Virus record (IMG/VR): IMGVR_UViG_3300020576_003495
Location: 96,001 to 160,000 of that record
Strand: one strand, 5' to 3'
Origin: a virus
Taxonomy: Duplodnaviria > Caudoviricetes
Length of the DNA: 64,000 bases
The notes under the pieces were generated by a model. That model searched no databases and was not told the DNA's origin. It saw nothing but the letters and a program-made list of their open reading frames with translations. A program made the position numbers and the translations under genes. How positions within the stretch are numbered: the stretch's first letter is position 1; each line of letters opens with the position of its first letter. Positions 1 through 64,000 of this stretch are shown here, piece by piece.

Positions 1-611
1 GGGACATCGCTGTGGGGGATTGGGTATGCCCACACTGCGGAAATCGCGTTTATTTCAGCAAAGAGCCTAAAGTCCCCTGTGCCAAGTGCGGGTCAAAAAA
101 ATGGGAGTACGTCGAACTAAGCTTTCTGTCGAAAGAAATCAACGCGACAGGCAGTATCGACTTGGTAGTTGATTTGGGGTTGCCTAAGCATGTGGCTGTT
201 GAAATCAAGTCATTAGACAAGGATCAATTTAATGAGTTGGTTGCACCAAAGGCTGAACACCGTATTAGAACATCCCTCTACCTTCGGATGATTGAACACA
301 GTAACAGTTCTCACGTTGACAAGATTGATTTGACGCATGGGCGTATCCTGTATGTCTCCAAAGCCTTCGGAAAAAAGGACATCAACGGAAAGTTCACGCC
401 GTTCAAAGAATTTATAGTGAAGCGGGATGATGCAGCTACAGAGTATTACGTTTCCAAAGCAAAGCTGATCAAGCGGTTTGAGGATACAGGGGAGATTCCA
501 AGTGGTATATGCCCCAACTCTTTTTGCAAGCGACTCAAATCCTGCAACGTAGCTACATCCTGTTTCACAGGAAAATATCCCGCAGGGACAATAATACCTC
601 TTGACAAATAG
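1..611 (+). CDS. Cas4-like/PD-(D/E)XK exonuclease, 5' truncated by window edge
   Basis: IDL...VEIKS nuclease motif, Cys clusters at both ends. Confidence 0.7.
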   Translation, partial: DIAVGDWVCPHCGNRVYFSKEPKVPCAKCGSKKWEYVELSFLSKEINATGSIDLVVDLGLPKHVAVEIKSLDKDQFNELVAPKAEHRIRTSLYLRMIEHSNSSHVDKIDLTHGRILYVSKAFGKKDINGKFTPFKEFIVKRDDAATEYYVSKAKLIKRFEDTGEIPSGICPNSFCKRLKSCNVATSCFTGKYPAGTIIPLDK

Positions 612-658
612 CTGACTAGGTGGGATACTTACTGCTCTTTCTACGAACGGAGTGGTAA

Positions 659-913
659 ATGACTGATATTTATAGCATTGAGGACACGCCAAAAACGTCT
701 GTCCTTGCTGATGGGACGGTGATTATTCGGGCTTACACCGATGACGCGCTGGAAAGCAAGCGGGTTGATGCGATCAATCGGATCGGAACACGCTGGCTGC
801 TTCATCCGAAGAACCAAGTGCAACGCGGTGGCGGGTTTTCCTTTCCAAAGGTTGACGGTTCATCTTTTTATTTGACACGCCACTTCGACAGGCTTAAACT
901 GCAAGCCGCGTGA
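659..913 (+). CDS. hypothetical protein
   Basis: ORF with TTGACA promoter and ACGGAG RBS upstream. Confidence 0.6.
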   Translation: MTDIYSIEDTPKTSVLADGTVIIRAYTDDALESKRVDAINRIGTRWLLHPKNQVQRGGGFSFPKVDGSSFYLTRHFDRLKLQAA

Positions 914-919
914 TCATTT

Positions 920-960
920 GGGCCGGTGGCGAAGTTGGTTGAAACGCATTAGGTGTGTTA
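920..960 (+). pseudogene. 5' half of a disrupted Leu-type tRNA
   Basis: GGGCCGG acceptor strand plus D arm GCGAAGTTGGTTGAAACGC; pairs with CCGGCCT-ACCA ending at 1593. Confidence 0.85.
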
Positions 961-964
961 ATAT

Positions 965-1040
965 GCCCCAATACGCAATTTGGTAAAGCGGGGGGATTTA
1001 AAATCCCTTGATTCTGTCAGTTCGACTCTGACTTGGGGCA
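965..1040 (+). tRNA. tRNA-Leu(TAA), short variable arm, no encoded CCA
   Basis: cloverleaf GCCCCAA/TTGGGGC, anticodon loop TTTAAAA. Confidence 0.9.
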
Positions 1041-1046
1041 CTCATT

Positions 1047-1550
1047 ATGATTCTTGTGTCTGAATACATAAAGCTTCCAAAAGAAGCTAGGCAAGCACAC
1101 CTAGATTTAGCTTCCCCTTGTATTGAGAGGGGTGGTAGTTCAACGCAGCATAGGGCAATACTGGCTTACGTGCTAGATACCGATATAGCTACGGGCGTAT
1201 GCTGTTGTCACGCTTGTAGTAACGGTAAATGCAGTAACCCTAAGCACCTGTATTGGGGTACGTATAAAGAGAACAGTCTTGATGCGTTAGCTGACGGTAA
1301 CCCTACACCGTGGGATCGCATGGTAAAGAAGTACGGTAAGGAAGGTGCCTTGGAGAAGCTTAAGTTACTACGCTTTAATAGTATAACAGCTAGGAGAGCG
1401 GCTTCTAAGCTTACGGATGACCAAGTGAGACACTTACGTTCTTTGCCAGTAAAGTACGGTATGGCGTCAGAGTGGGGTAGAATTTTTGGTGTTGGTAGGC
1501 ACGTAATACATAATGTTCTTGCCAACAAGTCGTATCAGCACGTACAGTAA
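1047..1550 (+). CDS. HNH/His-Cys-type homing endonuclease
   Basis: CHACSNGKCSNPKHLYWGT..EN motif, C-terminal helix-turn-helix-like tail. Confidence 0.85.
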   Translation: MILVSEYIKLPKEARQAHLDLASPCIERGGSSTQHRAILAYVLDTDIATGVCCCHACSNGKCSNPKHLYWGTYKENSLDALADGNPTPWDRMVKKYGKEGALEKLKLLRFNSITARRAASKLTDDQVRHLRSLPVKYGMASEWGRIFGVGRHVIHNVLANKSYQHVQ

Positions 1551-1593
1551 CACACTAGAAACACCGAGGGTTCGACTCCCTCCCGGCCTACCA
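1548..1593 (+). pseudogene. 3' half of the disrupted Leu-type tRNA
   Basis: T arm GAGGG-TTCGACT-CCCTC followed by CCGGCCT-A-CCA. Confidence 0.85.
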
Positions 1594-1597
1594 AACA

Positions 1598-1625
1598 GGG
1601 TGTATAGCTCAGGGGCAGTAGCAAC
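1598..1625 (+). pseudogene. 5' remnant of a tRNA (Ile/Lys-type start)
   Basis: GGGTGTA-TA-GCTCAGGGGCAGTAGC then abrupt loss of tRNA structure. Confidence 0.7.
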
Positions 1626-1632
1626 TTAGTAG

Positions 1633-1661
1633 TTGACGGCAAAAAGTATAGTCCGTATAAT
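1633..1661 (+). promoter_or_regulatory. sigma70 promoter of the HNH gene (leaderless geometry)
   Basis: TTGACG-17 nt-TATAAT, ATG 6 nt after the -10. Confidence 0.75.
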
Positions 1662-1667
1662 TGCAAC

Positions 1668-2210
1668 ATGCCTACCCAAGCTGACTATCCGTACCAAGAG
1701 TATAGACTCTACGTTGTTCTCCACAAGAAAGAAAAACGTAGAATGGCGTGCTTAGTTAAACCCGGAAGCAGGGAAAGACTCACATTGTCTTATGCTAAGT
1801 ACCTAATGTCCGTCCACTTAGGTAGGGTTATGCTGCGTGATGAGACAGTTGACCACGTAAACGGGGATAAACTTGATGATAGACTAGAGAACTTTCAAAT
1901 ACTCAGTGCAAAGGCCAATAGAGAGAAGTACGTCGCTGATAACCCTGCTGAGTTGGTTCACCTAACCTGTAAAAAGTGTGGTCTAGCGTTTGTACGATCA
2001 AAAAGTCATGCGTACAAGCACACGCATTTGGGAAAACCTAGTTACTGTTCTCGTTCGTGTTCGGGCAATGTAAATATGGGTTCCTATAAAAGTCTGTCCG
2101 ACACGGTGGTAGCTGAAATAAAAAGACTACACGCCAGCGGTGTCGCCACTTCTGGCATAGCCTTGGCTTTGGGTGTCAGTGGTAACACCATTAGGAAGTA
2201 TCGTGTTTGA
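1668..2210 (+). CDS. HNH homing endonuclease with Zn ribbon and C-terminal HTH
   Basis: VDHVNGDKLDDRLEN, CxxC...CSRSC, LGVSGNTIRKY. Confidence 0.88.
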   Translation: MPTQADYPYQEYRLYVVLHKKEKRRMACLVKPGSRERLTLSYAKYLMSVHLGRVMLRDETVDHVNGDKLDDRLENFQILSAKANREKYVADNPAELVHLTCKKCGLAFVRSKSHAYKHTHLGKPSYCSRSCSGNVNMGSYKSLSDTVVAEIKRLHASGVATSGIALALGVSGNTIRKYRV

Positions 2211-2219
2211 GTTAAATTA

Positions 2220-2295
2220 GGACGTGTCGTATAAGGGTTGATTACGGGCTACTCATAATAGCCTTATTCTGGTTCGAGTCCAGACCCGTCCACCA
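2220..2295 (+). tRNA. tRNA with CAT anticodon (probably Ile2, or elongator Met)
   Basis: GGCTA-CTCATAA-TAGCC, T loop TTCGAGT, CCA. Confidence 0.88.
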
Positions 2296-2369
2296 TTAAT
2301 TGCAAGTAATTTCAACGCACACTATAGGAAGCGTCATTTCAGTCTATACTGCCCTTTTGTGGGGGACTT

Positions 2370-3149
2370 ATGTACGCATCCATATTGAAAGAAGAACTAC
2401 GCTGGCCTAAAGGCTCCCCGATGGGCGGCAAGTTTCGCGCAGGTAACTCCCCTGTACCAGAGTCAATAGACCACTGGACGAAAAAAGATGATTCACAGGG
2501 CGGATCAAACCCCGGATTCCAAGCCTATGATGAAACAGGGCAGAAGTACTACGTCAAGTTCCCCAAAACAGCAGACCACGTTTATAACGAAGTCCTAGCA
2601 TCACACCTATACAAAGCCGCAGGGGTTCGTGTTCCCGATGTGAAGCCTATCATGTACAACGGGCATATTGGCGTTGCCTCGAAATGGACTTCGGGGATGA
2701 AAAACATGCACCGTGAGATTCGACATGTTGAAGGGGCTAAAGAAGGTTTCGCTGTGGATGCGTGGTTGTCGAATTGGGATACCGCAGGGATGGGTCACGA
2801 TAACATGCTCATGCACCCTGACGGAAAAGCCTTCCGTGTCGATGTGGGGGGTTCCATGCAGTACCGTGCCCAAGGACAACCCAAAGGTGACGTGTTTGGT
2901 GATACGGTTCCTGAAATAGATCGGATGCGGGATCAAACAAAATCCTTCAACGCCGCTCAGGTTTTTGGGGGCATGTCTGAGCAGGAAGTGGCTAATTCTG
3001 TGAAGAAGGTTGCAGCGGTTTCGGATGAGGATATTGACAAATTAGTTGCTACGTATTATAATGCGTCAACTGAAAAAAGAAGTATCTTGGCTAACAAGCT
3101 AATTGCCCGTAAGAACTATCTCATTTCGAGATACGGAAGGGGGACATAA
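2370..3149 (+). CDS. HipA/PI3K-like kinase, putative virion effector
   Basis: YYVKF, NEVLASHLY, DAWLSNWD...DNML, RVDVG motifs; leader MYASILK. Confidence 0.7.
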   Translation: MYASILKEELRWPKGSPMGGKFRAGNSPVPESIDHWTKKDDSQGGSNPGFQAYDETGQKYYVKFPKTADHVYNEVLASHLYKAAGVRVPDVKPIMYNGHIGVASKWTSGMKNMHREIRHVEGAKEGFAVDAWLSNWDTAGMGHDNMLMHPDGKAFRVDVGGSMQYRAQGQPKGDVFGDTVPEIDRMRDQTKSFNAAQVFGGMSEQEVANSVKKVAAVSDEDIDKLVATYYNASTEKRSILANKLIARKNYLISRYGRGT

Positions 3150-3168
3150 CATAAGGAAAGTATAATAT

Positions 3169-3618
3169 ATGTGGATCATGCTGAATGGTGGATTTTTGTC
3201 CATCGTTGATAACTCAAATACAAAAGGCGAACTGTTGGTTCGTGCACGTCGTCGTGGTGATATTGAAAAGGTGTTCCCTGATGCTAAAGTGACCAGTGCC
3301 GTAGGACGTGATTACCTTTTTCGCGCCAGCATCAAGCGTGAACTGGTTGCCGATGCCCTGCATAAGCAGGTGATGGGTATCACCTATCCGAACTTTAAGG
3401 ATAGCGTCAAAGACGACAAGCTGCATGATGCCTATAGCGACGTGTGGGGGCGTATGGCACGGCTACAGGAAACCCCGCCTTACCATGTACCGTTCAAGGG
3501 CACTCGAAGCCATGCCGCACCGACAGTCTTTCCAAAGCTGGTGGGCAAGGGCAAGTTTGAAGTCTCTCGTCAGACGGAAATCAACGCATTGAAGCGGGGG
3601 TCTAGGCGTGGTCGGTAA
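3169..3618 (+). CDS. conserved phage hypothetical protein
   Basis: MWIMLNGGFLSIV...LLVRAR...YPNFK; RBS upstream. Confidence 0.7.
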   Translation: MWIMLNGGFLSIVDNSNTKGELLVRARRRGDIEKVFPDAKVTSAVGRDYLFRASIKRELVADALHKQVMGITYPNFKDSVKDDKLHDAYSDVWGRMARLQETPPYHVPFKGTRSHAAPTVFPKLVGKGKFEVSRQTEINALKRGSRRGR

Positions 3619-4087
3619 GCCTGTTATTTGTCTTGACTCCGATGGTGTGTTTTCTGACTTTCATGGGTTTCTGAAAGATCATGGGCTAGTTCACGGTGAT
3701 AGGAACATGTGGGCAGAGTTGTCCAAGATTCCCAATGCCTTCTATAAAATGAAGGTTTTGCCTGACGCACTTAAACTCTATGCGGCCATAAAGCATCATC
3801 GTCATTATGTTCTCACAGCGATGCCGCGCCCCACAGGATACCTGTCTACCTCAAAAGAAGACAAGGTGAAGTGGTGGGCAAATAACGTGAGTCCCGATGT
3901 GGACGTGGTAGTTGTTTCTTCAGGAAAAGAAAAAGCAGCGCATGCAGCACCGAACAAAATCTTGATTGACGATCTTCAACGTAACATCGGCATGTGGGAG
4001 AATGCGGGGGGGATCGGTATCCTTCACAAGTCTGTTCCAGAGACACTAGAAGAACTACGTGGGCTAGGTCTGCTTTCTGTAGCGTAA
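3608..4087 (+). CDS. HAD-family 5'(3')-deoxyribonucleotidase-like protein
   Basis: DSDGV, LT, K, ILIDD HAD motifs. Confidence 0.85.
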   Translation: MVGKPVICLDSDGVFSDFHGFLKDHGLVHGDRNMWAELSKIPNAFYKMKVLPDALKLYAAIKHHRHYVLTAMPRPTGYLSTSKEDKVKWWANNVSPDVDVVVVSSGKEKAAHAAPNKILIDDLQRNIGMWENAGGIGILHKSVPETLEELRGLGLLSVA

Positions 4088-4157
4088 TCCTGTTAGGAAG
4101 CCCATACTCACAGCAAGCCGTCTTACTATACAAGGCGGTTTTTTGTGTGGGACTCTT

Positions 4158-4772
4158 ATGCGTATCGCAATCGACTTGGCTTTAGATGAACAGACCGTCC
4201 AAGCTTTGTCTACTGCATTGGACGAGCGAGATACTCGTACAATGGAACATTGCAAAAGGGTTAGCCAACTGGCGTGCGCTCTGGGTTATTTTTGCAATAT
4301 CAAATCCAAAGAAATGGCACAGCTTTATGCTGCTGCTGTGTTGCATGACGTGGGTAAGATAGGAATACCTGATTCAATACTGCTTGCCCCTCGCAGGTTG
4401 TCGAACGAAGAATACGAGGTTATAAAAACCCACCCTGAGCGTGGGGAGCGAATTGTTCGGGAGATACCTAGCCCACTGGCTAGAAAAGCTGCGACCATAA
4501 TTAGGCACCACCATGAGCATTTTGATGGGGGCGGTTATCCTGACGGATTAGTTGGCGAAGAAATTCCTCTTTTATCGAGAATCCTTTTTGTTGCTGACTG
4601 TTACGACGGGGTATTGGAAGCACGCACGTACCATGAAAAACGCTCGCATGACGAAGTGATGCGGATTTTGAAAGACGAAGCGGGTGTTAAGTCGGACTAC
4701 AACGTGTTCAAGGTGTTTGCGTCCAAGATAGGCAAGCCTGACTTTTCCAACATTGTCATTTCAACCATATAA
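4158..4772 (+). CDS. standalone HD-GYP cyclic-dinucleotide phosphodiesterase
   Basis: LHDVGKIG, HHEHFDGGGYPDGL, VADCYD. Confidence 0.93.
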   Translation: MRIAIDLALDEQTVQALSTALDERDTRTMEHCKRVSQLACALGYFCNIKSKEMAQLYAAAVLHDVGKIGIPDSILLAPRRLSNEEYEVIKTHPERGERIVREIPSPLARKAATIIRHHHEHFDGGGYPDGLVGEEIPLLSRILFVADCYDGVLEARTYHEKRSHDEVMRILKDEAGVKSDYNVFKVFASKIGKPDFSNIVISTI

Positions 4773-4867
4773 TATTGCTTGACAAACTAAGTGGCAATGT
4801 GTATCATTGCCCGTGAAGTTAATTGCAACTGTTGCCCAGCATAGGGCTAATCCATTTGGAGAATATC

Positions 4868-5596
4868 ATGCCATACGAAAAAGGACTTGTAGTTGAGTGG
4901 GCGTATCATGCGGGAAAAGTGCACGGCTTCCGTCAGGGTACAATTGTTCTGTTTGTACCCGAGTTTGAATCCATCGAACATTTGGCTGGCGTTGCTGGTA
5001 TTCAGCCAAACAAGGACGTGTCCTACAAGGATTCGTCATCCATTGATCGTTACCTTGTGCAAGGCAGTGACGGCAAGTTCTACGCACCGAAGGCAACCAT
5101 TGTTACCCCGTCTGTGAAAATCGAACCGAACGACGAAAGCGATGCAGCGGTCATCAAAGCTACCATTGAAGCTGCGTATGTCGATGACGGCGCTGAAAGT
5201 GGTGATGTTGTCAGCGATGAATTTGGTTCTCTTTTTGACTTTAAGTACGTACTCTTTGCCAAGTCCGATACGGCCAGAGCCTACGGTCGTGCATACGCAG
5301 GGGGTATCAAGGTGATCCTCAAAGGGGGAGACTTCACGTTTCTTCGTGAATCTGGTGCCCACGAGGACGCGCATGTGCTGACGATCAAAGGATTCTGCGT
5401 AGCTGGTGCGTTCGGTGTCAGGACGGTTGACCTCTGCGGTGTACGTGAACTAGCAGTTGATGCTGTTGCTAAAGCCTTCGGGGACGCTGGTTTTGAAACA
5501 GACTCAAACACGGTGGCATCGCTTATCTATTCCGGCGCTGAACAAATCGACCTCTCCGACGACACTGTAGTTGGTCTGTCCGTAGCCTACTGCTGA
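4868..5596 (+). CDS. hypothetical protein
   Basis: ORF with promoter (4779), GGAG RBS and downstream terminator. Confidence 0.7.
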   Translation: MPYEKGLVVEWAYHAGKVHGFRQGTIVLFVPEFESIEHLAGVAGIQPNKDVSYKDSSSIDRYLVQGSDGKFYAPKATIVTPSVKIEPNDESDAAVIKATIEAAYVDDGAESGDVVSDEFGSLFDFKYVLFAKSDTARAYGRAYAGGIKVILKGGDFTFLRESGAHEDAHVLTIKGFCVAGAFGVRTVDLCGVRELAVDAVAKAFGDAGFETDSNTVASLIYSGAEQIDLSDDTVVGLSVAYC

Positions 5597-5686
5597 CCTT
5601 GTTTGTTTTTATTAGAATGCCCTGCTTAGGCGGGGCTTCTTTCGTTTACACTGGCGTTACTTTGTATTTATTGTACAGGCGAACCT

Positions 5687-8600
5687 ATGTATTCTTCTCT
5701 GCTTGGTGGGACAGCTAAAACTATGTCCAACAAAACCCCCAAGACACCTTTTTCTGCGCTATTGAGCAAAGAGGAAAAGCATTTTCCCGCTGGATACACT
5801 GACCCCGAAGGGCATAAGGGGGGACAGTTTGCCCCGAAAGATACGACAGGTGAAGTAGCACAGGAAACCAAGGAAAAACCATTCGTTTATTCTGATGGTC
5901 AGACTTCCCTAGTGAATTCTATGGCAGTCAACAAGCCGAAGGAACCCACAGCGCCTGATGTCAGCCCTGAAGATTTGATTGCACACCACAAGGCAGGGCT
6001 TGAAAAGAGCGCCAAGCTGCTGAATCAGTACATCAAACAGGACGGGGGGAAGCCTACCGATACCAACGCAAAAATTCTAGCAGGGAACATTGCGAACCAC
6101 GTTGACGCGCTGTCTGATCTTGGTGGGATGAGCAAGGAAGAACTAGCCAAAGGACTCAGCACACAAGGTCTGAGCATGTGGCTGAAGAAAAAGCATGGCC
6201 TACCGCTCACAGCGCAAGAGGAAAAGAACATTGCCTCTACCATGAAGTCGGCTATCGCCTTGCAGAACAAGAAGCAAGCGGCTAAAAAACTGGAAGACCA
6301 CAAAAAGAATTCAGCGCTGGCGGAAGAAGCCAAAGTTAAGTTTGGGGAGGATTCGGCGCAGTACAAAAAGCTAAAAAACAAAGCCGAAAAAGACCTAAAC
6401 AAAGCCATGAGCTATGGGGTTCTTCCTGCCGATGCTGTAAAGGAAAAAGAAGTAGTTAAAGAAAACCACGATGCTGAGAAGGTAGCACAGCTTAAGGCCA
6501 TACATGACGCAGCAGAGGAATTGGCTCATCAAGAGCATATGGGCACGCAGAACACAGCCTACTACAATGCTGTTTCTGATGCCGTAGCTGCTGCGAAGTA
6601 TGCTGACGAAAACGAGACTAACAAGGCGATTGAAGCAGGGAAAGCTACCAATGCCGCAAAGATTGCCAACGGTAAAACCCTGCTATCTATTTCAGTAATT
6701 GCTCATGCTCAGGTTCAGCACCAACAGCATGAAGCCAAGGATTCCGACGCCTACAAAGAATACAAGGACGCGGCGAACGCCTATAAATACTACTACAACA
6801 CCGGGGCGATATATAACGGGCTAAACAAAGACGACCTAAAACAAGCGGTCAAGACGGGTAAGCTGGCATTCTCATCCATGAAGGCTAACAAGAACATGGA
6901 GAAGGTTGCCCCGCCTGATGTTCCCGGTTTTGAGAAACTTGCTCCCGCACCAAAACCCGCTGTGGAAGTGAAACCAGAATCACCAAAAACGTTCTCCGAC
7001 ATTTCTTCCGAGGCCAAGGCTAAAGACGGTTTGCAGCAGTTGGTTGATTTGACGACCAGCTACAACGCCCACATGACGATGCCTAACAATCAGACCTACT
7101 ACTCTGATTTCCTTGAAGCCAAGAAAAACTTCGACACGACGATGGGGGTTGGGTACTCCGACAAAGCGCTAGCGGCTTACTATGCCTTGAAGAACAATTT
7201 GGTGGATAGTCAGGCTAAGGATAAAGAAGCGGAAAAAGAAGCGCAGAAGAAAGATTTCTTTGGTGGTCTGGATTACCTGAAAGCTTACCCTAATGACAAA
7301 GAGGCGTCAGCAAAACTAGCTGATAACCACAAGGAGATTAACGATACCTACGGGGCAGGGACTACGCTGGCGTGGCTGAAAGAGTACAACGCCAAGAACA
7401 AGCAGGTTGAACCTAAAACCTTCTCCGATTTTGTTAATGACGCCAAAGGCAAAGGTAACACAGGTAAATTGGCCTACATGACCAATGCCTACAGCGACCA
7501 CAAAGCAGCACCGACACCCGACACACAGGCCATGCTTAATGGGGCTAAGGCTTCACTTGATGCGTCTATGGGGGCAGGGTATTCGGATAAGGCTATTGCT
7601 GCGTATGACACTGCGACCACTGCCAAGCCCCTCGCAACTTCGCCTGACGGTATGATGCTGGCGAAGGATAAGTCAGACTATTTCAAAGCCATAGATAGCA
7701 CGCCAGACAGCCCCAAGGGAGAGGCTGATCCTAAGTTGATGCAGATGAAATTGGACATCGACAAGAAGTATGGCGACGGCACAGCTAACTCGTGGATTGC
7801 CGAAAAGATTAAGGGGATGCATGCGGATGCCGCTGTAAAAGAAAATGTAAAAGCGTCTTACCTTAGCATTCTTAACTACGCGAACCCTGATGCCAGTCAG
7901 CAGAGTGCTATTGCAGAGATGAAGAAAAACATTGACGCGAAGTACGGGGATGGCACGGCTACAACGTGGATGACAGAAAACATCAAAGCTGTTGGTCAAG
8001 CCGCCACAGCGAAAAGTTACGATTATGGGAAGCAGGAATATAACCTAACCGACACTAAAGCCGACGCCCTAGCCGCGCTGAGAATTCCGCACACACTGGA
8101 TGACAAGTCTGACCTGATACAGAACATCATTGATAAGGCAAAAGCGGATATTGACCTTGCTTCGGGTGTTAAAGACGCAGGGCTGAAGTACCTTAATGGT
8201 AAGTACACCGACCACAGTAACGATAATCCGAACCCTGAGTTTTCTAATTTTGCTAAAGAGGTAGCGACCAAGATGTTGGTTGACGCGCAAGCAAAAGTAG
8301 ATAGCTTAGTTGATCCAATTCTTGAGCTATCAAAGAAAGACGCGGTTAAAGCACTTACTGGCCTGAAGCAAGACGTAGATAAGTACCTTGGGCAAGGTGC
8401 AAGTGCTGACTTGTTGGACTCCTATGACGAGGCTAAAGCAGACCACAAAAAACAATTCTTTGCCAAGATGGACGCGGTACAAGGTGGGAAAGCCAACGCA
8501 GACAACGCCTTGGCTTTGGGGATGCATATCAACAAAGTTGACGAGCTATTTGGCAAGGGAACATCAAGCCTGTGGGCTGATGAATTCAACTCTAAGAAGC

Positions 8601-11449
8601 TGTGGGCAGACGCCTACGGAGGTAATCCGCCTAAGCCTGTAGACCAAAAAGCCGAAGATAAAAAGAAGTATATCAATTCCTACATTGCAAACATGGTTCC
8701 AGAACACAAACCTATAGAACAGACTATGAACGCCAAGTATGGCGTGGATACTGTTCAGGGTTGGGTTAAGGATTTTAATGCTGACAAGAAAATGCTACAG
8801 GGGAAAAATCTGGATTATTTAGATAACCCATCCCCCGAAGCTGTAGCTGCCATAAGCAGCACTACAAAAACGATTGATGCGGCCTACGGGGACGGCACGG
8901 CAAAATACATGCTGACGGGGCACAAGCCCGATGTTTTGGGTTCAAAACCAAAGCCTACTCAAGAAGATAAAGATTACCTTCTGGCCGCATCCGACACCCT
9001 CGCTGCCACAGGGGCGAAAGTAGCTGATGCTGTGGATTTTGCAAAAAAAGTTAAGATGTTCAACAGCATTTACGGGGAGGGTGCTGCTTCTGCCTACATC
9101 AAAGAAGCTAAAAACTTAAAAATCCCCAATGACATGGACGTAAGTGGTGTCAACGGAACCACCCCACTAGCATGGAAGGAAATAATTAAGGATAACTACG
9201 ACTCGTCTGTGTCGAGTTTGGTTTTTCATTCTAGCGATGTCGAAGATTACCCACAGCTTTCTAATGTGGATAAGAGCTACGGTACGGGGATGCATCAATA
9301 TTGGCTGACACAGCATATTGAAAGTTTGGATAAAGAAGCTAAAACGACGGCACCTACACCAACTACATCTAGCCCTACCCAAGCTCTGCTTGATGCAGGT
9401 AATAAGCTAGGCGCAAGTGGGGCTAAGATCAGAGATATGATTATTTTTGCCAGTAAGGTTACTGAGTACAATAACCTATATGGTGAAGGGTATGCATCAA
9501 AGCACCTAGCAGACACGGATAGTCTTGTTATTCCGTCAGACGACACAGTTGACCAGAACGGGAAGACTGCTGCGGAGTGCAAAAAGTCTTTGGGTGATTC
9601 TTACGACGCAGCAGTTAAAAATGCATACGCCACAAATCAGGCGATACCTGTGTACGCCAAGACAGCTAATGCTAGTTTTGGTTTAGCCACGTACAACTAC
9701 TGGTTGGCGCAGCATATTGAGCAGTTAGCTCAGGGAAAGAGTTCACCAGCACCAATAACTCCAGTAGACCCCAAAGCCGTAAAAGCAGCAACAGCCAAGA
9801 TGAAGAAGTCGGTACTTGCTGCGGCTAAGGCATTAATTGCAAACCCAACATCCCCACAGCATGCCGCAGCGTTTTCAAGCCTATTGTCCGATGCGGACGC
9901 AAAGTACGGCAGTGGCACGGCATTGAAGTGGATTGGTGCGGCAAACAAAAAAGAAGCCAAGGCTAATACGGGAACGGTTGCTGCATTGGAAATGCCAAAA
10001 GAATTGAACGATGTCATCGCAGTGGGGGATAGCGTTAACACGGCAAGCAAAACACAAGTACCCAAATTGCCTGACGTTCTCCCCACGGACAAGACCGAAG
10101 CCGAAGCCCTTAACGAGAAGTTGGGGTTGGCTTACTATACTATTCGTCATGAGAATGGTGGGGATAAAAATGCCCCTGATGTGCTCGCATCCTACAAAGT
10201 GTGGGATACGCTAAAAGACCACATGAAAGCCAATTTGGGCTATGACAAGAGTTTCTTTAGTAGCTCATCTAGCGACTTGAACAGTAAAGCCCAATCTCTA
10301 TGGGACAACAGTGGACAGGCCGCTGCCGATAAAAAAGCAAAAGCCACATCGGATTACGTGGATTCTGTTGCGGCATGGAGTGCTGAAGCGTCAAAGAAGA
10401 ATATTGACCCCGACAACGAAGACTACCTGAAAGATATGATGGTCACGAACGCCAAGCAAGCGGTTATTGCGGGTGTGCCTTCGAATACTATCGGTACGTT
10501 GTTTGAATCAGGTAAAGCTAATTCTGCGGCTTTCGTTAAAAAACAAAAAGACGATGCCATGAAAGAAATAGCGGCGGCAAGTCACGACTACTTCATGAAG
10601 AGCGGTTTAAAGGGTGAGGACGACCCAGAAACTAAAGCCGCTAACATGAACGCTTTGAACATCATGGCAAAGCATAGCATGCTGCTTTCAGAAGCCGAGA
10701 AGATTGACGCTTTCGGAAGGTCGAAGGGTGCTGCTGAAAAAACAGTGGCTAACATGAAGCTGCTGGGCGACTTGGGTGCCGCTGCACAGAAATATGATTC
10801 CGGTGAAATTAATTGCAAATGGGCACCTAAAGGAAGCGACGAGTTTAACCAAGCAAAAGCGGTTGGGGATGCTTTGTGGAAATCTCTTACACCATCGCAA
10901 CGTTCCGCTTTCACAAGCTATACTGGGTCTGGACACAAAGGCGTTAACAAGAATCTGGCACAAGGAACGACTACTGATCTAGCGGATGTTTTATCCAAAG
11001 CCATGGACGGTCAATCTTTGGGGGTTGATGTTAAGCTTGGGCGGAATATGCCGCAGAAGTGGTTTTGGAAGGCGATGGGGCTTCCTAACGACACCAGAGC
11101 AGAAATGAACAATTTGACAGACGAACAGCTTCAAGCTTGTGTGGGTAAGGTTTATCATGAGCCGGGGATAAGTTCAACGTCGTATGATCAGGACTGCGGC
11201 GTGTCCGTTACTAATACGGGGGACCAGTCAGGCTATCTTAAGCTTCACATCAGAGCCGCCAAGGATATTTCACAGGGGTTGTGGATAGATACTCACTCGA
11301 CTTGTTCCAGTGAGCGTGAGGTTATGCTGAACAAAGGGGCAACGTATTTGATTCGTGGAATACAGCGCAATGATACGTCTAGCTACGGCCCGTACTCATA
11401 CACCATTGACCTTGACTTAATCGGCTACACACAGGAACCAAAGAAATGA
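5687..11449 (+). CDS. giant Alt-like ADP-ribosyltransferase with helical repeats, putative virion protein
   Basis: C-terminal R-S-E clade motifs (YTG..N..L, LGRN, ISSTS, EREVML); repeated D.KYG.GTA..W units. Confidence 0.8.
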   Translation: MYSSLLGGTAKTMSNKTPKTPFSALLSKEEKHFPAGYTDPEGHKGGQFAPKDTTGEVAQETKEKPFVYSDGQTSLVNSMAVNKPKEPTAPDVSPEDLIAHHKAGLEKSAKLLNQYIKQDGGKPTDTNAKILAGNIANHVDALSDLGGMSKEELAKGLSTQGLSMWLKKKHGLPLTAQEEKNIASTMKSAIALQNKKQAAKKLEDHKKNSALAEEAKVKFGEDSAQYKKLKNKAEKDLNKAMSYGVLPADAVKEKEVVKENHDAEKVAQLKAIHDAAEELAHQEHMGTQNTAYYNAVSDAVAAAKYADENETNKAIEAGKATNAAKIANGKTLLSISVIAHAQVQHQQHEAKDSDAYKEYKDAANAYKYYYNTGAIYNGLNKDDLKQAVKTGKLAFSSMKANKNMEKVAPPDVPGFEKLAPAPKPAVEVKPESPKTFSDISSEAKAKDGLQQLVDLTTSYNAHMTMPNNQTYYSDFLEAKKNFDTTMGVGYSDKALAAYYALKNNLVDSQAKDKEAEKEAQKKDFFGGLDYLKAYPNDKEASAKLADNHKEINDTYGAGTTLAWLKEYNAKNKQVEPKTFSDFVNDAKGKGNTGKLAYMTNAYSDHKAAPTPDTQAMLNGAKASLDASMGAGYSDKAIAAYDTATTAKPLATSPDGMMLAKDKSDYFKAIDSTPDSPKGEADPKLMQMKLDIDKKYGDGTANSWIAEKIKGMHADAAVKENVKASYLSILNYANPDASQQSAIAEMKKNIDAKYGDGTATTWMTENIKAVGQAATAKSYDYGKQEYNLTDTKADALAALRIPHTLDDKSDLIQNIIDKAKADIDLASGVKDAGLKYLNGKYTDHSNDNPNPEFSNFAKEVATKMLVDAQAKVDSLVDPILELSKKDAVKALTGLKQDVDKYLGQGASADLLDSYDEAKADHKKQFFAKMDAVQGGKANADNALALGMHINKVDELFGKGTSSLWADEFNSKKLWADAYGGNPPKPVDQKAEDKKKYINSYIANMVPEHKPIEQTMNAKYGVDTVQGWVKDFNADKKMLQGKNLDYLDNPSPEAVAAISSTTKTIDAAYGDGTAKYMLTGHKPDVLGSKPKPTQEDKDYLLAASDTLAATGAKVADAVDFAKKVKMFNSIYGEGAASAYIKEAKNLKIPNDMDVSGVNGTTPLAWKEIIKDNYDSSVSSLVFHSSDVEDYPQLSNVDKSYGTGMHQYWLTQHIESLDKEAKTTAPTPTTSSPTQALLDAGNKLGASGAKIRDMIIFASKVTEYNNLYGEGYASKHLADTDSLVIPSDDTVDQNGKTAAECKKSLGDSYDAAVKNAYATNQAIPVYAKTANASFGLATYNYWLAQHIEQLAQGKSSPAPITPVDPKAVKAATAKMKKSVLAAAKALIANPTSPQHAAAFSSLLSDADAKYGSGTALKWIGAANKKEAKANTGTVAALEMPKELNDVIAVGDSVNTASKTQVPKLPDVLPTDKTEAEALNEKLGLAYYTIRHENGGDKNAPDVLASYKVWDTLKDHMKANLGYDKSFFSSSSSDLNSKAQSLWDNSGQAAADKKAKATSDYVDSVAAWSAEASKKNIDPDNEDYLKDMMVTNAKQAVIAGVPSNTIGTLFESGKANSAAFVKKQKDDAMKEIAAASHDYFMKSGLKGEDDPETKAANMNALNIMAKHSMLLSEAEKIDAFGRSKGAAEKTVANMKLLGDLGAAAQKYDSGEINCKWAPKGSDEFNQAKAVGDALWKSLTPSQRSAFTSYTGSGHKGVNKNLAQGTTTDLADVLSKAMDGQSLGVDVKLGRNMPQKWFWKAMGLPNDTRAEMNNLTDEQLQACVGKVYHEPGISSTSYDQDCGVSVTNTGDQSGYLKLHIRAAKDISQGLWIDTHSTCSSEREVMLNKGATYLIRGIQRNDTSSYGPYSYTIDLDLIGYTQEPKK

Positions 11450-12699
11450 TTTTCTCTAAACTTTTCAAAAAAGAACCGATAAGTGAAAAGCAGCGTGTCA
11501 TGGGGCGTGTGGATGATGAGAGTTCATACGGGGAGTCCCTAGACAGCCAGTGCCAAACCTGCCGTTGGTATCATCCCGCACAGGCGACATGCGAAGCCTT
11601 TCCAGAGGGTGTCCCCACACTAATTTTGATGGGGGCTTACGACCACACCTACCCCTATGCCGATGAAGATTTAACGTATGAACCCAACCTTGCTACACGC
11701 ATAAACTCTGTAGTGAAGGGAAGCAAAGATCAACCTCGTATTCCTAAAGGAAACCCCGGTGGTGGGGAGTTTGCTTCCGAAGGATTTTCAGCGGCATCGT
11801 TTGCTAAAAAGAAGATTGATCCTTACGCCAAGATGTCTTCTATGGACAGGATGAAACGGGGCTATGCGTTAGCCAGTAAAATTCTTTCCAAGGAAGATTA
11901 CAACGATTTTGTAGCCAAGCAAAATGAGTTGCAGGACGATATTGCCAATGGAAAAATAACAGCCAAGTTTTACACCAAGGATGGTGATGAAAAAACCTAC
12001 ACATCCGAGCGGACTCAGGTTCATAACGATCTAATAAAAGAATACATGGGGGATATTTCCCGATTTTTACCCGAAAAAGGGAAAGAGCCTACCTTTACCA
12101 TCATCGGGGGTAGAGCAGGGTCAGGTAAGGGCGGGTTAGACGAGAAGGGTCTTAAAGAGTACGACAGGAACAAACAACTGGTGATTGACAGCGACATAGT
12201 GAAAAGTATGCTCCCTGATTACGATCCAGAAAAAGCCCACCTTTTTCACAAGGAAGCGCACTATCTTGTGACCCGTCTGTTACGGCAAGCCAGAAAACTG
12301 CATATCAATACGGTATATGACTCTACGATGAGCCAAGATGATTCCAGAGTTGTACAGACCTTCCATCGTCACCAATTTTCTACACGGGCTGTCTTTATGC
12401 ATGTGCCCCCATATGAATCTGCGGGACGCTCTTTGCTACGGTGGGCTAACGTAGGAAAAAAGAAGAAAGATGGCACACCAGACAGGGGGCGGCTGGTTAA
12501 TCCTCAGATTTGTTTGGGGATGACTAATAACGAGAGTAACTTTGACAAGACAAAAAAGCACGCAGACAGTTGGGCGTTCTACCGCAACGACGCCCCATCA
12601 AAGCTGGTTCCTGCCAGTCTGTACGCAACTGAAAAGGGTGTGGTGTCGGACGATCCCAAGGTGAAGAAGTATTCAAAACTATTGACAAACTATACCTAA
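11446..12699 (+). CDS. zeta-toxin-like P-loop kinase with Cys-rich N-terminal module
   Basis: GGRAGSGKG Walker A, IDSDIVK, HKEA, YDSTM; N-terminal CxxC...CEAFPEGVP. Confidence 0.8.
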   Translation: MIFSKLFKKEPISEKQRVMGRVDDESSYGESLDSQCQTCRWYHPAQATCEAFPEGVPTLILMGAYDHTYPYADEDLTYEPNLATRINSVVKGSKDQPRIPKGNPGGGEFASEGFSAASFAKKKIDPYAKMSSMDRMKRGYALASKILSKEDYNDFVAKQNELQDDIANGKITAKFYTKDGDEKTYTSERTQVHNDLIKEYMGDISRFLPEKGKEPTFTIIGGRAGSGKGGLDEKGLKEYDRNKQLVIDSDIVKSMLPDYDPEKAHLFHKEAHYLVTRLLRQARKLHINTVYDSTMSQDDSRVVQTFHRHQFSTRAVFMHVPPYESAGRSLLRWANVGKKKKDGTPDRGRLVNPQICLGMTNNESNFDKTKKHADSWAFYRNDAPSKLVPASLYATEKGVVSDDPKVKKYSKLLTNYT

Positions 12700-12732
12700 A
12701 GTGCTACACTTTAATAAAGAGAGGACTATTAA

Positions 12733-12945
12733 ATGAAATATGTTGATACATGCACACCCGAAGAAAGAGAACATCGTGCGCTCGCGGCAATGAAAGAGAT
12801 GGACGAAGCGTATAGCCTTGTCACTGACATGACTGACGACGATGGGGATTACGCCCTGATGAAGTTCTTAGGCACTAAGATTGAAGACCTTCCAGAAGAA
12901 GAAGATCGTAAGAATTACTCTGCCTATCTTAAGGCTAATCCTTGA
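12733..12945 (+). CDS. small acidic protein (candidate immunity protein)
   Basis: own promoter and GAGGA RBS, directly after kinase gene. Confidence 0.65.
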   Translation: MKYVDTCTPEEREHRALAAMKEMDEAYSLVTDMTDDDGDYALMKFLGTKIEDLPEEEDRKNYSAYLKANP

Positions 12946-13003
12946 CAAATTAACTAAGCTGTAGTAAATTGGCTACATCGAACAACTTCCCACGGAGGGG
13001 AAA

Positions 13004-13327
13004 ATGCAAAAAGTAAGTAAAAAGGTAAGACCCTGCTCAAAAGCGCACCAACGCTATTTGGACTTGGTGACGGGCTATGGCATGTCGACGGAAGTTCGTA
13101 CCAAGACGGGGTTTCCAGTACGGGTGTGGATGAATGTTCAACCTGCTGATTTTGAAGTGGGGATCAATCGTTCCTACGTTGATGAGTTTGTTATCACCAC
13201 GAGAAACGGCTTTGAAGTGCCTTGGCTCAAGTTATCTGAGGATGAACAGGAAGATTTAGTCATCAAGGCGCGTGAGCAACTGGACGTTGACGAAGACTTC
13301 TGCGAGCCAGATAGCTACTACGACTAG
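13004..13327 (+). CDS. hypothetical protein
   Basis: promoter and GGAGG RBS. Confidence 0.7.
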   Translation: MQKVSKKVRPCSKAHQRYLDLVTGYGMSTEVRTKTGFPVRVWMNVQPADFEVGINRSYVDEFVITTRNGFEVPWLKLSEDEQEDLVIKAREQLDVDEDFCEPDSYYD

Positions 13328-13454
13328 GAGCTATGCTTAGCCGTTAGGAAGTTGTATCATGGGGGTAGTTACTCTAAAAGGCATCCCCCATGTACGCACG
13401 CATATTGAAGCGCGAACTGAAGCTAGCCTTCAACCCATATCACGACGACCGACC

Positions 13455-14111
13455 ATGCTAGTTTACCTCATTACTAGCAAAGATACGGGTAGGGTTTATG
13501 TCGGTCAAACAGTACGCCCTTTACACAAAAGAATGTATCGGCATTGGGAGCATGCTAGGCGTGGGCGTATGCACCCTTTATACGCAGCTATTAGAAAGTA
13601 TGGGGAGTCATCTTTTAGCGTGCGTGTTCTGGAAGTTGTTACAACACAGGAAGAGCTAGATTCAGCAGAACGTAAATGGGTGTTGTACTTTAATAGCGTA
13701 CACCCAGAGGGATACAACTTACGTGGTGGGGGAAGAGGGCGTGGAGAAATTAGTAAAGACACGCTACAACGCATGTCCGAATCGCATAAAGGTTTTGTCG
13801 TAAAAGAGGACACAAAAGAAAAAATACGTGCAGCCATGAAAGTCCGTTTCTTTTCTCCTGAGCATAGGGCGAGAATAAGTGCAGCTAAAAAAGGAAAAAA
13901 GGTGCCCTCGATGTTAGGTAAACTAAGCGGAGAAGCCAGTCACTTTTCTAAACATTCTTGGGAAGTCGTTAACGCTGTTAGGCTTGATTATGCTTCGGGC
14001 GGCTATCGCCAATTTGAGTTGTCTAAGAAGTACGGAATTAAAGCGGCAAGTCTATGCATGATTCTCAGTGGTAAGACTTGGAAAACGGAGAACTATCATG
14101 CCCCTATATAG
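13455..14111 (+). CDS. GIY-YIG homing endonuclease with NUMOD3-like repeats
   Basis: LVYLIT...VYVGQT, R...H, GYN, HRARISAAKKGK. Confidence 0.9.
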   Translation: MLVYLITSKDTGRVYVGQTVRPLHKRMYRHWEHARRGRMHPLYAAIRKYGESSFSVRVLEVVTTQEELDSAERKWVLYFNSVHPEGYNLRGGGRGRGEISKDTLQRMSESHKGFVVKEDTKEKIRAAMKVRFFSPEHRARISAAKKGKKVPSMLGKLSGEASHFSKHSWEVVNAVRLDYASGGYRQFELSKKYGIKAASLCMILSGKTWKTENYHAPI

Positions 14112-14946
14112 TAGGATATTAAAACGTGACCTTAAATTAGCATTCAACGTGTACCACGGGGATGATGGTAAATTTACGGACGCCGAGCATTCCGTTATTG
14201 AATCGGGGCATGCGGGGATCACTCAAGCCCGAAGCTACGGCAAAGACCATGATCAAGCTAAAGGCGCTATCGCTGAATCCACCAACCGTGGGAGAAGCAG
14301 GGCTAGCAAAGGTATCCGCGCCGATGTCGATTCCTTTTTCAAACTAAACGAAAATCAAAAAATACGTCGTAGCGCTGTCTCTGGCGTCTACCCTCACGCC
14401 GATGACGACGGTGTTAAGCACGTGCAAGCGGTTCAATCTGACATGGTTTATACTGATCGTCAGAAGTCGGGGATCATTCAGTCGCAAATAAACAATACGC
14501 TGATGGACGCATCAATGATGAAGGCAGGGCTGTACGGAAAGAACGCTGTTATCTTCCAATCTGACCCGCACCTGAAAGCCAAAGAACAAGTATCCAAGAA
14601 GATTCTCATGCACGCGGGGACAAAGGCATTCCACAGTCTCAATGGTGCAACCAAAGCATTGGAAGAATCCGGCCTACACGGCTATGCAATCGTTCAGAAA
14701 GAGTCCAACGGCTTCAATGTGAGCATTGACATACCCAAGCAGAACAGTGCCCACGGGAAGGGATTACGCGCCCTTGCAGTGATGTTCCGAAGGAAGTACG
14801 GCTTGACAGGGGAACACTTCAACGGTCAGTGCACGTTGTTGAGAGCGAACAACGTTGACACCAAGGTAAGTCAGCGGTTAGCCTCAGATGCTACTGCAAC
14901 AGCAAAATACGCCGAGTTGAAAACCAAATACGTACAAGGTAAATAA
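14098..14946 (+). CDS. hypothetical putative virion effector
   Basis: leader LYSRILK and FNVYHGDDGKF motif. Confidence 0.65.
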   Translation: MPLYSRILKRDLKLAFNVYHGDDGKFTDAEHSVIESGHAGITQARSYGKDHDQAKGAIAESTNRGRSRASKGIRADVDSFFKLNENQKIRRSAVSGVYPHADDDGVKHVQAVQSDMVYTDRQKSGIIQSQINNTLMDASMMKAGLYGKNAVIFQSDPHLKAKEQVSKKILMHAGTKAFHSLNGATKALEESGLHGYAIVQKESNGFNVSIDIPKQNSAHGKGLRALAVMFRRKYGLTGEHFNGQCTLLRANNVDTKVSQRLASDATATAKYAELKTKYVQGK

Positions 14947-14948
14947 CC

Positions 14949-15131
14949 ATGAAGAAGCTGCCTGAGTATATCGCTGGACAATCCCCTACGGATTATTACG
15001 AATCTTGTTTAGCCGCAGGGTGGACAGAGGATGAGTTGGATGCTGCGTTTGAAAACGACTTCCCAGAAGGCGACGATGCCTATACAGAGTTGGATGTGTA
15101 CGATGGTGAAGGTGTGCCTGACGATGCCTGA
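14949..15131 (+). CDS. small acidic protein (candidate immunity protein)
   Basis: translationally coupled, D/E rich, terminator at 15143-15163. Confidence 0.65.
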   Translation: MKKLPEYIAGQSPTDYYESCLAAGWTEDELDAAFENDFPEGDDAYTELDVYDGEGVPDDA

Positions 15132-15378
15132 TGCACTACCAAGCCCCCACGAGGGGCTTTTTTAATGGTAGTTCGGCACAGCATGACTTATTCTGTTCCG
15201 TCCGGTGAACGTCGGTGTGAGCGGTGTCAGCAGTATCGACTGAGTTCAAAGGGTAAGTACGTCAATAAGACTTTGTTGAGGCGGCAGTGGCTCTGTGAGT
15301 TTTGTTTGGCGGCGGTTGACAAGCCTGTTCCTGCCCTATAAACTCAGCGGCATACTAAACCATAGTTTTGGGAACATC

Positions 15379-16179
15379 ATGCTTAAGGTACTTGAGTACA
15401 CCGACAAAAGTTACACGCCCTTTTCATTGTGTTTGAGCACACCCCACGAAGAACCTGACGATGCCTATAACATCTTGTCATTTGCATTTATCAAATGGGC
15501 GTGGTACATCAAAGTCCCGCAGTTCATCAAGCCCGTAGGTAAGAAGGTTAAAGTGACCACATGGGACGCGGCGACAATCGCTCGATTAGGGCGGGACTGG
15601 TACATGGACTACACACCAAAGAACTACGGTTTTACCTTCTTGGAAGACTCCATTCACATAGCCCACGGTATTCAACCGGGGTGCTTCATTTCCAACGACA
15701 AGAAAAACTCTGACCACGTAAAGATATGGGATTACCCGTGGAACTACACGCATGTCAGGAACACGATTTATACTCGAAACGGCGGTGAGTATAGTTATGG
15801 TGATTGGCACAAGCATGACAGGGTAAAGTACGATATTAAAGATCGTGACCTTGCTTGGCTTAGTGATCCCACAGGAGCGTATTACTATTTCATATATCGT
15901 GACACGTTTGATGGGATGGACATACCCACTAAAGCGCATGTTTCTGAGCGTGAGTGGCGCAGAGGAAAAAGTAAGTTTTGGCGTGTACTTCTTAGTATTT
16001 TTCCCAGCAGCAAAAAAGTTGTTTGTAGCCTAGAAATAGAATTCAAACATGAGGTTGGTGCACGAAAAGGATCATGGAAAGGCGGCACCATGGCTATGAA
16101 TATGGCGATGCTTGACGGTGAATCCGTGAATGATGCTATTTCTCGATTCAATACTACTTCCGCAGGGAATAAACGATAA
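15379..16179 (+). CDS. hypothetical protein
   Basis: long ORF; start chosen at internal ATG. Confidence 0.65.
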   Translation: MLKVLEYTDKSYTPFSLCLSTPHEEPDDAYNILSFAFIKWAWYIKVPQFIKPVGKKVKVTTWDAATIARLGRDWYMDYTPKNYGFTFLEDSIHIAHGIQPGCFISNDKKNSDHVKIWDYPWNYTHVRNTIYTRNGGEYSYGDWHKHDRVKYDIKDRDLAWLSDPTGAYYYFIYRDTFDGMDIPTKAHVSEREWRRGKSKFWRVLLSIFPSSKKVVCSLEIEFKHEVGARKGSWKGGTMAMNMAMLDGESVNDAISRFNTTSAGNKR

Positions 16180-16366
16180 TGGAAACTCAAGGAACAACGC
16201 TTTTGATTGAGAGTGAGAAGCGTGTGGGTGCAGTGTCTTTTTGTGAGTTCATGGCGCGTCGTTTGATGGAGTGTATTGAAGAATCCGGTGGGGACTTTAC
16301 CCGATTGGATAACTCAGGTGCCGAGTGGGTTCTGATGGTCGTAAACGAATACGAGAGTGGTGCACG

Positions 16367-16888
16367 TTGATTTCTGTTGGCCTTGATCTTTCTACCCGCA
16401 CAGGTTTTGTGGCGCTTTCAGATGATCCACCGAAGCAGTTTTCTGATGAGCTATCCACACCAAAGAAGGGTTTTGCACGCCTAGCGTGGTTTCGAGAGCG
16501 CGTGTTGAAATTACTTGCAACGTACCCACCCGATTTGGTGGTGATTGAGGGCTATGCTTTTTCAGGAAAGTTCACCAACTCGTTTCAGTACGAGATTGGT
16601 TCGGTGGTTCGCATGGCACTCTATGATGCGGGGATCGTGTGGGTTGATATACCCCCAACCACGTTGAAGGCGTCTATGGGGTCTGGTGCCAGCAAGAAGG
16701 AAAAGATTTTATTAGAAGTATTCAAGCGGTGGGGGTTTGATGCTACCACTAACAACATTGCTGATGCTTTCGTGCTGGCTAAAATTGGTCAGGCTATATT
16801 GGGTGTTGATGTGGGGTTCACCAAAGCAGGATTAGCATCCATTTTTAAAGTTGAATCGGTGAAGGGTTATGTCGCAAGTAAAGCCTAG
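16367..16888 (+). CDS. RuvC-like Holliday junction resolvase
   Basis: GLDLSTRTG, VVIEGY, K, NNIADA catalytic pattern. Confidence 0.88.
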   Translation: MISVGLDLSTRTGFVALSDDPPKQFSDELSTPKKGFARLAWFRERVLKLLATYPPDLVVIEGYAFSGKFTNSFQYEIGSVVRMALYDAGIVWVDIPPTTLKASMGSGASKKEKILLEVFKRWGFDATTNNIADAFVLAKIGQAILGVDVGFTKAGLASIFKVESVKGYVASKA

Positions 16889-17150
16889 AATTTTTGCGAT
16901 TAATGAGTTTGAGGTCTGGTCTGCTTTTACACAGAAGGATGCTGTAGCTGCATCCATGCTGTTATCCGGTCTTTCTGAGGATTACACGCTAGACCCTTAT
17001 CATGCTAAAGAGATTTCGATCAAAGAAGCAACCAAACGGCGTGTGACTTCCCCCTCGGGAGAGGAAACAACGCTCTACGCTCTGTACGTTGCCGCACAGA
17101 CGGTGCCGTGTTTGCTGCATACCCTAGAAACTACAGAAGGCGACCGTTAA
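16869..17150 (+). CDS. hypothetical protein
   Basis: overlapping coupled ORF. Confidence 0.55.
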   Translation: MSQVKPRIFAINEFEVWSAFTQKDAVAASMLLSGLSEDYTLDPYHAKEISIKEATKRRVTSPSGEETTLYALYVAAQTVPCLLHTLETTEGDR

Positions 17151-17261
17151 CTTATTTGGTTGACTTTTGTTTTGTCAAGTGGTACAGTAGCGGCATAAGT
17201 ACAGAGTTACTTTCTCAGGGGCACTGCCCCGTTATGTTATTCCATTTTTTAGGAGCATACT

Positions 17262-18029
17262 ATGTCTACCCTTGAATTGCTTAAAAAGTCAGCAAAGAAG
17301 TCTGAGTCGTCCGAAGATCAGATTCTTGACGTAGCGCACGAGATTGAAAATCTCACACAGGACAAGGCGGAAGCACTGGTCTTTGAACTGCTGGATCAAG
17401 ACAACTCAAATGCCTTCAAGCTGGGCGGCGTTCTATCAGTCATCAAGTCGAACGGCTGGTTCGATGGTTTCAAGGACTACAAGGATTACGTGTCCAAGAC
17501 CTTCGGCCTTGAATACCGCAAGGCGCAGTATTGGATCGGTATCTATGACAAGCTGGTTGGCGAGTCGATTTCGTGGTCTAAGGTGTCGTCCTTGGGCTGG
17601 ACTAAAGTTTCCATTCTTTGCCCGGTGCTGACCGAAGCTAACGTTGACGAGTGGGTTGAAAAAGCCAGCAAGGTTAATTGCGACACGCTTAAGGCGATGG
17701 TCAAGGCGGCTTTGGGTGGCGATGCCGACGAAGGCGTACCCGAGAAGGTGACCACGGATGTATCCAAGCTGGCGTTCACGGTGCATGCCGACCAGAAGGA
17801 AACCATCAAGTCGGCGCTTGAAAAGGCGAAGGAAGAAACGGCTACGGAGTTTGACACCGTGGCGCTTGAAAACATCTGTATCGGTTACCTTGGTGGTTCG
17901 GTCAGTGTTGAAAAGAGCCTGAAGCAGATTCTGTCTGAAGCGGGGTACAAAGCGGTGCTTGATACGTTCGGTGAAATCTGGCCTGACATCGGCATCGTCA
18001 TTGACGAAAAAACTTTGCCGCAAGCGTAA
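17262..18029 (+). CDS. DUF3102-like putative DNA-binding protein (paralog 1)
   Basis: LGGVL..IK...F.DY...FG..YRKAQY.IGIY...LGWTK; strong RBS and codon bias. Confidence 0.6.
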   Translation: MSTLELLKKSAKKSESSEDQILDVAHEIENLTQDKAEALVFELLDQDNSNAFKLGGVLSVIKSNGWFDGFKDYKDYVSKTFGLEYRKAQYWIGIYDKLVGESISWSKVSSLGWTKVSILCPVLTEANVDEWVEKASKVNCDTLKAMVKAALGGDADEGVPEKVTTDVSKLAFTVHADQKETIKSALEKAKEETATEFDTVALENICIGYLGGSVSVEKSLKQILSEAGYKAVLDTFGEIWPDIGIVIDEKTLPQA

Positions 18030-18390
18030 GTCTGGTTTTTAGCGTCGGTGCATGGCTAGTTGAGTCCCCGCTTCGGCGGGGATTTTCTTTGTGAGGATTA
18101 CAATGATCGTCCTTAAGAGTAAAGGCAAGCTAGTTCCCTTGAAACCCTTTGACCCATCGCTGAAGAAGGGGATGGATACCTACATTGTTAACAGGAAAAC
18201 AGGAAGGCGGTTCAAGGTAAAAAAGTACTACCCGCTAACGGGTGAATTGCATTTGATTGACCTCAGCGGCGGCAGGATAAAATCCATGCTCAGACCCCAT
18301 TTAGGGTTGAACTACGACGTGGTGCGAGAGAAGAAGTCTTGACAAATTATACGCTGTGTGTAATACTATAGTTTTATTTAGGGGGTGTGC

Positions 18391-18978
18391 AGCATGTTTG
18401 ATTTTTTGCGTATAACGAGTCTTGCTGATGTTCTTTTAGTGTTAGGCGTGTTGATCCTCTTGTTCTCCTTGGGGTACTTTGCACTTGATTTTTACCGAAC
18501 CTTAGCGGGGCTAGCTCGCCGGGGAAAGGACAAGCCACCTGTCGGTGAAGACACAGTACAGGGTCTTGAAGCACAGATAAAAGAACTAGACTTGGCGTTG
18601 TTCATGAATAAGCAGCGGCTTGAGGAAGCCGAAGCAGACCGTGATAACCTAGTCAAGATTAAAGCCCACATGGAGTTGCTAGAGCATCTACTTGGCACAG
18701 CGCAGAACTACATTAAATTGTTGGAAGAACTGCGCGACACGCCAAGCGCACCTGCCCCCGAAGCAGAGAGTTTTGATTTCTTTGCTTTGGTGTCTTCAGC
18801 GCTGGACGATATTGGTACGCCAGAGAACCTGTATGAAGCTGGCGTCTACAATGGCTTGGCTTCAATTCTCAAGGTGTCTGGTGAAGTTGTTGACGTGGTT
18901 GATCCGAAGAAATACCCACAGCCAGCGAAACCGTTTGCGCGTGGAAAAGACGGTCGGTTTTGTAGGGCATCTGCCTGA
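18391..18978 (+). CDS. membrane-anchored coiled-coil protein
   Basis: N-terminal hydrophobic helix, heptad region. Confidence 0.65.
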   Translation, partial: SMFDFLRITSLADVLLVLGVLILLFSLGYFALDFYRTLAGLARRGKDKPPVGEDTVQGLEAQIKELDLALFMNKQRLEEAEADRDNLVKIKAHMELLEHLLGTAQNYIKLLEELRDTPSAPAPEAESFDFFALVSSALDDIGTPENLYEAGVYNGLASILKVSGEVVDVVDPKKYPQPAKPFARGKDGRFCRASA

Positions 18979-19122
18979 GAATATGCCCCTGTTGGGCGAC
19001 TATAACGGGGTGCAGTTGTGCCGTTTGTGCGTTGCCCCACATAACAGAAATATTTCTTTCATTTAAGATTAGGGGGGTGTATTATCATCCTTCCTATCCC
19101 AATAATAATTGAAGATTTTATA

Positions 19123-19977
19123 ATGACGCCTTTTCCGATAGTTGCGCAGGGTGAGGATTTCTTGCCTGTTGCTGATTCCACAGCAGCTTACTTCCAAACG
19201 GTAACACGAGAAGACGCCCTTGCTGCAATAAAGCAGCTTTCACAGCAAGAATCTGAGGATTGGTTCAACATCGGCAGGGTTCTTTCAGCCTATAGGTCAG
19301 GCAGGACAGACTCCGAGTGGAACGATCTTCTGTCCTACGCGGAAGACAATTTTCAGGTCAACAAGCGCAAAGCTTATTATCTGATCGGAATTTACGAAAG
19401 CCTATCCAAGAGCAACATTGCCGTAGAACAAGTTAAGCAGATTGGTTGGACGAAGCTTAAGGAAATCGCCCACCTACTCACACAGGACAACGTTGAGTAC
19501 TGGGTTCAGATTGCCACAGAAAACTCTACAAAGAGCCTCTTAGCACTGCTTAAATCGAAGGCTACAGCAGACTCCAAAGTAGCGGTGATGCTGGACTCGC
19601 ACCTGTCAGATACGAACGCGGACGATCCTGTAACACCTTCACCCGATTTTAGTGCCGCTGATGACGTAGCTGAAGACGGCAACTATGTTAACGGCGCGGA
19701 TACTTATTTTGTTAGCCCTGTTGTGGGGGTTGATCTAGCCTCGGGGGCTGATATAACGGCAGTTTTTGTTGGAACCACGGATGGTGGTGGGGAGGTATTT
19801 GTACATGAACATGCTGTTTTACCTGTTGAAGTACCGACTGAACACGACACTACCGAACATGCCAGTCTTGTCGCCGGTGCCGTTGGAGTCCTCAAACAGT
19901 ACAGCGCCAATGACGTTATCAAAGCCGTGTCGGAACTATTTCCTAATATGAAGATTGTGGCTAAGGGGGTTATTTAG
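19123..19977 (+). CDS. DUF3102-like protein (paralog 2)
   Basis: IGRVL...RKAYYLIGIY...IGWTKLK. Confidence 0.6.
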   Translation: MTPFPIVAQGEDFLPVADSTAAYFQTVTREDALAAIKQLSQQESEDWFNIGRVLSAYRSGRTDSEWNDLLSYAEDNFQVNKRKAYYLIGIYESLSKSNIAVEQVKQIGWTKLKEIAHLLTQDNVEYWVQIATENSTKSLLALLKSKATADSKVAVMLDSHLSDTNADDPVTPSPDFSAADDVAEDGNYVNGADTYFVSPVVGVDLASGADITAVFVGTTDGGGEVFVHEHAVLPVEVPTEHDTTEHASLVAGAVGVLKQYSANDVIKAVSELFPNMKIVAKGVI

Positions 19978-20610
19978 ATGTCCGCACTGTTACCACACTA
20001 CCCACAAGAATTGACCTTCGAATACCAGAATCTAGCGAAGCTTTCCAAACCAGAGATACTGAATCTGCTGTCTTTCCTCACGGAGAAGATTAGCCGTTCG
20101 TTTATCATGATGGGGGGCTTGTTGCACACCATACGCAAGAACAAATGGTACAACCCAGACTACCCCAACTTCCAAGACTTTTGTGATGCTTACGCGGAAA
20201 TACAGTACCGCAAGGCCATGTACCTGATTACGATCTACGAGTCACTGGTGAACAACCATATCCCGTTTGAAGAAGCCGTCAAGTTAGGGTACACGAAACT
20301 CGTTTTGTTGGCACCCTACTTCACGCAGGAAAACTACGAAAGCGTCATATCGTGGGCACTTCCGCTGAAGACTTTGCAGGTTGAAACCGCTTTAGCGGGG
20401 ATGTCCAAGACCGCAAAAGATTTTATTGACAAGGTTTCCAGTGCGTCTACGCTTGAGCCGAGCTACAAAGAGCCGAAACAGGAAGCACCCGAGTTGCCAC
20501 ACCTTAAGACGTATCTGCTGACCACACCTTTAGCTTTGGTGGTCGAGGCTTTGAATGTTCTGCATCCTGATAAGGGCTACGTACTCATTTCAGAAGAGCT
20601 ATTTGCTTGA
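19978..20610 (+). CDS. DUF3102-like protein (paralog 3)
   Basis: MGGLL..IR...YRKAMYLITIY...LGYTKL. Confidence 0.6.
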   Translation: MSALLPHYPQELTFEYQNLAKLSKPEILNLLSFLTEKISRSFIMMGGLLHTIRKNKWYNPDYPNFQDFCDAYAEIQYRKAMYLITIYESLVNNHIPFEEAVKLGYTKLVLLAPYFTQENYESVISWALPLKTLQVETALAGMSKTAKDFIDKVSSASTLEPSYKEPKQEAPELPHLKTYLLTTPLALVVEALNVLHPDKGYVLISEELFA

Positions 20611-20662
20611 CAAATTAGGTAGTTTGTTGTAAAGTATAGTCATACTCACGGAGGGTTGACAA

Positions 20663-20908
20663 ATGGCAAGCATCAGCAAAATTGTAAATCATATCGAGCA
20701 GCTACAAGAAGACGCAGTAGTTCCCTATTACAAGGAACTGTACTCACGAATCCTTAGCGCTTTGCGTTTTAACGACTTGCGAGCCGCGTTGTGCATCGCT
20801 GAGTCAGGTATATCGGGGGCTGATGAGGATCGTAGTTGGGATTCACAGGTAACGTCTGTAATCAACGCCATAGACGGTACCTTGGAACACTACGGAATCC
20901 CGCTCTAA
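20663..20908 (+). CDS. hypothetical protein
   Basis: promoter and RBS. Confidence 0.6.
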   Translation: MASISKIVNHIEQLQEDAVVPYYKELYSRILSALRFNDLRAALCIAESGISGADEDRSWDSQVTSVINAIDGTLEHYGIPL

Positions 20909-20963
20909 TCGTAATGTGCCTTCCGGTGGTGTAGAATAGGGCATCCAAACGAGCGGTGACCCT

Positions 20964-21338
20964 ATGAAGCAGATGTGCCTTTACTACGCCCTTGATAAGT
21001 GGCAGGAAGAAGGGGGCTACATTCTGTTTAGAAAAAACACGGATTGGTGCATCCCACATGCGCTGCACTTAGACCCGAAAACCAGTAAGCTGACGCACTA
21101 CGTCCCAAAGCAGGGGTTGGCCTATCCATGGTATACCATGTTTGGTTTCGACGGCTACGTTCAGTTTGGGGATTTGGAGAAAGCCACACCCCTAGACACG
21201 CCTTGTATTGTTTTTGGTTCGTTGTGGTTGTCGTTCTTTACTTGCGTCTGGTTTGTTTCACGGCTATTTACCCGGCGAAACAAGAGGCGTGCCGACAGGG
21301 TGAAGTTTTGGGTCGGTAAGGATAGGCGCAGCCATTAA
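20964..21338 (+). CDS. hypothetical membrane protein
   Basis: C-terminal hydrophobic helix and basic tail. Confidence 0.55.
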   Translation: MKQMCLYYALDKWQEEGGYILFRKNTDWCIPHALHLDPKTSKLTHYVPKQGLAYPWYTMFGFDGYVQFGDLEKATPLDTPCIVFGSLWLSFFTCVWFVSRLFTRRNKRRADRVKFWVGKDRRSH

Positions 21339-21365
21339 AAAAACCTGCCGAAGCAGGTTTATTTT
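21338..21365. terminator. bidirectional intrinsic terminator
   Basis: A-tract, AACCTGC-CGAA-GCAGGTT hairpin, T-tract, between convergent ORFs. Confidence 0.75.
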
Positions 21366-21375
21366 GCAAGTAATT

Positions 21376-21681
21376 TCAACTGCCTTTGGTGCCGTTAATC
21401 GACGCCATTATGTCGCTGTGCAGTTTTGACAGGGTATTAAGTGTCCACAGGAATACTTCGGGGTTCCTTTGATGGACTTCTTTACAGTTGGGGCAGTCAG
21501 TGCCCAGCGGAGTAACTTCAAACCCGCGTGGTTTTTCTTCATCAAGTTCCTTGAGCGCCACAGTACCACACGTATTGCATAGGCCCAAAAAGAAGTGTCC
21601 CTTGTCTTCTGACAGTCCTTTGTCCTTGGCGAAGTTTGTTACTATTTCATCGTAGCGGCTGGTCATCGTTTCTCTCTCCAT
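21376..21681 (-). CDS. hypothetical Zn-finger protein
   Basis: two CxxC pairs; converges on terminator. Confidence 0.6.
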   Translation of the reverse strand: MERETMTSRYDEIVTNFAKDKGLSEDKGHFFLGLCNTCGTVALKELDEEKPRGFEVTPLGTDCPNCKEVHQRNPEVFLWTLNTLSKLHSDIMASINGTKGS

Positions 21682-21782
21682 AAAAGCAGTCATTATAGGT
21701 TCGCACTTGTTTTTGTCAAGGCTGAGTCTTGTTATCGTGTAAGTTTAAGTGTACACTGCCGAAAAATAGCTTGGGGGCGATC

Positions 21783-22508
21783 ATGGGCAGTAAACAACAC
21801 ACTTTCCCGAAGATAGAAAATCTTCCACCACAAATAAAAATCAAGCTGGACGCTATGCTGTTCGATAAGAAGGGAGTAACAGCAGGGGCTAAGTTCTTAG
21901 CCACACTGATTGAGTTCCCAAGTTACCAGAGTTGTTACGCCTATGTGCGTGATTACAAAGAACATTTAGCAAAAGCTTACGAAGAAAATAAACTACTCCC
22001 CCCAACGCTTGTTGAGATAACCAAGGCCAATGTATTAGAAGCCATAGACCTTACGCACAAACAGGCTATGGAAGCGTCAGACTTGATGCAGCAGGTAAGA
22101 GCAAACGAGCAGTCTTTGGAGTACGTGCGGGATTTCACAGCGCTGCAAGAAATGACGCTACTGGCGTTCATACAAAAAGAACGTACACTGAAGCTTTACG
22201 CGCAAGAAAAAGCATCAACTACGGCAGAGGGGTTCATTTCCCCTGTTTGCGGTTTGCGGGATCAACTGGAATCTACGTTCGCCATGTTCTCAAAGATAGC
22301 TCAACTCCAAATGGACTTGGGTATTCTTGAAAAGACAGAGAAGGATTCCAAGGGTCTGAACGTAGTTGCCAAACAGCAACAGGAAGCGTTGATAAAACGG
22401 TTCAAGCAGCAACAGCACCTAAACGACTTAACCACACGTGCCTTGGAAGTCATTCTGGAAGATGGTGATGGTGGGGACGACGATCAACCCGAGCCAACAG
22501 AAGGGTGA
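21783..22508 (+). CDS. DUF3486/Mu gp27-like protein, possible terminase small subunit
   Basis: N-terminal KIENLPPQIKIKLDAML, helical body, acidic tail. Confidence 0.45.
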   Translation: MGSKQHTFPKIENLPPQIKIKLDAMLFDKKGVTAGAKFLATLIEFPSYQSCYAYVRDYKEHLAKAYEENKLLPPTLVEITKANVLEAIDLTHKQAMEASDLMQQVRANEQSLEYVRDFTALQEMTLLAFIQKERTLKLYAQEKASTTAEGFISPVCGLRDQLESTFAMFSKIAQLQMDLGILEKTEKDSKGLNVVAKQQQEALIKRFKQQQHLNDLTTRALEVILEDGDGGDDDQPEPTEG

Positions 22509-22514
22509 TACCCC

Positions 22515-22832
22515 ATGTTTTTATTAGATCAGCTTGTAGCCGCGTCAAAAAACTCAGTCTCCAAGGCAAAGAGGAAGCCGACGATAAGGAAAAAGTCTTC
22601 TGGACTAACCCAACGTGAGCAGGATCATCTTGATGCGTTAATTGCGATGGGTGGCCGGGGGACAACAACTGACATCGGGTTTAGAGTAGCGGGACTCTAC
22701 TACAGCGGGTTGATGTACCTAAGAAAGCTTGAGGCCAAAGGATTTGTCCGTGTTGTGGGTGCTGTTGATCGGGACGGGTCTAACCCCCCCTACATATGGG
22801 AAGTCGTTGATGCAGAAAAACAACACTCTTAG
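22515..22832 (+). CDS. winged-HTH DNA-binding protein
   Basis: TTTDIG...LRKLEAKGFV...YIW; similar to 56243..56548. Confidence 0.6.
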   Translation: MFLLDQLVAASKNSVSKAKRKPTIRKKSSGLTQREQDHLDALIAMGGRGTTTDIGFRVAGLYYSGLMYLRKLEAKGFVRVVGAVDRDGSNPPYIWEVVDAEKQHS

Positions 22833-23364
22833 TCCCCACAAAAATAATTTCAAAAAATAGTTGACACTTCGTTTTTAGGTGAGTTACCATAGCAACACTT
22901 CTGGGGGATTCCTCAGAGCTAATCGGATCAGAACCATGTTTTCACTGCTGCATTCACGACTTGAAAAACCACTAAGCCCCAAAAGGGCCGCGTGTGCTAC
23001 CACTTCGTTTATTAGTCAGGAGAATTATGATTGGTCTGGTTGTGGGCTTGTAGGGATGGGATAAAACTCACCCCCTCTAACTCTAAAAAGAGAAGCCCAA
23101 GACCCTAACGGATTTTGGGCTTTTCCCATTTTTGCAACATGAAATGAAGTTTTTGAAGAAAGTGCTTGACAAATGGTTTGATGTTCTGTAGAATGCGAAC
23201 TGTTGAATCAAGAAAGGAAGCAAGATGCAAAAAGAATGGATGCGGAGAATTTTCCGCTAGTAGTAACAGTGGATGCGCAACGAGGGTGCATACCCCACTT
23301 AAAACATGGTAGAACGGGCGGGACTTAGGATCGTAACCCTAGTGTGGGCGAAAAGATCAAGTTC

Positions 23365-23485
23365 ATAAGCAAGCACCTTGCGACAATAGCGAGCAGCGAT
23401 AGGGTAGGTCAGATTTTGCCAGACTTCGGGGATTTCATGATAACGCCTGACAATAGTTCGCAGCGATAGCAGGATGCTTCCTTAT
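23365..23485 (+). ncRNA. rod hairpin with two inverted 7x7 internal loops
   Basis: GACAATA/AGCGATA loop occurs twice, flanked by pairing helices. Confidence 0.6.
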
Positions 23486-23692
23486 AAAGAAAAACGTCGC
23501 GGAGTGATAACAACGGGTGCCTAATATTGGCCGATGTGACACCACCAACGAGCCGCTAGCAGCGGTCAAGGGGATGAAAAGTCTCCACCAGTAAAACAAC
23601 TTGTGAAGGTTGAGGTCGACTCAGGACACACCTTTGCGGATTGATCGGAGCAGGTTGTTTTACTGAATACCTTCGCAAGAGGGTGTTGTTTC

Positions 23693-23772
23693 GGGGATGG
23701 GGACTGCTTGGTGTGGTCGCTTCACTGTCAATGAAGATATTCAGGCGAGTTCGAATCTCGTCATTCCCGCCA
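23693..23772 (+). tRNA. tRNA-Asp(GTC)
   Basis: CTTCA-CTGTCAA-TGAAG, CCA. Confidence 0.92.
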
Positions 23773-23781
23773 CAGGAAATT

Positions 23782-23868
23782 GGGTTAGAAGCCGTAATGG
23801 TATGGCCCCGGACTGTAAATCCGAGAGCGTGGCTGCACGAGTTGGTTCGATTCCAACCTAACCCACCA
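23782..23868 (+). tRNA. tRNA-Tyr(GTA)
   Basis: CTGTAAA loop, long variable arm, CCA. Confidence 0.93.
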
Positions 23869-23903
23869 TTGACATTCTTTACAGAGTGCAGTATTCTGTA
23901 ATT

Positions 23904-24308
23904 ATGAAAATATGCACATCCTGCAAGCAAGAGCTTCCTTCGGAAGCGTTTTATAAGAACGCCGTTACGCTGGACGGTCTAGGTTCTCAGTGCAAGCGTT
24001 GCGACGGCGCGGGTAAGCAAGTTAAAGCTAGAGAAAATAAGCGCCGTCTTGTTGATGCTTTTGGCGGTTGTTGTAGCGTCTGCGGATACAGTAAATCCCT
24101 ACAAGTTCTACAGTTTCATCACCACGAGCCTAACAAAGAACGTGGTGTGTCTGATTTACTTAGGAATAAATACGAAGTAGCACTGGCCGAAGCTAAAAAG
24201 TGTATCTTGCTTTGCTCTAACTGTCATTTGGAATTACATGAAAAAGAGAGGCCACCATTAGTATATGGTGCTACTCGTAGGGGTAGGTCTAAAACAGTGG
24301 TATGCTAG
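23904..24308 (+). CDS. HNH endonuclease with N-terminal Zn ribbon
   Basis: CxxC, CSVCGY...LQFHH...KCILLCSNCHLELH; promoter TTGACA-17-TATTCT upstream. Confidence 0.88.
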   Translation: MKICTSCKQELPSEAFYKNAVTLDGLGSQCKRCDGAGKQVKARENKRRLVDAFGGCCSVCGYSKSLQVLQFHHHEPNKERGVSDLLRNKYEVALAEAKKCILLCSNCHLELHEKERPPLVYGATRRGRSKTVVC

Positions 24309-24341
24309 ACATAGGGGGTTCGATTCCCTCACCCACCACCA
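24309..24341 (+). pseudogene. 3' remnant of a Tyr-type tRNA
   Basis: GGGGG-TTCGATT-CCCTC-ACCCACC-A-CCA without a 5' half. Confidence 0.8.
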
Positions 24342-24343
24342 GA

Positions 24344-24890
24344 ATTCGCTTGGTTAGCGAAGTAGTCAGAGCACAACTGACGATAACTCAAACGTGGGAG
24401 ATGCCGTCACCTTAATAGGCAACCGTGGATGTCAGGGAGTCTGGCTCACTAAATCACTGGTAGAAGGATGTTGATTAGATACTCATCTGAATAAGGTCTT
24501 AGGGATTTGATCACCCTATCTCTACGGGTACCAGAGAGAGAAGCACTAACCATGCAGATCACCTTATTTTGTCCAACAGGGTCGCCCCCTGTAAGCAAAG
24601 CCTTGATTGATCATCAAGGTACTCCAAGGTCGTCCAATGGGAAGATACCCTGCATTTTGCGCGGGGAGATGCGGGTTTCGAAGTCCTGCCCTAAACGGAG
24701 TCAAGAACAGCGTAACGCTTACGGTGTAAATCCGAAGCTTCGTGGGCTAATCTACCCCCACTGAGGTTATCCCCACCAAGAAACAGAAGGGGCAGAATTT
24801 GTCGTTAATCAGAAAAGAATGCAGTTAGCCGAATAACCGGACTCTACTTGTAGAGCGACAGTGAAAGCCTGTACCGGGAGACACTAAGTA
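24344..24890 (+). ncRNA. large structured ncRNA candidate containing a degenerate tRNA-like module (24621-24701)
   Basis: no credible ORF, many hairpins, D- and T-arm-like element. Confidence 0.45.
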
Positions 24891-24896
24891 TTATAC

Positions 24897-24923
24897 GGGG
24901 GTATGGCTCAATTGGCACAGCAC
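24897..24923 (+). pseudogene. 5' remnant of an Ala-type tRNA
   Basis: GGGGGTA-TG-GCTCAATTGGCACAGC. Confidence 0.78.
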
Positions 24924-24940
24924 TTATGGTATACTAGGGT

Positions 24941-25417
24941 ATGAGTTATATATTTGTACCCGCCCCTGAGAATTACCCCGGAACGATCTACCAGTACGGT
25001 AATAGAATTTTAGAACACCATTTAGTGTGGTGGTTGTCTACGGGGTTACTTGTTCCAGATGGTTACGTTTTGCACCATAAAGACGAAGACCCAACTAACA
25101 ATGAATTTAGTAACTTGGAGTTGATGCTTGAGGGTGACCATATCCGCCACCACAACACACAGCACACCATTGCTAGATTTGTATGCCGTAGGTGCGGAAA
25201 TACGTTTGACCGAAATACCAGAGTTATTTCTGATGGGTCAAAACATATCTATTGCTCAAAAAGGTGTTCAGCGCTCAGCACATCAGGAAGATGCCGCCTT
25301 AGCGAAGATATGAAGGAAAAAGTGCGGTTGCTTAGAATTTCTGGTGGGTCGACTAGAAGTATTTCCAGAGAGTTAGGTATTAGTCGCAACACTGTGATGA
25401 AGTATTGGGGGATATAG
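24941..25417 (+). CDS. HNH homing endonuclease with C-terminal HTH
   Basis: LEHHLVWW, LHHKDEDPTNNEFSNL, LGISRNTVMKYW. Confidence 0.9.
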   Translation: MSYIFVPAPENYPGTIYQYGNRILEHHLVWWLSTGLLVPDGYVLHHKDEDPTNNEFSNLELMLEGDHIRHHNTQHTIARFVCRRCGNTFDRNTRVISDGSKHIYCSKRCSALSTSGRCRLSEDMKEKVRLLRISGGSTRSISRELGISRNTVMKYWGI

Positions 25418-25478
25418 ATGGGCTAAACAACTGATTTGCAATCAGTTAGGGACGGATCGTTACCGTCATTCTCCACCA
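25407..25478 (+). tRNA. tRNA-Ala(TGC), reduced D arm
   Basis: G3:U70 pair, A73, AACTGA-TTTGCAA-TCAGTT, CCA. Confidence 0.85.
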
Positions 25479-25578
25479 AGTTTCAAGCTAGACGGCAAGA
25501 TTGAGCTACGGGTGCTCTCTTGTTCGTGACAAGCCAGTAAGGCTCCCCAAAAGAGATAGCTGGTCGCTTTTTTACAAT

Positions 25579-25662
25579 GCGAGTGTGGCGTAATTGGTAG
25601 CCGCAGCGGTTTTAGAAGCCGCCGTTAATTCGTGGTGGGTTCGACTCCCCCCACTCGCACCA
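25579..25662 (+). tRNA. tRNA-Leu(TAG)
   Basis: cloverleaf, loop TTTAGAA, CCA. Confidence 0.92.
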
Positions 25663-25670
25663 AGTTTTAT

Positions 25671-25748
25671 CTACCTGTCGCCTAGTCTGGTATGGCCCCT
25701 GATTTGGGATCAGGCATAACCTCAGTTCAAATCTGAGCAGGTAGACCA
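25671..25748 (+). tRNA. tRNA-Pro(TGG)
   Basis: CCTGA-TTTGGGA-TCAGG, CCA. Confidence 0.92.
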
Positions 25749-25829
25749 GAATACTCCGTCATTGCGACTTGCACAGCAGCAGTGCCGGGAAAGGCAGTGT
25801 GCAAGCTGCCTGAGAGTTTTATTAGATTT

Positions 25830-25905
25830 GCCCCCTAAGCACATGTGGACGTGTGTCAGTCTCCAAAACTGAAGGTAGGCGGTTCGAGGCCGTCAGGGGG
25901 TGCCA
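25830..25905 (+). tRNA. tRNA-Trp(CCA)
   Basis: TCAGT-CTCCAAA-ACTGA, CCA. Confidence 0.92.
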
Positions 25906-25928
25906 ATGAAAGTAATTGCAAATACCCA

Positions 25929-25957
25929 TTGACAAATCGGGGGAGCTTTTATATAAT
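25929..25957 (+). promoter_or_regulatory. perfect consensus sigma70 promoter
   Basis: TTGACA-17 nt-TATAAT directly before ncRNA copy 1. Confidence 0.9.
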
Positions 25958-25963
25958 TAGTAA

Positions 25964-26316
25964 AACACTGTTAGATGCGTGTTTTTGGAGGTGGGCTTAG
26001 AAGCAGCCATCCTTAATGAGTAGGGCAAGTGCTGTATGCGGATACACATAGGCTGAGAAGGGCATCATTCAGGCCGAAAAGTTCAATAGGGTTTTGTGTG
26101 GATTCTTAGGGAGGCTGGCGTTAGGCCAGATAGCCGAAAGACGAAGCAAAATCACGCCAAGGCAGCTTCGCAAACTGCTGAAGGAATGGGAGTAGCACTC
26201 CCTGAGAACGAATGGGCGTACAGGGCCACACAGCTAGTATCAAGGGGAAGTTGCCGGTAATCCCCACGATCCCTTTTGGCGTGACAGCACACCAAGAATA
26301 CGCATCTAACACTGTT
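25964..26316 (+). ncRNA. 23S rRNA H43/H44 mimic ncRNA, copy 1
   Basis: GGAGGTGGGCTTAGAAGCAGCCATCC ... GCGTGACAGCACAC inside a long terminal helix GTTAGATGCGTGTTTTTGG/CCAAGAATACGCATCTAAC. Confidence 0.85.
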
Positions 26317-26326
26317 GTAAAAAGTT

Positions 26327-26366
26327 TGGCGAGGAGGTTGTTGGTTACCAGACAGGCTCATAACCT
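26327..26366 (+). pseudogene. 5' remnant of a CAT-anticodon tRNA
   Basis: retains D region and AGG-CTCATAA-CCT, lacks T arm and 3' strand. Confidence 0.75.
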
Positions 26367-26405
26367 TTTTCGCTAGTTGTGTTATGATACCCGTGGGGGT
26401 ATGCA

Positions 26406-26858
26406 ATGACACACTTACTATGTTGCAGTTGTAAAGAAAGCAAGCCTTTAGCTAGCTTTTCCAAAGACAAGAGTTCAAAGCGTGGGTACGCTAGTAAATG
26501 TAAAGACTGCCATAATACCTACGTGCGTACTGTGTGGTACCCAAAGAACAAGGATAAGCAGGTAGCGTCTGTTGCTCGTTTTAAAACAGCCAACAGACTG
26601 AAAGAAATCGCTTGGCGGCACGGTGTTCCGTTAGCGGATGTAGAAGAAGCAATAGAGCGCAGTTCTGGGGCTTGTGAAAGCTGCGGTTCCACTGTCTCTG
26701 TTGTGCTAGACCACTGCCACACCACGTCTAAAGTTAGAGGCGTCTTGTGCATGCGTTGTAATACAGTTTTAGGTAGGCTAGGGGATTCTTACGAGAGTGT
26801 TAAACAGCACATGGAGAGTTTGCTGGCCTATTTGGAAAAAAGTTTCGCGGGTGAGTGA
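26406..26858 (+). CDS. endonuclease VII-like homing endonuclease
   Basis: CESCG...LDHCHTT..VRGVLC..CN..LG. Confidence 0.9.
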   Translation: MTHLLCCSCKESKPLASFSKDKSSKRGYASKCKDCHNTYVRTVWYPKNKDKQVASVARFKTANRLKEIAWRHGVPLADVEEAIERSSGACESCGSTVSVVLDHCHTTSKVRGVLCMRCNTVLGRLGDSYESVKQHMESLLAYLEKSFAGE

Positions 26859-26923
26859 AACGTCTTACACAATGGGTTCATATCCCATTAACAGCAGGGT
26901 TAGACTCCCTGTACCCGCAACCA
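26846..26923 (+). tRNA. initiator tRNA-fMet(CAT)
   Basis: C1:A72 mismatch, GGG/CCC anticodon stem, CCA. Confidence 0.9.
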
Positions 26924-26925
26924 GT

Positions 26926-27052
26926 TTCTGTGGCGTAAATAACGATTTCCTCAATGCCAATGAAGTAACGTGGGTTCGAATCCCATCGGCTCGTAAGGGC
27001 TGTCGTCTAGTGGTTAGGACACTAAAAATTTCGTTGTTGCTTGTTCCCAGAA
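26926..27052 (+). ncRNA. YrlA-like Y RNA (permuted tRNA-like domain)
   Basis: T arm, closed acceptor-like stem, then D arm, on a long terminal stem ending CTTGTTCCCAG. Confidence 0.8.
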
Positions 27053-27162
27053 TTAAACAAAGGCCAGAAGCCTAAGTAGTTCCCCGAGCATACGGTAAAC
27101 GTGGGGTTCCCTTGAACAGACTGTTCTTCAACTTCTGTTCGGGGGGATCATGCGACAGTTTT

Positions 27163-27301
27163 ACGGTGTGTGCTTTCGTGCCGGTTCTACTAGAATCAAA
27201 ATTTTATCAAAGCATAGAACCTTGGTGGGGGCTAGGAAAGCCTCAAAATCACTAAAGGTCAGCAGTTGTATTTACAGAATTACGTGGGGGCTTGTTCCTG
27301 T
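27163..27301 (+). ncRNA. Y-RNA-like stem 2
   Basis: GGTGT...CTTGTTCC terminal motif shared with neighbours. Confidence 0.55.
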
Positions 27302-27332
27302 GTTCATAGAAGGATCACCCCAGTAGCAGATT

Positions 27333-27398
27333 TGCGTGGTGTATGGTTACCGTTACTTCTATCTTAGTGAAATCACACGGTTACCGCTTGTTCCCGCA
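27333..27398 (+). ncRNA. Y-RNA-like stem 3
   Basis: GTGGTGTA...TACTTC...GCTTGTTCCC. Confidence 0.65.
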
Positions 27399-27407
27399 TT
27401 TATTTAT

Positions 27408-27484
27408 TGCTTGTTAGCTCAGTCCGGCAGAGCATTGTCTTGATAAGGCACAGGTCGTCGGTTCAAATCCGACACAAGCAACCA
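27408..27484 (+). tRNA. tRNA-Ile(GAT)
   Basis: loop TTGATAA, CCA. Confidence 0.9.
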
Positions 27485-27488
27485 AGTT

Positions 27489-27551
27489 TCGGTGGTGTTG
27501 GTTAGTCGTTCTTCTTTCGGTGAAAAATCCGACTAGCTGTTTGTTCCCCGA
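27489..27551 (+). ncRNA. Y-RNA-like stem 4
   Basis: GTGGTGTT...TTCTTC...TTTGTTCCC. Confidence 0.6.
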
Positions 27552-27611
27552 TTAATTTCCCCAGTCTTAGTGGCGGGATGGTCTTAGGTATTTATACCCA
27601 CAGGAGTCAAC

Positions 27612-28112
27612 ATGTCCCCCGAACAGAAACAAGCCACATCCGAAGGTATTGAGAATGCTTTAGCTAGCGTACCCCCCGAGATTGTTGATGAAGCCCTACG
27701 CTTCTGGTATGCCTACGCAAAACTCCATTATCGTTTTACATCGGCACAAGTCCTCGTTTCTTTCCTTGCTCGCAAGGGCACAACACCCGGAAATGGCAAG
27801 GGTTGGCGGGATTGTTGGGGGTCGATTTGCGTGAAAGCCAAAAAGCAAGGCATCATGCAAAAAGTGGGGATCATGGTCACCACTGAGAAGCATACCCACA
27901 TGGGTCACGGTGCGTACTGGCAGTCCAAGGTTTATGAAGGTGGGGATGAGCAGTATCGAAACAGCCCCGAGCAGGATTTGAAGCGTGCGCTGTACATGCG
28001 CTGGCTCAAGAAGGATTATGAGAATCTGCGTGACTACACGGATGACGTGTTTTCGATGGGGGTCAAGTTTGCCCTTGAGAACAAAGAGTACGTTGCGGGG
28101 ATAAAAATTTAA
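27612..28112 (+). CDS. hypothetical protein
   Basis: AGGAG RBS, clean ORF. Confidence 0.7.
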   Translation: MSPEQKQATSEGIENALASVPPEIVDEALRFWYAYAKLHYRFTSAQVLVSFLARKGTTPGNGKGWRDCWGSICVKAKKQGIMQKVGIMVTTEKHTHMGHGAYWQSKVYEGGDEQYRNSPEQDLKRALYMRWLKKDYENLRDYTDDVFSMGVKFALENKEYVAGIKI

Positions 28113-28148
28113 CTGTGTGTGCTAACGTACAGACAGGTAGTTTCAACT

Positions 28149-28223
28149 GTGTCCCTGACAGAGAGGCCGATGTGCAGGATTGCAAACCCTGATAGCCCGG
28201 TTCAATTCCGGGGGGACACTCCA
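28149..28223 (+). tRNA. tRNA-Cys(GCA)
   Basis: loop TTGCAAA, U73, CCA. Confidence 0.9.
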
Positions 28224-28226
28224 AGT

Positions 28227-28378
28227 TACGTAGCATCACGGAAGGAACGTGCGTGGCCCACGAGGTCGATGGGGTACGGTCAGTTTTCATGTGGGGGTCG
28301 ACGCCCTAACATGCAAAGCTTAATGCTGTGCTGACAAGAAGGTGAGCAGGGCGCAACCCTGTAAGACCTTCCTACGTA
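28227..28378 (+). ncRNA. structured ncRNA candidate
   Basis: closed by TACGTAG/CTACGTA, internal hairpins, flanked by tRNAs. Confidence 0.45.
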
Positions 28379-28381
28379 TTT

Positions 28382-28459
28382 GCGCTCTGAGCTAGTCTGG
28401 TGATTCAGCGACAGTTTGAAGAACTGTAGAACTAGGTTCGATTCCTAGAGGGTGCACCA
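28382..28459 (+). tRNA. tRNA-Phe(GAA)
   Basis: ACAGT-TTGAAGA-ACTGT, CCA. Confidence 0.88.
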
Positions 28460-28478
28460 AGATTACTGTATAGTCGAG

Positions 28479-28553
28479 TGGGGTGATATGCAATGGATGC
28501 ATACTTGGCTTTGAACCAAGGTTAGTCAGGTTCGATTCCTACCACCCCTTCCA
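28479..28553 (+). tRNA. tRNA-Gln(TTG)
   Basis: CTTGG-CTTTGAA-CCAAG, CCA. Confidence 0.88.
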
Positions 28554-28559
28554 GTTTTT

Positions 28560-28643
28560 AGAGAGATGAGCTTTGGAAGCAAACTATCTTGGAAAGGTAG
28601 TCCATCCGAAAGGGTGACAGTTCGATTCTGTATCTCTCTGCCA
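28560..28643 (+). tRNA. tRNA-Ser(GGA)
   Basis: CTATC-TTGGAAA-GGTAG, long variable arm. Confidence 0.88.
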
Positions 28644-28651
28644 TGTTTTAA

Positions 28652-28739
28652 GGTTAGGTGCGCGAGTGGCTAAAGCGTCTTGTTTGCTAAACAATGAGTC
28701 CGAAAGGGCACTAGGGTTCGAACCCCTACCTAACCGCCA
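28652..28739 (+). tRNA. tRNA-Ser(GCT)
   Basis: loop TTGCTAA, long variable arm, CCA. Confidence 0.92.
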
Positions 28740-28745
28740 TGTTAC

Positions 28746-28822
28746 GCCGGGTTGACGGAATTGGCATACGTGCAAGTTTCAAAAACTTGATCTTGCGGGT
28801 TCGACTCCCGCACCCGGCACCA
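28746..28822 (+). tRNA. tRNA-Leu(CAA), short variable arm
   Basis: CAAGT-TTCAAAA-ACTTG, CCA. Confidence 0.9.
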
Positions 28823-28828
28823 AGTTTT

Positions 28829-28905
28829 GCCCTTGTGGTGGAATAGGCATACACACGCGCTTGAGGGGTGCGGTTCTGTCGGTTCGAGTCCGACCAAGGG
28901 TACCA
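28829..28905 (+). tRNA. tRNA-Leu(GAG), short variable arm
   Basis: CGCGC-TTGAGGG-GTGCG, CCA. Confidence 0.9.
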
Positions 28906-28911
28906 GTCTAT

Positions 28912-28982
28912 GCCCTCACTATCGAATAGCATCAGGTTTCCTAAACCAGATTGTGACAGTTAAACTCTGTCTGAGGGCACCA
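28912..28982 (+). tRNA. tRNA-Arg(CCT), minimal D arm
   Basis: loop TTCCTAA, perfect acceptor and T stems, CCA. Confidence 0.8.
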
Positions 28983-28983
28983 T

Positions 28984-29054
28984 ACCCCGACTGTGGGACA
29001 GATTTTGGCCTTCTAAGCCAAAAATGGGAGGTTCGAAACCTTCTCGGGGTGCCA
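28984..29054 (+). tRNA. tRNA-Arg(TCT), minimal D arm
   Basis: TTGGC-CTTCTAA-GCCAA, CCA. Confidence 0.82.
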
Positions 29055-29060
29055 AGTTTT

Positions 29061-29134
29061 GCGGATGTAGCTTAGTGATAAAGCGCTTGTTTGCCAAGCA
29101 AGATACGCGAGTTTGATTCTCGTCTTCCGCTCCA
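29061..29134 (+). tRNA. tRNA-Gly(GCC)
   Basis: loop TTGCCAA, U73, CCA. Confidence 0.9.
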
Positions 29135-29140
29135 AGTTTC

Positions 29141-29215
29141 GCCCTTGTAGCACAGTGGCAGTGCACTCGCTTGGTAAGCGAGAGGTCGTGGGTTCGATTC
29201 CGACCAAGGGCACCA
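29141..29215 (+). tRNA. tRNA-Thr(GGT)
   Basis: CTCGC-TTGGTAA-GCGAG. Confidence 0.92.
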
Positions 29216-29221
29216 AGTTTC

Positions 29222-29296
29222 GCCCTTTTAGCGCAGTGATAGAGCAATCGTTTCGTAAGCGATAGGTCGTCTGTTTGATTCAGACAAGGGGCACCA
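29222..29296 (+). tRNA. tRNA-Thr(CGT)
   Basis: ATCGT-TTCGTAA-GCGAT. Confidence 0.9.
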
Positions 29297-29306
29297 GAGT
29301 TTTAAT

Positions 29307-29383
29307 GGGACGTTAGCTCAGTCGGTAGTAGCACTCGCCTCTTAAGCGATAGGTCGTCAGTTCGATCCTGACACGTCCTACCA
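29307..29383 (+). tRNA. tRNA-Lys(CTT)
   Basis: loop CTCTTAA, CCA. Confidence 0.92.
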
Positions 29384-29454
29384 TCACATACTCCTTGACA
29401 AACTGTGGGGATTGGATTATCATTACTCCATAGTCAATCAACGGAGTGATGATC

Positions 29455-29745
29455 ATGTGGAATATAGTAATCGAAGGTAGTCAGGAAGTGTACGTTCGCC
29501 ATAATAATGAAATCGTGGCCCGGTTCAAGTACGCATCCCCCAAGGCCAGTGCCAAGCATTTTGTGAAGTTTCTGAAGGCGAACTACAGCCCCGAAGAATA
29601 CTTTGCCAAGCGCAAGTTGGGCATCCCGCCTTTGCGTATCCTTCATCAAAAGGGGTACGTCAGCTACAACGTTGAACGTGCCGACAAGGAAGCTATTGCG
29701 GGGGCTAAGAAGGTTTGGGCGATGTATGATCGTCTGAGTTTTTAA
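29455..29745 (+). CDS. hypothetical protein
   Basis: promoter 29395 and ACGGAG RBS. Confidence 0.65.
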   Translation: MWNIVIEGSQEVYVRHNNEIVARFKYASPKASAKHFVKFLKANYSPEEYFAKRKLGIPPLRILHQKGYVSYNVERADKEAIAGAKKVWAMYDRLSF

Positions 29746-29751
29746 AGTTTC

Positions 29752-30087
29752 GGTGTTCGTAGAGGGTGGGCTTAGAAGCAGCCATCCCTTAAAGAGTAGG
29801 ACAAGTGCTGTATGCAGGTACACATAGGCAGTTTAAGGGCATAGTTAACTGGCCGAAAAGTTCAATAGGGTTTGTGTGGATTCTTAGAACGGCTTGGGGT
29901 CTGGACTCCAAGTACCAATCGAAAGACGAAGCAAATCACGCCAAGGCAGTCTCGCAAACTGCTGAAGGAATGGGGGTTGCACCCACTGAGAGCGAATGGC
30001 ATACAGAGCCACACGGCAAGTATCAATGGAAGGCAGAGATGCTAAATCCAACGATTCCTTTTAGCGTAGTAGCACACTACGAACACC
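29752..30087 (+). ncRNA. 23S rRNA H43/H44 mimic ncRNA, copy 2
   Basis: AGGGTGGGCTTAGAAGCAGCCATCCCTTAAAGA ... AGCGTAGTAGCACAC closed by GGTGTTCGTAG/CTACGAACACC; colinear with copy 1. Confidence 0.85.
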
Positions 30088-30146
30088 ACCCATTTTTAGG
30101 AGATTTATCATGCGTTCAGAAGAAAGTGACAAACGCCCCGAATAAT

Positions 30147-30221
30147 GGGCGTGTAATTCAATTGGGAGAATCACCGGCTTTTACCCGGTTTACCAGAGTT
30201 CAAATCTCTGCGCGCCTACCA
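30147..30221 (+). tRNA. tRNA-Lys(TTT)
   Basis: ACCGG-CTTTTAC-CCGGT, CCA. Confidence 0.9.
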
Positions 30222-30239
30222 GTTGCAAGTAATTTCAAT

Positions 30240-30274
30240 GGTGATTGAAGAGCAAATTGGCCGCGCCAGCAGCC
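30240..30274 (+). pseudogene. 5' remnant of a His-type tRNA
   Basis: GGTGATTG-AAGAGCAAATTGGCCGCGCCA matches the D region of the adjacent tRNA-His. Confidence 0.7.
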
Positions 30275-30285
30275 ATAGTTTCAAT

Positions 30286-30374
30286 GGAGTCGTAAGAGCA
30301 AAGAGGACGCGCCACACGGCTGTGAACCGTGTCTCGAAAGAGGTTAGTGGGTTCAAGCCCCACACGACTCCCCA
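30286..30374 (+). tRNA. tRNA-His(GTG) with long variable arm
   Basis: 8-bp acceptor (G-1:C73), CACGG-CTGTGAA-CCGTG. Confidence 0.9.
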
Positions 30375-30496
30375 ACTGCATCAAAGGCTTTAACGGAAGC
30401 TACTAATTAGCGCACGGGTGTTCCAGTTTTTCTTGTAGTCGTAGCTGTAACGGTAAAAAGTCTCGTATGATTAAGCTATGCGAGGCGGGTAACAAT

Positions 30497-30573
30497 GCTG
30501 GTGTCGTCTAATGGACTAGGACATTTGACCTTCAATCAAAGCAATGTGGGTTCGACTCCCATCGCCAGCGCCA
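30497..30573 (+). tRNA. tRNA-Glu(TTC)
   Basis: TTTGA-CCTTCAA-TCAAA (C at position 33), CCA. Confidence 0.87.
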
Positions 30574-30610
30574 TTACTTAGTAAGAAATCTTTGTTGACC
30601 GATACCGTTC

Positions 30611-30646
30611 AAGGTGAGGCGGGTTTGACTCCCGTACCGGATACCA
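30611..30646 (+). pseudogene. 3' remnant of a tRNA (probably Glu)
   Basis: GCGGG-TTTGACT-CCCGT-ACCGGAT-A-CCA with no 5' half. Confidence 0.72.
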
Positions 30647-30655
30647 AGTTTCAAT

Positions 30656-30688
30656 TCCGCAGAATCCAAGCAAGGTGCAAGGACTTGT
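30656..30688 (+). pseudogene. 5' remnant of an Asn-type tRNA
   Basis: TCCGCAG-AA-TCCAAGCAAGGTGCAAGGA D arm, truncated in the anticodon stem. Confidence 0.6.
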
Positions 30689-30714
30689 CGGAAAGTGGGT
30701 GCAAAAAGATCAAT

Positions 30715-30803
30715 TCCCCGGTACTCTAATGGTAAGAGGCGATACTGTTAATATCGTGTAGTCGGCCTAGCGCCGTATAGAAGTTCGAGTCTTCTCTGGG
30801 GAG
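30715..30803 (+). tRNA. tRNA-Asn(GTT) with long variable arm, no encoded CCA
   Basis: CGATA-CTGTTAA-TATCG. Confidence 0.88.
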
Positions 30804-30808
30804 CACGT

Positions 30809-31216
30809 ATGAAGAATGGTGAGTATACTTTAGTCATAGCGCCTGAAGGGTATCCGGGCAAGAGGTACCGTGGTCGCTACTGCTATGAACATCATTTGGT
30901 TTGGTGGTTGAATACAGGTGAAGTCGTACTTGCTGGCGAGTTGATTCACCACAAAGATGAGGACAAGCGCAATAACGTTTTCCTTAACCTTGAGAAAATG
31001 TCAAAGACTTCTCATGATGCACACCACAGTAACCTACCGATTAAGTCGCCTGTTCTGGTGTCTCTTTTTTGTTTTTGGTGCGGTTCTGCTTTCACCTTGA
31101 GGAAGCATGTTTACGTGTGCAGGGTTAGAGCTAACGGGCATGCTGATGTGTGTTGTGGAAGGTCGTGCCAAGTCAAGAAGCAGCAGCATGACAAAAAAGT
31201 TAAAAAGGAAAATTAA
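30809..31216 (+). CDS. HNH homing endonuclease
   Basis: YEHHLVWW, IHHKDEDKRNN..NLE; related to 24941..25417. Confidence 0.9.
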   Translation: MKNGEYTLVIAPEGYPGKRYRGRYCYEHHLVWWLNTGEVVLAGELIHHKDEDKRNNVFLNLEKMSKTSHDAHHSNLPIKSPVLVSLFCFWCGSAFTLRKHVYVCRVRANGHADVCCGRSCQVKKQQHDKKVKKEN

Positions 31217-31290
31217 GCTATCAGGGTATAGCCTCTGCCTCGAAAACAGAAGGTTCCGAAAGGGATGAGTTTCGATTACTCAATTTTCCA
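31207..31290 (+). tRNA. tRNA-Ser(CGA), no encoded CCA
   Basis: GGAAAAT/ATTTTCC, loop CTCGAAA, long variable arm. Confidence 0.85.
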
Positions 31291-31341
31291 CACTAAAACT
31301 GTTCGACTTCTGCTAAAATATTATTTTTGTGGAGTCGAACC

Positions 31342-31866
31342 ATGCGGATAAGTAAAAAACAAATAGCTAGGTTTTGGTCTAACGTGCAGAAAACAGATAG
31401 CTGTTGGCTTTGGTTGCGGCAACCAAATAATAAAGGCTACGGTAAGGTAACTATAAGGCCGAATAGTCAAGAGCGTGTAATGCTATTGGCACACAGGCTA
31501 GCTTGGCTTCTAGTTAAAGGTGAAATACCAGATGGGTTATTTGTCCTACACAAGTGCGATACTCCCTTGTGTTGCAATCCCGAACACTTATTCCTTGGAA
31601 CTCAACAAGATAACATGGGTGATATGTGGGCTAAGGGGCGCAGTCGACTGCATGAGTTCAGGCACTTGGGGACGATTGCTGCACATACTGAAGTGGCTAC
31701 GCAAAAGCGGAAAGATACGTTTATTGCCATTGAACACCAGAAGGGTAAGCGCAACTCGCAGTTTGGGTCTTTTTGGATTACCGATGGTAAAGTTAATAAG
31801 AAGTGGCGTTCTGAGTTGGGCTGTATCCCCTCTGGTTTTTTTAAAGGACGTAGTAAATTTTTTTAA
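31342..31866 (+). CDS. HNH homing endonuclease
   Basis: CWLW, AHRLAW, VLHKCDTPLCCNPEHLFLGTQQDN. Confidence 0.93.
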   Translation: MRISKKQIARFWSNVQKTDSCWLWLRQPNNKGYGKVTIRPNSQERVMLLAHRLAWLLVKGEIPDGLFVLHKCDTPLCCNPEHLFLGTQQDNMGDMWAKGRSRLHEFRHLGTIAAHTEVATQKRKDTFIAIEHQKGKRNSQFGSFWITDGKVNKKWRSELGCIPSGFFKGRSKFF

Positions 31867-31871
31867 GTTTT

Positions 31872-31959
31872 GGAAACGTGGCAGAGTGGTCAATTGCACC
31901 GGCTTTGAATACCGGCAGTCCGAAAGGGCACGTGCGTTCGAATCGCACCGTTTCCGCCA
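31872..31959 (+). tRNA. tRNA-Ser(TGA)
   Basis: loop TTTGAAT, long variable arm, CCA. Confidence 0.92.
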
Positions 31960-32021
31960 TAAATTATTAGAATGTCCCCCCCTAGTGTAGAGTGTTAAAG
32001 TTGGCTTTTTTTAGGTGCGAT

Positions 32022-32444
32022 ATGAATAACTTTGCAAAGATTCTTAAAGGTGGGCCGGGTTCGGGTCGTCATGCGGGAGCCTATTCACCCGCTCAAAGAA
32101 AAAAAATTGAAGAAAGATCACACATGCTCTTGCGTAATAGTCGTTTAAATGGGGGGGGTAAGCAGTCACACACACCCGTAGTTGTTCCAATTTATCACAA
32201 TAAAGACGCTAAAGACTCGGAACTGAATAGGAATGCCTATCAGATGCTAGTTGATAAAGGTCTAGTTAAGCATGTAAGCAGTGTAGATCACGTTAGAGAG
32301 CCGTGGACGTCTAAATTCACCCCCGAGCCTACTAAGTATAGGCAGCATGATCACACGTTGTTAACAGGGGAGTTAACAGATGCGGGTAAAGCACACCCAG
32401 CGGCTAGTTTGGCTGTTAATTCTAACGGTGAGTTTACTACTTAA
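32022..32444 (+). CDS. hypothetical putative virion protein
   Basis: leader FAKILK-GGPGSG. Confidence 0.7.
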   Translation: MNNFAKILKGGPGSGRHAGAYSPAQRKKIEERSHMLLRNSRLNGGGKQSHTPVVVPIYHNKDAKDSELNRNAYQMLVDKGLVKHVSSVDHVREPWTSKFTPEPTKYRQHDHTLLTGELTDAGKAHPAASLAVNSNGEFTT

Positions 32445-32456
32445 AGCCGCGTCCCC

Positions 32457-33281
32457 ATGTTTTCACATATCCTTAAGTTCAACCACAACCATGGGGTTGA
32501 TGGAAAGTTTTCATCGTCCAACGGTTCGGCGTCTGTTCAATCTACCGCCCCTGTAGGCATTCAATTTGTCTCCCCCAATGTGCGTGAAGGCACGGACATT
32601 AACTACGCCATGCGGCGTTCAGGCGGCACGTTACAGCGCCATTTCCGCAAAGACTTCCAAGCCGTTGACAATCTTTTGGGGACGCAAGGCGCTCAAGAAG
32701 ATGCAATAGGCGCATGGTCGGACGGTGGTGAGAATTCAATCGCACAATTTAGTGCTAACGACCTTCCATTAGAAAAGCTGAATGTTTCAGCCGCGATGAA
32801 AGGCTATTTAGCAGAACAGAAAGCCGTAGTTTCCTTTAAAACAGGAAAAGGCAACCAGAAGATGCATACGTTTGATGCGAACATTTCTGACCCTGTGTTG
32901 CTGAGCAAGGAACTGGTAGAGCAAGGACTCCCATTTCATACATTGCTCCCCCATGCAGGACATGAAGGATTTCAGGTGATTGTGTTTAGCGACAACGCAT
33001 CATCGAAAGAAGGTAAGGCGCTGTCCCTGAATGTAACCAAAGCGGCTAAGTCTTTCGGCAGCAAGCACACCTATATGAAGGGTAGCGGGGGCTTCATTGG
33101 GAGTTGGGATACCCGTGAAGCAGGAAGAACAGAGTACAATAAAGTCATTGATCCCTATATTGCCAAGCACCCGGAGTTGAAAGCCGGTTGGGACGCCATG
33201 GTGAAAAAGATGAAGCACCGTGTCACAAAGTTCATCAACATATTATTTAAGAAGGCTTTTACAGGAGTATCCTATGCCTAA
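32457..33281 (+). CDS. hypothetical putative virion effector
   Basis: leader MFSHILK-FNHNHGVDGKF. Confidence 0.7.
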   Translation: MFSHILKFNHNHGVDGKFSSSNGSASVQSTAPVGIQFVSPNVREGTDINYAMRRSGGTLQRHFRKDFQAVDNLLGTQGAQEDAIGAWSDGGENSIAQFSANDLPLEKLNVSAAMKGYLAEQKAVVSFKTGKGNQKMHTFDANISDPVLLSKELVEQGLPFHTLLPHAGHEGFQVIVFSDNASSKEGKALSLNVTKAAKSFGSKHTYMKGSGGFIGSWDTREAGRTEYNKVIDPYIAKHPELKAGWDAMVKKMKHRVTKFINILFKKAFTGVSYA

Positions 33282-33492
33282 GATAAATTTACCTGAGTTT
33301 CCCCCCTTAGACTCGAAACATTATCCCTCTGATGAAGCCATCTCTGCGGAGCTAAAAAGACGTAGAGCGTTGATTGACGCAGCATGGCCTGATGATCTTG
33401 AAGTGTCCGACGACGAACTGCATGAATTGGGTTACGCTGTAGAAAAGACCGGGGACAACAAGGGTCTTAACGTGATCTTGGGGCGCGGTTAG
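33274..33492 (+). CDS. small acidic protein (candidate immunity protein)
   Basis: AGGAG RBS, overlaps the stop of the upstream gene. Confidence 0.65.
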   Translation: MPKINLPEFPPLDSKHYPSDEAISAELKRRRALIDAAWPDDLEVSDDELHELGYAVEKTGDNKGLNVILGRG

Positions 33493-33516
33493 TCTGCACG
33501 GTTGATTGGAGTTGCT

Positions 33517-35133
33517 ATGTTTGCTGCCCTACTAAGAAATGATATATCTTATGTCCTTAAAGGGGATGTGGTAGGCCACCCTTTCCGTGGAAACCAATAT
33601 GGAAAAGGCGTATCCCAAGGCCAAGACTATACCGACAGTAAGGGCCGTGCACATATTGGTGATTTAGACCCAACACAGCGCAGAGCAGAGTCGGCGTTTT
33701 ATGGTGCTATTGAAAAAGATTTGCCGTCGCTGATCAAAGCCTATCAGGAAAAGAACGGGCACACGATTGACGCGGATAAGGTAAAAGAACTATCCCCCGA
33801 TTTCCTGTCGAACCCTTCTTTGTTTGCTGCTGCCGTGCATGAGCCTAGTTCGTTGCTCTCCAAGGTGTTGTTTAGTACAGAACTGGATGCTAAGGCCAAA
33901 GCAGGGGATACTAGCCCCACGATACTGACCGCAGGTGGCAGTGGGTCGGGCAAGAGCGAAGCCATGCCGATTGTGCTAAAGGCCATCAACGCTAAAAAGG
34001 GTGGTTTGGTTTTTGATTCTGTCTTGGGTAACTTTGGTTCAGCCAAGAGCAAGATTGATGAAGCCTTGGTTAAAACTAAAGGTGATGTGGTGATTGCCTA
34101 CACCAACAGAAAACTTGAGGACGCTTTCCGTTCAAACGCTAAACGTGCACGCACAGTTTTGACGAAGACGTTGGTTGGTGCACATGTCGGTGCTTCTAAT
34201 AATATTAGAAAGCTGGCAGAACACTACGCTGGAAATCCTCGTGTGAAAATCCACGTGGTCAATAATTTTGGGGGTGTCGAGGATATTCACCAAGGAAAAT
34301 TGGAGGATGTTCCCACATACGGTTCAGATACAACCGATAAACTGCATGCAATTGCTGATACAATGCATGCCAACAAGGAAATTAGTGATGAAATCTACGC
34401 CCACATTACAAAAGGACGATCCGTTCAGAAAAGCTGCGCTCGAATTCTCAAAGAAACATCCGGGAAAAACTTTGGACGATATTGCTTTGGAACAGGAGAA
34501 GGAATCCGATGCCAGAGCAGCGGAACACCTGAAGAATCCGAAGGTGCAAGCGGCGTTCGGAAAGGCGAGTCCGCAGGGCACCCCTTCCGGGGAAACCAAT
34601 ACACCAGCAAAGACATTGGAACAGGTGGTGGAACAAATCAATCAGGAGCTAGCGGAGACAGTTCCCTTCCACTTCGGGCAGACGGGAAAGTAGAGCTAAC
34701 GCACTGGTCGAATGCGGCTAATTTGAGCAGCATTGATCCTTCGCACTACGGTCACGGCTATGCGGGGGCTGAAAAAGCACGTAAGGACTCTGACCCTGAT
34801 GATTGGGTCGACAGGAGTTACTACGGCATTGGTGTAGGCCAGCCGGGGGGCTATGAAAAAGAAGAAGGCTTGGGTAGTCACAAGTACATCAGTGGTGTTG
34901 ATCCCAAGTCGCTCTACGATATTGTCAAAGACCCCGATGGGCTGAATCCCAAAGGCACGCTGGATAGCTGGACAAACCAGATGAGCCTGTATGAGAAAAA
35001 CATCAAGGGCAAAGGGTATACAGGATACTGGTTGAAGCACCCGAGTCTAGGGATGGTTGCAGCGGTGTTCAAGCCCCTTGTCCCTGAGCAGTACATTGCC
35101 CCCGTACAGAAGTTCGCTAAGTTCTTCAGATAA
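33517..35133 (+). CDS. two-domain protein: zeta-toxin-like kinase plus unknown C-terminal domain
   Basis: AGGSGSGKS, VHEPSS, FDSVL; GHPFRGNQY motif precedes each domain. Confidence 0.75.
   Translation: MFAALLRNDISYVLKGDVVGHPFRGNQYGKGVSQGQDYTDSKGRAHIGDLDPTQRRAESAFYGAIEKDLPSLIKAYQEKNGHTIDADKVKELSPDFLSNPSLFAAAVHEPSSLLSKVLFSTELDAKAKAGDTSPTILTAGGSGSGKSEAMPIVLKAINAKKGGLVFDSVLGNFGSAKSKIDEALVKTKGDVVIAYTNRKLEDAFRSNAKRARTVLTKTLVGAHVGASNNIRKLAEHYAGNPRVKIHVVNNFGGVEDIHQGKLEDVPTYGSDTTDKLHAIADTMHANKEISDEIYAHITKGRSVQKSCARILKETSGKNFGRYCFGTGEGIRCQSSGTPEESEGASGVRKGESAGHPFRGNQYTSKDIGTGGGTNQSGASGDSSLPLRADGKVELTHWSNAANLSSIDPSHYGHGYAGAEKARKDSDPDDWVDRSYYGIGVGQPGGYEKEEGLGSHKYISGVDPKSLYDIVKDPDGLNPKGTLDSWTNQMSLYEKNIKGKGYTGYWLKHPSLGMVAAVFKPLVPEQYIAPVQKFAKFFR
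34388..34693 (+). CDS. out-of-frame nested ORF (candidate antitoxin)
   Basis: AAGGAA RBS, helical charged product, overlaps the interdomain linker of 33517..35133. Confidence 0.5.
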   Translation: MKSTPTLQKDDPFRKAALEFSKKHPGKTLDDIALEQEKESDARAAEHLKNPKVQAAFGKASPQGTPSGETNTPAKTLEQVVEQINQELAETVPFHFGQTGK

Positions 35134-35138
35134 GTTTT

Positions 35139-35162
35139 GCCGGTTTCGCATAGTGGGATTGC
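35139..35162 (+). pseudogene. 5' half of a disrupted Thr-type tRNA
   Basis: GCCGGTT plus D arm; pairs with AACCGGC-ACCA ending at 35899. Confidence 0.85.
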
Positions 35163-35234
35163 CCTTACTAGCTTAGTGGCATTGCACTAAATCTTTTCTC
35201 CGTGTATACTGTTGGCTTTTGCGGAGACTAGCCG

Positions 35235-35777
35235 ATGAAAGGGATACCACTAACATACCCTTATAATGATTGTGTGGGTTACATTCAACACAGTAAGGAC
35301 GGCAGGGCGTATTTGTACCTATACAACCCAACAACTAAAAGAAGGCGTCTAATAGCTTACGCTAGGTATTTATTGTCTGTGGAGTTGGGGCGCTTTTTGC
35401 TGCCAGAAGAACAAGTTGACCACATAGACGATAACCCGCTTAACGATGCGTTGTCTAATCTACAGGTTCTCTCTGTGGATGACCACAAGAAAAAGACAGC
35501 TAAGAGTGCTGCCAGCAAAATAGAGTGGGTAGAGTTTTCTTGCCCTACATGCGGTGTTAAATTTAAACGCACTAGGCGAATTGTTAACCAGAGTATGAAG
35601 TCTTATGGTGATAGTTGGGCTCCAAGCTGTTCGATAAGCTGCGCTACGGCACGCACTAAAGGTACATCTGACGACACTAAGCTTAAAATAAAACAGCTTA
35701 GGCTTTTGGGGCAGTCTGGTTATGAAATAGCCAGTGCTCTAGGCGTTAGCAGGAACACGGTAATGAAGTATTGGTAA
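35235..35777 (+). CDS. HNH homing endonuclease with C-terminal HTH
   Basis: VDHIDDNPLNDALSNL, LGVSRNTVMKYW; paralog of 1668..2210. Confidence 0.9.
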   Translation: MKGIPLTYPYNDCVGYIQHSKDGRAYLYLYNPTTKRRRLIAYARYLLSVELGRFLLPEEQVDHIDDNPLNDALSNLQVLSVDDHKKKTAKSAASKIEWVEFSCPTCGVKFKRTRRIVNQSMKSYGDSWAPSCSISCATARTKGTSDDTKLKIKQLRLLGQSGYEIASALGVSRNTVMKYW

Positions 35778-35781
35778 TTTT

Positions 35782-35857
35782 GCTTTCGTGCCTCAATTGG
35801 TACAGGACAACTCTTGTAAGGTTGCATTTGTCGGTTCGAGTCCGACCGAAAGCTCCA
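35782..35857 (+). tRNA. tRNA-Thr(TGT)
   Basis: CAACT-CTTGTAA-GGTTG, CCA. Confidence 0.92.
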
Positions 35858-35863
35858 AGAACG

Positions 35864-35899
35864 CAGCTTGAGTGTGTTCGATTCACACAACCGGCACCA
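35864..35899 (+). pseudogene. 3' half of the disrupted Thr-type tRNA
   Basis: GTGTG-TTCGATT-CACAC-AACCGGC-A-CCA. Confidence 0.85.
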
Positions 35900-35965
35900 A
35901 AATAATGCTTGACAAAACTGTTGCATAGAGTAGAATCACTTCCACTTATAACGGAGTGATTAAAT

Positions 35966-36250
35966 ATGAATACTATTAAACAGGAGGATACCCCCGCCCG
36001 TCGACGTTACACCATTCAAACCGTGTATTACTTGCGGGATAAGGTAGTCCGTACCAATCATGCGGCACACGCCAACAATGCCGTGCAGAACTGCGTAGGA
36101 CACATGCAACTCAATCGCTATGCCGCCATGAGGGCGGAAGTGTTTGACAGCGCCAGCGGCGTGCTGCATGCGGTTATTACCCGTAGTATTGTTGGGCACA
36201 TCGGTATCGTGTTCAAGCGTGAAGTGAAGGAGCACTACAATGGCGGATAA
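35966..36250 (+). CDS. hypothetical protein
   Basis: promoter 35909, ACGGAG RBS. Confidence 0.65.
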   Translation: MNTIKQEDTPARRRYTIQTVYYLRDKVVRTNHAAHANNAVQNCVGHMQLNRYAAMRAEVFDSASGVLHAVITRSIVGHIGIVFKREVKEHYNGG

Positions 36251-36659
36251 AATCTCTAGGCATGAGCAGTTGGTGCGTGCGGCTAAAGGGCGAGCCATTA
36301 TCACGTCTTACTTGAATACCAAGACAGAACCCGTTCCCCGTGGGAAAATATTGGAAGACTGTGGAGACAGACTGGCCGAGTTGGATTATACCGAATCGAG
36401 TCTGGACAACTTTCTGTACACCATGGGTAACAGCGGTTTGTTGACCAAGAAGCCCGACCCTACCGGAAAATTATATCTGTGGAGTACCATGCCCAGCGAT
36501 GGGGGCAAAGTGCCGTTGCGAAAGGCACCATCGAGTAAGGTCAAGGATAAACAGGACAAAGCTAGTCCAGCAGCGATTACACTGGACATTATCAAGTCGT
36601 CGGGGCGTGTTCGGTTGACGATCAACGGTCTGGTGATCGAAGTCGGTGTGATTGAGTAA
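36240..36659 (+). CDS. putative winged-helix protein
   Basis: AGGAG RBS, wHTH-like N-terminal region. Confidence 0.55.
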   Translation: MADKISRHEQLVRAAKGRAIITSYLNTKTEPVPRGKILEDCGDRLAELDYTESSLDNFLYTMGNSGLLTKKPDPTGKLYLWSTMPSDGGKVPLRKAPSSKVKDKQDKASPAAITLDIIKSSGRVRLTINGLVIEVGVIE

Positions 36660-36710
36660 GCACCCACCAAAAAACTCTTGACAAACGTAGATGGTTGCAG
36701 TAGACTGTAG

Positions 36711-36985
36711 TTGTGTTTCGGAGAATCGTTAGAGTGAAACACGGTATGGAAGACAGGACGCGCATTCCGGCATCAAAAAGCGCCTGAGTTACCCGAATCG
36801 AGTAGGGTTGGCCTCTGAAAAGAGTAAGTCCAGTAAGGGTGTTAGTAAGGGAACGGTGACGCGGATCGGTGTAGCGTAGGTGCCTTCGGGCCGAGAGTGG
36901 CAAAGTATGAGCCAGCAGACCATGTAGCCGACAACGAGCCTGACACAAAGCCGCGAGTAGTGTAGACGACGATTCTCCAAAACAA
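36711..36985 (+). ncRNA. promoter-driven structured ncRNA candidate
   Basis: TTGACA-17-TAGACT upstream; terminal helix GGAGAATCGTT/GACGATTCTCC; no ORF. Confidence 0.65.
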
Positions 36986-37691
36986 TTGAAATTACTTGCA
37001 ACGGAGTGTTAAGTGAAAAAGAGAAGCGCAAAACGAAATGTCTGGGGTAACGTGGTTGGTTACGAGGGTGGTCGTCGCGCCGAAGAATTTGGTCACGCTG
37101 ATTACGCTGATCTTTGGGCTGAGTTGTGGGTTAGCGGGATGAGCAGAGAAGAAGCAGAGTGCAGGGCGCTTGATTCACGCACTCGTGAGCCTGTTCATGG
37201 TGTTGGGCATATGCAAGGTCGGGGTGCCGCATGACCGTACCTTTCAAGCAAGATACGTTTTACCGATGTTATGATGAGGGTTGGGGGGAGAAGGGTGTTT
37301 ATGATCACGAACTATCCTTTGACCAAGCGTATCAGCACATAGTCGATGCGTCTGGAAAAGATGTTGCTGACATGTGGGTAAAGTATGAAGACCCGATGTT
37401 CGAGTACGGTATGTTTGGACACACTCGCATGGTTGCTTCGCTTTGGTTTGATCCTGATGATTGGGAAGGGTCTGATGACTGGTAATACTGATAGGGGGGT
37501 GGCTAATGAAAGCTGAATACAGGAAGTTGAACGACAGAACACAGAACAGCAGCACTTACCACAAGAAGGATGGCACTGCTGTTCGGGCCAAGCTTAACGC
37601 TGAAACCCGCAAGGAAGAACTGGCAAGGCAAGCACAAAACCCTATGCCTGTTCATGGTTTTTGGTAGGCTATTAGTTTGGCGGTTAACATT

Positions 37692-37855
37692 GCAAGGGTA
37701 GTTCAGTCCGGTAGAACCATCGCTCTGGATATATTGAAACGGAAACAGCTAAGGAAAACAAGTAAGGCTGATACCTGCCACACTGCACCCGAAAAGTGCA
37801 ACACTGTGGCCTCAAGTGAGTGTAATCGCAGGTTCGAATCCTGCCCCTTGCACCT
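37692..37855 (+). ncRNA. tRNA-like RNA with a ~90-nt structured insert replacing the anticodon loop
   Basis: perfect acceptor GCAAGGG/CCCTTGC, canonical D and T arms. Confidence 0.8.
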
Positions 37856-38302
37856 AACGGATATTTATGAAACTGACTGACGAATTAAAAAACAAGATTG
37901 ACAGCATGAGCTACATTGACATGCTAGCCCAGTGGCGGTTTTACCCAATTGGCTACGAACTGTTTCAGGATGAATCGGGTGAGTATTTCTCAAACAGGCT
38001 GTTTGCTTTGCGGGATGCTTATCCAGATGCCGCTGTGGCCGCAAGCAAATCAATAGGGTGGGATCAATGAAAGCCGCTATCGTTATTGATTCATGGAAGT
38101 ACGAGATTTTTGATCGCAACCTTCGTCAGTTTGGTTATGCTTATGAAGAAGCCCCAAGCCTGACTAAGACTACACGGACGCTTCTGGTTAAGACCGACAA
38201 TCTTGAAGCCTTGGCTGAAGTCGTGAAGAAATCAAACATCGAAGCGGCTAAGACAAAAAAGGCTTGACAAATGTTTTAACCTGCTGTATCATACTTTTCT
38301 TT

Positions 38303-38384
38303 GAAAACCTTTTCGTAGTCCAGTGGCAAGATATGTGACATACCAGACACGACGGCGGGTTCGATTCCCCCCGAAAAGGTTTTC
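38303..38384 (+). ncRNA. tRNA-like RNA with 13-bp acceptor helix and no valid anticodon arm
   Basis: GAAAACCTTTTCG/CGAAAAGGTTTTC, D-like and TTCGATT loops. Confidence 0.6.
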
Positions 38385-38613
38385 CGTAGCACTAGGGTAC
38401 TTTTTGATCGACAGTTTTTAGTAACGCACTGGTAGACGATTCTACCGTTAAGCCCTCGGAACTAGGTGGCACTAGGGGCGGTGCTGCCACTACCGAAAAC
38501 TGCCGTTCAAAGAGTATTTAGGCGGGGCATATTCGTTACAGGGCGTTTGAAGTCCCGTAGGGCGCGGGTCTAGTTCTGTAGGGGAGTCTGGATAGCCCCG
38601 CCTAAGTATTTTT

Positions 38614-38698
38614 GCGGGTGTGGTACAAAGGTGTGCACTTGCCTTCCAAGCAAGCAGTCGAAAGACGTATGAGAGTTCGAGTCTCTTCACCCGCTCCA
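38614..38698 (+). tRNA. tRNA-Gly(TCC) with long variable arm
   Basis: CTTGC-CTTCCAA-GCAAG, U73, CCA. Confidence 0.9.
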
Positions 38699-38875
38699 AG
38701 TTTTAGTCAGTGCAGTGCATCGGAACGGTTCGGGTTCTGGTTGGCAGCAAGGTCGTGTCATGGTCGAAACAGTTGATGCGGTACTGCACTTACTAAAGTC
38801 AGGTCTGTATTGAGGTTGTCACAGGTTCCATACCCCTATGGCTGGAAATCCGGCAACGGTAGAGCAGACTTGATA

Positions 38876-39150
38876 ATTGCTGTAATTCTACTTGACGGTA
38901 AGCGTTTCGGACGCGGGGGCAGAACCCGCCGCCTCCACCAAACAGGGTCTTGCAAAGGGCTTTGCTTAATGGGGGCGACACAGTTTCGACGGGGCGTGGA
39001 TAAGATGGTGGCAGCAGGATAGGTGACTGCCCTAAGCAGCGCAAAACTTTAACTGCAAACGACTCGCAGTATCGTGTAGCGGCTTAGCCGTTACGGAGTT
39101 TGCCCACCAAACCTACTTTGTAGGGGGCTTGGCAACAGAAAGTGGGCAGT
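38876..39150 (+). ncRNA. ssrA: permuted two-piece tmRNA, tag (A)ANDSQYRVAA
   Basis: acceptor piece ends CGCCTCCACCA (38940) upstream of coding piece GGGGGCGAC...TTCGAC (38971); tag ORF 39055-39087. Confidence 0.93.
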
Positions 39151-39658
39151 ACTTTTTATGGTCACCCATAAAAAAATTAAACGCCATTTCTTTACGGCAG
39201 ATAAGGCAGCTAACCCTACGTTGTTTTTTACCCTGCATGGGGTTGTTACCAGAAGCCGATTGTTCTTTTCGTTTAGTTGTGATGTAGTCTTTGAAAGACG
39301 GGTCATCCCTAGTTTTTTTCCACAAGGCACCAGACCCGAGTATTCCAGCGGCTCGTTTGTTCATAGTGCTAAATAGCACGGGCTGGACGGCTATATTGAG
39401 GCTTTGTTTAGACGCATAAGTTTCGCGTATAAGGGATTGTTCATATTCAAACGCAGCTTCTTTATTGGGAAACTCAGCAATAACTTTGTAGTCGAACAAC
39501 TTGAATCGGGGTTTTACTAGCTTAGACGAGGTTTTATAAATGTGCCCAAGGTCTTCAAGGGCGGGTACTTTATTAGCCCACCTGACACCGATATAAAATT
39601 CTTGTGTTTCTCTGTTGGTGCATTGGTACACGTATGGTAGTATTTTAGGTGAGGTCAT
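39113..39658 (-). CDS. GIY-YIG-like homing endonuclease
   Basis: YVYQCTN...FYIGVR, YEQ..I, NNPMQGKK. Confidence 0.8.
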   Translation of the reverse strand: MTSPKILPYVYQCTNRETQEFYIGVRWANKVPALEDLGHIYKTSSKLVKPRFKLFDYKVIAEFPNKEAAFEYEQSLIRETYASKQSLNIAVQPVLFSTMNKRAAGILGSGALWKKTRDDPSFKDYITTKRKEQSASGNNPMQGKKQRRVSCLICRKEMAFNFFMGDHKKYCPLSVAKPPTK

Positions 39659-39860
39659 AAGGTATTTTACCTTTTGTTGATTATTCTGACAACAGAATCT
39701 AACCCTTACCACCTACTTCGAGGGGCATTGTCGAGTAAGCAAGCTGTGTGGGGTTGATTGTCGACGGACGATACGAGCGCACAAGGAAACGAAAGATGCA
39801 GCTTTGGGGATGGTACCGTTCCCTTAGAACATAGAACAGTGCAACGCGAAGTGTGTGTTT

Positions 39861-39992
39861 TTAGCAGGGGTGGTCTCACTGCAATGAATGGGCACCATGG
39901 AAGGCTCAGACAAAGCAGGACGAAACGAGACTATGCTATCGGGAGGCATCCTTATAGATGACGAAGGGTTCAAGTCCCTGCACCCCCGCTAA
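39861..39992 (+). ncRNA. structured RNA with T-arm-like element
   Basis: TTAGCAGGGGTG/CACCCCCGCTAA helix, AGGG-TTCAAGT-CCCT. Confidence 0.5.
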
Positions 39993-40334
39993 GAGCATAC
40001 TATGTGGAGTTATTATGAAAGCAACACCGAAATCGTGTTCATGCGTACAATGCACGTATGGCAAGAGAACAAAGCCGGGTAAGACCATGTTGAAGAAAGC
40101 TGAGCGTGCTTTCAGGCACGGCAGCAAGCAAGCCCTGTCGATGGGTAAAGAAGACTATCTTCCTGCCCCAAAGACGGATAGAATAAGTTAGGATTTACCT
40201 TGATGGGGTCTGGCTTAGGTGTCGATGTGGGGCCAGCATCCAAGGTGACAGTTAGACTCCATCAAAGTGAGTGCTACCTTGTACTGCGTGATAACACGCG
40301 GCAGCGGTACGGTCTGATCGTCAGACCACTCACT

Positions 40335-40476
40335 ACCTACCTTGGTGGGCACTGGTAACACGGTCAGAGTTGGGCGCTGGCTGGCTGGTAGCGACCGATT
40401 TAGTCGGCTTAAAATAGCTATCCGCAGCGTCTTCCGTAGCTAGTGCACTAGCTGATCAGTGCCCACCAAAGTAGGT
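40335..40476 (+). ncRNA. long rod RNA with internal bubbles (6S-like candidate)
   Basis: ACCTACCTTGGTGGGCACTG/CAGTGCCCACCAAAGTAGGT closing helix. Confidence 0.5.
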
Positions 40477-41169
40477 TACAGGAAACGTCAAGGCAAAAAG
40501 CCAGTCTCACGGGTAACACCCGAGCATGGGGCGTGATGGCAAGCCACAGGAAAGGGAGAACGGGAAACCGCAGTCCTGCCTGACTTGAAGCTAACGGGAT
40601 TCGCCCCGGTGCCTGTACCTACACCTTATTGGGGGTCTTATGGAAACCGCTAACGAAAAAGTAGGAACTGCTGTTATTGTTGATGGGCAGATTGTGGCGT
40701 GGTTTTCTGAGTGGGATGAAGCTGCACGAGATTGGTGTACAGAGAACTTCTTTGGGTTGTGGTTGACGTTCCGAGCTAAAGCCCCCGCGATTATTCCTTT
40801 GACTGAGGATGAGATTGTTGAGATTGAAAAAGGTGCTGCTGAACTGTGTGCTAAGTTTGCCGACATGGGCGAGTCGGGGTATTGAAAGTGATTGTAGTCT
40901 TGCCGGGGGAATAGTTATGCTTGAGAATACGCAGAAGTGGGTACACCTAGTTATGGATTCATCGACAACCCCTATTAGCTACTTTGTTGATGGGGTGCTC
41001 GCAACAGAGCAGGAGTACCACAAGTTGAAATTCGTGGCTGTTCGGCGCGGGATTAACCCTGACTTTTATTTGATTAACGTGTCAGACGCTAATCATTAGA
41101 AATTGAAAGTAATTGCAATTTTCGGAAGATTGCCTCTGTGTTAGAGTTGTGTTTTATGCGGGGTGAGCT

Positions 41170-41511
41170 ATGTTTGCTAAAATTCTGAAAGGTGGGCCGG
41201 GGTCAGGGCCGCACGCCGTAGGTGAGTTATATCGCGGCCACAGGATTTACACTTCGGTTTCGCAAAGCAGCACAAAGGTTCCTAAGTTCGTGGGCGGGAA
41301 GCAGACGGGTTATCAGAATAAGAAGCTGGATGTTCCTAAGTACGAACTGCTTCACCCAGAAGATCACAAGACCTTGATTAACCCAAAGACAGGGGAAGCA
41401 TCAAGCGATTGGGCTAAGACGCAGTATTGGAGTACGCGAGGGACGTTGGATGACGCCAAGAAGGCTGTGGACGCCCTGCACGAAAAAGGATTATCACAAT
41501 TTAAAGAATAA
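41170..41511 (+). CDS. hypothetical putative virion protein
   Basis: leader MFAKILK-GGPGSG. Confidence 0.7.
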   Translation: MFAKILKGGPGSGPHAVGELYRGHRIYTSVSQSSTKVPKFVGGKQTGYQNKKLDVPKYELLHPEDHKTLINPKTGEASSDWAKTQYWSTRGTLDDAKKAVDALHEKGLSQFKE

Positions 41512-41515
41512 CACT

Positions 41516-41590
41516 CGTGGTGTGGCAGAGAGGCTATGCAACTCTTTCATACGGAGTACCACGGAGATTCGAATTCTCCCACCACGACCA
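41516..41590 (+). tRNA. tRNA-Met(CAT), elongator type
   Basis: ACTCT-TTCATAC-GGAGT, CCA. Confidence 0.88.
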
Positions 41591-41607
41591 GTTTTATTAG
41601 AATCATT

Positions 41608-41677
41608 ACCCCCTCCAATGGAAGGCTTGTGGTCTACGAAACCGCTATGATACGTTCGATGCGTATAGGGGGTGCCA
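41608..41677 (+). tRNA. tRNA-Arg(ACG), minimal D arm
   Basis: GTGGT-CTACGAA-ACCGC, CCA. Confidence 0.82.
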
Positions 41678-41684
41678 GTTTTAT

Positions 41685-41759
41685 GCGGGGTTGGGTGAAA
41701 GATTAGCCGCCTCTCCTACAAAGAGTTCGATGCAGGTTTGAGTCCTGCACCCCGCACCA
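41685..41759 (+). tRNA. tRNA-Val(TAC)
   Basis: loop CCTACAA, CCA. Confidence 0.87.
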
Positions 41760-41765
41760 TGTTTT

Positions 41766-41833
41766 GCCCTTGCCAGTGGATAGGGCTTTGGTTTCCGATA
41801 CCGAAGCTGTAGGTTCGATTCCTACCAAGGGCG
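41766..41833 (+). tRNA. tRNA-Arg(CCG), minimal D arm, no encoded CCA
   Basis: TTGGT-TTCCGAT-ACCGA. Confidence 0.8.
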
Positions 41834-41854
41834 CGTAGTGTAACGGAGTGTGGA

Positions 41855-42472
41855 ATGAAACCGCTGAAGTACGCTGATGAAGCCCTTGACATGTTTACCA
41901 AGCTGCTAAAAGTGGCTGGTACAAAAGATCGCATGCAGCAGGTAGAAGACGCTTTTGGGTTTAAGCAGTACGGGATACTGGACGCACTAAAATCAGCGCC
42001 ACGGTTCATGATGCCCGATGCGGGGCTGTATTTTGAGAACAAGCAAGAAGCCCTGAAAGTGGATGATGAAATACTCCACTTGCCGTACCCTGAAATAATT
42101 TTAGAGTATGCCTTTCCAAAAACACTTCATGATTTGAGTGACCCAAAATCCCCCGAAGGGGGCGGGTATTGTACAAAGCGCATCGTCATTGTAAGGGAGC
42201 ATACCGCAGGGGCGGATGACATGGGCAAGGGTGGTGTTGAGTTCTCTGGGATCATGATCCTACCCGTATTGTATTTTGACGACATGGGTAAGTGGATTAC
42301 TACGGATGGGTTCTCCATGATCCCCCGAACGGAAGGACACACAGATGAGGTTATGGGCGCTCACTGCATGTACACCAAGCACCACCAAGTTCCGCTGATC
42401 GCACTGAAATCATCAAAGCTTCTTTTTGAGCAAAAGGGTTTGGGTTACGCCCTGTATTGTGGGGAACCCTGA
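41855..42472 (+). CDS. hypothetical protein
   Basis: ACGGAG RBS, clean ORF. Confidence 0.65.
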   Translation: MKPLKYADEALDMFTKLLKVAGTKDRMQQVEDAFGFKQYGILDALKSAPRFMMPDAGLYFENKQEALKVDDEILHLPYPEIILEYAFPKTLHDLSDPKSPEGGGYCTKRIVIVREHTAGADDMGKGGVEFSGIMILPVLYFDDMGKWITTDGFSMIPRTEGHTDEVMGAHCMYTKHHQVPLIALKSSKLLFEQKGLGYALYCGEP

Positions 42473-42560
42473 GTTGGGAGTGATTACCAAGGACTACGCC
42501 TTGGTCAAGTAGCTCTATTTGTGTTAACCTACGGGAATTGTCCCAATTTTATTAGAAAGG

Positions 42561-43127
42561 ATGTGTGCTGTGAGTGCGCTTGTTTTAACCCTAGACGGAG
42601 CCGGTACCCCACTCAGATGGGATACGTGGGAGGACGCCGCGATTGCCCACTGCAAGAATCAAGTTGCGTGGGCTACGGGGGATTTGACCGACCATTTTGG
42701 TGGAATCAACCGCATTTCCGGCAACCGTTCGTTTATCTCCATTCCTTCAATCATGGCGTTGAAGGGTGTGTACGCCAAGTCCCGCAAGATCGTTCGGCTT
42801 AACAACCGGGCACTGTTCGGTAGGGATCGCCATACCTGTGCTTACTGTGGGGATGTGTTTCAACCAAGTAAGCTGACGCGGGATCATGTTGTTCCTGTGT
42901 CGCGTGGTGGGAAGAACACCTTCATGAATTGCGTAACGTCCTGCAAGAAGTGTAACAACCGAAAGGACAACAAGCTTCTTGAAGAATGCGGCATGGTTCT
43001 TCTGTACTTGCCTTATGTTCCCTGCAACAACGAAGCGCTGATCCTAGCCAACCGCAACATTCTGGCGGATCAAATGCAATTCTTGCTTGCGAAAGTCCCT
43101 AAGCACTCTCGGGTGTTTATGTCATGA
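42561..43127 (+). CDS. McrA-like HNH endonuclease
   Basis: LFGRDRHTCAYCG, TRDHVVP.SRGG, NCVTSC..CNNRK. Confidence 0.93.
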   Translation: MCAVSALVLTLDGAGTPLRWDTWEDAAIAHCKNQVAWATGDLTDHFGGINRISGNRSFISIPSIMALKGVYAKSRKIVRLNNRALFGRDRHTCAYCGDVFQPSKLTRDHVVPVSRGGKNTFMNCVTSCKKCNNRKDNKLLEECGMVLLYLPYVPCNNEALILANRNILADQMQFLLAKVPKHSRVFMS

Positions 43128-43128
43128 A

Positions 43129-43165
43129 AGAGCCTCTGCCCTTCGGGGTGGGGGCTTTTTTTTTT
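43129..43165 (+). terminator. intrinsic terminator
   Basis: GC hairpin with TTCG loop and long T tract. Confidence 0.85.
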
Positions 43166-44330
43166 CGCCTGTCGTTTGCCTGATTGAAAGTAATTGCAAT
43201 TTACCTTGACAAACTATCTTAGGTGATCTACCGTGTAGTAACTACATACAGCAGGAGAACTATCATGATGTGGATTCTACATATTGTTGCTTTCATCTTT
43301 TTCTTTCCAGCGTTGTTCATTACGATCCCGCTGCACCTTTTGATCATCAAGACGAAAGCACAGCAGCAACCCCCGCAGCAGTAAGTAAGGTGAAGGTTTA
43401 TTTCCACAGACACATTGACAAACTGTGGGGTTTGTGAGATACTGACTGTACTTAATCAACGGAGTGATTTAAATGAGCTACCCCAAGTGCGACACTGCGA
43501 TTTATCAGACTCGCACTAGCCGAACTGTAAACAAGCTTGGCGATGCAGCGTTCCATGGGTTTAACCAAGGGTTCTTGCTGGAAGCTTTGTGCGGATACAA
43601 TATTGACGCCCCTGAACAATTACCAAGCGGGAGCATGAAGTCCTACGGTAAAACTGACCCTTTCATGCTACCTAGCATACACTCAAGGGAAGACGACAGC
43701 GTTAATCAAGCGTATCATGACTCAGTAGCAAAAAAATTGATCGCTCAAGTTCTTGCAGACCTTGAAGCGGAACGAAACAAACTTTAATCAACGGAGTGAT
43801 TTAAATGGCTGAACAAACCAGAAAAGAAAAAAGTCTTCAGATGTTTGGTCTTGAGGACATTCATGCCTTTGTTGCCCAAGCGAGGGCCAGCAGAACCTAT
43901 ACGACTTTGGGTGGCAAGGAAGTCGTTGTTAACCTCTTGTCTGATGCGCAACATGAACTGATGCGCGGTCGTGATGACGGTGCGCGTCGGATAATCAATC
44001 TGGCAAAGTACCTTCTCACGGAAGAAGGATTCGTATGAAAACCAAGAATTTTGAAATCATCAACCACGGAATCCACAACGAACAGTACTTTCAAGGCTGC
44101 GGAACAGCGTTTTCCAGCTACGACTACTGCTTTACGGGGATTGGAAACTCTGCATCGGAAGCCTATGAGAACGCTCAGGAACAGGCATGGTCATGCGCCG
44201 ATGATGATTTGAAGAAGGTGCTTGAAAAACTCCCCACAGGACGCGGGGCACGCATGAAAAAGCGACCCACGGTGCCGAAGAAGTGGGAAGACAGTTACTT
44301 CTACGTGTCGATTAGACTTAAGGTTGAAAA

Positions 44331-44729
44331 ATGAGTTCGTACCTTGTGCTTATTCGAGGTTTGCCGGGGAGCGGGAAGTCGACGCTAGCTAAGTCAATGA
44401 CAGGCTACCGGCATTTTGAGGCGGATCAGTTTTTTGTGGTCGATGGTGTTTACCGCTATGACCCCGCTCTGGCAGGTGCGGCACACCAGCAATGCCAAGA
44501 AAAGACGCATAAGGCTTTGCTATGCGGGGATAACGTGGTGGTCAGTAACACTTTCACGCGCCTGTGGGAAATGGAACCCTACTTTCGTATGGTTGCGTGT
44601 TTGGACGTTACTGTGCGTGTTGTTGAGGCTCTTGGCGAGTACCCTAATGTGCACGGTGTTCCCTCTGAAGTTATTGATAAGATGCGTGCCCGATGGGAGC
44701 CAACACCACTAGAATACTTGACAAACTAA
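44331..44729 (+). CDS. AAA_33-type P-loop kinase
   Basis: RGLPGSGKST, EADQFF, VVSNTF, HGVP. Confidence 0.88.
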   Translation: MSSYLVLIRGLPGSGKSTLAKSMTGYRHFEADQFFVVDGVYRYDPALAGAAHQQCQEKTHKALLCGDNVVVSNTFTRLWEMEPYFRMVACLDVTVRVVEALGEYPNVHGVPSEVIDKMRARWEPTPLEYLTN

Positions 44730-46633
44730 CAGGGTTGTGATACACTGTAGTCTCTTAATCAATGGAGTGATGAATGAAAAAGAATCCGAAAGTCGATGAT
44801 TACGTGGTTCTCAACAAGAATCCAGAAGCGACGATCTTTGTAGTGACGGGTGTTGATGGGCGTAATGTGACCATCATCGACTCTAATATTCCTGCCAACG
44901 TCAAGCAGCGTGGCTACACGTGCGACATAAGCCTTGTTCAACTGGCAACCAAGAAGCAGTTGGCAGCATGAAAAACCCACCTGTACTTGGATCATACGTT
45001 GTGCTGGCGTCAAACGACGAAGCCGACTTCTATTTGGTGGTCAACGTCTGCGGTGATTATGTTGACCTATTACCCTACGGTGCGCTAGGTGTTAAGCGCA
45101 GACCCATAACCCAAACGTGTGAGTTTTCCTTGGTTCAGTACCCGCAGGGAAAACAAATCGAACGGCTTTATAGCTTACATGATGAAAGGGTGTGCAATGA
45201 GTGTTAAGACGACAGGATCGTTGTTCAAGAAGTTTTATGATGATCCATCCGTATGGCTTGACGGTTATTATCACGATGATACCGTTATTACGGTGGACGG
45301 AAAGCTTGACGAAGGCGACATTGACCTTGCGGAAGTCCAAGACGCCGCTGTTGTCGTGGTGTCTTCTGGCTGGATCATCAATGCTGACGGTGCTGCGGTT
45401 GTCGACTTTGGTGCGGCGTTGAAGCGATGGCTGAAAAAGCAAGACACGGTTTCGTTGGTTGTCGAGTGCGATGCTTCCGTTCTGGAAGCTGTTAAAGCAG
45501 CGATTAAAGCTGCGGGGGGAAAGGCTATATCATGAGCATTGTTGCTTACGCAGGAAAGCCTCATATTGACCTTCGGGGTCAAGACGGTAATGCGTTCGTT
45601 CTTATGAATCAGGCTAGCCGTTTTTCACGGCAGTTGAATATGGACGCAAAGCCTATTCTTGCCGAAATGATGAGCAGTGATTACGATAATTTGGTCAATA
45701 CCTTCGATAAGTATTTCGGGGATGTTGTTGATCTTGTTCGGTAGGGGGGGGGTAGCGATGCTTACGAGTGTAGTTCCGGGTTTTGAAGGTAATTGCAAGC
45801 CTGTGTGGTTGAACAGGAATCAAATCTACATCAGACAGTCTGGTGGTGTTACGGGGTTCTTTCGCCTGACCAAGAAGTTGGCATGGCTTCCAATAACAAT
45901 CAAAACTGGCAAAGAGTTCCACGGAATTATCCGTGGGGGTGTTGTCTATTCAACAGAAGGGCTAGGATCATGCTGATGTTTCCTAACAAGGCGGGGGATC
46001 ACGCTGACACCGATGATATTCTTCGGGGAGAACTGAAAGCAGCGGGGATTCCTACGCTACAAGAGGCTGACGGAAAGCCGCCTGAGTACATGGCTGACAT
46101 GCTGCGCAGGGGTAGTGGAGAAGTGAAAACGTCCGTTATGGGCGTTCTACACGGTTGGGAGTTTAAGCGTGCGTGGTATTACTGGATGTGCAGTGGCCCC
46201 GGCATTGAGCTTGCTGCGGCAGAGCGTTTACAGGAAGATCACGGTACTGTTGTGCGTGCTGCTGGCGACTGTGCATGTCGAGGGCCGCGTTTCTGGTTTG
46301 ATGGTCTGGCATGTGGGAGCTACCATGTGGATAGTCCTGAAGGACTTAAGGCGCTGGCGGATACGATTAAGTCTTTGGTGAATAGGGGTGCGTCAGAATG
46401 AAAATATGGGCGTTGTTCAGTGTGTCGTGTGACTACGATCAACCACCAAACAACCTTGAAGCGTGGTGGGTTAACAAGCCGGATAAAAAACAGCTACGTG
46501 CTGTTATCTATCCAGAGCAAAAAGAATTCAACGAGGAAAATTCCGTGGCAATGGAAAAACTTCTCAACGGGGGATCACTGAGCATTGAGTACGTAGTTGA
46601 TTATCGACTCGAACAACTAGAGGAAGGTGCAGT

Positions 46634-46957
46634 ATGAGTCTTGATGTTTATTTGGAAAAAGTTGAGCCATGCGAGGTCTATAGCGATAACATCACGCACA
46701 ACTTGAATGTGATGGCAAAAGAGGCGGGGTTGTATTTCGCCCTTTGGCGTCCCGATGAAGTTGGCTTAACGAGAGCAAAAGAACTTATCCCGCTGCTTAC
46801 GGATGGTCTGTACAAGCTGATAGAAGACCCCGAGCGATTTAAGGCGATGAACCCGATCAACGGTTGGGGCGATTACGATGGTCTGGTAGCCTTTGTTTCG
46901 GAGTACTTGAAAGCCTGTATTGCTAATCCTGATGCTCGCGTCAGGGTTTCACGATAG
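46634..46957 (+). CDS. conserved phage hypothetical protein
   Basis: MSLDVYL...NITHNL...NGWGDY. Confidence 0.7.
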   Translation: MSLDVYLEKVEPCEVYSDNITHNLNVMAKEAGLYFALWRPDEVGLTRAKELIPLLTDGLYKLIEDPERFKAMNPINGWGDYDGLVAFVSEYLKACIANPDARVRVSR

Positions 46958-47815
46958 GAGCAGCAAGCATGAATCACACAATACAGCCCTTGGAAAAGGA
47001 CGGTCACGGTGTTCTACGTTTTAAGTCAAACAAGATCGTCAGTTATTTATTAGATAACGGGGGGATCGACATGAACCATCTGGCCGTGCAGAACTTTAGC
47101 GACGAAGACCGTCAGCAGTTCGCTCAGTTGATCGGCTACAGCCTGAGCGGTTATGGTGATTTGAGTTACGTGAGTGACGAGGCTTACACTGCGGCTTCTG
47201 ATGCGGCCAGTGGCTTTATACTTAAGGAAGAAGCGCAATGATTCCAACGTTTTCTTGGGAAGGTGAGACTGATAGCCCCGGTGGCGTGGCGACCTATACC
47301 TGTGGTCGTGAAAAGATTACGGTGCCGCTGCAAAAGTTTACACAGGCGATTGATGTGAACAACATTTTGCTCAAAGCGTATTCTATGGGCGGCTCTGATG
47401 CACGAAACAGGCTTCGCAGCGGTGTTGATCGTGTGTTTTCCGATGACCTGTCTAACAACTTATCTGTCGGCAAGCCGATAGACTATTGACAAATTGGGCT
47501 GCTTGGTATAGTCTAAACACATCGAATAAGGAATAAGAAGCCAGATGACACCGAAACAACTGCATGATTACTGTGTAGCGGCTGCTTCCCAGTGCCCACA
47601 GTACCCTATGAAGAATTGGAGGTATGGTGACCCCGCTTATGGTGTGAAGTATAGCACGCTGGAACGGGTGGCTAATTACTGGTTAAATGATCGTACCTTG
47701 TGGCACTACGGCTATAACGTGCATTTAGACGGAGCGGCGTCTGATTTTTTTTCTGGTCTGTGGAAGGCGAAGCGTAAGGCTGTGTTTGACTTTTGCAAAG
47801 AACACGAACAGCGGT

Positions 47816-48248
47816 AAGAAAACTGATAGTACCGTGGAGTAGTGCCGAGTACGTGGAGGGTAATTACCCGATGAAGCGCGGCAGGGTGCCAAAACCTATC
47901 ACCCACACCTGACCCGTGTGGGGTAAGCAGAATGCTGACGGTTAGGTGTGGTCGACCTTATACCTTGCGGGATAAGTGGATCGGGGAGTCCCCTGCAAGT
48001 AACGTCGTGATGATTCCCCATAGGAGAACGAAACCAAAAACCCGCTTGTAAGCGTAATGAACTGGACTCAGAGATTCTGGTAAACACGCTATTCAAATAC
48101 AGGGGCTGGTACCAACAGGAAAACATCAAAACGGTAAACAGAGAGATGATTAAATGAAAAGGGTTTTAAGTCTTCACAGTGAGGCAAGGCGGCGAATGGC
48201 CTGTAGACGCAGCACCCCACCAACATGAGCCTTGGTGGTTTTTTCTTT
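47816..48248 (+). ncRNA. large structured ncRNA candidate
   Basis: ORF-free gap in a gene-dense region with many hairpins. Confidence 0.5.
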
Positions 48249-50329
48249 AGGAACTGTACTTTGACAACCGATTCTAATAAAGTATTCATTGTCAAGCTTA
48301 GCAACGGTAACTGGCCTGTGCTGTCACGCGACAAGCCGAGTGTAGAGCGTTCACTGGCCTATTGGAAGAAGCTGGACGCCAACGCCAAGATGGTTTCTGC
48401 AACGCTTAGCGAAGATGAATCTATACAGGATTTTGCTGATAACCTTGACCTTTCGAAAGGAACAGATTAATGGGTGATGTGGCTGACATGATGCTAGATG
48501 GCACTCTCTGTGAGGGCTGCGGCGTGTATATGGGCGGTGAGGTTGGTTACCCTCGTCGGTGCTCATCCTGCCGAAAAGAACAGCGTGTGGACGCAATACG
48601 TGCTGCTACGCATGCGCATAACCGTGATAAGAAAACAGCTTGTCCTCAATGCGGTAAGCGGGTGAAGATAGTTGGTTTATCCGACCATATGAGGGATTCA
48701 CACGCAGTAAAATCTACCCCATAAAACGTATGTTTTAGGGTAGTTTTACCCCATATTTTTACCCCACATTTTTTAGGGAGATTTTCATGGATTTTGGTGA
48801 CTTTTTAGAGCGCATGAAAAGAGTAAATACATTCTCTGGCACACGGGCTGGCGACCTGAAAGTACGCATCAAAGTTTGTTCTCCGGGGGGCTTGGGAGCC
48901 ACACCAACGGTCGAGGTTAAGTCCGTTATGCGCGGCATAGACTGGGATAGTGGAAGCTTTCTAATAACGCCTGAGAAGCCCCTTACCGTTCTCACGGATG
49001 AACAACTTGAAGCGGTCAAGAAGGTGGCTAAGGACGCCCAATCCTACGAGTCGTATGCCTACAACAAAAAGCTGAAGGCTGAAAATGCCGCCTTAGCTAA
49101 AGAGAACAAGCGCCTCTCGGAAGAATTGGCGCTGTTAAAGGCATGCTACAAAGTGGATTCCGGTACTGTGTCAACCCCGCTCCCCCCTATCACAGTGGAC
49201 ATTCCTGTCGGGGTTGCGTTTGAGCCTGTTGTTCCAAAGCCTGAGAACACACCCGCATCACCCTACACCACCAAGGTTTCTTTGTTCGCTACCAAAAACG
49301 GTAAGCCTATAACTTGACAAAGTGTGGTGCTTGTAGTAACCTAGTGCGTATTGAATACGGAGATTCTTGATGGCACAAACATTATGTGAGTTTGTTGATG
49401 AGCAGAGAAAAATTCTTCTTGAGTTTAAGGCGTGGTGGACTAAAAAGAACATGGAAAACCCAGAAGGTTTCCCTCTCAATATGCCCGATGGTAACGATGG
49501 TTTATGGGTAGAGATGCTGCTTAATTTCACTGAGTTCAAAAACTCTGATGGTTGTCACGGATTCTATGATTGAAATTACTTGCAACGGAGTGTGCTGTGG
49601 CGATTGCGTACAAGAAGTTCACATCGGGTAGGGTAGCATCCTCTGCGGGTGTTACGGCGCTGTTGCGTGAGTCGTGGGGTCGTCTTTCTGAGTTGAATTT
49701 CCTGTTTGACTGTCATCAGCAAGGCGATTGGGGCTACGTGACACGGGAAGAAGCCTACGCTAACGAGTTGCGCTTGAAGAACGATGAGCCTGTTCAGTCA
49801 AAGTTTCTTTTGGGCGGACACGAGATACGAATAACCACGTCGGGGGATCGTAGCGTCACCACGGCATTTTTGGAGTACGAGGAATGAGTGCTAAGAAAAA
49901 GTTGAATCCGGCGTCTAGGCTAGCCGTGGACGAACTTTGTTCCACTGCTATGACTTGGGGTTGGGAATCAGACCAAGGAAACGGTAACGCTGTTGTTCGA
50001 GCAGAAAAGCGGTTCATTGAAGCCAAAGCGGCTATGGAAAAGCGGCTGCGATACCTTGAATCACAGCTTAAAAAGCATCGTCATTTGGTAATACTGTTGG
50101 GGGATCACAGTGAGTAAAAAACTGAGTGACTACAAGCAGTACAAGGGGAACAATGACTTCGAAGACCTGCTTGAAGAAGCCCGTATGGCAGCGGATAGTG
50201 ACGTAGCTGAAGAATTCGTTAAGTCGCTGATTGAAAACCACAAAAAGTGGGGGGCTGGCCTATTTCTAAGCGATAAGCAGCATGACTGGCTGTTAAAGAT
50301 AGCCGAGTGGGACGATTGATGGTGCTATT

Positions 50330-50944
50330 TTGAAAAAAAGAGCCGACCTATCTGGTTTAGTTTTCGGACGACTCACCGTTATTGGTGATCCGCTTTACGA
50401 CGGTAAGCGGTGGTGGTGGAACTGCACTTGTTCTTGTGGTAAATCTATTGTTGTACGGACAGGTAATTTGGTTAATGGGGGAACAAAGTCGTGTGGTTGT
50501 TCTCGTTCTGATGTAGTGGGCGTAAGAAGCCCCACTTTTAAGCACGGTAGATCAAAAACAAAAACATACTATGTATGGTGTACTATGAAAGACAGGTGCT
50601 ACCGCAAAGAGGGCAAGCAGTACGTAAATTATGGTGGTCGCGGTATTGATGTGTGCAGCGAGTGGCATAACTTCGATAAGTTTTACGCTGATATGGGCGA
50701 GAAGCCAGTAGGCATGTCACTAGAGCGGATAGACAATACTAAGGGTTACAGCCCGGAAAATTGTGAATGGGCTTCTCGTAAGACACAGGGCCGAAACACT
50801 AGAGCGAATATATTGGTGCAGTATGATGGTAGATCACAGTGCTTGTCTGCGTGGTGTGAGGAATTGAACCTGCCCTATGATAAGACGCACAACAGACTAA
50901 CTAACCTTAAGTGGTCTGTAGATCGTTGTTTTACTACTAATTGA
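50330..50944 (+). CDS. HNH-type homing endonuclease
   Basis: FGRLTV, C.CSCG, KSCGC, YGGRGI.VC..W, LERIDNTKGYSPENC.WA. Confidence 0.88.
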   Translation: MKKRADLSGLVFGRLTVIGDPLYDGKRWWWNCTCSCGKSIVVRTGNLVNGGTKSCGCSRSDVVGVRSPTFKHGRSKTKTYYVWCTMKDRCYRKEGKQYVNYGGRGIDVCSEWHNFDKFYADMGEKPVGMSLERIDNTKGYSPENCEWASRKTQGRNTRANILVQYDGRSQCLSAWCEELNLPYDKTHNRLTNLKWSVDRCFTTN

Positions 50945-51692
50945 ATTGGCTACTCAACATAGCTGATTGGGATTCTTAACAAGGGGGGTTATATGGCAAT
51001 TAAGAGTTTGAGGCATCTACGAGATTCCTTTTGGGAGTCTCATCACTACCAAAGGGTGAAGGGTAAAACGCAGAACGATTACCCTGTGGACGTTCGCATG
51101 GCGTGGTGTGGCTACGTTGAGTGCTTGCATCGTGACGGGGAAATCTCCGATGAACTGGCTCAGGATGCAACGCTGTGAACGTTTATGGGTGGCTTTTTCT
51201 GGTTTCCTTTCTGGTGCTACAAGTCGGGATATACATCCGCTACAGGCAAACCTTCAGTGATCCACACGACAAATACGTAATCGGAAAAAAATTCGCTAAT
51301 AGCGTGCTGCGGGACAGTAGCGATAAGGCATCTGCTATGAATGCGTTAAGGGCTATGGCCGAAAACCCATTTGACTACGATGACTTTGATTGTGGGATTG
51401 AGGACGCCCTTCACGGCTACGAAGTTAATCATCTGGATTAATCTTTCCGCTCCCCGTGCGTAGCCTTTTTCGAAAGGTGAATCTGTGGCGGGAAACTACA
51501 GGAACGGGGAGCACCTTACACCGGGTTTTGCGATGGACATTGTAGCTAAGTTTATGCTTTATTTAGTCTGGCTGTCAGCAGGAGCCTATTTGTTGGGTAG
51601 AGTGCAGACTAGGAAAGGTCTTGTCCTAGCGGCGTTGGCATTGGCTTGCACTTTGTTCGTACTTCCAAAATTTACATTAACGTGGGGTGGTG

Positions 51693-52163
51693 ATGCGGCA
51701 CAAGCGGTTGTACAAAAAGAAGGACACAGTACAAAGGATTAAGCGAGAAGAAAAATTAGAACGCGAAAAAGAGAAGAAGGTCTTATGCCCCTACTGTATA
51801 ACTCGTGCAGTATTGGTAGCGGGTGATGTTATTTATCCCCACCGCCCTGACCTGCATTCCCTCAATTTCTGGTTTTGTCGTGACTGTAGCGCTTATGTGG
51901 GGTGCCACAAAGAAAATTACGCGATGGGTTACGATGGCACAGAGCCGCTAGGAAAACTGGCAAATAGAGAACTTCGCATAGCTCGAATGAAAGCCCACCA
52001 TGCTTTTGATCCTGTGTGGAAAGAGGGGAAGAACACACGAAGTTTTGCTTATCTCTGGCTGGCAGACCACATGGACTTAACAGTAGCCGAGTGCCATATT
52101 GGGATGATGAATCTCGAACAGTGCGCCAGAGTGCTGGAACTGGTAGCAGAGCACTATGGCTGA
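51693..52163 (+). CDS. DUF3268-like zinc-finger protein
   Basis: CPYC, IYPHRPDL, C.AYVGCH, PLG.LAN.ELR..R..AH..FD. Confidence 0.8.
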   Translation: MRHKRLYKKKDTVQRIKREEKLEREKEKKVLCPYCITRAVLVAGDVIYPHRPDLHSLNFWFCRDCSAYVGCHKENYAMGYDGTEPLGKLANRELRIARMKAHHAFDPVWKEGKNTRSFAYLWLADHMDLTVAECHIGMMNLEQCARVLELVAEHYG

Positions 52164-54731
52164 TTTCTCTTGACAAACGTGGTGAGTTGTGGGATACTGT
52201 ACTTAATTAATAAACGGAGTGGCTACAAAATGTCAAGACTGGATTCGGTTACTGAAAAGAAAAAGATGCGTACAATCGCCATTGTTTTGGGTGACAACGA
52301 CTTTGGCCTGACGTTTATGCCGCTACTCGAAACGCTCAATAACGCGATTCAATACAACGGTGAGTTGTCTGAAGACTGTGTACGTGCCTTCGTCAAAGAC
52401 GCTGCCCTTTCTCACTACAAAGCTTTTCAGCGGGGTTCGACTTGGGGTGACGATGGTTACGGCACCTTTGAACACACGGAGAAGTACCTTCAAAAAGCTA
52501 AGGTGTTGTTTGATGATGAGGCCGAAGCCGACATTGCCACACGCTTTAAAAATGGTGAGGCTTGGTATCTTGAAATTCCCACGGGCAAAGTGTATTCGTA
52601 CTAATCAACGGAGTGATAAGTGATGGGGGTTAAATTATTTATTAGATCGGCGCTGTGTACTCTTGGAGTGCATGGCCCGAACTGGTACGGAAACAAGTCA
52701 CGCCCTACGAGCTATCGTGATCCAGACCTACCCTTTAATCGTAGCTGTACATATTGCGGTGAGCAGTGGTATGGTACACAAGTTTATGGGCGTACAAGGC
52801 GCTACTTGGGGGATTGGAAAACCAAAGAGCAGCTAATTGAAACAGGCGAATGGCAGGAGATTGTCGCCGGAAAGGAAAAAGCATGACACTGTTTATTATT
52901 CTTGTGCTGTATATCCTGCTAGTTTGCCTAGTCGGGGGCTTCGTTGGGTTTAGTGACCAAACAAATCATTCTCTTACTCTACGATGAGCGAGCAAGAGTT
53001 GAGAGAAAAGCTGGTACAGCTTATGGCTGATGCGTCCTACAGCATGTCAGCAGACGCTATCTACGGGGCTTTTGTTACGGTAACTCGTGCGGCTGAACTA
53101 GCCTATGTGTCGGAACTGACAGAAGCGGTGGGTAAGTAGCCGTGGTTCCTTTGGACACGTATGGGACGTGCTTGGGTACGCACAGCATGCCTACGTCTGG
53201 TGTGACTACTACCACCATGGATTACGCCATGCTAGAGCGTAGGATAATGCTGATCAATGGTATGACCTACGCGACGTTTAGGGTGCCGTCTAAACTTTCA
53301 GAATACACTACAGCGTACAGCATTCCTACGACATCGGTTTTGTGCCGTCCTGTCCCCGCACCCCCGCCGAAGAATTGGCGGTGGTATGATGTATTCAGGA
53401 CGTTTGAAGAAAAAAAGACATGCCCTGATGATTGTAGGACACCTTATTTTTTCAGGAAGAATAAAAAGGGTTGTTCTCAAAAACAAGTGCGGGATCAAAA
53501 GAGAAAATCGTATATCGAGCGACTAAAGTTTGATTGGAAATTGCAATGACTACATCATGTATTACCGGGCAGTTCTGTGGTCACTGTGGGCGACCTGTGC
53601 TTAACGCCTTTTACATCTGGGGGATTGCATACCACTATGAGTGCACCCAATCACCCTACGCGCAATGCAGCAGCGTCCCCGCTGATGCGACAAAGGTTAG
53701 TCCTCACGCAAAGAAGCCCCTGCATTGGTTTTACAACGGGTTTTAATTATTGACAAACTAGCCTAGTGCGGCTATACTGTAGCCATATTCATAGTCATAG
53801 AGGTTTTATATGGGCGAAAATCTGAACAGCTTAGAAGGTTTCAGTGATTTAACTTCACTGATGATGGATTCTTACCTGTTGATGGTAGCGGCACAAGCGA
53901 GTAGACCAGTTCAGTCAGGCACCTTTACTGCCCTTGATGACTACCCCGCCCTGAAGTCGTTGGTGGAAAAAAACCTTCCTGAGTACAACAGCCTTTTTTC
54001 TTCTTTTACGGAGCCGAAGCGTACCGACAGAAGAAAAAAGTCTAGGGTCGCCCATGCCTAGCGTAAGTCACGAACCCCGTATTGTTGGGGGCTGTTCTCT
54101 CCATGAGCAGTACGATCCTGAGAAGTGTCCAAAGGAAAGCCATGATCCCAAAGTGCGTAGGGAAAAGTGTGGTTTTGCGCGATGCGTAGACTGCTGCAAG
54201 CAGCAAGACGACATGGATATTGACGAGTGTAGCAAGTGCGGTCGTCAGCGTATGGTGCCGTGTTATTTCGATGAGGAATGTTCGTGACATGAGCGATTGT
54301 TGGGATCACATGGTGGACGCCTATGAGAGCGCAGACCATGGGTATGACTATAACCACGAGGGTAGCGGTGGGGGCTATCCGCCTAAGCCACCGACCTGTA
54401 GTAATTGTGGGAAAAATGGTTTATCGTGGGGGATTTATGGTCAAGGCTATCGCCTGTTTGAACACGGTAAGCTGCATGTATGTGACGCCAAAGGCTTTAA
54501 GGAACAAATGAGGAAGTTGTTTGGGCGTTGCAATTAATTTCATTCGAGGCAGGTGATGAACGGACATTGTTCTACGTGTGATGTTGAAGATAAGTGCGCT
54601 TACCCGTACAAGCCGTGTGACTGCTGTAACTATCGTAAGTTTGTAAAAAAGATAAACCCTAGCTCTATGCCTGAGCCTTACTACGGGCGGAAAAAAGCTC
54701 AGGTTATACCTTTTATTAGATTGGTGAAGAA

Positions 54732-55295
54732 ATGACTGATAAAACCTTAAGACAAACCGTGTTTGAAATAATCAATGATGCTGGTAGGGAGTTTCTACAG
54801 GGTGATGGTGAGCCTTTTGACTTTGAAGCACACTTAGCCCTTCAAAGGGAGTGGTCAGAGAGCACGTTCGGCCCTGACCCACGGGTTAATGGGATTGTTT
54901 CTCACATCAGGAAAGAGTTGGACGAGATTCTTGCTGACCCTACGGATTTATACGAGTGGATTGACGTGGCTATTCTTGCGCTTGATGGGGCTTGGCGTGC
55001 AGGGTATTCTCCAAAGGAAATCATTGCCGCGCTGGTAGCGAAACAGCAAAAGAACCTGTTGCGTAAGTGGCCTGATTGGAGAACAGCACCCCCAGACACA
55101 GTGATTGAGCATGTACGGGATGAGCGAGAACCCGTAAGGACGGCTGCTGGGGAGTTGGAGCAGTTCACGATACGTTCAGAGCGCGGAAACCTGTTCCGCT
55201 GTGACTGCGGCTGTAACGTATTCCACAAGCCAGACAATACTAGGCTAAGGCATTACAAGTGCAATGGTTGCGAGGCCGAGTACGATGGGGAGTAG
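54732..55295 (+). CDS. DUF550-type dNTP pyrophosphohydrolase (MazG-like)
   Basis: WSESTFGP, HIRKELDEI, EWIDVAILALDGAWRAG. Confidence 0.85.
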   Translation: MTDKTLRQTVFEIINDAGREFLQGDGEPFDFEAHLALQREWSESTFGPDPRVNGIVSHIRKELDEILADPTDLYEWIDVAILALDGAWRAGYSPKEIIAALVAKQQKNLLRKWPDWRTAPPDTVIEHVRDEREPVRTAAGELEQFTIRSERGNLFRCDCGCNVFHKPDNTRLRHYKCNGCEAEYDGE

Positions 55296-56242
55296 TCCGA
55301 AGGATAGACTTGACCTGCTTGAGAAGATTGTGAATGACATGTTATTGATTCAGTTGGGTGGTGTAGATCGACGTATCGCACACCTTGAAAGCGAGAACAA
55401 AAAACAGTGGGCGCTGTTCAAAAACCAATCCAACTTGATGGAAAGCATGCGCCGGGAGATTAAAGAGTTGAAAGAAAAAACACGCTTGGGTGCGGTGGGT
55501 GAATGAAGTACCCTGTTTATGTGGTTCGGTCTGAGCATGACAGAGATGTTATTCTTGAAGGGTGCCCATCTAACCTTGAGAGAATGGACAAGCGCGTTAT
55601 AGGCTTGTTGTGGTCGGAACGTTACAGGGCGCATACCTGTAGAATCAGGGTAGATGGGGTTCGGTGCCATCGCATTGTGTCGGTAACACCTAAAGGCGTC
55701 TATTGGGCGAGGGGTTAAATGCACCCAACGACAGGCTGTAGAGTCAAGCTGACCAAGGACATTTACGATGATGGTGAGGATCATCATCCCCCCGGCTACA
55801 TCGCGTATCTCGGGGAGACAGTTATCGTCAAAGATGTTTATGGGTCAGGGCGTATTGTTGTGGCTCATGAAGGAAATCCGGGGGGCTTTTTTGTTTACCC
55901 CGGTGAGTATGAAACAGTGGGGATTATATGAAACTGGAAATAACCAAAAATGTTAGTCAAACGGAAACCATCGACGTGGAGTTCCCTTTCTACTACAAGA
56001 ATGATATGCTGCTGGATGACATTGACTACATCATCTATGGAAAGATAGAGCCGATGTTGCACACCAAAATCCATGTGATTAAAAACTACAGGGACAAGCG
56101 GTTTGATTTTCAACTCGAACACGAAAAGCCTAACTTTGCACAGTTGGGCTGCTATTTTGTTGATGGTGACTATGCGAGCAACGAGGCCGAGTATCTTGCG
56201 GCAAAGACAGCACTAATCGCTGAGGCGAACGAGGCTTAACCA

Positions 56243-56548
56243 ATGGGAAGTTTATTAGAATCTCTGTTGTTCCCCACGACGCCTATTGCTCCCCCAAAAA
56301 TAGCCAAGAAGAAGTTGGTGGGGATCGTAAAGAAACAAAGAAGCAGAGCAGACAATGACGACCTGATTCTATCCAAAATGTCCAAGGACAAAGGAAAGAC
56401 CACCCATGATTTAGTGGGGCTAACAGGATTGAGTATCGGCGTGGTCAGAGAGTCTTTCCGGCGTCTATCAGAGAGTGGTGCAATTACTTGCACCAGACCC
56501 TACATCCAAGGGAACGAACGACGCCATGGCCTGTGGGTTAAAAGTTAG
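56243..56548 (+). CDS. winged-HTH DNA-binding protein
   Basis: TTHDL...GLS...L...GAI; similar to 22515..22832. Confidence 0.6.
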   Translation: MGSLLESLLFPTTPIAPPKIAKKKLVGIVKKQRSRADNDDLILSKMSKDKGKTTHDLVGLTGLSIGVVRESFRRLSESGAITCTRPYIQGNERRHGLWVKS

Positions 56549-57439
56549 GGTGGGGAGTCATGAGTCTAACAAGTGAACCATTAACACCAGTAGAAGAAGC
56601 CGCCTTCAAAAAAGGCGCACGTGCCATGTACGACTATCTTCTAATACGAATCGCAAACAACTATCACTGTCGTCATGAAGTTCAGGCTATATGTACGGCA
56701 GAGAATGATTTGGTAAAAGAATGGGCCGAGGATGCTTTGGCTGAAGTATCTCCCGAAGACTACGCTCAATGGATTTCAATCAACGAAGCCTACACACGCG
56801 CCTACGCCCAAGGCAAGCAAGACGAACGTTCAAGCTGGCTTCGTGAGTGTGCAGAAGAGGACGATGTTGATACCGTGGTCAGGCGCATGGGCTACGGAAC
56901 AAGCCATTCACCTAAAGGATGAAACATGGAAGTATGCCCTAGCTATCCTAACGGGGTTGTTCAGTGTGCCTTTACTCTAATATTTGGGACGGGTTTAGCT
57001 GTAGTTGTCTTGCTACTCATTGCATCATTGGTGGAAGTATTATTAAACGACTAATTTTGGGGATCATAATGTCCACTACATGCAGACTCTGTAACAAACG
57101 CGGCAGCGAACTTCGGGGGAGCTATTTAACAAGAGTCAACCCACTAGGAGAAATAGGTATATGGGAGTGTAGACCTTCCTGCACATCAAACCACACACAA
57201 GAAGAACTTCTACTCATGGCACTGGAATCAAACGACACCAGTTCGGGGGACAGTGTTAACAAAAAATCAACACTAACCACAGAAGAAGCACTAAAACTAA
57301 TGGGTGAACGAACACAGTACCCGAGCAGCATTACAGTCATCCTCAAGGGAAGAAAGGATACCCCTAAATAATCCTTGACAAACTGTATTATGTAGGTGAT
57401 AATACAAATCATAGAACATAGACATTACGGAGAATGTGA

Positions 57440-57973
57440 ATGAAAGTCAGAAACGAAGACCCAGCGCCTTACAGAGTTGATGTTGCTGCGGCTATACAAC
57501 GGCAAGAAGACAACAAGAATGCCAATGATAAATAGCGTGATGATCTGATTATTGCTAAGGCAATCAGTATCTTAGAGAAGCGTCTGCACAAGGCAAAGGA
57601 CGTGTTGGATAGCCCGAGTCTGGTTATGGACTTCCTGCGGCTTAACTATTCCTTGCTCGAACGTGAGCACTTCGGCGTGTTCTACCTTACGGTTCAGAAC
57701 GGTCTGATCAAGTACGACGTTGAATTTAACGGGACGCTATCACAGTGTTCTGTACATCCCCGTGAGATTGTAAAGAAAGCCCTCGCATTGAACGCTGGCG
57801 CTGTGGTGTTCTGCCATAACCATCCTTCGGGGCTGGCAAAGCCGAGCGGGGCGGATGTTAACCTTACTAACTCCCTGAAAGCAGCACTTGCCTTGGTGGA
57901 CGTTCGTGTTCTGGATCATCTGATCGTGGGTCAGATGGAAATGGTTTCCATGGCTGAAGCGGGGCTGATCTAA
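57440..57973 (+). pseudogene. RadC-like JAB domain gene with in-frame TAG at 57533
   Basis: EREHF, VHPREIVK, HNHPSG...S..D, VLDHLIVG; upstream reading frame continues through one amber codon. Confidence 0.8.
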
Positions 57974-60900
57974 TGACTAGAAGCGAACTAGACGACTGCA
58001 TCAGCCTGTTGGAAATAGCACGCGATGAGATTGTGTAAGGTGCCTGTAAGGTAGTCTATAGTACTACGCATCAAGAAAGGATGCGTCATGACTGTGAAAC
58101 TAAGCACCGAAACAGGCGATAAGTATTTCGACAGCGAAGAAGACTGCCTTGAGTTTTATAATGAGTACGTTCCTGCTTTTGAAATACGCAAACGTGAGGA
58201 CGGTAATGAACTGTGGCATAAAACACAGAATAGGCGTGTGGGTGTGTTCTCACTCGCCCCATCCATAGGATTCTTTTGAAAGATGTTATGCTCGACCACG
58301 AAGTAGACTTGTTGATTTTTGCAGGACGTTCCATCGGTATCGTGGGGAATGTTCACCAAGAGTCTGGCAGAGTCCATGGTATTTCACTCCCCAATATCAC
58401 GCCTGATTCCGAGCCTAGATTTTGGAATCCACTGCTTGATGATGGGGACGCCGCACGCCTAAATTCTGTACTAGCCCAATCGACCATCTGGTTCAATACT
58501 TATGTGCTTGTGGGGCGTGATGATGAGGATTCTTGCTGTGAGTTCTTCTTCAATCATGGTGGAAATAAAGACAAAGCTTTTCGGGTTGCATCGACCAAAG
58601 CGGCTGCGGCTGTAGAACGTCACAGGGGGAAACAAGATGCCTAGCTTGCTTGTTTTCTTTTCTCTTTTTCTTTTGCTTTTTTTGGTTAGTGTTTTTCGTT
58701 TTGTTGGTTTGCTCGCACCATCCCCCGCACAGGTATGGCTATACGACTATGTAGAATTTCTTGTGCTAATACTACCTGTGGCGTACCTCGCGTTCTATGG
58801 TGGGCGGTGGTTCTTGCGTAAATTACAGAAATACAAGCGGATTAGTTGAAATTAATTGCAACAACTTTAATATGGAACAGAAGAATCCCGAGGGTTGCCC
58901 GGACATTGATCCCCTTTCGATTGTGGGGGTCACTATCGTTCTTGTGTTCGGTGTCGGCGCGTTATTAGTTATTTTTTTACAAGTAGCATTTAGTGCTTGA
59001 CAAACGTAAAACGCACTAATACAATTCAGCAATACTACAACGGAGTGAAACATAATGTCAGTGTCAACGAATGCCTATTTGTGCTATGGGGTTGTTTTTC
59101 CTGAAGAATATGAATTTCCGTGGGATGCCGCCCCCTATGAAGGTGACATTGATGAATGGTGGCTATGGCAAGTTCTGAAGTTCAAGCCAACAGTCGAGAT
59201 TTTTAATGCTGAAGGCAACTTTCTCGAAGGCATGAATGAAAATCACCCGCTTTTTGAGCAGTATTTCAAAGAACAGGACACCCTAATCGCTGACAACCCA
59301 CTACCTGTCGGGCTAGTCAATTGTTGTTCAGGCTCTTATCCACGGTACGTCCTCGCTATACCAAGTACCACTAAAACAGCCCTTCGCGGTTACCCAACGT
59401 CAATCACCCTTGATGATTTTAGCGTGTCTGAAGAAGACTACAGGGCATTGCTTCAGTTCATCGTCTTGCACAAGCTGACCTTCAAAGGAATGAATCCCGG
59501 TTGGGTTCTGGCGAGCTATTGGGGCGAGTGATGAGCCTACTGGATGACTTGGTGTTCGTTGAGCAAAGTGAAGAAGTCGCATGGCGTTGCGTGGTTAGAT
59601 TAAGCACAAGTGCGTGGTCAGACAAGCGGGGGCTTCACTTCAAACAAAGCTTGACCTACTTGCGCCGGAAGTCCTGCGGCTGGAATCCGTTGGAAGATGA
59701 AGCGGATGGGGCGGGTGCGTTGAGGGCTTATGAGGCTATTATTAACCTTGCTGAGTGCAAAGACGGGCTGTACGAAGTCTTTACGTGCAATCATTCCCGT
59801 GATTGGGAGACTGGAATCTTTGATGGGTACGATTTGAAGCTGGTTCCTTTTGAGTGTGCTGAATGACCTACAGACCCTACGTACCTGCCACGTGGAAATG
59901 TGGTGGGTGCTTAACATGGAACAACGGACTGTCCAACATCTGTAGAGGGTGCGGTAGGCACAACTAATTTTATTAGAACTGGGGGCAGCATGGATACTAG
60001 CGTAAGCAACTCTATTCTGACGATTGAAACCATACAGGGTGCTATGAAGAAGCTGAAAGATTTCCCTGAGCCTTTTGATCGCCCACGGTCGTTGTTTGGT
60101 ATCAACATAGTCGAAGTACCTACTTACACGTTTCCCAAGTTAAAACTAGGAAAAGACGCCCCTGTGAGCGACGACTTCAGGAAAGAATTCGATGCGTGGC
60201 TGCTTGAGCGCTTTGGCGTGCGCTACGAGTGTGCTGTGCCGAAGGACACGGCTTATCTGTTCCAAGATACGTTGTTAGCCCGGTTCGACATGGTATGCAA
60301 GCTTATTAACATAAGCTAATTGAAGCTGATTGCACAAATATTAGGAGGATTCATGAACACCCTGACACCCGCACAGATTAATGAGATATTTAAGCAGTGC
60401 CTTGCTCAAGAGGCTAAAACAGGTGCCCCACAGGCGCAAGAATTTGTTGATGCCGTCATTGCGCACTGCCCAAACTGTGTGTCACGGTTCGATGAAGACG
60501 AGGTTCCCCTGTTTCGCCAAGGTGCTCCCCGGCACGAGCTAGAGGGCTACGTGGATGCTGAGTTTTGCACATGGGCGGTGGCCGAGATTGAGCGACTGAA
60601 CAAGTTGCTCAAGATTCAGAATGATGCGGGTGTAACCTTGGTGGGGGGTAGCGATGCTTGAAGTTCTTCAGTTTGTTTTCAGCAGCTTCTGGATATGGTT
60701 GGGGACAGTGATCCTCGTGTCTGTACTTGGGAGCATGGTTTGCAATACAGTCTACGCGCTAAGGGAGAAACATGACACCGAAACAAGCAAAAAAGCTTAG
60801 AAAAGCGATTAAGAAGCTGGTTAGGGCTAAGGTCAATCTGTCTTGGCGCGGTGCGGGGCCGCTAGAAGAACTTGAGGGGTTGAAGTTCGCCTGTAAAAAC

Positions 60901-62341
60901 GCCAAGCACAGGGTCAATCAGTTTATTGATGAATACACTGAGGTAGACATGCCATGTTGAAATTACTTGCAAAACTAAAGGATAAGCTGTTTCCCGTGAA
61001 ACCCTTGGACGATTCGTGGGATCGTCGTGAGCATGATCGCGGGTGTTTTAATGACTCCCTTGGTAAGCTGTGGGAAGCGACACGACGCAAGTATCCGAAC
61101 AGTGCCACCCCTAACACCGATGTATTTCTGTCGGATTATTTTCAAAAACAACGAAGCGGATCAAAATGGCCTCATTAGCCCTCTTTGCATCAACCTACCT
61201 ACTCGTGTTCTGTCTGGGGCTTCAGAGTCTCGTCGTGAATCATGGTCACAAGAAGCTGGCTTTCCTGAACAGCTTTGCCATTGGTACGGCTAACTTGGTT
61301 CTGTTCAAACTCGCCCCCGATGCACAGGGCATGGAAATCGCGGCTTACCTTTCAGGGGGGCCATTCGGGATTGTGTCGTCCATGTACGTCTTTCACTGGT
61401 TCAAGACTAGGGGGAAGCGATGATGGTCGTCATTACGTTTAGCGGGGTTTTCGCGGCAGTGTTTGTTGTTGTGTTTGTATCTATTCTTTTGGCTTTCGAG
61501 TTTAAGTCATGGCTGAAGCAACGACGCTGCAAGCATGATGGGGGCGTTAATGAAACCTCGTCCTGTGATGCCATTTGCAGGAAGTGCCTGAAGAACTTGG
61601 GGTTCATCGGCACATGGAGAGAACAAGTTTTGAAAAGGGATTGTGATGAGCGCAGAGTCAAGTAACACAGGTGACTTCTCTTTTGGGACGGGAGACTTCA
61701 CTGTTGAGGGGTATTTTTTCCCTTTGAATGTGTCGGCGGCTTCTGAGGTCAAGACTGCGAATATTCGCCTTGAGCGGACAGCACGAACATTCACAGTGCA
61801 CACACAGAAGTCGATTGATGGTGTGCTGTACATGTCAACACAGGTATTTGACGAGCACAAAAGCATGCTATCAGAGCAGTTGATTCGTGCTGACCTAGTG
61901 CGTGGGTAGATTTCGTGGATATAAGTTACCGTGATGTTGAAGTTGAGTACAAGGGTGATCGTTTTAGCCTTTTTGATTCTTACGCCTTGCGACTAACCTG
62001 CACCTGTGCCGGTGGTTGGGAGTTGTGGAATACATGGGAAGGTAAAGAAGAACTACTTGCCGGTGAGTTCGATGTGGTTCCCCTTCGGGTTTATGTTGCG
62101 GGGGTTTTGGTTTGCGGGGATGATGATTCATAAATCCCCCCATTTCTGCAAGCACTGCGAAACAGATTTTTACGTGCCTGAAGTAGAGACAGGGGATTTT
62201 TTTCTGGTGTGTCCCGAGTGTCTATGGATGCACTATCGACGGTTCGAGAAGGGCAAGGCCGTTCATTGTGATTTGGCTGCACGACGTAACGAGCCTCTGG
62301 TTTTGAATGGCAGCAGGACACCACGGAAAGGATTTTATTAG

Positions 62342-62725
62342 ATGGGCTGGATACGCGCTGAAGACAAGAGGCCAAAAATAGGGCAAGTTTGTCTTGTCTG
62401 TTTCAATGGGGTCGTGCAGAATGAAACCTATGTCTATGATGGTGGGGATGAGTGTCAACCGTTTTGGGCAAGGGATGAACTAGATCGCTGCCCGGAAGTA
62501 GAAGACTCTGACTTGTGGATGCCTTTGCCGAGTTACCCCACACCAATACCGCAAGCGGAATCATGGAAACCGCACGCGGTTAAGTGGATTCGTGAAAAAG
62601 CAAAAGCACAGCAGAAGATAAACGATGACCACCCACGTCATGCAGCATGTTACCCGTCATGGGCGCAGCGTGTGTATCACATTGAACAACTGGCTCTTGA
62701 ATTGGAAAAAGAAGTTGATGAGTAG
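62342..62725 (+). CDS. DUF551-like protein
   Basis: WIRAEDKRP...WMPLP. Confidence 0.65.
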   Translation: MGWIRAEDKRPKIGQVCLVCFNGVVQNETYVYDGGDECQPFWARDELDRCPEVEDSDLWMPLPSYPTPIPQAESWKPHAVKWIREKAKAQQKINDDHPRHAACYPSWAQRVYHIEQLALELEKEVDE

Positions 62726-64000
62726 GCTAATGTGTCTTTTCTTTGGGCATAAACACGGTAACGTCATGCCCGGTGATTGGTTCTTTGGAAGCAGCGGCCC
62801 TAAGACTTTGCTGTGTAGTCGATGCGGCAAAATAAGTGTGATGGTTTAAACAGGAGTAACACTATGTCAAAAACGTATGATGAAGCAAAGGCGAAACTTC
62901 TAGCCGCACTCCCTTATTTACGCCATGGTATTGCCGAGGCGAACAAAGAGGGTACGGCGCAGATAGGCATTATCTCCACCCACCCGAACGGTGCGGGGCG
63001 GGTTGTGTTGGGGTTTGTGGTGGACGAGTTCATTAGTGATCTTGAAGTCGTTCTTAACGCCCCACCACAGACGGCTGAAGACGAGGCACAGGCCAAGGCG
63101 GTAAAGTTTTTGGATCAACATGGCTTGAGATTGGGGACGTGATGGTGCTGGATAACAAAGTGCTGGAAGACATTAAGCGTTTTGCTGTTGAGCGGCTTAC
63201 TCAGGAGCATGGCTATTGTGGCGTGGCTGTATGTAGCCAAAGTGCATATCTCAACTCGGGCAGCGGCGAAGAAAAATTAACAATTACGTTCGAGACGATC
63301 AAAGAAGGGGGCTAGAAATGCAGTACCTACTGACAGAAGAAGAATTTCAAAACAGGGTGCCGAAGATAACGCTGTATCCCCTCGAAACGGCTTTGAGTGT
63401 AGCTAGACAAAAGCTGCTAGACCTTACGGAATTTCCCTGCATACACGCAACGGCTAGTCAGAATGAATATTGTGATCTTTGCCCGTGTATAGTCACCCGT
63501 AAAGAAAAAGATGCGATGGGGATTTTTTCTGACAAGGTTGAAATTTGCCGTTTGGATAAAAATTACAGTAGGTAGCTTGCTGGTGTAGTCTACCCAAATT
63601 TAGGGGTATTGGACATGCCTACAGGTATTGATGTTGTAGAGCTAGCGGTTGACGTGCATGAGGTCGCTGAGGCTGAGGTAGGTGTATCGCCTTCATGGAA
63701 TCGACGTGCCGACAGAACTACATACCCACAGGCTTTTATTGAAGCAAAACAACAACTAGCCGTATTGTCTGAGTTCATCCTGTCTTTGGACTGGTCGGAG
63801 ACAGCGATTCCTGATAATATATTTCATATCATAGCTAAACAGGTAGAAGAACTTCATGTTTCAAATAAGAAAGTATGTAGCCCACGGTGATGTCATCCCC
63901 CCGTGGTACGGTATTGCTTGGCATGATTTTTACAGGGATTGGGCGGTATGCTATCCGATGCCTGTAAACATGGTTGCTGGTGTGCTGTACGTGGTTTATT

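Follow-up and report, generated by a model that had tools for sequence, protein, structure and literature searches.

A candidate cassette of an endonuclease VII-type nuclease and an initiator tRNA beside a broken initiator tRNA gene in a phage tRNA array

Self-splicing introns or inteins are thought to be the shelter in which homing endonucleases persist within essential or useful genes. One of them, I-Ssp6803I, belongs to the PD-(D/E)XK family. This mobile nuclease sits in a self-splicing intron of an initiator tRNA gene and has its site in the anticodon arm, according to the part of the work on it that is cited in PMC3984707. Free-standing homing endonucleases have been described within phage tRNA clusters, namely SegB of T4 and T6 and, likewise among tRNA genes, F-TflI, -II and -IV of T5 (PMC13096335 and passages of PMC2330249). 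In these passages of PMC2330249, the SegB target lies within tRNA genes, where the enzyme recognises the T-psi-C motif, flanking tRNA markers are co-inherited, and the processing of a tRNA has been proposed to sever the segB mRNA between the last sense codon and the stop. In fungal mitochondria, mORFs make gene hybrids, as in atp6 of Allomyces macrogynus and in atp6, atp9, cox2 and nad3 of Glomus (PMC3630166).

The locus described here lies in an IMG/VR phage record of 178,170 bp (estimated 91% complete), of which bases 96001-160000, a stretch of 64,000 nucleotides called the window below, were analysed. Its features are collected in Table 1.

Table 1. Features of the locus and its upstream neighbour, in window positions
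Feature	Positions	Strand	Remarks
ncRNA, 340-nt	25964-26316		Upstream of the remnant, abutted by it
Spacer AAAAAGTTT	26319-26327	+	Identical 9-mer at 26837-26845, before the new tRNA
Decayed 5' half of an initiator-type tRNA-Met, positions 1 to about 43 (the remnant)	26328-26368	+	Alignment and shuffles
RNA hairpin 1	26328-26374	+	5' strand of the remnant folds on AACCTTTTTCGCT; about 14 pairs, including 3 G.U
RNA hairpin 2	26375-26415	+	Hides the GGGGG Shine-Dalgarno sequence and the ATG (26406)
Extended -10-like promoter element TGT-TATGAT	26380-26388	+	Position matches TATG(A/C)TATAAT of relatives
Endonuclease VII-type (His-Me finger) nuclease, 150 aa	26406-26858	+	PF02945
Complete initiator-type tRNA-Met(CAT), encoded CCA (the new tRNA)	26846-26923	+	ARAGORN and fold

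The window nuclease resembles SegB, as far as the latter is described in the passages of PMC2330249, in that the ORF lies between tRNA genes and not in an intron, a hairpin sequesters the ribosome site, and tRNA maturation may remove the stop codon. However, SegB is a GIY-YIG enzyme that cuts many tRNA genes, whereas the window enzyme is of the endonuclease VII type and its clade is tied to initiator tRNA-Met. Neither the text of PMC13096335 nor the passages of PMC2330249 mention, in connection with SegB, that a resident tRNA left a remnant or pseudogene behind or that an allele of the same tRNA type replaced it. With the mORFs the locus would have in common that an endonuclease ORF brings a foreign copy of the displaced part, that the native part is left behind as an unexpressed duplicate and that splicing is not required. 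The mORFs, however, target protein genes, carry a 3' (C-terminal) piece and encode LAGLIDADG or GIY-YIG enzymes; here, an RNA gene of 76 nt would be the target, and its stump adjoins the nuclease, as a 5' half in the window and as a 3' end in phage KpS8. The mORF-type architecture, with the nuclease between the replacement copy and the native fragment, was found in the window, in two further loci or locus groups (L026 and L065/L066) and in KpS8. The niche, down to the anticodon-arm site, would be that of I-Ssp6803I, but no ribozyme was found here and the insert of the split alleles described below is almost all ORF. A literature search of incomplete coverage returned no described phage layout of a tRNA stump, a nuclease and a replacement tRNA of the same type.

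We read the locus as the product of a free-standing homing endonuclease that is tied to a tRNA-fMet allele of its own and overwrites resident alleles except for a stump, a reading to which we assign a probability of roughly 0.7. Sequence comparison supports the view that a resident initiator-type tRNA-Met was broken and has been functionally replaced by a cassette of nuclease and initiator tRNA. An earlier note had proposed such a replacement by an endonuclease VII-type cassette, and the layout of L026 and L065/L066, the insertions in L029 and L062 and the Klebsiella sites, all described below, bear it out.

Nearly all long ORFs of the window are on the + strand. The tRNA array spans 23.7-41.8 kb of the window, with small nuclease ORFs scattered among the tRNA genes, and ARAGORN called 32 genes in the window, a permuted tmRNA included. 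AGTTT-type spacers are the normal tRNA-tRNA linker of this array, and the start of the remnant is in register with the array spacer AAAAAGTTT. The ncRNA upstream has a perfect sigma-70 promoter at 25929-25957 (12/12 positions). Three contigs of the same phage from other samples (L018-L020) differ at 0-1 positions in 25901-27500; since the four phage copies from different samples are virtually identical at the locus, they carry no population signal.

The remnant reads GGCGAGG AG GTTG TTGGTTA CCAG A ACAGG-CTCATAA-CCTTT, with GGCGAGG as the acceptor strand. It keeps the CAT anticodon loop (CTCATAA), as the earlier note had stated. The same note had put the break just 3' of the loop; the 3' strand of the anticodon stem (CCTTT) is retained, however, and the break therefore falls at about 43/44. 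Its D arm is without pairing and A5 would mismatch, which identifies it as a decayed half gene. An anticodon-like hairpin was rejected as stand-alone evidence, because under loose criteria chance alone should give this genome about five CAT-type hairpins on each strand. As a lone CAT hairpin is uninformative, the whole 41-mer was aligned globally to 21 Met tRNAs or tRNA halves that flank homologous nucleases, each represented by its 5' half, from position 1 up to where the anticodon stem ends. The best score, 39, was obtained with the tRNAs of L021 and L030, and AGGCTCATAACCTT is common to the remnant and the L021 tRNA, the 28x42 mismatch included. Shuffled remnants scored 16.7 +/- 3.9 and none of 2000 reached 39; neither did any of 2992 random 41-mers of the window, and the best-scoring other tRNA of the window gave 25. 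The L021 and L030 tRNAs, although nearest to the remnant, stand downstream of their nucleases, and this was counted against our preferred explanation.

These scores bear on the simplest rival, a chance resemblance, in which an ordinary free-standing nuclease would lie between array genes beside a 41-mer that does not derive from a tRNA. The frequency of loose CAT-type hairpins would suit such a reading, as would the generic Rfam tRNA model, which did not report the remnant. However, neither shuffled nor random sequences attain the similarity to the 5' halves of the family, the remnant starts in register with the spacer, and L026 and L065 share the layout, so that we regard chance as very improbable. 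A T-arm-like sequence at 26960-27000 was considered as the old 3' half beyond the new tRNA and rejected, being part of a Y-RNA-like element (weak YrlA match).

The new tRNA folds as a cloverleaf and has an Rfam score of 34.7 bits. ARAGORN called it at 26847-26919, and the encoded ACCA end favours 26846-26923 with C1xA72. The initiator hallmarks previously claimed for it are present: C1xA72, G2-C71, C3-G70, GGG/CCC at 29-31/39-41 and the anticodon CAT. It is the only initiator-type tRNA in the genome, the two other CAT tRNAs having paired 1:72 ends. It departs from the usual form in its TTCATAT loop (U32, U38), in T11:A24 where initiators have A11:U24, and at the elbow, where the D loop AACGTC is without GG and the T loop is TTAGACT, so that the canonical G18G19/C56 elbow is absent. 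L026 and the initiator tRNA resident in Mydovirus phages also have the GTGAAACG D arm, which is therefore a trait of a phage tRNA lineage, not decay. Tertiary covariation of 19:56, considered as an argument for a working new tRNA, was dropped, as L062 combines a D-loop GG with A56.

The nuclease matches PF02945 (Endonuclease_7) over residues 70-137 with an E value of 4e-15 (55.9 bits, cut-off 23.6). Residues D102, H103, H105 and N119 and cysteines C90, C93, C115 and C118 are intact and are invariant in 10 clade members, the window included; an N-terminal CxxC...CxxC region is also present. A profile of ten clade members matches Hpy99I (8e-12) and T4 endonuclease VII (8e-7), and the LDHCH...RGxLCxxCN motif of the clade aligns with LDHDHE...CNLCN of the T4 enzyme. 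The catalytic fold family and motifs are thus those of T4 endonuclease VII (gp49) and Hpy99I (PDB 1en7, 3fc3). However, the former is a structure-specific junction resolvase and the latter a restriction enzyme, whereas the genomic context suggests a site-specific homing role for the window nuclease. The conserved protein end is ...YL(EK); the final codons, SFAGE-stop, come from spacer and tRNA sequence, and these residues are therefore a product of the junction. The end of the ORF contains the first 13 nt of the tRNA, with the stop TGA (26856-26858) at tRNA positions 11-13.

That this cassette uses a different nuclease family from the others of the array holds at the Pfam level, the Ala- and Ser-linked ORFs belonging to PF13392, but not beyond it, since all are His-Me finger enzymes. 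The N-terminal Cys-rich region also resembles weakly that of the Tyr-linked ORF at 23886-24308 (tblastn E 0.029), and a convergent origin of the nuclease cassettes of the array, as judged from such comparisons, is therefore plausible only. The window ORF is free-standing, outside any detectable self-splicing intron, and the insert is almost wholly coding. A group I intron or other ribozyme was rejected, as neither Intron_gpI nor any other group I/II intron or ribozyme was found in the window region (E up to 10) or in 12 clade loci (E up to 1).

Relatives of the window enzyme in about 20 other phages are linked to the same tRNA type (initiator Met). These relatives came from a protein search, and their loci from the contigs and from scans of metagenomes, IMG/VR and GenBank phages. 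The clade comprises 21 loci or locus groups (35-51% identity), all of them within phage tRNA arrays, and a tRNA-Met(CAT) sequence is linked to each (21/21). Upstream, within about 130 nt, the link consisted of a gene, either intact or reduced to a half, or of a short relic; at the stop, it was an overlapping or abutting sequence or a tRNA 3' end. Distant IMG/VR relatives (29-37% identity, 16 loci) had no CAT hairpin nearby. The nuclease phylogeny called for by the earlier note was built with 7 of these 16 distant loci as outgroup, and the tRNA-linked clade forms one branch (SH-aLRT 94).

Five configurations were distinguished in the clade, four of which are named A to D. In configuration A (L029, L062), the ORF alone splits a tRNA-fMet gene; L028 and L067 resemble it, but have lost positions 39-48, and APT65 comes near it, with a tRNA 3' end at the stop only. 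Configuration B, found in the window, L026 and L065/L066, consists of the old 5' half, a promoter (TATG.TATAAT in the latter two), the ORF and a complete Met tRNA over the stop. The nucleases of L026 and L065/L066 are 47-51% identical to that of the window, which is not their sister on the tree; from this topology, configuration B would either have arisen at least twice or be ancestral. In configuration C (L021, L030, L027, L031/L032, L033, L063, L025, L068), a complete Met tRNA comes after the ORF, overlapping its stop or adjoining it, and the stop of L033 is T36-A37-A38 of the anticodon loop. Configuration D (L022/L024, L069, KpS8, LNA4) has a complete fMet tRNA directly upstream of the ORF. 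L034 falls outside these four, with a CTCATAA relic upstream of the ORF and no downstream tRNA.

The split alleles define the insertion point. When the halves of L029 (188-225 and 697-731) are joined, they form a cloverleaf that ARAGORN calls tRNA-Met, which places the ORF exactly between position 43 and the variable loop; the L062 ORF lies likewise. The two inserts, with only 12-14 nt non-coding, are 91% identical. Identity falls to 82% and 71% in the tRNA halves, whose anticodon and T stems carry compensatory changes, and beyond the tRNA the sequences are unrelated. The simplest reading of these alignments would be the entry of one insert, at one position, into two different alleles of tRNA-fMet. 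Minimum free energy folds of the whole L029 and L062 precursors gave the acceptor and T stems and neither a bulge-helix-bulge nor a terminal stem of the insert. Across the clade the junctions vary, at 43/44 in the window, L026, L029 and L062, at 38/39 in L028 and L065, and at about 65 in KpS8.

The remnant has a partner further downstream, since it folds with TTTTTCGCT into a hairpin of 14 bp (hairpin 1). This predicted hairpin could contain a relic of the old 3' acceptor strand, could be a processing signal or selected RNA hairpin, or could be due to chance; it could therefore mean an internally deleted tRNA or a selected RNA element and not a plain stump. In the first case, the upstream element would be a tRNA pseudogene with both acceptor strands kept, its variable loop and T arm having disappeared from causes that have nothing to do with the nuclease, and the nuclease-tRNA module would merely have landed or recombined alongside. 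The pairing of GGCGAGGAGGTTGT, in the 5' strand of the remnant, with AACCTTTTTCGCT just 3' of the anticodon arm (three G.U) points that way, and AGTT, the usual post-tRNA spacer of the array, comes directly after. The pseudogene presupposes that TTTCGCT is the old 3' acceptor strand and that TTCGCTAGTTG is not derived from the cassette. Against it, the 5' halves of L026, L065 and L028 are without such a 3' partner, the 43/44 junction is the clean insertion point of L029 and L062, and no discriminator-CCA follows TCGCT although every tRNA of the array encodes CCA. We therefore consider an internally deleted pseudogene unlikely and prefer a resident gene broken at the nuclease junction.

The region between the remnant and the ORF appears to control expression of the nuclease. 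Two hairpins are predicted over the 93 nt that begin at 26328 (-35.6 kcal/mol, z -3.8). The extended -10-like element starts after 13 nt of sequence that separate it from the remnant; having no -35, it is omitted by a simple sigma-70 scan, and in L026, L065, L068 and L028 the corresponding TATG(A/C)TATAAT element follows the CTCATAA relic. Since the -10 element is inside the 5' arm of hairpin 2, only transcripts starting within the hairpin would be translatable. Expression is probably held low in the manner of T4: in read-through RNA the ribosome site would be shut in the hairpin, the internal extended -10 promoter would give translatable RNA, and RNase P processing of the downstream tRNA would take the stop codon off the nuclease mRNA. 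According to passages of PMC2330249, the hairpin and internal promoter arrangement has been described for the intron-encoded enzymes I-TevI, -II and -III and proposed for MobE of Aeh1.

The same region raises the question whether the remnant is itself a functional element whose tRNA likeness is kept by selection, either as an operator half-site of the nuclease, with autorepression as in I-TevI, or as a tRNA-like processing signal for the 3' end of the ncRNA. CTCATAA survives upstream of the promoter in eight loci, also in those that have lost the remainder of the half (L068, L025, L034), and in six of these eight it stands 11-12 nt before a -10-like hexamer. It lies within a TTGACT -35 in L034, L025 and L067; moreover, the hairpin fold has the low z score given above and the remnant abuts the ncRNA. 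In the window, however, the spacing is 19 nt, not 12, and the conservation could be due to common descent of the left end of the cassette. Either the cassette carries its left half-site along or the site is used, for example as an operator. As an explanation of the whole remnant, a selected element has in our view a low probability, and a stump left by the cassette is the reading retained here.

Phages of the genus Mydovirus provide filled and empty sites. At the empty site, in the Klebsiella phages Iguana_ER37 and VIK251, the resident initiator tRNA (type I, given as Met or Ala in the annotation) is followed by TCCAAATTCTAATAAC. At the filled site, KpS8 and Seu621 carry another initiator tRNA (type K, unannotated in KpS8) with the nuclease ORF 14 nt later, and the conserved end of this ORF (...SYL) runs into CTCACGCATCCAAATT, which is the last 12 nt of type I plus flank. 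Filled and empty sites have downstream flanks that match at 100% over 406 nt. Upstream, tRNA-Leu and tRNA-Phe of KpS8 and Iguana_ER37 reach only 83-89% identity, and KpS8 has an extra tRNA-Val; diverged upstream tRNAs beside an identical downstream flank would fit co-conversion. A third allele, in BIS47, has type K without this nuclease. As judged from these alleles, the nuclease is present in some members of one genus and absent from others, it brings an initiator tRNA of its own, and a terminal stump of the resident gene is left next to it. The layouts are mirror images, with new tRNA, nuclease and old 3' end in KpS8 and old 5' half, nuclease and new tRNA in the window.

For the lineage of the window itself, the relative is a 60,253-bp ENA contig (ERZ22665968), in which the flanking 241-aa and 166-aa proteins are 79% and 98% identical. 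The stretch between their genes is 3046 nt against 5103 nt in the window and contains no called ORF >62 aa in the gene table, which, taken from that table alone, fits an array without the three nucleases. Two further relatives end early, L070 (82-86% DNA identity) about 100 nt short of the new tRNA and L071 before the array. Exact-pattern scans of IMG/VR with the remnant and the tRNA-Ile gave no match to an empty site of this lineage, and the 166-aa neighbour protein had no relatives in IMG/VR.

From these arrangements we infer homing, its repair route, its regulation and the immunity of the cassette, and from the positions of the junctions alone we infer the cleavage target. The nuclease would cut nuclease-free tRNA-fMet genes of related phages near the boundary of the anticodon stem and the variable loop (about 43/44). 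The break would be repaired from a cassette-bearing genome, with a homologous join on the tRNA side; on the nuclease side either the join would be illegitimate or a split allele and a nuclease-tRNA allele would have recombined inside the ORF to give the layout. The resident gene would keep the part up to the break (here 26328-26368), and the linked allele (26846-26923) would supply the function. The cassette copy is presumably not recut because the insertion splits the old site and because the new tRNA differs throughout the anticodon arm (ATGGG-TTCATAT-CCCAT vs ACAGG-CTCATAA-CCTTT in the remnant). However, several nuclease-linked tRNAs keep the standard CTCATAA loop, so that loop changes cannot be the general basis of immunity.

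A more tentative extension, and one that we think doubtful, is that pressure from the nuclease recodes the anticodon region of the cassette tRNA in an arms race in which tRNA-fMet alleles overwrite each other. The changes (in the window U32 and U38, another stem and an unusual elbow) would let this tRNA evade cutting and yet remain functional. One pointer in this direction is that the tRNA type left as a dead stump in L026 serves L065 as its live partner. A non-standard position 32 or 38 was found in 4/12 nuclease-linked downstream tRNAs, against 0/14 for stumps, split alleles and tRNAs upstream taken together (one-sided exact p about 0.03, calculated by hand on lineages that are not independent).

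In summary, a clade of endonuclease VII-type enzymes occupies a 76-nt RNA gene without a ribozyme and either splits this gene simply (L029, L062) or brings a substitute and leaves a stump (the window, L026, L065, KpS8). The element thus seems to invade a small tRNA gene by bringing a substitute and not by splicing out. Filled and empty Mydovirus phages being in culture, they form a tractable test system. The finding accounts for initiator tRNAs that are missing or wrongly labelled in the annotation of cultured phages of Klebsiella and E. coli, and it is a warning for annotation that tRNA "fragments" beside small nucleases are footprints of a split-and-replace process. It offers a mechanism for the turnover, the duplication and the odd sequence of tRNA genes in phage arrays.

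Two cultured phages, Klebsiella phage KpS8 and E. coli phage LNA4, carry a complete initiator-type tRNA-Met beside a gene annotated as endonuclease VII (see the table). The annotation of the KpS8 record does not include this tRNA. For the resident tRNA homologous to it, the annotation reads Met in the nuclease-free Klebsiella phage Iguana_ER37, and Ala in VIK251, also nuclease-free, and in Mydo.

Features of the window and of related phage loci
Feature	Location	Evidence
Initiator-type tRNA-Met, complete	L073 (KpS8, MT178275.1) 1405-1481	immediately 5' of annotated endonuclease VII gene
Initiator-type tRNA-Met, complete	L074 (LNA4) 1405-1481	immediately 5' of annotated endonuclease VII gene
tRNA, anticodon CTA (amber suppressor)	L063 2021-2094	ARAGORN call Pyl
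Interrupted tRNA gene	window 37692-37852	Rfam tRNA model over 161 nt, 40.4 bits, model 1-71
tRNA match	window 28984-29051	Rfam, 30.6 bits; no ARAGORN call
tRNA match	window 41766-41833	Rfam, 32.7 bits; no ARAGORN call
Weak YrlA (Y RNA-like) match	window 26953-27044	Rfam, 27.5 bits; directly 3' of the new tRNA
Sigma-70 promoter and structured RNA	window 25929-26316	TTGACA-17-TATAAT
Tyr-linked nuclease ORF	window 23886-24308	no Pfam match
GIY-YIG/NUMOD3 ORF	window 13359-14111

One tRNA gene of the window, missed by ARAGORN, has a normal acceptor, D arm and T arm but an insertion of about 90 nt in its anticodon region, which makes it an interrupted gene. The CTA tRNA adjoins the nuclease-linked tRNA-Met of L063, a locus that lies in the tRNA array of an IMG/VR phage of 97 kb.

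The structured RNA upstream of the endonuclease VII ORF measures roughly 340 nt, is driven by a promoter of perfect consensus (12/12), and is closed by a long-range helix between about 25968-25982 and 26300-26312. The window holds a second copy at 29752-30087, and the search of the upstream RNA against Rfam returned no family match. Downstream of the new initiator-type tRNA, the YrlA match falls below the Rfam gathering score of 69; the matched stretch shows a T arm and an acceptor-like stem, which is closed. At L025, another locus with a tRNA-Met-linked endonuclease VII, a TROVE (Ro60-like) protein is encoded close by.

The N-terminal CxxC...CxxC regions of the Tyr-linked and endonuclease VII ORFs are weakly alike (tblastn E 0.029), and the DNA-binding module may be common to different nuclease families. 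No gene corresponding to the GIY-YIG/NUMOD3 ORF is listed in the gene table of L071, an 86%-related phage contig that otherwise retains the ORF's Zeta-toxin and Acb3 neighbours; by this table, it is a further nuclease present in one and absent from another of two related phages.

The dead 5' half at L026 (3941-3982) and the live nuclease-linked tRNA at L065 (507-548), two other loci of the endonuclease VII clade, belong to one tRNA type, with the D arm TAGCCAA.TGG.AAGGC. Since the type that is dead in one phage is live in the other, their sequences suggest that tRNA alleles have been replaced serially.

Follow-up and report, generated by a model that had tools for sequence, protein, structure and literature searches.

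Background

The usual view of homing endonucleases is that they invade essential genes only under the cover of an intron or intein, and otherwise settle next to their target. The tRNA-cluster endonucleases of a 2004 study are HNH enzymes. These site-specific enzymes are, like the nuclease described here, encoded by ORFs within a phage tRNA gene cluster, and the texts consulted do not mention that they are nested in a split tRNA or accompanied by a spare of the same anticodon (2004 study cited in PMC2330249).

SegB, encoded in the tRNA gene cluster of T4 and T6 (PMC2330249; PMC13096335), is a free-standing homing endonuclease of the GIY-YIG type that recognizes tRNA genes and drives the inheritance of itself and of neighboring tRNA genes (PMC2330249). 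It resembles the 180-aa nuclease of this study in being a free-standing gene in a phage tRNA cluster whose ORF ends directly at a tRNA gene, so that tRNA processing cuts the SegB mRNA. However, it is a GIY-YIG rather than an HNH enzyme and recognizes the conserved T-psi-C motif; it lies between intact tRNA genes and not inside a broken one, and neither a matched spare of a destroyed isoacceptor nor flanking scars have been described for it. I-HmuI (1u3e), an HNH nicking endonuclease from the SPO1 DNA polymerase intron, is the best profile and fold match for the catalytic domain of our nuclease; both proteins are elongated and modular, and in both a helix-turn-helix module for DNA binding lies at the C terminus. 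In the 180-aa nuclease, by contrast, a Cys4 zinc finger separates the modules and no intron surrounds the gene; I-HmuI is intron encoded, and its host gene is therefore saved by splicing.

SegF, SegG, and MobE of T-even phages are cases of intronless homing (Belle et al. 2002, cited in PMC13096335; PMC2790892). They cut the homologous region of nuclease-free relatives, and the donor's resistant neighboring allele is co-converted. There, the nuclease occupies an intergenic position and resistance comes simply from the donor's own version of the neighboring gene; in the present cassette, by contrast, a gene whose remains persist on both sides is replaced by a second copy of foreign origin. Group I introns with homing endonucleases in bacterial tRNA anticodon loops likewise place a mobile nuclease element in the anticodon region (review PMC3984707). 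In contrast to these introns, the cassette has no ribozyme, and function is restored by a spare gene instead of splicing.

Integrases that use tRNA genes carry a copy of the displaced 3' end and act by site-specific recombination, with only the 3' end being restored, and synthetic "cleave and rescue" (ClvR) gene drives are engineered with Cas9. Their logic, shared by the cassette, is to harm an essential gene and to bring along, as part of the element, a copy that is resistant or takes its place; unlike these two systems, the cassette is natural and nuclease driven, and the whole tRNA is replaced. We found no description in the literature of a nuclease plus a spare tRNA inside a split tRNA gene. 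We report such an arrangement at positions 35139-35899 of the window, that is, the whole 64,000-nt stretch of phage DNA that was analyzed, and conclude that it is probably a free-standing homing-endonuclease cassette, lodged in a tRNA gene together with a substitute for that gene. Cleavage is inferred, with no homing data and no known target site.

Anatomy of the split tRNA gene

Only 2 scars of the old tRNA gene were identified in 35139-35899, corresponding to tRNA positions 1-31 and about 49-76, and they bracket 1 gene for a 180-aa HNH/zinc-finger/HTH protein and 1 intact tRNA-Thr(UGU). The 5' scar (35139-35168, + strand) starts 5 nt past the stop of a 543-aa gene, behind a GTTTY leader that also precedes the intact tRNA-Thr(UGU) in 2 relatives (L002 and L004; handles of this form denote the sequences compared with the window). 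It comprises the acceptor 5' strand GCCGGTT, positions 8-9 (TC), the D arm (GCAT, AGTGGGA, TTGC), position 26 (C), and CTTAC, the 5' strand of the anticodon stem, and it stops at about position 31. The 3' scar (35872-35899, + strand) comprises the T stem and T loop (GTGTG, TTCGATT, CACAC), the acceptor 3' strand AACCGGC, the discriminator A, and CCA. The acceptor strands of the 2 scars pair at 7/7 positions (5' strand with 35889-35895), and of the old gene's anticodon loop and 3' anticodon-stem strand nothing remains between them. The initial annotation had described GCCGGTT and AACCGGC-ACCA halves enclosing an HNH-HTH ORF and a tRNA-Thr(TGT), with the old anticodon loop deleted; each part lies where it had been placed, and the loss of the loop is confirmed.

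The 3' scar matches the Rfam tRNA model at positions 34-71 with 14.5 bits in truncated mode, and the 5' scar on its own is not recognized by Rfam. The 178-kb genome contains 27 instances of the pattern T arm, 7 nt, N, and CCA on its + strand, against 0 on the - strand and 0 in 20 shuffled genomes, and an exact GCCGGTT in the ~100-nt spacer, given the 3' scar, is expected about 0.006 times by our own arithmetic; the match of the scars thus exceeds chance. Between the spare tRNA and the 3' scar lies a 14-nt spacer, AGAACGCAGCTTGA (35858-35871), that shows only a loose Infernal alignment (PP about 0.6) to tRNA positions 34-48 and no pairing with CTTAC of the 5' scar. This spacer may represent decayed remains of the variable loop or anticodon stem. 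Orphan tRNA 3' ends are present at other places in the tRNA cluster too.

The intact tRNA-Thr(UGU) (35782-35857, + strand) starts 4 nt past the nuclease stop codon and is the only Thr(UGU) tRNA of the 178-kb genome. It was annotated as Thr(TGT) by ARAGORN and scored 57.1 bits in Rfam (E 3.6e-10), where the tRNA threshold is 29 bits. This spare tRNA has the acceptor stem GCTTTCG/CGAAAGC, the anticodon arm CAACT-CUUGUAA-GGTTG, U73, and an encoded CCA, carries G1-C72, C2-G71, and G35-U36, and shows acceptor, anticodon, and T arms in its MFE fold. Its sequence is very different from that of the old gene, and every stem differs from those of both the old gene and the relatives' genes. An exact-pattern scan of IMG/VR yielded no donor.

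The nuclease gene

The free-standing homing-type endonuclease gene (35235-35777, + strand, 180 aa) has its own start codon and a Shine-Dalgarno GGAG at 35223-35226, 8 nt upstream. Its product matched PHROG 14913, "HNH endonuclease" (E 4e-33), Pfam HNH_3 (E 3.8e-5, 23.7 bits against a curated cutoff of 24.8), and HTH_23 (E 2e-4, just below the curated cutoff). The protein combines a beta-hairpin at its N terminus, a His-Me finger resembling that of I-HmuI (D62-H63, N70, N75, H84), a CxxC...CxxxC zinc finger whose cysteines (C103, C106, C132, C136) are invariant or nearly so, and a C-terminal helix-turn-helix that ends in SRNTVMKYW, with model helices at 146-178. Residues D62-H63, N70, and N75 are invariant in family alignment A2, and H84 occupies the family's last Asn position. 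I-HmuI 1u3e was the top match in a profile search (E 0.011) and the best structural match (prob 1.00, E 0.01) of the predicted structure (pLDDT 84). Two of the features that define this type are present, namely an HNH/His-Me (beta-beta-alpha metal) finger core, with a catalytic His plus Asn/His residues for structure or metal binding, and a separate sequence-reading DNA-binding module. Judged from its sequence and without cleavage data, the nuclease looks intact, with every family-invariant residue present and a family-typical length. No ribozyme families, including group I and II introns, were identified by Rfam in 22000-43000 (E up to 1); with its own Shine-Dalgarno and start codon and no ribozyme, the gene lies outside any intron or intein and meets the criterion for a free-standing gene.

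Filled and empty sites in relatives

Relatives of the locus came only from the Logan and ENA assemblies, where a protein look-up with the product of the flanking 543-aa gene retrieved proteins 82-85% identical to it. No relatives of the locus were identified in GenBank phages by megablast, blastn, or tblastn, and the flanking protein had none in IMG/VR or JGI metagenomes. The same cassette fills the site in the window, L001, L013, and L016, being identical to that of the window in L013 and L016 and differing at 1 base in L001; L015 contains just the last 89 bases. In contrast, 3 relatives (L002, L003, and L004) lack the HNH gene and have 1 intact tRNA-Thr(UGU) (51 bits) instead, with the window's GTTTY leader ahead of it and the window's AAATAATGCTTGACAAAAC promoter behind it. 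The gene tables of 2 more L004-type contigs, for which only these tables were used, also show an HNH-free gene order, and at the site 1 further relative (ENA ERZ1426815) has a 196-aa ORF and another (ERZ22665968) only a 148-nt gap. The tRNA-Thr of the relatives has a bulged T stem. Presence/absence polymorphism at 1 locus among close relatives is thus established, and filled and empty alleles were not seen together in any one sample. As the cassette sits in the wreck of an old tRNA-Thr gene where relatives keep 1 intact tRNA, the element appears to settle in an essential RNA gene with the help of a spare copy that it brings along, not of an intron.

Identity between L004 and the window is about 99% from 35893 rightwards, starting inside the last bases of the 3' scar. 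L001 and L004 differ over a tract (34476-35893) that ends in the tRNA 3' end. Nuclease-driven co-conversion, considered for L001 versus L004, is unsupported; the three-way comparison of window, L001, and L004 is more simply explained with an unrelated mosaic patch, 33400-34475, which lies in the 543-aa gene. The locus had been put forward as the best for reconstructing a target site from a rebuilt ancestral gene, but the natural empty sites (L004 2433-2510 and L002 6893-6970) make such rebuilding unneeded. The empty-site genes of L004 and L002 may not be the allele that was first invaded.

The acceptor and T stems of the scars (GCCGGTT/AACCGGC and GTGTG/CACAC) contrast with the acceptor GCCCCCG/CGGGGGC of the tRNA-Thr(UGU) in empty-site relatives, to which the scars are only about 56-64% identical by our own count. 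Among the 31 tRNAs of the genome, tRNA-Thr(GGT) and tRNA-Thr(CGT) are the first and second most similar to the scars, though only narrowly (27 and 25 vs 24 and 23 for the next), and the 3' scar is ~23/28 identical to the 3' part of tRNA-Thr(CGT) by our own count (84% over 25 nt by blastn). The scars carry G1-C72, C2-G71, and A73, and the broken gene occupies the position of the intact tRNA-Thr(UGU) in relatives. Because the scar allele differs from the intact tRNAs, assigning the scars to Thr is an inference based on position and weak similarity, and because the old anticodon is gone, replacement by the same isotype at 35139-35899 rests on position. Rejoining the scars at all plausible points to obtain the anticodon was rejected, as ARAGORN reported "tRNAs" of many isotypes. 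No intact GCCGGTT-type gene turned up when IMG/VR and the JGI metagenomes were scanned for the exact pattern of the 3' scar, and the first victim is therefore not observed. The reading of a cassette between Thr-derived halves, which would have been refuted had the halves not come from one tRNA-Thr, is supported, because the relatives have tRNA-Thr(UGU) at the site, the scars pair, and the Thr tRNAs rank 1 and 2.

Coupling of the nuclease family to tRNA genes

Homologues of the nuclease, 33-43% identical, were identified in unrelated phages, also directly before a tRNA, and several of them lie between broken tRNA halves. The homologue stop is 3-8 nt ahead of a tRNA in 3 independent Logan/ENA contexts, and in IMG/VR a tRNA starts -25 to +80 nt from the stop in 12 of 19 homologues, compared with 2 of 46 other ORFs at the same loci. 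Just upstream of the homologues in L006-L012, L020, L031, L034, and L035, as well as in the window's own Ala unit, lie the 5' parts of broken tRNAs, which stop at about position 31; in L006-L012 and L020, the spare tRNA also has a 3' scar behind it. The scar beside the spare tRNA-Met(CAT) of L011 retains a CTCATAA loop, and a Leu-type 5' scar lies ahead of a spare tRNA-Leu in L034. At the left end of the cassette, the window has a 12-nt string, CTAAATCWTTTC, in common with the L006 family; this match was not significant, with 42/2000 shuffles reaching it.

The same anatomy could arise without any homing into tRNA-Thr if the HNH enzyme targets another site or acts by general nicking, if RNase P processing explains the coupling, and if the unit spreads by ordinary homologous recombination. 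We consider this unlikely, although it cannot be set aside: the nuclease has no known target site, the mosaicism of the region has causes unrelated to the cassette, and the segB stop abuts tRNA-Arg in an arrangement proposed to limit SegB synthesis (PMC2330249). It leaves unexplained, however, why units of this nuclease family lie between broken tRNA halves in several unrelated phages, why the 5' scars repeatedly end at about position 31, and why the anticodon of the spare is that of the empty-site tRNA.

Origin of the scars

A second tRNA-derived fragment (35169-35191, + strand) follows the 5' scar and corresponds to positions 8-30 (TA, GCTT, AGTGGCA, TTGC, A, CTAAA), with a Thr-type D arm, a degenerate stem, and no acceptor strand. 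It is 17/23 identical to positions 8-30 of tRNA-Thr(GGT) (29148-29170) and also 17/23 identical to the 5' scar, a value reached by 4/2000 shuffles of 35169-35234 against any of the 30 other tRNAs (p about 0.002). The suggestion that this string is debris of an earlier round holds in so far as it is real tRNA debris; the earlier round itself is a possibility that has not been demonstrated. The promoter-like region noted in the initial annotation, TTGCAC-17 nt-TATACT (35182-35210, + strand, read from the sequence), is present, with its -35 hexamer inside the second fragment, but it is weak: the -35 hexamer has only 3/6 matches, and the site was absent from the list of a consensus promoter scan.

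The resemblance of the second fragment to a local duplicate of the 5' scar (17/23) also fits scars generated by tRNA-tRNA recombination or partial duplication in the cluster, such as the break-induced segmental rearrangement known for SegB in T6, with a nuclease-tRNA unit landing between them and the old gene not being a target. SegB-driven amplification yields truncated copies through microhomology (PMC13096335), and orphan tRNA 3' ends occur elsewhere in the cluster. We give this explanation little weight, since the scars derive from one tRNA (7/7 acceptor pairing) with exactly 1 nuclease-tRNA unit between them, the relatives have a single intact gene and no duplication at the site, and the same bracket surrounds homologous nucleases elsewhere.

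That the outer halves are themselves the working gene, as a long-intron tRNA or a trans-joined split tRNA whose spliced molecule would run from GCCGGTT to AACCGGCACCA, is highly improbable despite the perfect acceptor pairing, well-formed T arm, and encoded CCA, and despite endonuclease-bearing group I introns being known in bacterial tRNA anticodon loops (PMC3984707), because no group I/II intron or other ribozyme was found by Rfam in 35139-35899 (E up to 1), the flanks have no anticodon loop or 3' strand to pair with CTTAC, and a complete tRNA with the expected anticodon lies inside. A tRNA with a group I intron was rejected, with no Intron_gpI match and no anticodon arm in the joined flanks, as was a split tRNA of the Nanoarchaeum type, since AGCT, a 4-nt palindrome, is all that the sequences inside the scars have in common and positions 32-48 are missing.

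Proposed mechanism and implications

For the homing cassette with its own spare, we propose that in a mixed infection the nuclease would nick or cut the intact tRNA-Thr(UGU) gene of a cassette-free relative. The cut would probably fall at the anticodon arm, because the 5' scars of the nuclease family end there. Recombinational repair from the cassette-bearing genome would then copy the scars, the nuclease, and the spare tRNA by means of flank homology. Since all stems of the spare tRNA differ from those of the old gene and the relatives' gene, it would presumably remain uncut, and it could restore decoding of ACA and, by wobble, of ACG, which would make the invasion harmless without an intron. 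By analogy with T4 segB, the nuclease mRNA probably ends at the RNase P site of the spare tRNA, which would result in low expression.

A broader interpretation, for which we consider the case evenly balanced, is that this is a natural "cleave and rescue" drive, in which a widespread I-HmuI-like, anticodon-arm-reading nuclease family destroys the tRNA gene of rivals and installs a recoded, cut-proof tRNA with the same anticodon, with repeated rounds producing nested scars and phage-tRNA divergence, including the bulged T stem. The value of the locus lies in the occurrence of both filled and empty alleles among phages whose sequences are ~99% identical on one flank, and the enzyme, the candidate targets, and the presumed immune spare are all available as known sequence for direct tests. 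The nuclease family might also supply compact nucleases that read tRNA-gene sequences. In the cassette, damage is made good by a carried spare gene, a "cleave and rescue" logic that apparently evolved in phages for tRNA genes. If true, this would explain the nuclease genes that pepper phage tRNA clusters, the origin of orphan tRNA fragments, and perhaps the fast divergence of phage tRNAs.

Anatomy of the cassette

The source contig is a phage-like sequence of 178,170 bp, with the window spanning its bases 96001-160000, and a cluster of approximately 30 tRNA genes together with a two-piece tmRNA was located within the window (ARAGORN, Rfam). At 35139-35899, we identified a tRNA 5' part covering positions 1-31 (35139-35168; GCCGGTT TC GCAT AGTGGGA TTGC C CTTAC), a second D-arm-like string (35169-35191; TAGCTTAGTGGCATTGCACTAAA), a -10-like TATACT (35205-35210) with a poor -35, a GGAG (35223-35226), a nuclease ORF of 180 aa (35235-35777), a spare tRNA-Thr(TGT) gene beginning 4 nt past the ORF (35782-35857; ARAGORN; Rfam, 57.1 bits), a 14-nt spacer, and a tRNA 3' part (35872-35899; GTGTG TTCGATT CACAC AACCGGC A CCA), all read from the sequence. 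The acceptor strands of the 2 scars pair at 7/7 positions. The initial annotation of a complete cassette with both old halves kept is confirmed. The old anticodon loop is indeed deleted: neither the sequence enclosed by the scars nor that next to them offers such a loop or a partner strand for CTTAC. In truncated mode, Rfam aligned 35858-35896 to tRNA positions 34-71 (14.5 bits), and the + strand of the genome contained 27 instances of a T arm followed by 7 nt, any base, and CCA, with none on the - strand and none in 20 shuffled genomes. The cassette carries the only tRNA-Thr(UGU) of the 178-kb genome. The T arm of this tRNA (35829-35847) and that of tRNA-Leu(GAG), another member of the cluster (28877-28895), share all 19 nt, either by chance or perhaps through past recombination between tRNA genes.

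The promoter-like region noted initially survives only in part: TATACT is present, but the -35 is poor, and a consensus promoter scan did not list it. The strong promoter nearby (TTGACA-16-TAGAAT, 35909-35936) is that of the downstream gene, and relatives have it as well.

Origin of the scars and of the second D-arm-like string

Both scars come from one tRNA because their acceptor pairing is perfect. That this was a tRNA-Thr, as initially claimed, is only pointed to, by the position of the scars, which matches the tRNA-Thr(UGU) of relatives, and by G1-C72, C2-G71, and A73, which are determinants of Escherichia coli ThrRS; the Leu and Trp tRNAs of the same phage likewise begin with GC. Among the 31 tRNAs of the genome, Thr(GGT) ranked first and Thr(CGT) second in likeness to the scars, with small margins, and the 3' scar was 84% identical to Thr(CGT) over 25 nt, with compensatory changes at pairs 4-69 and 5-68. 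The scars share approximately 56-64% identity (our own count) with the intact tRNA of the cassette-free relatives L002 and L004 and thus represent a different allele, and exact-pattern scans of IMG/VR and the JGI metagenomes found no intact GCCGGTT-type gene. Most likely, the scars derive from the tRNA-Thr of the lineage in which the cassette first landed and have since traveled with it, with exchange boundaries outside the scars.

Judged by its sequence, the second D-arm-like string is genuine tRNA-derived material of Thr type, matching positions 8-30 of the tRNA-Thr(GGT) of the genome at 17/23 bases, a score that, when 35169-35234 was shuffled 2000 times and compared with any of 30 tRNAs, was reached only 4 times. 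It lacks an acceptor strand, its stem is degenerate, and it contains the TTGCAC read earlier as a -35. The initial suggestion of debris from an earlier round therefore holds as to tRNA debris, with an earlier round being only 1 of 3 origins among which the data do not decide. The string may have been left as a 5' scar when a later cassette struck an intermediate spare tRNA, in line with double 3' scars found beside a homologous nuclease (contig L010); it could be a scar brought in from a previous host gene; or it may have arisen by local duplication of the first scar (positions 8-31), to which it is identical at 17/23 bases.

Empty and filled sites

No relatives of the locus were found among GenBank phages, IMG/VR, or JGI metagenomes. 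Orthologues of the upstream 543-aa protein (33502-35133), with 78-90% identity, were identified in Logan and ENA assemblies. The same cassette was present in L001 (1 mismatch in 866 bases) and in L013 and L016 (0 mismatches), and the JGI contig L015 stops partway through the 3' scar, in its T loop. In L002, L003, and L004, the nuclease gene was absent, and the site held a single intact tRNA-Thr(UGU) (GCCCCCG...CGGGGGCACCA; 51 bits despite a 1-nt T-stem bulge), flanked by the same GTTTY leader and AAATAATGCTTGACAAAAC trailer as the cassette; an additional tRNA-Thr(CGT) lies just upstream in L004. Two further L004-type contigs, available as gene tables without DNA, had the same HNH-free gene order. 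Rightwards of 35893, a position within the last bases of the tRNA, the window and L004 are 98.9-99.6% identical. Close relatives thus differ at this site, which holds either a lone tRNA-Thr(UGU) or scars, a nuclease, and a different tRNA-Thr(UGU). The availability of natural empty sites makes the locus a good test case, but those sites carry another allele than the scars.

The intact tRNA-Thr(UGU) (L004 2433-2510; L002 6893-6970) has a long D loop, with the T-stem bulge at GACAG / CTAGTC, and is nearly identical in the 2 contigs although their flanks are only 73-86% alike. The tRNA-Thr(CGT) adjoining it in L004 lies elsewhere in the window. A cassette-free relative, a 39-kb Logan contig from SRR35987605 (gene table, no DNA), has a different 180-aa HNH_3 ORF within a tRNA run that is compact in the window (28149-29383); the homologue search with the nuclease of the window did not recover this ORF.

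We also searched for a co-conversion tract. L001 equals L004 over 33400-34475 and the window elsewhere; this was not counted because an unrelated patch in the 543-aa gene is the simplest explanation. The gene (33400-35133) is strongly mosaic, with L001 97-100% identical to L004 over 33400-34475 and 100% identical to the window from 34476, and other comparisons among the window, L001, L002, and L004 giving 71-90%. Past its stop codon, the L002 sequence still encodes GDKAGHAFHGNQW.

Other variable or unusual spots lie downstream. A stretch of 297 bp in the window (36688-36985) corresponds to 2157 bp in L004 (3299-5456), which encode a 358-aa Aldolase_II-like ORF among other sequence, and to only about 31 bp in L001. 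At 37692-37852, a second tRNA has its middle replaced, with 106 nt in place of the anticodon arm between an acceptor and D arm (GCAAGGG TA GTTCAGTCCGGTAGAAC) and a T arm and acceptor (GCAGG TTCGAAT CCTGC CCCTTGC A); it scored 40.4 bits with the Rfam tRNA model, had no ARAGORN call, contains no nuclease ORF, and ends in ACCT, not ACCA. Differences between the window and L004 cluster at 37802-37950. The phage-encoded tmRNA (38848-39178; permuted, alpha-type; tag peptide ANDSQYRVAA) has as neighbors tRNA-Gly and an unusual tRNA (38308-38380) whose "anticodon" is only 2 nt long.

The nuclease and its family

The nuclease has the His-Me finger residues D62-H63, N70, N75, and H84, a Cys4 zinc finger, and a C-terminal helix-turn-helix with the end SRNTVMKYW. 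It scored slightly below the Pfam cut-offs for HNH_3 and HTH_23 and matched PHROG 14913, "HNH endonuclease" (E 4e-33). The best structural match of its model (mean pLDDT 84) was I-HmuI (1u3e; prob 1.00, E 0.01), with a low TM because the modules are splayed, and the family profile also matched 1u3e (E 0.011). All family-invariant residues are kept, so the gene looks active, a reading made without cleavage data.

The nearest homologues, from unrelated phages, were only 33-43% identical. Their stop codons lie 3-8 nt before a tRNA in 3 independent contexts, namely Ile-UAU (L005), Met-CAU (L006-L010), and Met-CAU (L011-L012). In 12 of 19 IMG/VR homologues, a tRNA starts -25 to +80 nt from the stop, often with a 10-nt overlap, and 2 of these 12 are tRNA-Thr(UGU); among other ORFs of the same loci, 2/46 had a tRNA at that distance. 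In L006-L012, L020, L031, L034, L035, and the Ala unit of the window (24897-25478), the nuclease is immediately preceded by a broken tRNA 5' part ending at approximately position 31, and 3' scars follow the spare tRNA in L006-L012 and L020. A CTCATAA loop is kept in the scar next to the spare tRNA-Met(CAT) of L011, and a Leu-type scar precedes a spare tRNA-Leu in L034. The common scar junction suggests that these enzymes act, by inference, at the anticodon stem/loop boundary, the region of a tRNA gene that tells isoacceptors apart. Two different 3' scars stand back to back past the nuclease-linked tRNA-Met of L010 (861-942; ...CGTCAGTTCAAATCTGACACGGGATACCA, then GTCCCGAGTTCGAATCTCGGCGGTCCCACCA), an arrangement that suggests that insertion took place more than once at a single site.

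Directly past the HNH and tRNA-Ile(UAU) unit of L005, a tRNA-Leu-like gene (3654-3780) has about 45 nt inserted in its anticodon loop, and the insert itself includes a T-arm-like hairpin (GAAAG TTCGATT CTTTC). The window has 4 more nuclease ORFs (24897-25478, 26327-26919, 30809-31291, and 31327-31959), 3 HNH_3 and 1 Endonuclease VII-like, all of which end no more than about 10 nt away from a tRNA gene; a tRNA 5' scar lies just upstream of the Ala and Met units.

Proposed mechanism and comparison with known systems

The anatomy, the filled/empty polymorphism, the unique spare tRNA, and the family-wide coupling to tRNA genes and scars are observed and support the cassette interpretation first put forward. 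By inference, in phages lacking the cassette the nuclease would cut the intact tRNA-Thr(UGU) gene, and repair would then copy in the entire segment. The spare tRNA would be spared by its differences in every stem (acceptor GCTTTCG and anticodon stem CAACT/GGTTG, with T loop TTCGAGT). The nuclease mRNA may be trimmed by tRNA processing, as has been proposed for segB (PMC2330249).

The closest known systems are free-standing endonucleases encoded within the tRNA clusters of phages. SegB of T4/T6 abuts tRNA-Arg, recognizes the T-psi-C motif, and spreads neighboring tRNA genes (PMC2330249), and it drives tRNA-Tyr amplification (PMC13096335); intronless homing by SegF and MobE is a more general parallel. 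In our literature searches, we found no description of a nuclease and spare tRNA within a split tRNA gene. Unlike the known systems, the cassette sits inside its presumed target gene with both gene ends retained and supplies another, divergent tRNA gene with the same anticodon, with no reliance on an intron or a resistant neighboring allele. This design, an element inside a broken tRNA gene that carries a spare tRNA, is confirmed as a pattern for the 35139-35899 locus and its nuclease family.
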